A stretch of 26,286 nt of DNA, taken from a virus. Taxonomy: Duplodnaviria; Caudoviricetes. The stretch lies in IMG/VR virus record IMGVR_UViG_3300050195_000084, positions 1 through 26,286 of that record; one strand, given 5' to 3'. The position numbers and the translations under genes are program-made. Shown here in pieces: positions 1 through 26,286 of this stretch. How positions within the stretch are numbered: position 1 is the stretch's first letter; each line of letters begins with the position of its first letter. The notes beneath the pieces are model-generated. The model saw only the letters and a program-made list of their open reading frames with translations, was not told the DNA's origin and searched no databases.

Positions 1-2
1 GT

Positions 3-140
3 GGCACGCCCGTCCCCGCGGAGTACTGCCCGGCCATCCAGCGCATCACCGGCGGCCGCGTGACCTGCAAGGACCTGCGTCCTGACGTCGACTGGGACGG
101 CGCCGCGGTCGTGGCTAAGCAGCCGGCTGGAGAGGGCTGA
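3..140 (+). CDS. Cro/YdaS-like HTH regulator, 3' part (5' end outside the window)
   Basis: Manual translation GTPVPAEYCPAIQRITGGRVTCKDLRPDVDWDG...* matches the typical YdaS/Cro C-terminus (VPAxxCxxIExxTxGxVTxxxLRPD). It lies upstream of the CII-like and replication genes. Confidence 0.85.
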   Translation, partial: GTPVPAEYCPAIQRITGGRVTCKDLRPDVDWDGAAVVAKQPAGEG

Positions 141-143
141 TCC

Positions 144-329
144 ATGGCCCACGTGCGCTTCTTCCTCGCGCTGGCCCTCATCGCCGCCGGCTGCGCGCTG
201 CTCATCGCGTCGTACTCGCCGCGCCCGATGGTGGCGTGCTGGGTGGGTGGTGGTTCGCATGCCGCCACTGTCGCTTTTTTTGCCCGCACAGGGTACTCAA
301 CCGGCTTCAAGAACCATGACCCAGCTTGA
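144..329 (+). CDS. Hypothetical small membrane protein
   Basis: ATG 3 nt after the cro stop; N-terminal hydrophobic stretch FFLALALIAAGCALLIA; overlaps the next gene by 14 nt. No recognisable family. Confidence 0.35.
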   Translation: MAHVRFFLALALIAAGCALLIASYSPRPMVACWVGGGSHAATVAFFARTGYSTGFKNHDPA

Positions 330-732
330 ACAGCAGGCCGAGCTCGCGCTCGCGCGCCGCGGCGCCGCCGTGTCCATCCCCATCGAGATGATCCGCGCCA
401 AGCGCACGGGCGCCGCCGCCTTCACCCTGGCGTGCGACACGTCGGGCCTGGACGACAAGGAGATCTACCTCGCGCTCGACATCGACCCGGGCTACTTCTC
501 CAACATCAAGAAGGGCAAGGCCACGCTGCAGGCCGACAAGGTGCAGGGCTTCTGCGCGGTGGTGGGCAACAACGTCTACGTCGAGTGGGCGGCCTACCAG
601 GTGGGTTGCACGCTGGTGCGCATCGAAAGCGAGACCGAGCGCCTGCTGCGTGAAGCGCAGGAGCAGATCACCATGCTGCGCCACGACAAGCGCGTGCTGA
701 CCGAGGCGCTGCGCGGCAGCGTGGCAGCATGA
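316..732 (+). CDS. CII-like / XRE-type HTH phage regulatory protein
   Basis: Likely start is ATG 316 (MTQLEQ...), not the upstream GTG 247. HTH-like segment SGLDDKEIYLALDIDPGYFSNIKKG and a C-terminal coiled coil. Occupies the cII position between cro and the replication gene. Confidence 0.65.
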   Translation: MTQLEQQAELALARRGAAVSIPIEMIRAKRTGAAAFTLACDTSGLDDKEIYLALDIDPGYFSNIKKGKATLQADKVQGFCAVVGNNVYVEWAAYQVGCTLVRIESETERLLREAQEQITMLRHDKRVLTEALRGSVAA

Positions 733-1262
733 CCAGCGCCTACACCCCGCAGCCCGGCACCGTCACCGCGCGCTCCGTGGCTGCCGTCCACGCGCTGCCC
801 GCCGGTCAGATCATCGCGAACGTGGAACTGGCCGAGCAGCTCGGGCAGCACCCGTCCGTCGTCAACTGCGGCATGGAAGCGCCAGTGCGCTACGGCTTGA
901 TCGAGAAGCACATGAACGGCCGCCTCGTGAGCTGGAGCCGCGGCAACGGCATCCCGCTGGCAGAACGCGTCGAAGAGGAGCCCGACGACGCACCCATCGT
1001 GCAGCGCGTCGTGCCCGCGGTGCAGGAGCCGATCCCGGAGGCACCGCCCGTCACTGCGCCGCAACCGCGCGCGAAGCAGGCGCGCGCCATCACGGCCGAG
1101 GCCAGCACCACCCCGCAGCCCATCCGTATCGCGCTCTGGTCCGACGGCCAGCTGCACATCCGCCGCGCCGGCGCCGACCTGATCGTGCTGTCGAAGGACG
1201 AGACGCGCGAGCTGGTGCGGTATCTGGGGCGGATGGCTGACGCCACCGAGGCCGCCGCGTGA
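729..1262 (+). CDS. Hypothetical phage protein (possible N-terminal winged-helix, Pro-rich linker)
   Basis: ATGA overlap with the upstream stop; segment NVELAEQLGQHPSVV...YGLIEK resembles a wHTH. Confidence 0.65.
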   Translation: MTSAYTPQPGTVTARSVAAVHALPAGQIIANVELAEQLGQHPSVVNCGMEAPVRYGLIEKHMNGRLVSWSRGNGIPLAERVEEEPDDAPIVQRVVPAVQEPIPEAPPVTAPQPRAKQARAITAEASTTPQPIRIALWSDGQLHIRRAGADLIVLSKDETRELVRYLGRMADATEAAA

Positions 1263-1404
1263 CCCTCATCCTCAAACCCCGCGGCCGTGGCAACTGGCGC
1301 CCGATGCGCATGCAGCTTGATGGCGAGCGCGGCGGCCTGTTCATTCGCGCTGGCCAGCTGATCTTTCTCGGCGGCGTGGTCTGGCGCATTGCGCGGGTGA
1401 TCGC

Positions 1405-1408
<4 letters not shown>
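1259..1408 (+). CDS. Hypothetical 49-aa phage protein (not in the ORF track)
   Basis: GTG start overlaps the upstream TGA (GTGA) and its stop overlaps the next ATG (ATGA). Translation MTLILKPRGRGNWRPMRMQLDGERGGLFIRAGQLIFLGGVVWRIARVIA fills the gap exactly. Confidence 0.7.
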
Positions 1409-2420
<1,012 letters not shown>

Positions 2421-2424
<4 letters not shown>

Positions 2425-2831
2425 ACGCCCGTGACCAACGCATCGCCGACGAAGTCGAAATCGAGGCGGACCTCCGCTGCATCGCCGACCGCTGCCCGCG
2501 ACGCTGGTCGTCGGACTTCGGCGCGAAGCTGTGCAGCGCGCATGCCGCCGCGAAGTCGACGCACCACTGGCCGCGCATCACCCAGGACTTGATCGACCTC
2601 GAGACCCAGCAGGCGTTGCGAGGTCCGCGGCCTCGACCGCAGCGCTACGCCACGCGCGAGGAGGGCATCGCTGCCCTCGAGAAGCTGCGCCACATGGGCC
2701 GCGGCGATCCGCGTCGCTGGGCCAAGGTGCTCCAGCGCCGTGAAGAGCGAGGCGTTCAGCTCACGAAGTTCCAACGCGTGGCGTGGCGCGAAGTCGTCCG
2801 CGACGTCGAACCCCAACCGGAGGTCGTATGA
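2421..2831 (+). CDS. Hypothetical protein with a putative Zn-binding C-x4-C...C-x2-H motif
   Basis: ATG 2421 (ATGA overlap) preceded by AAGGAG; motif RCIADRCPRRWSSDFGAKLCSAH. The longer upstream extension in the ORF track overlaps the replication gene. Confidence 0.7.
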
Positions 2832-3046
2832 CCGAACCCTGCCGCTCCGACTGCGCTGTCCCCACGCACATCGCGCGCTGCGACCCCAGCGGGTACTGCC
2901 CGCAGCACAGCGTGTGCGCACGCAAGGCCTCTCGCTCCAGGCAGCCGCCCATCAACGGTATGGCCCTGAAGAACCCCGAGGGGGCGTGGTGCCCGATCTT
3001 CGTTGACGTTCGTGCGCTCGCGCGATCCTCCGCGGAGGCCGCATGA
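2828..3046 (+). CDS. Hypothetical Cys-rich small protein
   Basis: ATG 2828 (ATGA overlap) after GGAGG; 72 aa with six Cys; its stop overlaps the rusA ATG. Confidence 0.6.
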   Translation: MTEPCRSDCAVPTHIARCDPSGYCPQHSVCARKASRSRQPPINGMALKNPEGAWCPIFVDVRALARSSAEAA

Positions 3047-3498
3047 TCGTCCTGACACTGCCTTACCCCCTGAGCGCGAACCGCATGTGGCGCGCGATCA
3101 CCATCCCAGGCCGCACGATGATGGCTCCGACGAAGGAGGCCAAGGCCTACAAGGCGGACGTGGCGCGCATCTGCGCCGCAGCCGGAATCCGCGCGCCGCT
3201 GGCCGGCCGTCTGGCGATCGCCGTGCGCCTGTTCCCGGCCCGCCCGCAGGACTGGGCGCGCCGCATGCGCAAGCTCGGCCCGGCTTGGCACAACGACGTG
3301 CGCTGCATCGACTTGGACAACGCCAACAAGGTGCTCCTCGACTCGCTCAAGGGCGTCGCGTTCGACGACGACAAGTGGGTCTTCCGGCTGCAGTGCGAGC
3401 GCATGGAGCCCGACGAGCACGGCGCGCGCGTCATCGTCGCAATCACGCAGATGGCGGCGCCGGTGGCCCAGGCCTCGCTCCTCAAGGAGATCGCATGA
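3043..3498 (+). CDS. rusA: RusA-family Holliday junction resolvase
   Basis: LPYPLSANRMWR N-terminus and catalytic DLDNANKVLLDSLKGVAFDDDKWV motif; GGAGG RBS. Confidence 0.92.
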   Translation: MIVLTLPYPLSANRMWRAITIPGRTMMAPTKEAKAYKADVARICAAAGIRAPLAGRLAIAVRLFPARPQDWARRMRKLGPAWHNDVRCIDLDNANKVLLDSLKGVAFDDDKWVFRLQCERMEPDEHGARVIVAITQMAAPVAQASLLKEIA

Positions 3499-3689
3499 CA
3501 TCGTGTCCACTACTGGACGGCAAGCATTGCCAGATCTGTGGCGGCAGCATGCCGCGCTGGCTCTTCTCGCGCCATGAGAAATCGGCGGTTCGCGAGCGCG
3601 CCGAGCAGCGCCTTACAGCCGAACGCCATGAGAAGCTCTGGAATGAGGGTTTCAATCGCTTGGCTCTCGTGCCCAAGGGGGCCGCATGA
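3495..3689 (+). CDS. Hypothetical small protein (CxxC)
   Basis: ATG 3495 with AAGGAG RBS and ATGA overlaps at both ends; MTSCPLLDGKHCQICGG... Confidence 0.6.
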   Translation: MTSCPLLDGKHCQICGGSMPRWLFSRHEKSAVRERAEQRLTAERHEKLWNEGFNRLALVPKGAA

Positions 3690-3925
3690 AGGTCGTCGAG
3701 TTCGATCGCGGCCCGGACAAGGCCGACCTGCAGCGCACGCTCGACGTGGTGGAGGCGATGCGCCAGGCCGTGCTTGAAGGCCGCGTCATCGCATTCGCCG
3801 CGGTCAGCCTCAACGACACCGACGACGTCGAGTCCTGGACCGGTGCGACGCGCAGCGTCTCGCGTCTGCGGATCCAGGGCGCCGTGGCCCACCTCCAGCA
3901 CTGCCTGCACACGGGAGACGCATGA
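3686..3925 (+). CDS. Hypothetical phage protein
   Basis: Translationally coupled 79-aa ORF with typical high-GC codon use. Confidence 0.7.
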   Translation: MKVVEFDRGPDKADLQRTLDVVEAMRQAVLEGRVIAFAAVSLNDTDDVESWTGATRSVSRLRIQGAVAHLQHCLHTGDA

Positions 3926-4335
3926 CCATGAGCGTCTGGAGTTCCCTCCTCGCCCAGCAGCGCAACGAAGCGCTCGATGATCTGCTCTCGCGCTGGCACC
4001 ACTGGCAGACGCAGCAGACCAGCACCGCGCGCGGCCACGCGGCGCGCAGCACCGTCGTGGGCGACTACATCGTGAGCCGCCAGCACGACGACGCCAACGG
4101 CGCCCTCTACGACGACGAGGAGCAGGTCACGATGCGCGCCGTGCAGGCCAACGTCGACAACATGGCCGAGCCGTACCGGTCGGCGGCCTACGTGATGGCC
4201 AGGTCGCTGTGCCTGGGCACCAGCGCGTTCACGTCGCCGCGGCTGCCGAAGTTCCCGGCCGAGCGCGACAGGGTGCTGGCACATGCGCGGCAGTGGCTGA
4301 TCCTGAGGCTGGTGGGCGCGGGGATGATGGAGTGA
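3922..4335 (+). CDS. Putative late-gene antiterminator (Q-like)
   Basis: Last gene of the early operon, followed directly by a promoter-like motif and an intrinsic terminator. LDDLLSRWHHW N-terminus and helical C-terminus resemble Q-position proteins of proteobacterial prophages. Function inferred mainly from position. Confidence 0.55.
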   Translation: MTMSVWSSLLAQQRNEALDDLLSRWHHWQTQQTSTARGHAARSTVVGDYIVSRQHDDANGALYDDEEQVTMRAVQANVDNMAEPYRSAAYVMARSLCLGTSAFTSPRLPKFPAERDRVLAHARQWLILRLVGAGMME

Positions 4336-4346
4336 GCCGCGCGTCG

Positions 4347-4355
4347 TGGTACATT
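4347..4355 (+). promoter_or_regulatory. Possible late promoter (pR'-like), extended -10
   Basis: TGGTACATT fits TGn-TAnnnT. It lies 12 nt after the Q-like stop and about 40 nt before a terminator. No good -35 is visible. Confidence 0.35.
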
Positions 4356-4393
4356 GCCACCCGTCGACACCGCCGTATGGCGAATCGCCTTCC

Positions 4394-4432
4394 AAAGCCT
4401 GCCCTGAGCAATCAGCGCGGGCTTTTTCGTTT
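4394..4432 (+). terminator. Intrinsic terminator (tR'-like) ahead of the late operon
   Basis: AAAGCCTGCCCTGA-GCAA-TCAGCGCGGGCTTT hairpin with a GNRA loop, running into TTCGTTT. Confidence 0.75.
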
Positions 4433-4446
4433 CCGAAGGAGCCTCC

Positions 4447-4764
4447 ATGTCCCGATCCGTCCTCGCCGTGGTCGCCCTCGCGTCGATCGCCGCCAGCTCG
4501 CTGTCCGCGCCCGTGGCCGGCTACCGCTTCGCCCTGACCGAGACGACGTCCGGCCTGGTCGTCGAAGCCGACGGCCCCGTCGACGCCACGCAGATCGTCT
4601 GCGCCGACGTCCCGGCCGGCACCTACCAGCCGTCCATCGTCTGCGTCGACGCGGCCGGCAACGCGCTCACGCCCGCCGTCCTGGCCACCGACGTCCTCGT
4701 CGTCAACGACGTGGCCACGGTGATGGTCAATGTCCCCGCTTCGCTGGCTGCGTCGCTGGTTTGA
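4447..4764 (+). CDS. Hypothetical beta-rich (Ig/FN3-like) protein, first late gene
   Basis: GAAGGAG RBS; Val/Ala/Thr-rich beta pattern with FN3-like segments GYRFALT and VPAGTYQPSIVCVDAAGN. Confidence 0.7.
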   Translation: MSRSVLAVVALASIAASSLSAPVAGYRFALTETTSGLVVEADGPVDATQIVCADVPAGTYQPSIVCVDAAGNALTPAVLATDVLVVNDVATVMVNVPASLAASLV

Positions 4765-5050
4765 GCGGCGCCGGCGCGTACACGTGCCGGTCGCTCTGTC
4801 CGTCCTGATCATCCCCCGGTAGTGCGGCTGGGGCTCGCAGCGCTTTCCACGGCAGCGGCGAGGGGTTCTCACCGGAGGCGCTGACCCTCCGCCGCCTCGG
4901 CGGGCCGCACGCGCCAGCGAACGGCAGCATCCTGCGTCGCGATGACGTAGGTCTGAAGGGTGCCTGAGCGCGAGGAACGCCCCTACAGAGGAGCCGCGGC
5001 CTTAAGTGGAGCGGGCTACCAGAAGGCGTGACAGCCGGAGAGACGGCATC
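4763..5050 (+). ncRNA. Candidate structured non-coding RNA or leader upstream of terS
   Basis: Gene-free segment of about 340 nt with nested helices: 4763-4796 hairpin; GGTAG 4818-4822 / CTACC 5016-5020; GTGCGGCT 4822-4829 / GGCCGCAC 4903-4910; GCGGCG-AGGG 4855-4864 / CCCT-C-CGCCGC 4885-4895; CCTGCGTC 4931-4938 / GACGTAGG 4944-4951; GCCG-GAGAGA-CGGC 5034-5047. Confidence 0.45.
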
Positions 5051-5103
5051 CCAACCGACTTGCGCCGGCCTGCGCATGCCAGCCCACGGGCTCCACCAGC
5101 ACC

Positions 5104-5505
5104 ATGACACGCAAGCTCACCGACAAGCAGGAGGCGTTCGTTCGCGAGTACCTCATCGACCTGGCGCCGTCAGCGGCTGCCCGGCGCGCAGGCTACGTCG
5201 GCAACGTCAAGCAGACCGCGCAGGACCTGCTCAAGCACCCGCAGGTCGGCGCCATGATCCAGGCGCAGATGGCTGCGCGCTCGGAGCGCCTCGAGGACAG
5301 CGCCGACATGGTGCTGCGCGACCTGCGCCGGCTGGGACAGCGTGCTGAGGCCGGCGGCGAGTTCGGCGCTGCGCTCAAAGCCGTGGAGCTGCGCGGCAAG
5401 CACCTGGGCATGTTCAGCACGAAGTTCGAGCACTCCGGCCCCGGCGGTGGCCCGATCGAGCAGAACCTGCAGGTCACGTTCGTCAAGCCTGCGCAGCGGC
5501 CGTGA
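5104..5505 (+). CDS. terS: Terminase small subunit
   Basis: LTDKQEAFVREYLIDLAPSAAARRAGY N-terminus and ALKAVELRGKHLGMF...EHSGPGGGPI C-terminus, both typical of TerS. Confidence 0.93.
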   Translation: MTRKLTDKQEAFVREYLIDLAPSAAARRAGYVGNVKQTAQDLLKHPQVGAMIQAQMAARSERLEDSADMVLRDLRRLGQRAEAGGEFGAALKAVELRGKHLGMFSTKFEHSGPGGGPIEQNLQVTFVKPAQRP

Positions 5506-6794
5506 TCGAGCTGCCGGCGAAGCTCGAACGCCTGTTCGAGCCCTACCGGTTCAAGTTCCTCAAGGGCGGCCGCGGCAGCGCGAAGTCGTGGAGCGTCGCG
5601 CGCATCTTCCTGATCCTCGGCACGATGGGCGTCGAGCGCATTCTGTGCACGCGCGAGGTTCAGAAGTCGATCAAGCAGTCGGTGCACCAGCTGCTGCGCG
5701 ACCAGATCCCGGCGCTGGGCTTGGGCTGGTTCTACGAGGTGCAGGCCACAGAGATCCGAGGGCGCAACGGCACGCGGTTCTTCTTCGCCGGCCTGTCCGA
5801 CCAGACGGTCGACTCGATCAAGTCGTTCGAGGGCTGCACGCGGGTCTGGAACGAGGAAGGGCAGACAACAACGCGGCGCTCGTGGCAGATCCTGATTCCC
5901 ACGATCCGCGTCGACGGCTCGGAGATCTGGACGACCTATAACCCGGAGCTCGAGACTGACGAGACCCACGTCATGGCGATGACGCCCGACGAGGACACGC
6001 TCACCATCGAGATGAACTACGGCGACAACCCGTGGTTCCCGGAGGTGCTCGAGAAGGCTCGCGCGAAGGCCGAACGCACGATGGTGCCGGCTGAATACGC
6101 GCACATCTGGCTGGGACGCTGCATGCCTGCTGTCAAGGGCGCGATCTACTTCGACGAGATCGCCGCGGCGGAGGCAGCCGGTCGAATCGGGCGCTTCCCC
6201 TACGACCCGATGCTCAAGGTTCACCGGATCTGGGACATGGGCTGGAACGACGCGATGGCCATCATCCTGGCCCAGCGCAGCGGATCGGCCATCACGGTCA
6301 TCGGCTACGTCACCGGTTCGCACCGGACCGTGGCCAGCTACCTGGCCGACTTCCGCGGCCCTGACTATCGCGGCTGGAACTGGGGCAAGGACTTCCTGCC
6401 GCACGACGGCTTCGCGAAGAACCGCCAGACCGGCAAGGCCGACTCCGACGTGCTCGAGGGCCTGGGCTGCGAGGTCATGCGCACCACCAGCGTGGAGCTG
6501 GAGCAGGGCATCCGGCGGGCGCGCGACGTGTTCCCCCGCGTCTACATCAACGAGGCCGGCTGCGCGTCGACCGACGACGAGCTGCCCGGCCTGGTCGACT
6601 GCCTGAAGCGCTACCGCCGGCGCATCAACCAGCGCACCGACACGCCCGAAGGCCCGCTGCACGACGTCCACAGCAACGGCGCGGACGCCTTCCGCTACCT
6701 CGCGATCAACGTCGAAGAGATGACGAACGAGGACGCGAAACCCCTTGACCTCCCGGTCGACGACGACGTCGGCGGATCCTGGATGAGCACCTGA
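5502..6794 (+). CDS. terL: Terminase large subunit (PBSX/Sf6-like headful type)
   Basis: Walker A GGRGSAKS, CTREVQKSIKQSV, IKSFEG...WNEEGQ Walker B, and nuclease motifs WDMGWNDA and SNGADAFRY. Confidence 0.95.
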   Translation: MIELPAKLERLFEPYRFKFLKGGRGSAKSWSVARIFLILGTMGVERILCTREVQKSIKQSVHQLLRDQIPALGLGWFYEVQATEIRGRNGTRFFFAGLSDQTVDSIKSFEGCTRVWNEEGQTTTRRSWQILIPTIRVDGSEIWTTYNPELETDETHVMAMTPDEDTLTIEMNYGDNPWFPEVLEKARAKAERTMVPAEYAHIWLGRCMPAVKGAIYFDEIAAAEAAGRIGRFPYDPMLKVHRIWDMGWNDAMAIILAQRSGSAITVIGYVTGSHRTVASYLADFRGPDYRGWNWGKDFLPHDGFAKNRQTGKADSDVLEGLGCEVMRTTSVELEQGIRRARDVFPRVYINEAGCASTDDELPGLVDCLKRYRRRINQRTDTPEGPLHDVHSNGADAFRYLAINVEEMTNEDAKPLDLPVDDDVGGSWMST

Positions 6795-6796
6795 CC

Positions 6797-9046
6797 ATGG
6801 CAACGAAGAAGACCCGCAAGCCCGCTGCGACGCAGGAGGGCGACACCTACGCGCCCGGCCTCGACGCTGACGCGCCTGCCGCGGCCAAGGACGTCGCCAA
6901 GGGTGAGAAGGCCGACCACACGGCGATCTTCGAGCGCGCCAAGAAGCGCATCGACGAGTACAAGGAGGTCTGGAGCGAGCAGCACGATCGCATCCGCGAG
7001 GACCTGCGCTTCTCGAACCCGGCCAAGCCCGAGCAGTGGCGCCAGGATGACCTGGCCGGCCGCGGCAAGCGCCCGACGCTGACGCTGGACCGCACGAATC
7101 AGTTCATCGCGCAGGTCTCCAACGACATGCGCCAGAACAACGCCGGCATCGAGGTGATCCCGGCCGATGGCGACGCGGATTCGAAGGTCGCCGAGCAGCT
7201 CGAGAGCATGGTTCGGCACATCGAGTACGTCTCGCGCGCACCGATCGCCTACGACACCGCCGGCGACCTGCAGGTGCGCTGCGGCCTGGGCTGGCTGCGC
7301 GCGGTCCCCGTCGACGGCAAGGACGGCCAGGACATCTGCATCCTGCGCATCACCGACCCGACCTCGTGCGGCATCGATCTGGACTGCCACGAGCCTGACG
7401 GCGCCGGCGCGCGCTGGGGCTACGTTGAGGGCAAGTTGCATCGCTCGACCTTCGAGGAGCGCTATCCGGACGCCGCGGAGGTGCCGCTGGGCACCGAGGG
7501 CTGGCGCGATGGCGAGTACGTCACGATCTGCGAGTACTTCGAGATCGACGACGAGGGCAATCAGGTCTGGATGCACATGACCGGCGCCGAGGTCATCGAG
7601 CCGCCGATCCCGTTCCCGAGCCAGTACCTTGCCCTGGTGCCCGTCGTCGGCTACGAGCTCGAGGTCGACGGCAAGCGCTTCCTGTGCGGGCTGACGCGCC
7701 GCCTGATGGACGGCCAGCGTCTGCACAACTTCGAGATGAGCGCGATCGCCGAGTTCCTGGCCTCGCAGCCCAAGGCGCCGCTGATCGCGCCGGCCGAGTC
7801 GATGGCTGGCTACGAGGCGCACTACAAGCGGCTGGCCAGCGGCAACCCGGCGGTGCTGCCATACCGTGCGTGGGACGAAAAGGGTCGCGCGCTGCCCGCG
7901 CCGCAGCGGGTCATGCCCGCGCCGATGCCCGGCGCCTACGCGCAGATGGCCCAGTTCGCGACCGAGGAGATGCAAGCATCGGTCGGCATGTACAAGGCCA
8001 ACCTCGGCCAGGCCGGCAACGAGACCAGCGGCGTTGCGATCCGCAACCGGCAGATGGAAGGCGACGTCGCCACGCTGCAGTTCCCGGACAACCACGGCAA
8101 GAGCCAAGCGCAGTTGGGGCGCGTGATCGTCGACATGATCCCGCGCATGGCGCTCTCGCGCCGCGTGCAGCGCCTGGTGGCTGCCGATGGCAAGCACAGC
8201 TTCATCACGGTCGACCCGGCCATGAAGAAGCCCACGCGCCGCGGCCAGGACGGCAAGCTGGCCGCGATCAACCCGAAGATCGGCACCTACGACGTCTGCG
8301 TGAAGTCGGGCCCGAGCTACACCACCGCTCGCGAAGAGACCTTCTCGCAGCTGTCCGACATCATCGCCAAGAGCCCAGCGCTCGCGCCCGTGCTGATGCC
8401 GATGTGGGCCAAGCTCAAGGACATGCCGCAGTCCGACATGCTGGTCAAGCTGCTGCTGGCCGTTGCGCCGCCGGCGGTGCAGCAGATCTACGGCGAGGGC
8501 GAAGAGATCCCGCCGCACGTGGCCGCCGAGATGCAGCACCTCAAGCAGCAGCTCGAGCAGATGCAGGGCGCCATGCACCAGGCCGCCGACAAGCTCGAGG
8601 AGCTGCAGGCCGACCACCAGGCCAAGCAGATCGACGCGCTGTCCAAGACCGCCAGCATCCGCGTCGACCAGTACAAGGCCGAGACCGACCGCCTGAGGGT
8701 CATGGGCGCCGGCATGACGCGTGAGCAGGTGCAAGCCATCGTGATGGACCTGATGGGCCAGGTGTTCGCGCAGGGTGCGCCGGACGGCTCGCAGCCTGGT
8801 CAGCCCGGTCCGGACGCCGCGATGCAGCCTCCGATGGGCGGCGATCCGACGGTGGGCCCGGCCGGCCCGCCTGCTGACGACGGCTCGGGCCTGCCCACCG
8901 GCTTCCAGCAGAACGCGCCGCCGGCGCCTCCGCCCGTGGCCGATGTCTCCGGCCTCCCGGACAACCCGCTCGCGCACCAGGCGCCTGACACCTCCAACGA
9001 ACCGCCGAAAGGCGGTTTTTCTTTGCCTGAAGGGGCCGCAACATGA
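6797..9046 (+). CDS. Portal protein, P22 gp1-like
   Basis: Follows terL; 749 aa; EQW...RPTLTLDR, GLTRRLMDGQRLHN, NETSGVAIRNRQMEG, GTYDVCVKSGPSYTTAREE; Gln-rich C-terminal coiled coil. Confidence 0.92.
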   Translation: MATKKTRKPAATQEGDTYAPGLDADAPAAAKDVAKGEKADHTAIFERAKKRIDEYKEVWSEQHDRIREDLRFSNPAKPEQWRQDDLAGRGKRPTLTLDRTNQFIAQVSNDMRQNNAGIEVIPADGDADSKVAEQLESMVRHIEYVSRAPIAYDTAGDLQVRCGLGWLRAVPVDGKDGQDICILRITDPTSCGIDLDCHEPDGAGARWGYVEGKLHRSTFEERYPDAAEVPLGTEGWRDGEYVTICEYFEIDDEGNQVWMHMTGAEVIEPPIPFPSQYLALVPVVGYELEVDGKRFLCGLTRRLMDGQRLHNFEMSAIAEFLASQPKAPLIAPAESMAGYEAHYKRLASGNPAVLPYRAWDEKGRALPAPQRVMPAPMPGAYAQMAQFATEEMQASVGMYKANLGQAGNETSGVAIRNRQMEGDVATLQFPDNHGKSQAQLGRVIVDMIPRMALSRRVQRLVAADGKHSFITVDPAMKKPTRRGQDGKLAAINPKIGTYDVCVKSGPSYTTAREETFSQLSDIIAKSPALAPVLMPMWAKLKDMPQSDMLVKLLLAVAPPAVQQIYGEGEEIPPHVAAEMQHLKQQLEQMQGAMHQAADKLEELQADHQAKQIDALSKTASIRVDQYKAETDRLRVMGAGMTREQVQAIVMDLMGQVFAQGAPDGSQPGQPGPDAAMQPPMGGDPTVGPAGPPADDGSGLPTGFQQNAPPAPPPVADVSGLPDNPLAHQAPDTSNEPPKGGFSLPEGAAT
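9000..9024 (+). terminator. Intrinsic terminator-like hairpin inside the last codons of the portal gene
   Basis: AACCGCC-GAAA-GGCGGTT followed by TTTCTTT; the portal stop is at 9044-9046. Confidence 0.65.
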
Positions 9047-10704
9047 GGCATATCATTCGGCCCGGCGTCAACGCGCCGATCGTCATCCATCCGAAGGAAT
9101 CGGCCACCTTCGACGCGAGCTCGGACGCCATCGGAACGATCGCAATTCCGGGCCAGGGCATTCAACAGGTCATCGCTGCATCGACGTCCTACACCTATGG
9201 CGAGTACTCGTCCAAGCGCGACATCGTCGTCACGTTGACGCAGGGAACCCTGGAATGCCGCGTCGATCAGCAAGGAAAGTCCGGGGGCGCCGGGACTCCC
9301 AGCACTGGCGTCGGGCCGGCGCTGCGCCTGGTGGCCAATCGCGTCAACACGCCGTATTACCTGCTCGCCACCATCAAGCAGGCATTCGGTCGCACGAACC
9401 ACACGATGAGCGATACCGTCTCTTCGCTCATGCTCGTGTACTCGAACTACTACGGCAAGGACGAGACGCCCGGAACCGGTCCCCAGACCTATGGCGCCTC
9501 GATCGAATATCCGGTCGGCACGCTGCTGGCACAGGTCACGTTCAACGGAACGAACTATGGCACCGCGGCGCCCGGCTCCGACGTGTATAGCGATCTGATC
9601 CCCTTGCCGATTCCGATTCCGCAAGGTGCCCGATATCGGGTGCGTACCTTCGTGAGAAACCCGGCGGGCGGTATTCCGATGAATGCCGGGTGTAATTCGT
9701 GGAACGGCGCTGGCGACGAGATTTCCAACTACACCACGGTCGATGGCACCACGCTGGATTACACGATGGGCGCACCGACCGCTGCCTTCACGCTGGTCGA
9801 CAGCCCGCGACCCTCGCTGATCCTCGCCTACACGTCGAAGCGGTCCATCGCCATCGTTGGCGACTCGCGCGCGACGGGGCAGATCAGCGGCACGGCTTCC
9901 GATTACGTCTCCGATGCCAACGGCTGGATCGGGGTAGCGGAGCGTGCGGTCGGCCGGCGCGGCGCATGCGTGAACCTGTCGGCACCGAGTGACCTGCTCG
10001 CGAATTTCATCGGCTCGACCGGCGCCAACCGTCGCAACCTCCTCCAGTACGTCACGGACGTTTTCTGCGAATACGGGATCAATGACCTGTCGCAAGGCTC
10101 CGCGACGATCCTCGCGAATCTCACCACCCTGCGCAACAGCGCCAACGTCACCGGGAAGCCGTTCGGTGTCGCCACGATGTCGCCCTATTCCGCGACCACC
10201 GACAACCTGATGACGCTCGCGAACCAGACGCCGAACGCCAACGATGCCCAGCGCATCGCCGTCAATACGGCGTACCGCAATGGCGCTTCTTGCGCCGACT
10301 ACGTGATCGAGGTCGCGGACTTCTTCGAGTCGTCGCGCAATTCGGGAACGTGGAAGCTGTATTCCAACGCACGCACCGTGGCAGACGGTGCCATGACCGC
10401 AGGTTCGAACATCCTGACCTCTGCGACCGCAGCATTCACGCCGGCTGATACCGGGCACAAGGTCATGGTCCCCGGGGCCGGAACTGCGGGCGCAACGCTC
10501 AAGCAGGTCATGCGGTACATCAGCCCGACAACCGTGGGTCTCTACAACCTGGCGAATGTCTCGGTGCAGAACGCGGTGACGACTGTTTCGGGATCCGCAA
10601 TTCAAATCGGGGCCTTCGACTATTCGATCGATGGCCTTCACGAGGCCGCCCCCGAGTTGCCCGCCTTCCAGATCGCAGTTCAGGTTCCGGCCGCACTGCA
10701 GTAA
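9043..10704 (+). CDS. SGNH/GDSL hydrolase-domain protein, probably virion-associated, inserted between portal and scaffold
   Basis: SGNH blocks IAIVGDSR, NLSAPS, EYGINDL and DGLH; Thr/Gly/Ser-rich beta domains; ATGA coupling to the portal gene. Confidence 0.8.
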   Translation: MRHIIRPGVNAPIVIHPKESATFDASSDAIGTIAIPGQGIQQVIAASTSYTYGEYSSKRDIVVTLTQGTLECRVDQQGKSGGAGTPSTGVGPALRLVANRVNTPYYLLATIKQAFGRTNHTMSDTVSSLMLVYSNYYGKDETPGTGPQTYGASIEYPVGTLLAQVTFNGTNYGTAAPGSDVYSDLIPLPIPIPQGARYRVRTFVRNPAGGIPMNAGCNSWNGAGDEISNYTTVDGTTLDYTMGAPTAAFTLVDSPRPSLILAYTSKRSIAIVGDSRATGQISGTASDYVSDANGWIGVAERAVGRRGACVNLSAPSDLLANFIGSTGANRRNLLQYVTDVFCEYGINDLSQGSATILANLTTLRNSANVTGKPFGVATMSPYSATTDNLMTLANQTPNANDAQRIAVNTAYRNGASCADYVIEVADFFESSRNSGTWKLYSNARTVADGAMTAGSNILTSATAAFTPADTGHKVMVPGAGTAGATLKQVMRYISPTTVGLYNLANVSVQNAVTTVSGSAIQIGAFDYSIDGLHEAAPELPAFQIAVQVPAALQ

Positions 10705-10713
10705 TCATTTCCT

Positions 10714-10755
10714 GCGCCGTCCCGGCGCGTACCGACTGGCCGCGGTTCTTCGGCC
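10714..10755 (+). promoter_or_regulatory. Candidate RNA hairpin plus H-type pseudoknot in the scaffold gene leader
   Basis: GCGCCG-TCC-CGGCGC (10714-10728); stem 1 ACCG 10731-10734 / CGGT 10743-10746; stem 2 GGCCG 10738-10742 / CGGCC 10751-10755; no Shine-Dalgarno before ATG 10773. Confidence 0.4.
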
Positions 10756-10772
10756 TGCCTCATCCCACTCCG

Positions 10773-11603
10773 ATGACCATCGATACCGATGCCGCAACTG
10801 GCGCTGCGGCAAGCACGACCGCGCCTGCCTCCCACGCGACCGAAGACACGGGCCTCGCGAACCCGCACGAAGCAGCGCAGGAAGGTGCGCAGACCACCAC
10901 GCCGGAGGACGCGGAAGCGGCCGCCAAGGCGCGCGAGTCTCGCAACAACCAACGCCGCATCGACAACCTCGTGCGCACGCGCACGGAAGCCCGAACCGAA
11001 GCGCAGATCGAGCGCCAGCGCCGCGAGGCCGTTGAAGCCGAACTCCTGCAACTCCGCGGCCAGGGCAGCCGTCAGCAGGCGCACGAGGGATCGAACCAGG
11101 ATGACGGCTCGCAAGGCCGCCAGCAGCAACGCGCCCCCACGCAGGCGGAGATCGATCAGCAGGTGAACACCCGCGCTGAACAGGTCGCACGTCAGCGCGA
11201 GGTCAATGCCCGCTCGAACCAGATCCTGCAGGACGGCATCAAGTCGTTCGGCGAGACCTTCCGGGAGAGCGTGGCCGTGGTCCTCGAAGAGGCAGGTGAT
11301 TTCGTCGATCGCCGCACCGGCGCGCCCACGGCGCTGCTCGAGGCGGTGCTCGATTCGGAGAACCCTGCCGCACTGCTGAACCACCTGGGCTCGAACCCCG
11401 AGGACGCGGAGTCGCTCCGTGGCCTCTCGCCCGCGCAGCTCGGGCGCCGCATCGCGAAGCTGGAAGCCCAGCTCGAGGCGGCTCCGGGAACCACCAAACC
11501 GCCTGTTCACAAGCCCGTCCAGGGCAGCTCCACCGCTCGCAGCAAGTCGCCATCCGAGATGAGCGACGCCGAGTGGTACCAGAGCAAGCAGGCCAAGCGC
11601 TAG
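10773..11603 (+). CDS. Capsid scaffolding protein
   Basis: Directly upstream of coat; acidic N-terminus, QRRIDNLVRTR coiled coil, SENPAALLNHLGSNPEDAESLRGLSP, and C-terminal SEMSDAEWY typical of P22-like scaffolds. Confidence 0.85.
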   Translation: MTIDTDAATGAAASTTAPASHATEDTGLANPHEAAQEGAQTTTPEDAEAAAKARESRNNQRRIDNLVRTRTEARTEAQIERQRREAVEAELLQLRGQGSRQQAHEGSNQDDGSQGRQQQRAPTQAEIDQQVNTRAEQVARQREVNARSNQILQDGIKSFGETFRESVAVVLEEAGDFVDRRTGAPTALLEAVLDSENPAALLNHLGSNPEDAESLRGLSPAQLGRRIAKLEAQLEAAPGTTKPPVHKPVQGSSTARSKSPSEMSDAEWYQSKQAKR

Positions 11604-11624
11604 TCGCGCTGAAAGGCAGCCACC

Positions 11625-12827
11625 ATGGCCAACACGACCCTCACGCACCAGATGATCGCCCGCGAAGCCGCGGCGATGCTGCTGGAGATGTCCCCGTTCC
11701 TGAAGAACGTCAACAAGTCCCGCCAGGACGAGTTCAGCGAATCGATCAGCGGCTACAAGAAGGGCTCCACCGTCACGATCAAGATTCCGCCCACCGGCGT
11801 GGTCTACGACGGCGCGACCTTCGCCGGCGGCGGCGCGGCGCCCGACTTCACGGAAGGCAGCGTCTCCCTGACGCTCAACACCCAGAAGCACGTGCCGCTG
11901 ACCTTCGGCGCCTCCGAGAAGCTCCTGAACATCACGGACTTCAAGGAACGGATCCTGATGCCGCAGATGCTCACGCTGTCGGCGTCGATCGAGGCTGCAG
12001 CGATCCAGCAGGCCGTCCAGGGCACGTCGAACATCGTGGGCACCGCCGGCACCACGCCGACGCAGATGCGCACGTTCTCGCTGGCGCGCCAGAAGCTGCA
12101 ACGCAACCTGGCGCCCACCTCGCCGCGGTACAACATGTACACCGACGAGGTCAACGTCGAACTGATCGACACCTCCAAGGCGCTTTTCAACCCGGTCTCC
12201 GAGGTCGAAAAGATGTTCTACGAGGGCTCGCTCGGCAAGGCGCAGGGCGCGGCCTGGTTCGAGTGCGTGAACATGCCCACGCTGACGGCTGGCACGCGTG
12301 CGGGCGCGGTCACGGTCAACGGCGCGGCGCAGACCGGCGCATCGATCAGCGTGACCTGCACCAGCGGCGACACGTTCAAGAAGGGCGAGATCGTCACCTT
12401 CCCGGGCGTGCTCGAAGTGCACCCGCTGACGGGCACCGTGTTCGTCGGATCGCTCAAGCAGTTCGTGCTGACGGCCGACGTCACCGCAGCGAGCACCTCG
12501 GCCGTGCTGCCGATCTTCCCGGCTATCAAGACGTCGATGCCGACCCAGACGACCAGCGCCTCGCCGACCAACGGCGGATCCCTGGTGATCACCGGCGGCG
12601 GCAACAAGCAGTCGTTGATGTGGCACAAGGATGCGTTCACGGTCGCCTTCGCGCCGCTGCCGGTGCTGGCCAGCTGCGAGGGCTACACCGCGCGCCTGCC
12701 CAACGGCATGAGCGTGCGCGTGATGACCTTCGGTGACGGCAAGTCCGACACCGAGTCGACCCGCGTCGACGTGCTCTGGGGCATGGCCACCGTGCGTGGC
12801 AACCAGGCCTGCCGCATCACCCAGTGA
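11625..12827 (+). CDS. Major capsid protein, P22 coat (gp5) family
   Basis: MANTTLTHQMIAREA, KKGSTVTIKIP, DFKERILMP, WHKDAFTVAFAPL and RVDVLWG motifs; 400 aa; followed by a strong terminator. Confidence 0.93.
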   Translation: MANTTLTHQMIAREAAAMLLEMSPFLKNVNKSRQDEFSESISGYKKGSTVTIKIPPTGVVYDGATFAGGGAAPDFTEGSVSLTLNTQKHVPLTFGASEKLLNITDFKERILMPQMLTLSASIEAAAIQQAVQGTSNIVGTAGTTPTQMRTFSLARQKLQRNLAPTSPRYNMYTDEVNVELIDTSKALFNPVSEVEKMFYEGSLGKAQGAAWFECVNMPTLTAGTRAGAVTVNGAAQTGASISVTCTSGDTFKKGEIVTFPGVLEVHPLTGTVFVGSLKQFVLTADVTAASTSAVLPIFPAIKTSMPTQTTSASPTNGGSLVITGGGNKQSLMWHKDAFTVAFAPLPVLASCEGYTARLPNGMSVRVMTFGDGKSDTESTRVDVLWGMATVRGNQACRITQ

Positions 12828-12832
12828 TGCAT

Positions 12833-12862
12833 GAGGGGCGGCTTCGGCCGCCCCTTCTCTTT
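12833..12862 (+). terminator. Intrinsic terminator after the coat gene
   Basis: GAGGGGCGGC-TTCG-GCCGCCCCTT stem with a C(UUCG)G loop, then CTCTTT. Confidence 0.75.
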
Positions 12863-12880
12863 CCCTACCGGAGATCCAAC

Positions 12881-13114
12881 ATGGAATACCCCAAGGTCGT
12901 CTACAAGGACGGCGCCTGCACCGACGAAGAGGCCGGCACGGTTGACGACGACGGCATTCCGCTCAACGCGCGTGTCGTTGACGACGAGGCCGACGAGGCC
13001 GCGGCGGCCGCGGATGGCTACCTGCCGATCGGCGCTGCCAGCGCGGCGTCCGACGCGTTCCAGCCCGGCGTGACCAAGACGCGCGCCAAGACGGCCGCGA
13101 AGAAGGCGGACTGA
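12881..13114 (+). CDS. Small acidic head-region protein (hypothetical)
   Basis: ATG 12881 after GGAG (MEYPKVVYKDG...). The earlier start in the ORF track runs through the terminator. Basic C-terminal tail. Confidence 0.75.
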   Translation: MEYPKVVYKDGACTDEEAGTVDDDGIPLNARVVDDEADEAAAAADGYLPIGAASAASDAFQPGVTKTRAKTAAKKAD

Positions 13115-13116
13115 GC

Positions 13117-13824
13117 ATGTCCGTCAAGGCGATCGACATCATCCGGCCGGCGCTGCGCCGCATTGGGGCGATCGGTGCCACAGAGCAGCCGAGCGCAAAA
13201 CAGGTGCAGGTCGGCCTGGACGCGCTCAACGGCATCCTCGACACGCTGAGCGTCATGCCGACGGCCGGCACGCGCCCAATCGAGTCGATCGTCTCCCTCG
13301 CCGCCGGCGCCCCGTATCTGACGATCGGGTCCGGCATGCAGATCAACGTGCCGCGCCCGGATCGCATCGAGTCGGCCTACGCGCGCGCGCAGGGTCTCGA
13401 CGAGTCGGTGCGTGTCGTCTCGAAGCAGATCTTCGACGGCATCGACCAGAAGACGCTCGGATCGACCTGGCCGGAGGTGCTCTGGTACGACAAGGGCCTG
13501 CCCACGGGCAAGGTCTACATCTGGCCGCTGGCCGCTTCCGTGCTGGAGATGCACATCACGACGCGCGGCGTGCTCGCGCAGTTCGCCAGCGCCAACGACG
13601 CCATCGATCTTCCGGGCGGCGCGCTGCGCGCGCTGCGCCTGAAGCTGGCCGTCGAGGTCGCTCCCGAATTCAACCTGCCGGTGTCGGCTTCCCTGGACAA
13701 GGAGATGACGCTCGCCATGGATGCGTTCCAGGTGCAGAACGTCGAGATCCCCGAGCTGGAGCTCGATGGCGCGCCGGCGATCCGCACGCGGCTGGGCCAG
13801 TTCCTGAGCGGCGGGGACTGCTGA
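13117..13824 (+). CDS. Head-to-tail adaptor, P22 gp4-like
   Basis: DIIRPALRRIGAI...GLDALNGILD N-terminus, VYIWP, and ALRLKLAVEVAPEF; position before the gp10-like gene. Confidence 0.78.
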   Translation: MSVKAIDIIRPALRRIGAIGATEQPSAKQVQVGLDALNGILDTLSVMPTAGTRPIESIVSLAAGAPYLTIGSGMQINVPRPDRIESAYARAQGLDESVRVVSKQIFDGIDQKTLGSTWPEVLWYDKGLPTGKVYIWPLAASVLEMHITTRGVLAQFASANDAIDLPGGALRALRLKLAVEVAPEFNLPVSASLDKEMTLAMDAFQVQNVEIPELELDGAPAIRTRLGQFLSGGDC

Positions 13825-13825
13825 A

Positions 13826-15223
13826 ATGCCTGCGCTGTCGCTCGTTGGACCGTCGTCACCCCTGCGCACGAGCATCGCCGAGGTGCGGCGCATCGTGAAC
13901 TGGGAGCCGATGCGCATCGAGAGCAGCACGGGGCAGGGCGGCGCTGGCGCCTTCCTCAAGCAAATCGCCGGGCTGATCCAACGCACGATGTTCGGCTCTG
14001 CGATTCGCGCGATGAAGGTTTCCCAGGGGCGACTGTTCGCTGCCACCAGCGGCCAACTGGTGGAGATCATGGACGACTGGTCGGCCATCAGCTGGGGCGC
14101 AATCGCAGATGGTCTGACGTCGATCGATGACAACGAGACGCAGCTGGGGATCGTGGCAAATGGTCTCGGGTTTGCGTTCGATCTCAGCACCAACGTGATC
14201 AGCTCGATCACCGACAACTGGCCGGGCTCGACTTCGATCAACGTGCTGGATGGCATCGGCGTGCTGACGCCGCCTGGCAGCAACCACTTCTACCTCACGA
14301 GCGTGCAGGACTTCACCGTCTTGGACGCCCTCGATTTCGCCAGCGCGGACAGCTCGCCCGGCAACATCGTCGCGGCGCTGGTCAAGCACCGGCAGTTGCT
14401 TCTGCTGAAGGACCGAAGCGGCGAGGTCTGGTACGACTCGGGCGATGCGACGTTCCCATTCGCGCGCGACGACTCCGCCGTCATCGAGGTGGGTTGCGCC
14501 GCGTCGCGCTCGCTTTGCAAGGTCGCCGGCGTCTACTACTGGCTGGGCCAGGATGAGGACGGCAACGGCTTCGTCTACGGCATGCCGGGCTACGTGGCCC
14601 AGCGGATCAGCTCCGACGCGCTGGAGGAGCAACTGGCCACGATCTCGGACCTGTCCGGCGCAACCGCCTGGGTCTATCAGCAGGAGGGCCAGGCGCGCTA
14701 CGTCCTGAACGTGCCCGGCCTGTCCACGACCTGGGTCTACAACGTGGCCGCCGGCATCTGGCATGAGCGCGCCGAATGGGTGGATGGCGACTGGGCGCAG
14801 TGGCGCGCGACCTGCCACGCCTTCGCGTTCGGGCGCCACCTGGTGGGCGACGCCACGGGGCGCCTCTACGAGCTGGACCCGCTGACGAACACCTTCGCCG
14901 GCGACCCGCAGCGGCGCCTGTGGCGCTCGCCGCACAACGCCGCGCCGACCGGCGCCACCGAGAGCTTCGGCTCGTTCCAGGTGCTGTGCGATGTCGGCCT
15001 GGGGCTGCCGGATGGGACGGCGCCCACCATGCTGCTGCGCTACTCGAACGACGGCGCGAAGACGTGGGAGAGCTGGAGCGAGCTGTCGCTGGGCGCGGCA
15101 GGCGAATTCGAGACGCGTGTGCGCGATACGGGTTTGGGATCGGCCATTGATCGCGTGTGGGAGTTCGTCGTCACCGACGACGTGCGCTGCAATGTCATGA
15201 CCGCGATCGTGAACGAGCGATGA
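13826..15223 (+). CDS. Tail hub / DNA stabilisation protein, P22 gp10-like
   Basis: LDFASADSSPGNIV, EVWYDSG...FPF, GCAASRS, YQQEGQARYVLN, TWVYN...WHER, LRYSNDGAKTW and LGSAIDRVWE motifs. Confidence 0.9.
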   Translation: MPALSLVGPSSPLRTSIAEVRRIVNWEPMRIESSTGQGGAGAFLKQIAGLIQRTMFGSAIRAMKVSQGRLFAATSGQLVEIMDDWSAISWGAIADGLTSIDDNETQLGIVANGLGFAFDLSTNVISSITDNWPGSTSINVLDGIGVLTPPGSNHFYLTSVQDFTVLDALDFASADSSPGNIVAALVKHRQLLLLKDRSGEVWYDSGDATFPFARDDSAVIEVGCAASRSLCKVAGVYYWLGQDEDGNGFVYGMPGYVAQRISSDALEEQLATISDLSGATAWVYQQEGQARYVLNVPGLSTTWVYNVAAGIWHERAEWVDGDWAQWRATCHAFAFGRHLVGDATGRLYELDPLTNTFAGDPQRRLWRSPHNAAPTGATESFGSFQVLCDVGLGLPDGTAPTMLLRYSNDGAKTWESWSELSLGAAGEFETRVRDTGLGSAIDRVWEFVVTDDVRCNVMTAIVNER

Positions 15224-15564
15224 GCAACGTCGCCCCATGGCCCGCGCGGGCCCAGTGGGCGCAGGCCGACGGAACCCTCACGCCTGAGGCAAATCGATGG
15301 CTGCAACGCCAGCTGCTCGAACGCGTCGGCGGCTCTGACGCCATGACGAATCAAGACCTCGAGTTGCTCTCGGGGACCCAGCCGGCAGCCGGCCAGGCGC
15401 CGCCGGATGCGTTCGCAGACTCACTGCTGCTGCCCGCCCCCGTGGGTGCTGATGGCGCAGCCGCGGTCGTTGACGACCAGCACGCGCGCGTCCAAGCGCT
15501 CGAGGCCGAAGTGCAGCGCCTCGCGCGCCTGATCCATGACCTTCAACTGGGCTACCAGCTATGA
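15220..15564 (+). CDS. Putative tail needle/plug protein (gp26 position)
   Basis: ATG 15220 (ATGA overlap); GTLTPEANRWL...ERVGG N-terminus and a C-terminal heptad coiled coil. Assignment is by synteny. Confidence 0.55.
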   Translation: MSNVAPWPARAQWAQADGTLTPEANRWLQRQLLERVGGSDAMTNQDLELLSGTQPAAGQAPPDAFADSLLLPAPVGADGAAAVVDDQHARVQALEAEVQRLARLIHDLQLGYQL

Positions 15565-15884
15565 CCATCACTCCGAGCTGCCTGATCGAGACGAGCGCGG
15601 CGCCGACGGCCGAGACCACGGGCTACACGGCGACGTCGAAGAAGACCATCATCGACAAGTACAGCGGCTACTGCGCGGCCGGCTCCGGCTCGCTGACGCT
15701 GAAGCTCGTGCCCAGCGGCTTGTCGGCCGGTGCGGCGCACATCCTGGCGGCCAAGTCCTTCGCCGCCGGCGAGACGTACACGTTCCCCGAGGTCGTCGGC
15801 CACATCCTGAACCCGGGCGACTTCATCTCGGAGATCGCCACCGGCATCGTGGTGCGCCGCGCGAGCGGCCGCGAGGTGACCTGA
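15561..15884 (+). CDS. Hypothetical virion protein (small beta-sandwich)
   Basis: Coupled to the upstream gene; TIIDK...AAGETYTFPEVVGHILNPGDFIS...ASGREVT. Confidence 0.75.
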   Translation: MTITPSCLIETSAAPTAETTGYTATSKKTIIDKYSGYCAAGSGSLTLKLVPSGLSAGAAHILAAKSFAAGETYTFPEVVGHILNPGDFISEIATGIVVRRASGREVT

Positions 15885-15885
15885 C

Positions 15886-16155
15886 ATGCCGCACTTTGGA
15901 AGGTTCGACATGGGCGGCATGCTCAGTCGATCGCCCACCGCGGTGACACCCACGGCGTCGCCCTACGTCTTCACGGCGCCCAGCAACGGGCTGGTCGTCA
16001 TTTCCGGCGGAACCGTCTCGGTCGTGCAGTACGGCCGCGGCGCCAGCGTCGTCGCGCTCGGGCTTACCAGCGGCGTCGTCCCGGTCTCCCAGGGCGACAC
16101 CATCACCGTCACCTGGGCGGTCACCGCGCCCACCGTCACCTTCATTCCGAGCTGA
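15886..16155 (+). CDS. Hypothetical virion protein (beta-rich, possible needle tip)
   Basis: Val/Thr/Ser-rich 89 aa (ASPYVFTAP...ISGGTVS...VSQGDTITVTW...APTVTFIP). Confidence 0.7.
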   Translation: MPHFGRFDMGGMLSRSPTAVTPTASPYVFTAPSNGLVVISGGTVSVVQYGRGASVVALGLTSGVVPVSQGDTITVTWAVTAPTVTFIPS

Positions 16156-16157
16156 CC

Positions 16158-16499
16158 ATGAACCATTCGAAGACCTTCTACGAGCGCTTCGCCGAGCTCG
16201 GCGTCGGCCTGATGCACCACTTCGGCGGCGGCGTCTACGCCAAGGAGACGCTCATCCCCGCCGGCGTGAAGCTTCTGCAGCACGTGCACGAGTTCGATCA
16301 CCTGTCGATCTTGGCGAGCGGGCGGGTGCACGTTCGCATCGATGGCGGCGAGCCGGTGGGCTACGAGGGCCCGGCGTGCATCACGATCGCGGCCGGGCGC
16401 GCGCACGAGGTCGAGGCCGTCACGCCGGCCACCTGGTTCTGCATCCATGCCACCAAGGAGACCGACCCGGCCAAGGTCGATCGGGCGGTGCTGGGATGA
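16158..16499 (+). CDS. Cupin-fold protein
   Basis: HHFGGGVYAKETLIPAG, QHVHEFDHLSILASG (cupin motif 1), ITIAAGRAHEVEA (motif 2), and WFCIH. Confidence 0.85.
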   Translation: MNHSKTFYERFAELGVGLMHHFGGGVYAKETLIPAGVKLLQHVHEFDHLSILASGRVHVRIDGGEPVGYEGPACITIAAGRAHEVEAVTPATWFCIHATKETDPAKVDRAVLG

Positions 16500-17029
16500 A
16501 GATCCAGCGCATCCTCCAAGGCCTGCCAGTGGCGCCCATCCTGTGGGCGCTTCAGCAGCACCCCGAGCTGTGGAACACGCATCGCGCACGCACCGAAGAT
16601 CCGCGCAGCCCGCACCATGGCCTCGATGACATCTGGGCCCGCTACGGTGAGGCTGGCCACGCCAGCACCGGCCAGCCGCACGACTCGCGTTGGTGGCCCG
16701 CGGCCGACGCGCTGGGGATCAGGCCGATGTGCCTGGACCTGATGCGCTTCGTAGAGGGTGTCGAGATCGGAGGCGTGCTCATCACGCGCATTCCACCGGG
16801 CAAGAGCGTGCGGCCCCACACGGACCCTGGCTGGCACGCGCGCCGGTACGAGAAGTACGGCGTGCAGATCACCAGCGCGCCGGGGCAGCTCTTCTGCTTC
16901 GAAGGTGAGGAACTCGAGACGCAGCCCGGCGACGTCTTCTGGTTCGACAACGCGCACACCCACTGGGTGACCAACCCGACCCATTACGAGCGGATCACGA
17001 TGATCGTGTGCATCCGCAAGGAGAACTGA
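16496..17029 (+). CDS. Aspartyl/asparaginyl beta-hydroxylase-family Fe(II)/2-oxoglutarate oxygenase
   Basis: Likely start is ATG 16496 (ATGA overlap). ITRIPPGKSVRPHTD (HxD), GDVFWFDNAHTHWVTN (distal His), ERITMIV (2OG-binding Arg). Confidence 0.85.
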   Translation: MKIQRILQGLPVAPILWALQQHPELWNTHRARTEDPRSPHHGLDDIWARYGEAGHASTGQPHDSRWWPAADALGIRPMCLDLMRFVEGVEIGGVLITRIPPGKSVRPHTDPGWHARRYEKYGVQITSAPGQLFCFEGEELETQPGDVFWFDNAHTHWVTNPTHYERITMIVCIRKEN

Positions 17030-17031
17030 CC

Positions 17032-17748
17032 ATGCCATGGGGTGCAGCCCTCGCCGTAGCTGGCACTGTCGCTGGTGCCGCAATCTCGTCGAATGCGACG
17101 AAGAGCGCGGCGCAGACACAGGCCAACGCGACCAACGCGGCCAATCAGACCGAACTGGACATGTACAACCAGACGCGGTCCGACAACGCTCCCGCGCTGT
17201 CCGCGCGCAACGACGCGCTCACGCGGCTCGAGTCGATCCTGGGCCTCGATGGCAGCAGCACCAGTGGCATCAACAGCTCGCAGATCACCAGCGACCCAGG
17301 CTACCAGTTCGGCCTGCAGCAGGGCCAGCGCCAGCTCTCGCTCAGCGCCAACGCGCGCGGCATGCGCGACTCAGGCGCCGCGCTGAAAGCGGCCGCGCAA
17401 TACGGCAACGACTACGCCACCACGAAGTACGACGACGCCTACAACCGCCAGGTGAACGCGCTGCAGTCGGTCGCGGGCCTGGGCCAGTCGGCCTCCAGCA
17501 CCAACTCCGCGGCCGGCACCAGCACGGCCAACGCGGTCAGCGCGAACACCACGGCCGCCGGCAACGCTTCCGCGGCCTCCACGCTGTCGCAGGGCAACAC
17601 CTGGGCGAACGCGGCCAACCAACTGGCGGGTTGGTACAAGACTTATTCGACGACGCCAAGCACGCCTACGACGACCAGCACCAACTCGCTATATGGCGGC
17701 ATCGGCTCTGGCTACAACGATCAAAACGGCTCTGACATCGGCTGGTAA
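17032..17748 (+). CDS. DNA ejection (pilot) protein, P22 gp7-like
   Basis: ATG 17032 after AAGGAG; MPWGAALAVAGTVAGAAISS hydrophobic N-terminus, DPGYQFGLQQG, SGAALKAAAQYG; Ala/Ser/Gln-rich. Confidence 0.82.
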   Translation: MPWGAALAVAGTVAGAAISSNATKSAAQTQANATNAANQTELDMYNQTRSDNAPALSARNDALTRLESILGLDGSSTSGINSSQITSDPGYQFGLQQGQRQLSLSANARGMRDSGAALKAAAQYGNDYATTKYDDAYNRQVNALQSVAGLGQSASSTNSAAGTSTANAVSANTTAAGNASAASTLSQGNTWANAANQLAGWYKTYSTTPSTPTTTSTNSLYGGIGSGYNDQNGSDIGW

Positions 17749-17759
17749 GGAGAAACGAC

Positions 17760-19220
17760 ATGCCCGCTGACGCAAGCATCTACTCGAACGGCCTTCAGCC
17801 CGTTCGCTCGGCCGTCGACTACGCCAACGACTACGCCCGCGCGGACGCCATGAAGAACCAGAACGCGCTGCAGGCGCTGTCGCTGCGCCAGGCCGCCGCA
17901 GTCGACGGCCAGAAGGCGGCGCTGCGCGGCGCGGTGCAGAACGGCCTCGACCTCACGAGCGATGCCGGCCAGTCGCAGGCGCTCACCCTGGCGCCCGATG
18001 TCGCGCCCGCGCTGATCAAGACCACGCAGGACACCGTGACCTCGCGCGCGGCGGCGCAGAAGGATCTGGGCGCAGCGAACGCGTCGAACGCGAGCGCCGG
18101 CAAGACGACCCTCGATACGCAGATCGCAGCGCACCAGCAGCGCCTGCAGCTGCTCTCCGCGGTCAACACGCCCGAGGACGCGCTGCAGTGGATGCTCGAT
18201 GGCGTGAAGGACGGTTCGCTGCCCAAGCAGGGGCTCTCCCAAGGCATCGCCGCCATCCAGCAGGCTGCCTCGGACCCTTCGGGCAAGGCGCTGCAGCAGT
18301 GGCGTCAGCAGACCCTGCAGACCGGCCAGACGGTGCAGCAGCAGATGGAATTCACCGCGCCGAAGCCGCAGGAGCTCAAGCTCGGCGATCGGTCGTTCTT
18401 CGTCGACGTGAACCCGAACAGCCCGACGCATGGCCAGCAGGTCACGCCGACGCAGATGTTCGGCGTCTCGCCCGACACGCAGGCCACGCAGGCCGGCGAG
18501 AACTCGCGCGCCGCGGCTGGCCGGCAGGTGCAATTGCAGGTCGCCGGTCTCGCGCCCGGCGGTGGCCTGTCACCGGCCCTCGAAGCCGAGGCGCAGATGA
18601 TCGCCAAGGGCAACGCCGCGCCGCCCAGCGGCATGGCCGCGACGCGCCCGGCGGCCGCGCTGCTCATGCAGCGCGTCAGCCAGATCAACCCCGATTACGA
18701 CGCGACGACCTACGGCGCCAAGGTCAAGGCCAACAAGGACTTCACCAGCGGCACGCAGGGCAACCAGATGCGCGCGTTCCAGGTCGCGAGCGATCACCTG
18801 GACCAGTTGCAGACGCTGGCCACCGCGCTCAAGAACGGCAACATCCCGCTGGTCAACTCGATCGCGAACGCATACGGCGTGCAGACCGGCCAGGCGCCGG
18901 CGGCCGTCTTCAATGCGGTGCGCCAGTTGGTCGGGCCGGAAGTCGTCAACGCCGTGACCGCGGGCGGCGGCTCGGCCGCCGAGCGCGAGGAGGCCTCGAA
19001 GACCTTCAACCCGAACAGCTCGCCCGACCAGTTCCTGGGCACGATCGGCGCCACGCGTGGCCTGATGAAAGCCAAATACGACGCGATGCTGGCGCAGCGC
19101 CGCGCCGCGGGCGTGCCCGACTCCACGCTGCCCGCCTACGGTGGCGCGGAGGCCGGCAAGCCCACGCTGCCCAGCCACGATGACATCGCCGCCGAACTCG
19201 CGCGGCGCGGAGTGAAGTGA
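17760..19220 (+). CDS. DNA ejection protein, gp20 position
   Basis: AAGGAG RBS; Ala/Gln-rich helical 486 aa; second of three consecutive ejection-type genes. Confidence 0.7.
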   Translation: MPADASIYSNGLQPVRSAVDYANDYARADAMKNQNALQALSLRQAAAVDGQKAALRGAVQNGLDLTSDAGQSQALTLAPDVAPALIKTTQDTVTSRAAAQKDLGAANASNASAGKTTLDTQIAAHQQRLQLLSAVNTPEDALQWMLDGVKDGSLPKQGLSQGIAAIQQAASDPSGKALQQWRQQTLQTGQTVQQQMEFTAPKPQELKLGDRSFFVDVNPNSPTHGQQVTPTQMFGVSPDTQATQAGENSRAAAGRQVQLQVAGLAPGGGLSPALEAEAQMIAKGNAAPPSGMAATRPAAALLMQRVSQINPDYDATTYGAKVKANKDFTSGTQGNQMRAFQVASDHLDQLQTLATALKNGNIPLVNSIANAYGVQTGQAPAAVFNAVRQLVGPEVVNAVTAGGGSAAEREEASKTFNPNSSPDQFLGTIGATRGLMKAKYDAMLAQRRAAGVPDSTLPAYGGAEAGKPTLPSHDDIAAELARRGVK

Positions 19221-21241
19221 TGGACCTGTCCAAGCTCTCCACCGACGACCTCAAAGCGATCCAGTCCGGCGACCTCTCGAAGGTCTCGACCCAGGGCCTG
19301 CAGGCGCTCAAATCATCCGCCGACCCGGCCGCCGCTGCGGCGCACGCAAAGGCAGTCGCCGACACGCAGGCCTGGCAGGCCACGATCACGCCCACCGATG
19401 GCATGGGCGCGGTGGGCCGCTTCGTGGCCGGCATGGGCAAGGGCGCGCACGACCTGATCCAGGGCGCGGGCCAGCGCCTGGGCGACGTGGTCAATGCAAT
19501 CGGCCCCAGCAGCAGCCCGACGCTGTCGTCGCTGGTGACGGGCCAGGCGCCGCCGACGCTGGCCGCCCGCCTCGGGCTGCCCACGTCCGCCGACGTCGCC
19601 GAGACGCGCCGCATCGATGCGCCGCTCATGGCCACCACCGCGGGCACGGCCGGCAACATCACCGGCAAGGTGATGACCGCGGTCCCGGCGGCCTTCATCC
19701 CCGGCGCCAACGGCGTGGTGGGCGCGTCGGCCATCGGCGCTGCGCAGGGGCTGTTCGAGCCCACCACGGCCGACGAGTCGGTGATGAAGAACGTCGGCCT
19801 GGGCGCCGTCGGCGGCGCAGCCGGCTACGGCGCTGGTCAGGCGCTGGGCGCTGGCGCGCGGGCCGTGCGCGCCGCGACGGAACCGTTCTTCGCGCAGGGC
19901 CAGCAGCGCATCATCGGCCGCGCGATCAACGCCGCCAGCGGGGGTGCGGGAGCCGTTGGCGCCCAGGCTGCGCAAGTGCGCAACGCGCTGGCCGAGGCCG
20001 CGCAGCACTTCGTCGGCCCGACGCAACCTGGGTTGGCGCGCGCCACGCTCGGAGAGATCGTGCCGGGCTCCGTGCCCACCGTCGGCCAGGTGGCCGCCGG
20101 TGCGGGCAACGCCGGCGTCGCGTCGCTCGAGCGCGCTGCCACGGCGACAAACCCTAGCGTGACCACGCAGCTCTCGCAGCGCCTGACCGAGCAGAACGCC
20201 GCGCGCGTGAACGCGCTGCAGCAGATGGCGGGCACCGACGGCGAACGCGCTTTCGCGGCTGCCAATCGCGACGAGACGGCGAATGCGCTGTACGGCTCGG
20301 CGCGCGCCAACGGCATCAACCCGGCGGCTCTCGCGCCCGAGGCGCAGGCCAACATCGCCGCGATGAACGCGCGCATCCCGCCCGACGTGCTGGCCCAGGC
20401 GCGCCAGCTCGCGCAGATCCAGGGCATGCCGATGGACGACTCCACGTCGCTGGCCGGCCTGCACTACGTCAAGATGGCGCTCGACGACTCGATCGCCAGC
20501 GCGCGCGCCTCGGGCAACGCCACGCGCGCCCGCGCGCTGAGCGGGCTGCAGAACGACTACCTCGCCGGCCTCGACCAGCTCAGCCCCGACTACGGCGCCG
20601 CGCGCCAGGTCTTCCGCGACATGAGCGCACCCATCAACCAGATGGACGTCGCCCAGGCGATCGCGGATCGTTCGATCAACCCGCTCACCGGCACGCTGCA
20701 GCCTTCGGCCTACGCCCGCGCGCTCAATGACGGCACCGCGGCGCGCGCCACCGGATTCCAGGGCGCCACCCTCGAGAACACGATGACCGACCAGCAGCAG
20801 AACGCGCTGCAGGCCATCCTCGCGGACGTGCAGCGGTCGACGGCGGCTCAGAACGCGGGCCGCGGCGCCGGCTCGGACACCGTGCAGAAGCTGGCTTACA
20901 CGAACCTGCTGCACGCCGCCGGCGGCGACAACCCGCTGGGCGGCCAGGGCGTCGTGCCGATGATCGGCCGCGCGGTGATGGGGCTGCCGCTGCTGGGCAA
21001 CGGCGTGCGCGCCGCGGGCAACGTGGCCGCGCGCGCCGGCGACGTCGCCTACGGCCGGCAGAACGCGGAGCTGGCCCAGCAGCTCGCCAACACGATGCTC
21101 AGCCCGGGCGACGCCGCGGCCGCGATGACGGCGGCCACGAACTACGACACCCCGAATGCGCTGCAATCGCTGCTGCAGCTGTACGGGCCTCGCCTGCTCG
21201 GCTCAGCCGCCCCAGCGGCCGCGCTGGCGGTGTCCCGGTAG
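19217..21241 (+). CDS. DNA ejection protein, gp16 position
   Basis: Ala/Gly-rich 674 aa with glycine-zipper hydrophobic segments (GAVGGAAGYGAGQALG) and GSDTVQKL. Start is GTG 19217 or ATG 19220. Confidence 0.72.
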   Translation: MMDLSKLSTDDLKAIQSGDLSKVSTQGLQALKSSADPAAAAAHAKAVADTQAWQATITPTDGMGAVGRFVAGMGKGAHDLIQGAGQRLGDVVNAIGPSSSPTLSSLVTGQAPPTLAARLGLPTSADVAETRRIDAPLMATTAGTAGNITGKVMTAVPAAFIPGANGVVGASAIGAAQGLFEPTTADESVMKNVGLGAVGGAAGYGAGQALGAGARAVRAATEPFFAQGQQRIIGRAINAASGGAGAVGAQAAQVRNALAEAAQHFVGPTQPGLARATLGEIVPGSVPTVGQVAAGAGNAGVASLERAATATNPSVTTQLSQRLTEQNAARVNALQQMAGTDGERAFAAANRDETANALYGSARANGINPAALAPEAQANIAAMNARIPPDVLAQARQLAQIQGMPMDDSTSLAGLHYVKMALDDSIASARASGNATRARALSGLQNDYLAGLDQLSPDYGAARQVFRDMSAPINQMDVAQAIADRSINPLTGTLQPSAYARALNDGTAARATGFQGATLENTMTDQQQNALQAILADVQRSTAAQNAGRGAGSDTVQKLAYTNLLHAAGGDNPLGGQGVVPMIGRAVMGLPLLGNGVRAAGNVAARAGDVAYGRQNAELAQQLANTMLSPGDAAAAMTAATNYDTPNALQSLLQLYGPRLLGSAAPAAALAVSR

Positions 21242-21373
21242 CGGGCGGAACAGGAGGCGCTTGAGCCGGCCATCCGGCATCTTGCGATGGATGGCGTCGC
21301 ACAGCCAGAGCACGAGGCCCAGCACGATGAAAGCCACCAGCGGCCGAAGCGCCGCGACCAGGAACGTTTCCAC
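21203..21373 (-). CDS. Small single-pass membrane protein, antisense to the late operon (possible superinfection exclusion factor)
   Basis: GTG 21373 with AAGGGG 5 nt upstream; METFLVAALRPLVAFIVLGLVLWLCDAIHRKMPDGRLKRLLFRP... gives one TM plus a basic tail; TAAAAT -10-like box at 21419-21414. Confidence 0.6.
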   Translation of the reverse strand: METFLVAALRPLVAFIVLGLVLWLCDAIHRKMPDGRLKRLLFRPLPGHRQRGRWGG

Positions 21374-21418
21374 GTCGACCCCTTGAACGACCCGCCCCGT
21401 GCGGGTCGATCGCATTTT

Positions 21419-21443
21419 AGGCCCGCCATCGCGCGGGCTTTCT
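21419..21443 (+). terminator. Terminator-like hairpin before the tailspike gene
   Basis: AGGCCCGC-CATCGC-GCGGGCTT followed by a short TCT tail. Confidence 0.5.
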
Positions 21444-21459
21444 CGCTTCCGGAGCCCAC

Positions 21460-23508
21460 ATGTCCTACCAGCTCACGAACGGCCGCTTCCAGGCGTTCGA
21501 CGACAACGGTGATCCGCTCGTCGGCGGCCTACTCTCGACGTACCTGTCGGGAACGACGACGCTCAAGTCGACGTACACCGACGCGACGCTGGCCACGCCC
21601 AACACCAACCCGGTGCAGCTCAACGCGCGCGGTGAGGCGCAGGTCTGGCTCGGCTCCAACGCGTACACGTTCGTCCTCAAGACGGCCGCCGGCGTCACCG
21701 TCTGGTCGATCGATGGCGTCACCGACCCGAAGCTGGACGTCTTCGCGGCGCTGGCTGTCTCCGGCGCCGCTGAGCAGATCGGCTACGGCGCGACGACCGT
21801 CGGCGCAGCGCTGGATGCCCAGGCCGTGTCGATCGCCGCGAACACGAGCGACATCGCAACGCTCAAGTCCATCGATGTCGACGCCATCGCCGACATGATG
21901 ACCAACCTGTCGCTGGGCATGGCGCAGACGATGTACTCGTTCGGCGACTCGCAGGTCTATGGCAATTCGACTGGCGGCGGCGCGCAGGTTGCGCTGCCCG
22001 CGCCGGCCATCGCGCAGAACACGGTCAACACGTTTTTCGGCAATACGGCATTCACCTGCGCGAACTACGGACTGGGCGGCACCACGCTAGCCCAGATGCT
22101 GGCCGGCACCGACGGCAGCGGCTCGACCTTCGAGGCGAAGATCGCCGCCGTCGCAGCCGGCGGTGTAGTGCGGGCCGCGTCCTGCAATCACAGCTGCAAC
22201 GACGCCAAGGTCTACACCGCGGCGAGCGCGGCGACCTATCGGGCCAACCTGGTCTCGTTCATCAACATCTGCCGCAAGTACGGGATCGCGCCGATCCTGA
22301 TCACCTCGCACCCGATCTTGACCACGAGCACCTTCGGCACGATCGCCTGGTCGGAAGCAACGGCCAAGTTCACGCAGATCATGCGCGACACCGCGGCGAA
22401 GCATGGCGTGGTGCTGGTCGACGTCTACAGCCTGCTGCAGCAACTGATCGGCACGGACGGCAACACTGGGGTCTCGGTACTGCCAGACGGCGCGCATGGG
22501 ACGCAGTCGACCTATACCTTTGTCGGGGTGCAGTACACCGCAGCACTCTTCGGCCCCCAGGCGCCGGACGTGACGGGCTCCGAGCAGCGCCTCTCGACCG
22601 TTGGCCCCAATGTGCGCGCGACCAACGCCGTGTACGGGCTCGGCACGTCGTCGCGTGTCGGCGCATCGCTGAACACCGGCAACACCACCGGCCAGACGAT
22701 CCGCGTGATCTTCAACGTGGCTCAGCGCGGGCTCGACCTGTCGCTGCTTGCGCCGATCTTCTCGATCGCGTGCGCAAACGTCACGGTGAGCCTGGACGGC
22801 AGCGCTCTCTCGCCCACGCTCTCGCAGACCATCGCCGGCTTCGGAACCGGCAACTTCTACCAAGACTTCGAGATCCCGCTGGCGCGCAACTTGGCGCTCG
22901 GGCTGCACCACCTGGTCATCACGTCAAACGCTTCGGGCTACCTGGTGATGAACGCGCTGCGCTTCCGCCAGACCAGCAAGCCGCTCTTGCTGCCCAATGG
23001 AGGCGCAGTGCCGTCGCATCGGACGCTGCTGGCGAAGAAGCTGGACCTGACCTCGGTCGCGTCGGTGATGTTCCTGGACGATACGGCTTGCGGCTTGTCA
23101 CGGATGCTCGATGCGGTCACGGAGATCGAGTGGACCGGGCAGATGCTGGTGTCGTCGGGCTTCATCGTCGCCGGCGCCAACATCGGCAGCACCAGCGGCA
23201 CCGCATCGGCAGAACGCGGGATTTCGGTCGGCCTCAACGCCAGCGGCTTCCTGAGCGTCGACGAGGCCACGGCGCCCGGCACCTACACGACGACGGTGAT
23301 CGGCTCTACCAACCTCTCAAGCGCCTCGCACGTGTACCGGGTTTCGACGACGTCGGCCGGCGTGATGTCGCTCTACGTCGATGAGGTGCTGATCGGCACC
23401 TACACGATCACCGGCGCCTACTTCGGCGGATTGATCGGGCTGTACCGCACGCTGGCCAACGGGCTGCTGACGATCACCGATGTCAGCCGCGTCTGGAGGA
23501 ACGTCTGA
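21460..23508 (+). CDS. Tailspike / receptor-binding protein with an SGNH esterase domain
   Basis: N-terminal virion-attachment domain (QAFDDNGDPLVGG...TYTD...NTNPVQLNARGEA...YTFVLK); SGNH blocks FGDSQ, NYGLGG, NHSCND and DGAH; C-terminal beta-sandwich/lectin-like domains. Confidence 0.85.
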   Translation: MSYQLTNGRFQAFDDNGDPLVGGLLSTYLSGTTTLKSTYTDATLATPNTNPVQLNARGEAQVWLGSNAYTFVLKTAAGVTVWSIDGVTDPKLDVFAALAVSGAAEQIGYGATTVGAALDAQAVSIAANTSDIATLKSIDVDAIADMMTNLSLGMAQTMYSFGDSQVYGNSTGGGAQVALPAPAIAQNTVNTFFGNTAFTCANYGLGGTTLAQMLAGTDGSGSTFEAKIAAVAAGGVVRAASCNHSCNDAKVYTAASAATYRANLVSFINICRKYGIAPILITSHPILTTSTFGTIAWSEATAKFTQIMRDTAAKHGVVLVDVYSLLQQLIGTDGNTGVSVLPDGAHGTQSTYTFVGVQYTAALFGPQAPDVTGSEQRLSTVGPNVRATNAVYGLGTSSRVGASLNTGNTTGQTIRVIFNVAQRGLDLSLLAPIFSIACANVTVSLDGSALSPTLSQTIAGFGTGNFYQDFEIPLARNLALGLHHLVITSNASGYLVMNALRFRQTSKPLLLPNGGAVPSHRTLLAKKLDLTSVASVMFLDDTACGLSRMLDAVTEIEWTGQMLVSSGFIVAGANIGSTSGTASAERGISVGLNASGFLSVDEATAPGTYTTTVIGSTNLSSASHVYRVSTTSAGVMSLYVDEVLIGTYTITGAYFGGLIGLYRTLANGLLTITDVSRVWRNV

Positions 23509-23510
23509 CC

Positions 23511-23750
23511 ATGAACTTTGACCAGACCATCGTCAACTGGGCCTTCGGGTTGGTTGGCACGCTCGGCGGCTTCGTGGTGAAGGCGATGTGGGATGCGATC
23601 GCCCAACTACGCAGTGACCTGGCCGACCTCAACCGCGCGATCGCGCGCGACTACGTGCGCCGCGACGACTACCGCGACGACATCAGCGAGATCAAGGGGA
23701 TGCTGGCCCGCATCTTCGACAAGCTCGACGAGAAGGCCGACAAGCCGTGA
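23511..23750 (+). CDS. Putative holin/antiholin-like protein (one TM plus coiled coil)
   Basis: GGAGG RBS; N-terminal TM (IVNWAFGLVGTLGGFVV) and charged coil (DYVRRDDY...IFDKLDEKADK); first gene of the lysis region. Confidence 0.6.
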   Translation: MNFDQTIVNWAFGLVGTLGGFVVKAMWDAIAQLRSDLADLNRAIARDYVRRDDYRDDISEIKGMLARIFDKLDEKADKP

Positions 23751-24088
23751 GCGCCGATCGCGAAGTCCTGGAACTGGAGTGCCAGCTGCGCCTGATCGAG
23801 CACATCGATGCGAACCCGCCGCCAGAAGAGCCGATGGATCTGTGGATCGACGGCTTCTGGGCCGCGGTCGCGGCGCTGCGCAACCCGCGCGCGCCCGCCG
23901 ACGTGCTGATGGCAATCGAGATGCGTCGATCCGTCCACCGCCACCAACAGGAGGAGCGCCATGCGCAGCACCGATCCCGACCCGCAGCCGTTCAAGCCCC
24001 TGGGAGAACGGGCAACCAGGCAGCCGACGACCTCACCGCCTACCTCACCGAAGCCTACGGGCCCCAGCGGGATCGTCGTCGGACCTGA
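23747..24088 (+). CDS. Hypothetical protein
   Basis: GTGA overlap with the upstream stop. The C-terminal 128 nt overlap another plausible ORF. Confidence 0.45.
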   Translation: MSADREVLELECQLRLIEHIDANPPPEEPMDLWIDGFWAAVAALRNPRAPADVLMAIEMRRSVHRHQQEERHAQHRSRPAAVQAPGRTGNQAADDLTAYLTEAYGPQRDRRRT

Positions 24089-24116
24089 CGGCCGCATGAA
24101 GACGACCACGCACTAG
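23961..24116 (+). CDS. Hypothetical 51-aa Pro/Thr-rich protein (not in the ORF track)
   Basis: Strong AGGAGGAG RBS before ATG 23961; MRSTDPDPQPFKPLGERATRQPTTSPPTSPKPTGPSGIVVGPDGRMKTTTH*; ends 11 nt before the lysin. Confidence 0.5.
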   Translation: MRSTDPDPQPFKPLGERATRQPTTSPPTSPKPTGPSGIVVGPDGRMKTTTH

Positions 24117-24127
24117 AAGGTGAAACC

Positions 24128-24532
24128 ATGAAACTGAAGCTCTCTCGCACCTGGCCGTCTGCCGGTTGCACCATCGGGCAACTGTCGGTCGACAGCATGC
24201 CGCAGTGCTACACCCTCGAGGACGTCGTGCGCCCCGCCGGCGCGCCGAAGGTGTTCGGCCAGACGGCGATTCCCGCCGGCGTCTACGGCGTGGTGATCAC
24301 CTTCTCGCCGCACTTCCAGCGCGATCTCCCGCTGCTGGTGAACGTGCCCGGCTTCGAAGGCGTGCGCATCCACCCGGGCAACACCGCGGCCGACACCGAA
24401 GGTTGCATCCTGGTGGGCGTCGACCGCGCGTCCGATTCGATCGGTCGCAGCCGCGTCGCTTTCGACGCACTGTTCCCGAAGATCCAGCAGGCGCTCGCGC
24501 GCGGCGATCTGGTGAGCATCGAGGTCGCGTGA
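24128..24532 (+). CDS. DUF5675-family putative endolysin (L,D-transpeptidase-like His/Cys motif)
   Basis: TIGQL...CYTLED...TAIPAGVY...SPHFQRDLPLLVNVPGFEGVRIHPGNTAADTEGCILVG; flanked by holin-like genes. Confidence 0.85.
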   Translation: MKLKLSRTWPSAGCTIGQLSVDSMPQCYTLEDVVRPAGAPKVFGQTAIPAGVYGVVITFSPHFQRDLPLLVNVPGFEGVRIHPGNTAADTEGCILVGVDRASDSIGRSRVAFDALFPKIQQALARGDLVSIEVA

Positions 24533-24768
24533 TGCTGCTGCAGCTCATCCCCAACTGGCGCAAGGCGCACCGCATGCTGTCCAACCAGATGGTCGTCATC
24601 GACGGCGCACTGCTGGTGGGCTGGACGCAAATCCCCCCCGAGCTGAAATCGGCCATCCCGGCCGGGTATCTCGCGATCGCCGCCGCCGTGTGGCTGGCGC
24701 TGAAGGTGGCCGCGCGCCTGATCGACCAGGGCAGCGCCACCGCGGCGCCCGAGGAGCCGAAATCATGA
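24532..24768 (+). CDS. Putative holin (two TM)
   Basis: LIPNWRKAHRMLSNQ N-terminus, two hydrophobic segments, ARLIDQ C-terminus; tandem GTG(24529)-ATG(24532) starts overlapping the lysin stop. Confidence 0.75.
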   Translation: MLLQLIPNWRKAHRMLSNQMVVIDGALLVGWTQIPPELKSAIPAGYLAIAAAVWLALKVAARLIDQGSATAAPEEPKS

Positions 24769-25313
24769 TCAGCCTCTCCCTGCGTTCCAAGATCGAGCTG
24801 GGGGTGGCCGCACTGCTCGTCGCCGCGGCATTGCTGGTGTGGGCGCTGTGGCCCGCGAAGACGGCCCCCGAGATCACCAGCGCTGCGCCGGAGGTGACGC
24901 AGGCGGACGGCTCGAAGATCGCGGCGCGCGACCCCACCGCCGCCTCGGCGCCCGCGCCGCACATCATCCCGGCCGGCTACCACGAGGTGCGCCGCGCGCA
25001 GGTCGTCGTCGCGCCGGCGTCGGCTGCTAGCAGCGTCGAGGTGGACCTGTCCCTGGTTAGCGACGGCACCCAGCAGCGCGTCGTCGCGAGCTCGCCAGAC
25101 GGCCAGGTGATAAAGGCCCTGGACATCCCCATTCAGGCCGTGCAGATGCCGCCGCCGGCCAGGCCGTGGGCCGCAGGCCTGTCCTACGGCACGAACCGCG
25201 GCATCGGCATCTGGGTCGATCGTGACGTCGGGCGCCTGGTGTTGGGCGCCACGGTGCAGCGCCTGCAGGACGGTCGCTCCGAGGCCCAGCTGCGCATTGG
25301 CGTGAGGTTCTGA
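24765..25313 (+). CDS. Putative non-canonical spanin: N-terminal membrane anchor plus C-terminal four amphipathic beta-strands ending in Phe
   Basis: ATG 24765 (ATGA overlap); TM LGVAALLVAAALLVWALW; no Cys, so no lipobox; C-terminus WAAGLSYG / GIGIWVDRD / LVLGATVQ / EAQLRIGVRF; occupies the Rz position. Confidence 0.65.
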   Translation: MISLSLRSKIELGVAALLVAAALLVWALWPAKTAPEITSAAPEVTQADGSKIAARDPTAASAPAPHIIPAGYHEVRRAQVVVAPASAASSVEVDLSLVSDGTQQRVVASSPDGQVIKALDIPIQAVQMPPPARPWAAGLSYGTNRGIGIWVDRDVGRLVLGATVQRLQDGRSEAQLRIGVRF

Positions 25314-25320
25314 TCATGCC

Positions 25321-25490
25321 GGCGCATCTGGTGCGCCAGGCTGTCTAAAACTCGAGAATCGCGCCGGAATTTACCGGGGGAGCAGAGAAGTTTCCGGTAT
25401 GGAAAGTATTAGACATCTGGAGCAGAGTTTCTCTGTCGGATCAATTACTTAGGCGCGATTAAGTAGATAGTGCTGCATCATGGGCGTGTG
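25321..25490. other. Prophage attachment junction (phage arm plus core inside mutS)
   Basis: AT-richer non-coding segment with inverted TGTCTAA (25342-25348) / TTAGACA (25409-25415), direct GGAGCAGAG (25379, 25419), IHF-like gATCAAttacTTA (25439-25451), and TACTTA-8nt-TAAGTA (25446-25465), abutting the mutS HTPMMQ codons. Confidence 0.7.
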
Positions 25491-25544
25491 ACCGCTCAGG
25501 TCGACGGGCGCGTTCGGGGTGTCCACGGGGTGTTCGGTTGGCAT
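25449..25544 (-). pseudogene. mutS: 5' remnant of DNA mismatch repair gene mutS, cut by prophage integration
   Basis: Minus-strand translation from ATG 25544: MPTEHPVDTPNAPVDLSGHTPMMQHYLLNRA*. HTPMMQxYL is the conserved MutS N-terminal motif. Codons switch from GC-rich to AT-rich right after MMQ. Confidence 0.85.
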
Positions 25545-25717
25545 CGACGAAGAGGTCTTGGAAGGGCGCGCGGGCCGCGCGAGCGTCGGCGGCGAGGCGC
25601 GGATTATCTCGCGCGCTGCGGCCGCCGCTCCCGTGTCAAAGAGCTATCGACGCGGGCGGCATCCGCCCGTGCGGCGCGGGCCGAACGAGCCCGCGCCGTG
25701 GATCGCGTTGCGGACGA

Positions 25718-26286
25718 TCAGAGGCGCGAGCGCGGGGTGCGCGGGCCGGTGACCTTGAGCGCCTTGCGTTCCTTGACGGCCGGTGCGGGCGCCGGTGCGG
25801 CCTCCGCGCCGGCGTCGACGTCGGCCAGGAAGGCGTCGGTCGCGTCCGCTGCGGCCAGGCCGCTCGCCGACGGCGCGACTTCGCTGCCGTCGTCCTTGAT
25901 GATGCGCGAGTACGGCGCCAGGATGTTGACGAGCTGGCCGTAGACCTTCGGGTTGCCGGCGACGACCTCGCGCTGGTAGAGGAAGTCGGCCTCGCCGCTG
26001 AAGTTGCCGATCAGGCCGCCGGCCTCGGTGATGATCAGCGATCCGGCGGCGATGTCCCACGGGCTCAGCCCGGTCTCGAAGAAGCCGTCGGTGTAGCCGG
26101 CGGCCACGTAGCACAGGTCCAGCGACGCGGCGCCCGGGCGGCGCAGGCCGGCGCACTGCTGCGAGATCTCCTCGAACATCTTCATGTAGCGCTTGAAGTT
26201 GTCGCCCTTGCGGAACGGGAAGCCGGTGCCCACCAGCGATTCGGCCAGGCGCAGGCGCTTGGACACGCGCAGGCGGCGCTCGTTGA
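25718..26286 (-). CDS. suhB: Inositol monophosphatase family protein SuhB, 3' part (5' end outside the window)
   Basis: [27 protein letters not shown] and [18 protein letters not shown] motifs. The frame stays open to the window edge (...[10 protein letters not shown]). Confidence 0.93.

Follow-up and report, generated by a model that had tools for sequence, protein, structure and literature searches.

Unimolecular spanins of the T1 type carry an N-terminal lipobox and a C-terminal transmembrane helix, and T1 gp11 has been proposed to fuse the inner and outer membranes (available text of PMC6139136). The last gene of the prophage analysed here, hereafter the target, resembles gp11 in being a single gene after the endolysin and in encoding one transmembrane helix and a beta-rich periplasmic part in a protein that would link both membranes. 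However, its layout is inverted: the helix is N-terminal, a predicted four-strand outer-membrane anchor stands at the C-terminus, and a lipobox Cys is lacking. Most target homologues possess a periplasmic Cys, whereas PMC6139136 found none in 58 u-spanins, and a profile comparison between the target and T1 gp11 was not significant (hhalign probability 0.2%). With lambda Rz/Rz1 and P2 LysB/LysC, the target shares the gene position, an i-spanin-like N-terminal helix and a periplasmic Cys that is common in the family, but it lacks a coiled coil, an o-spanin lipoprotein and any PHROG spanin match. Trimeric autotransporters (AtaA, 9vnj; Hia, 2gr8/3emo) likewise have four C-terminal strands per chain and a terminal aromatic residue; unlike them, the target has no sequence match, passenger or coiled-coil linker, and its N-terminus looks uncleaved. 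When its C-terminal strands are superposed on the AtaA/Hia anchors, 50 residues align at 2.0 A with Z scores of 5.1-5.8, tied with gasdermins and methyltransferases, so the overlay shows a common sheet only. The target does not have the features that define u-spanins, i-spanins or trimeric autotransporters; most plausibly, it acts like a u-spanin turned round.

According to the available text of PMC6139136, 13% of phage genomes have no known spanin. The means by which spanin-less phages breach the outer membrane is explicitly treated as an open question, still so in PMC12819732, which in its available portion names only spanins and disruptins. The disruptin phiKT gp28 described there is likewise concerned with outer-membrane disruption in spanin-less phages, but it is a short cationic amphipathic helix, whereas the target is a predicted two-anchor protein of 182 residues. 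The word 'barrel' is absent from the available portions of both papers, and no published description of a barrel-anchored spanin was found in the literature searched, outside which most subscription journals lie. A crAss-like spanin is mentioned in 10.1101/2021.08.26.457843, the available part of which does not give its architecture. Spanin searches key on the lipobox, and a barrel-anchored form would therefore be invisible to them.

Target gene and its predicted protein

The window, that is, the whole stretch of DNA analysed (26,286 bases), is a viral record with terminase and tail genes and with genes for a P22-like portal and coat; it does not include the left part of the prophage. The 3' end of its late operon comprises, in order, the 23511-23750 membrane-protein gene, a DUF5675 gene, a phrog_1356 holin gene and the target (Table 1). 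Contigs of two other runs (X10, record 2, and X17, record 18; not marked as source) span the whole target gene with zero differences within it and stop at 25493; host-side contigs start at 25471, and the depth steps up there. These contig breaks and the depth step mark 25471-25493 as the probable attR core, which makes the target the last prophage gene. The core falls in a short minus-strand frame (25449-25544) reading HTPMMQHY, which we take to be the start of mutS; the 31-aa piece has no Pfam match, and a gene for a suhB-type inositol monophosphatase is present upstream. The integration site may be the 5' end of mutS. One RNA run gave just two 151-base pieces, and expression is not evidenced. 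The prophage also encodes two GDSL/SGNH esterase-like proteins (9043-10704 and 21460-23508), one after the portal and one tail-associated.

Table 1. Features at the 3' end of the late operon and the right prophage end
Feature	Positions	Strand	Basis or remark
79-aa protein, hydrophobic N-terminal segment and charged tail, no Cys	23511..23750	+	phrog_462, E 7e-13
Small conserved ORF, 51 aa, precedes endolysin	23961..24116	+	similar ORFs in L001, L003, L081
DUF5675 protein, candidate endolysin (peptidase-like)	24128..24532	+	PF18925, E 1.7e-31
Holin, DUF7940, phrog_1356; translationally coupled to target	24532..24768	+	family match
Target: candidate barrel-anchored unimolecular spanin, 182 aa	24765..25313	+	final gene of prophage late operon
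Hydrophobic helix (residues 12-29) preceded by a basic stretch; predicted to remain uncleaved as an N-in anchor in the inner membrane	24798..24851	+	AF2 and family statistics
Predicted periplasmic part, residues 30-134	24852..25166	+	AF2 and family alignment
Four amphipathic strands, residues 135-182, predicted outer-membrane segment	25167..25310	+	AF2 and family conservation
Probable attR core, right prophage end	25471..25493	.	contig breaks and depth step

The target reading frame is free of Cys codons, ends in EAQLRIGVRF and starts at an ATG that overlaps the stop codon of the upstream holin gene (ATGA). A GTG start further upstream, at 24690, was dropped, the coupled ATG at 24765 being preferred. 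AF2 models from two alignments (pLDDT 89.3 and 91.2) placed a helix at residues 6-28 and four C-terminal strands at residues 135-141, 147-155, 158-166 and 172-180 (nucleotides 25167-25310), with further strands at residues 76-122. The reading frame and the models confirm the layout given in a preliminary description of this DNA, namely a helix, a middle region and four amphipathic strands running to a terminal Phe. That description had taken the middle for a Pro/Ala/Val-rich stretch. Pro-rich stretches are indeed present, but a plain linker is refuted by a conserved four-strand domain: residues 30-134 are predicted to form, in order, a Pro-rich extended segment, a QxDGS hairpin, the four-strand domain (residues 76-122) and a Pro-rich linker, and this middle domain has invariant residues and strictly alternating strands. 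In the C-terminal strands, Gly138, Gly148, Gly161 and Gly179 are conserved and Phe is the last residue. Each strand has a hydrophobic face opposite a face with the conserved Gly and charged residues, and aromatic residues lie at both rims. Neither AF2 model has a helix after residue 28 that could form a coiled coil. The target gave no sequence match in Pfam, PHROG, NCBIfam or PDB; Foldseek retrieved nothing from the PDB within an E-value limit of 0.001, in structure searches that barely covered the periplasmic domain.

The family to which the target belongs is unnamed and yielded 103 matches from the single sequence, 358 from a profile and 721 clusters at 50% identity; none of 50,697 records of isolated phages matched three family members. 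One homologue of 305 aa (P0102) is joined to part of a PF02547 protein; this fusion may reflect a prophage junction or an assembly artefact. The reported lack of Cys holds for the window protein but not for the family, in which one or more Cys follow the helix in 162/219 homologues, usually as part of a CPP motif absent from the window copy. The stretch from the helix to the first strand spans 100-147 residues (median 110; 211 homologues), which by a rough estimate is long enough to cross the periplasm. At the C-terminus, Phe or Trp is the last residue in 223/225 homologues, positions -3, -5 and -7 are hydrophobic in 100%, 100% and 98% of homologues, and Gly occupies -4 in 218 members (63/69 in an aligned subset). 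Of the 150 top-ranked representatives, 144 have Phe or Trp as the last residue and 105 show the full pattern; the corresponding counts for 395 neighbouring genes in these loci are 14 and 1. The C-terminal Phe or Trp with its alternating hydrophobic pattern exceeds chance, and the alternation first noticed before the terminal Phe of the window protein is conserved across the family and rare in neighbouring genes. The strict beta-signal, given as GXX-aromatic-X-aromatic in the available part of PMC13067283, was found in 0/69 members, with an aromatic residue at -3 in 29/69.

Across 219 members, the N-terminus contains an uncharged run with a median length of 20, preceded by Lys or Arg in 212, capped by an aromatic residue in 202 and followed by Pro in 207. 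Cleavage-type sites are in slight excess over shuffles (strict, 50 versus 37.9 of 219; loose, 110 versus 97.7) and stand at no fixed place; no cleavage site is conserved across these members. Lipobox-like text within the helix occurs in only 12/219 homologues and is not conserved. By this pattern test, the N-terminus appears more anchor-like than signal-like, in line with the inner-membrane anchor proposed at the outset, and an uncleaved inner-membrane anchor is the favoured reading of the helix.

Lysis neighbourhood and canonical spanins

We retrieved 95 loci, of which 80 are viral (from a total of 95 confirmed viral loci) and 15 come from genomes; the latter all belong to Beta- or Gammaproteobacteria, unclassified Proteobacteria or Armatimonadia, lineages that presumably all possess an outer membrane. 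A complete ORF is present in 92 loci, which together with the window form 55 groups at 80% identity, two of them without upstream sequence. Omitted rows are L002, L067 and L088 (no complete ORF), L023 and L039 (no upstream flank), and P0065, P0102, P0103 and P0104. A lysin lies upstream of the target in 52/52 independent non-window groups with flank, more than 2 kb away in two of them. The lysins comprise 45 PHROG endolysins or amidases from nine PHROG families, four DUF5675 proteins and three Tlde1-domain proteins, the last two types being candidate endolysins. Given partners from at least ten families, the target gene seems to track lysis rather than one enzyme or virion type. The available part of a 2026 preprint (10.64898/2026.04.11.717860) presents DUF5675 as a C82-like candidate lysin; from this and the endolysin position that DUF5675 proteins occupy in the four further loci, we infer that the DUF5675 protein is the endolysin of the window. 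Tlde1-domain proteins stand at the endolysin position at L037:3275-3655, L041:3192-3587 and L078:3039-3437, which suggests that they serve as phage lysins.

A bare holin-endolysin-target cassette is found in 13/52 loci, and in 42/53 the target begins within or directly at the stop codon of the preceding gene. In a P2-like prophage (L006), the gene order is gpL-gpX-holin-endolysin-target-gpR-gpS; P2 has lysA-lysB-lysC at the corresponding place, and the target there takes the lysB/lysC position. In L085, L089 and L091, the target lies between the endolysin and the terminase small subunit. Because the target pairs with many ordinary endolysins and holins, the novelty is confined to one gene, and the earlier idea of an undescribed lysis system as a whole does not survive. 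Of the two genes formerly called holin-like, 24532-24768 does encode a phrog_1356 holin, but 23511-23750 matches phrog_462, which is no holin family; its product had no spanin-family match and is possibly holin-like, an antiholin or a partner of the target. Outer-membrane morons occur near lysis genes, and the target could in principle be a Lom/Bor-like lysogen envelope protein or a virion protein with the lysis genes as mere neighbours, a reading also in keeping with the 'structural' annotation of a Cellulophaga look-alike. We consider it highly improbable, given the shared strand and the translational coupling in 42/53 loci, the lack of a sigma-70-like promoter at 23300-25700, the presence of the target with P22-like, P2-like and lambda-like gene sets, the four strands only, and the phages that would be left without a detectable spanin.

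A small Pro-rich ORF recurs right before unrelated endolysins (window 23961-24116, L001:3090-3254, L003:3062-3241 and L081:3369-3563); the 51-aa window copy has no match in PHROG or Pfam. At L018:761-2419 and in L055-L059, a reverse-transcriptase-like gene and an Avd-like neighbour adjoin the lysis genes, a pair that, judged from the translations, we take to suggest a diversity-generating retroelement.

In the 1.1 kb that follow the endolysin, a lipobox ORF was detected in 3/53 test loci, against an antisense background of 3/53 and 13/16 controls. The control hits comprise 6/6 reference phages (three used for tuning; T7 anchored on gene 18) and 7/10 fresh phages picked for a related lysozyme, with one hit that looks spurious. 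The detector missed RS-PII-1, a phage with an Rz-like gene, so its sensitivity is incomplete. Only the final version was relied on: the earliest scan had no positive control, and two earlier versions each found 1/3 known o-spanins, so their whole-genome lists were left unused. BPP-1, fetched as a positive control, was dropped because it stands in the spanin-less table in the available part of PMC6139136 itself; a matched control from viral contigs yielded just L006 relatives, and isolated phages were used instead. In comparison with spanin families, 0/39 candidate membrane or lipoprotein genes from the window and seven relatives (90-100% complete) matched, as against 8/9 control proteins. A scan of 235 neighbouring proteins returned two weak secondary Rz-like hits (2e-4 and 4e-4). 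No lipobox ORF was found after the window's endolysin, as the preliminary description had stated. Its proposal that homologues should accompany lysins and exclude Rz/Rz1 was likewise borne out by the lysins in 52/52 groups and, within reach of the two detectors, by the exclusion of Rz/Rz1 and u-spanins from the target loci.

In L051, L070 and L095 (1835-2110), a 90-aa phrog_27783 protein is encoded ahead of the lysis cassette. The L051 and L070 copies carry a lipobox and the L095 copy weakly matches a metallopeptidase; the protein looks unlike an o-spanin. Pseudomonas phage Shamal (L138:2223-2369) has just a 48-aa gene between endolysin and terminase, and no convincing spanin was seen there.

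The target might also be the outer half of a two-component spanin, with its helix cleaved or ignored, a barrel replacing the o-spanin lipid, and a nearby helix-plus-coiled-coil protein (e.g., the product of 23511-23750) as the i-spanin. Croceibacter phage P2559S has such a layout, and two loci have weakly Rz-like upstream genes. This arrangement is nevertheless quite improbable for the target, since 13/52 cassettes consist of holin, endolysin and target alone, no partner family is common to the loci, and the helix is anchor-like, with n-regions of at least 25 residues in 33/219 homologues.

A putative bridge between two membranes

The position in the lysis cluster without the usual spanins, combined with the predicted helix and strands, makes the target a likely new lipoprotein-free spanin. 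It is probably an inverted unimolecular spanin that combines an inner-membrane helix with an oligomeric outer-membrane barrel. Initially, Sec would export the C-terminal part, leaving the N-terminal helix in the inner membrane. The periplasmic segment of 100-147 residues would let the tethered strands reach the outer membrane, which the four C-terminal strands would enter, likely via BAM. Four strands alone cannot close a barrel, so an oligomer is expected: several copies would complete the barrel, and three would make 12 strands as in trimeric autotransporters. A homotrimer prediction (residues 29-182, alignment A2) scored 0.14 against a mark of 0.42, which bears neither way. Peptidoglycan would keep the bridges apart until holin and endolysin strip it. 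Finally, the freed bridges would cluster, the beta domains collapse and the two membranes fuse, as proposed for T1 gp11 in the available text of PMC6139136.

The main caution comes from LamB: according to the available part of PMC4817254, a mutant tethered to the inner membrane fails to reach an assembled state in the outer membrane and probably folds into the inner one; this behaviour counts against a two-anchor model. The conserved spacer of at least 100 residues may spare the target that fate. Tethered LamB is also reported there to be toxic by mis-insertion, which lends some weight to a target that replaces spanins without fusion, by an outer-membrane pore or tear, by BAM jamming, or by folding into the inner membrane as a lysis accessory. 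All the genomic evidence is compatible with such a disruption, and the conserved Gly and charges on the inward strand faces could line a pore. It seems unlikely, however, because the three-gene cassettes already include a holin, a periplasmic part that always spans at least 100 residues points to a bridge whose length is fixed, and a pore of 8-16 strands would presumably be too small for virion release. If the inverted spanin proves true, it would add a small fusogen to those known and show in nature that BAM can insert a substrate whose other end remains in the inner membrane. The target family offers a single-gene candidate suited to the standard lambda Rz/Rz1 assay, and its genes are obtainable from cultured lysogens; homologues occur in lysogens of Chitinimonas, Chitiniphilus, Jeongeupia and Solimonas.

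Look-alikes in Bacteroidota phages

Hits from a library of viral structures were R9ZZB8 (238 aa, Cellulophaga phi17:2), W8CQR3 (207 aa) and a DUF6808 protein, the first two being tied to phi17:2 gp059 and P2559Y_0023, respectively, by length and record only. Cellulophaga phi17:2 gp059 (238 aa), annotated 'structural protein', follows an amidase gene and combines a helix with C-terminal strands whose last residue is Phe; its comparison with the target family profile was not significant. Croceibacter P2559Y_0023 (207 aa) also follows an amidase gene and has a hydrophobic N-terminus and C-terminal strands, but it differs from the target in a possible lipobox Cys and the lack of a terminal aromatic residue. 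DUF6808 (PF20647) reached a feature score of 0.90 and is structurally similar to the target; 0/86 target-family members matched the PF20647 model at E 0.05, so the likeness is at the feature level only. No sequence homology of the Bacteroidota look-alikes to the target family was detectable. A genome-wide scan for the architecture pattern was too strict, missing even gp059, and was uninformative.

Both P2559Y and P2559S stand in the 2018 spanin-less table in the available part of PMC6139136. In P2559S (L146:27300-28065), the amidase gene is followed by a helix-plus-coiled-coil gene, which is overlapped by a 185-aa frame (27508-28065) that is annotated only from 27826 (last 79 residues). The frame has a signal-like start, a charged helical middle and C-terminal strands with Trp as the final residue. 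The pair has a layout like that of Rz/Rz1 but without a lipoprotein, and is possibly a two-component spanin in which a barrel replaces the lipid anchor. We propose, at what we regard as even chances, a third spanin class in phages of Proteobacteria and Bacteroidota, in which a BAM-inserted oligomeric barrel would replace the lipid anchor, so that one polypeptide would be integral in both membranes and fuse them. It would exist in a one-piece form (the target family) and a two-piece form (P2559S-like), and would explain part of the 13% of spanin-less phages.

Bacteroides phage B124-14 (L145:6765-7370), also listed as spanin-less, encodes a DUF6549 protein after an M15 endolysin, with an N-terminal helix, a coiled coil and a beta-rich tail. 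Given the coiled coil and the lack of a terminal aromatic residue, it was ruled out as an instance of the same pattern and stands as a separate candidate.
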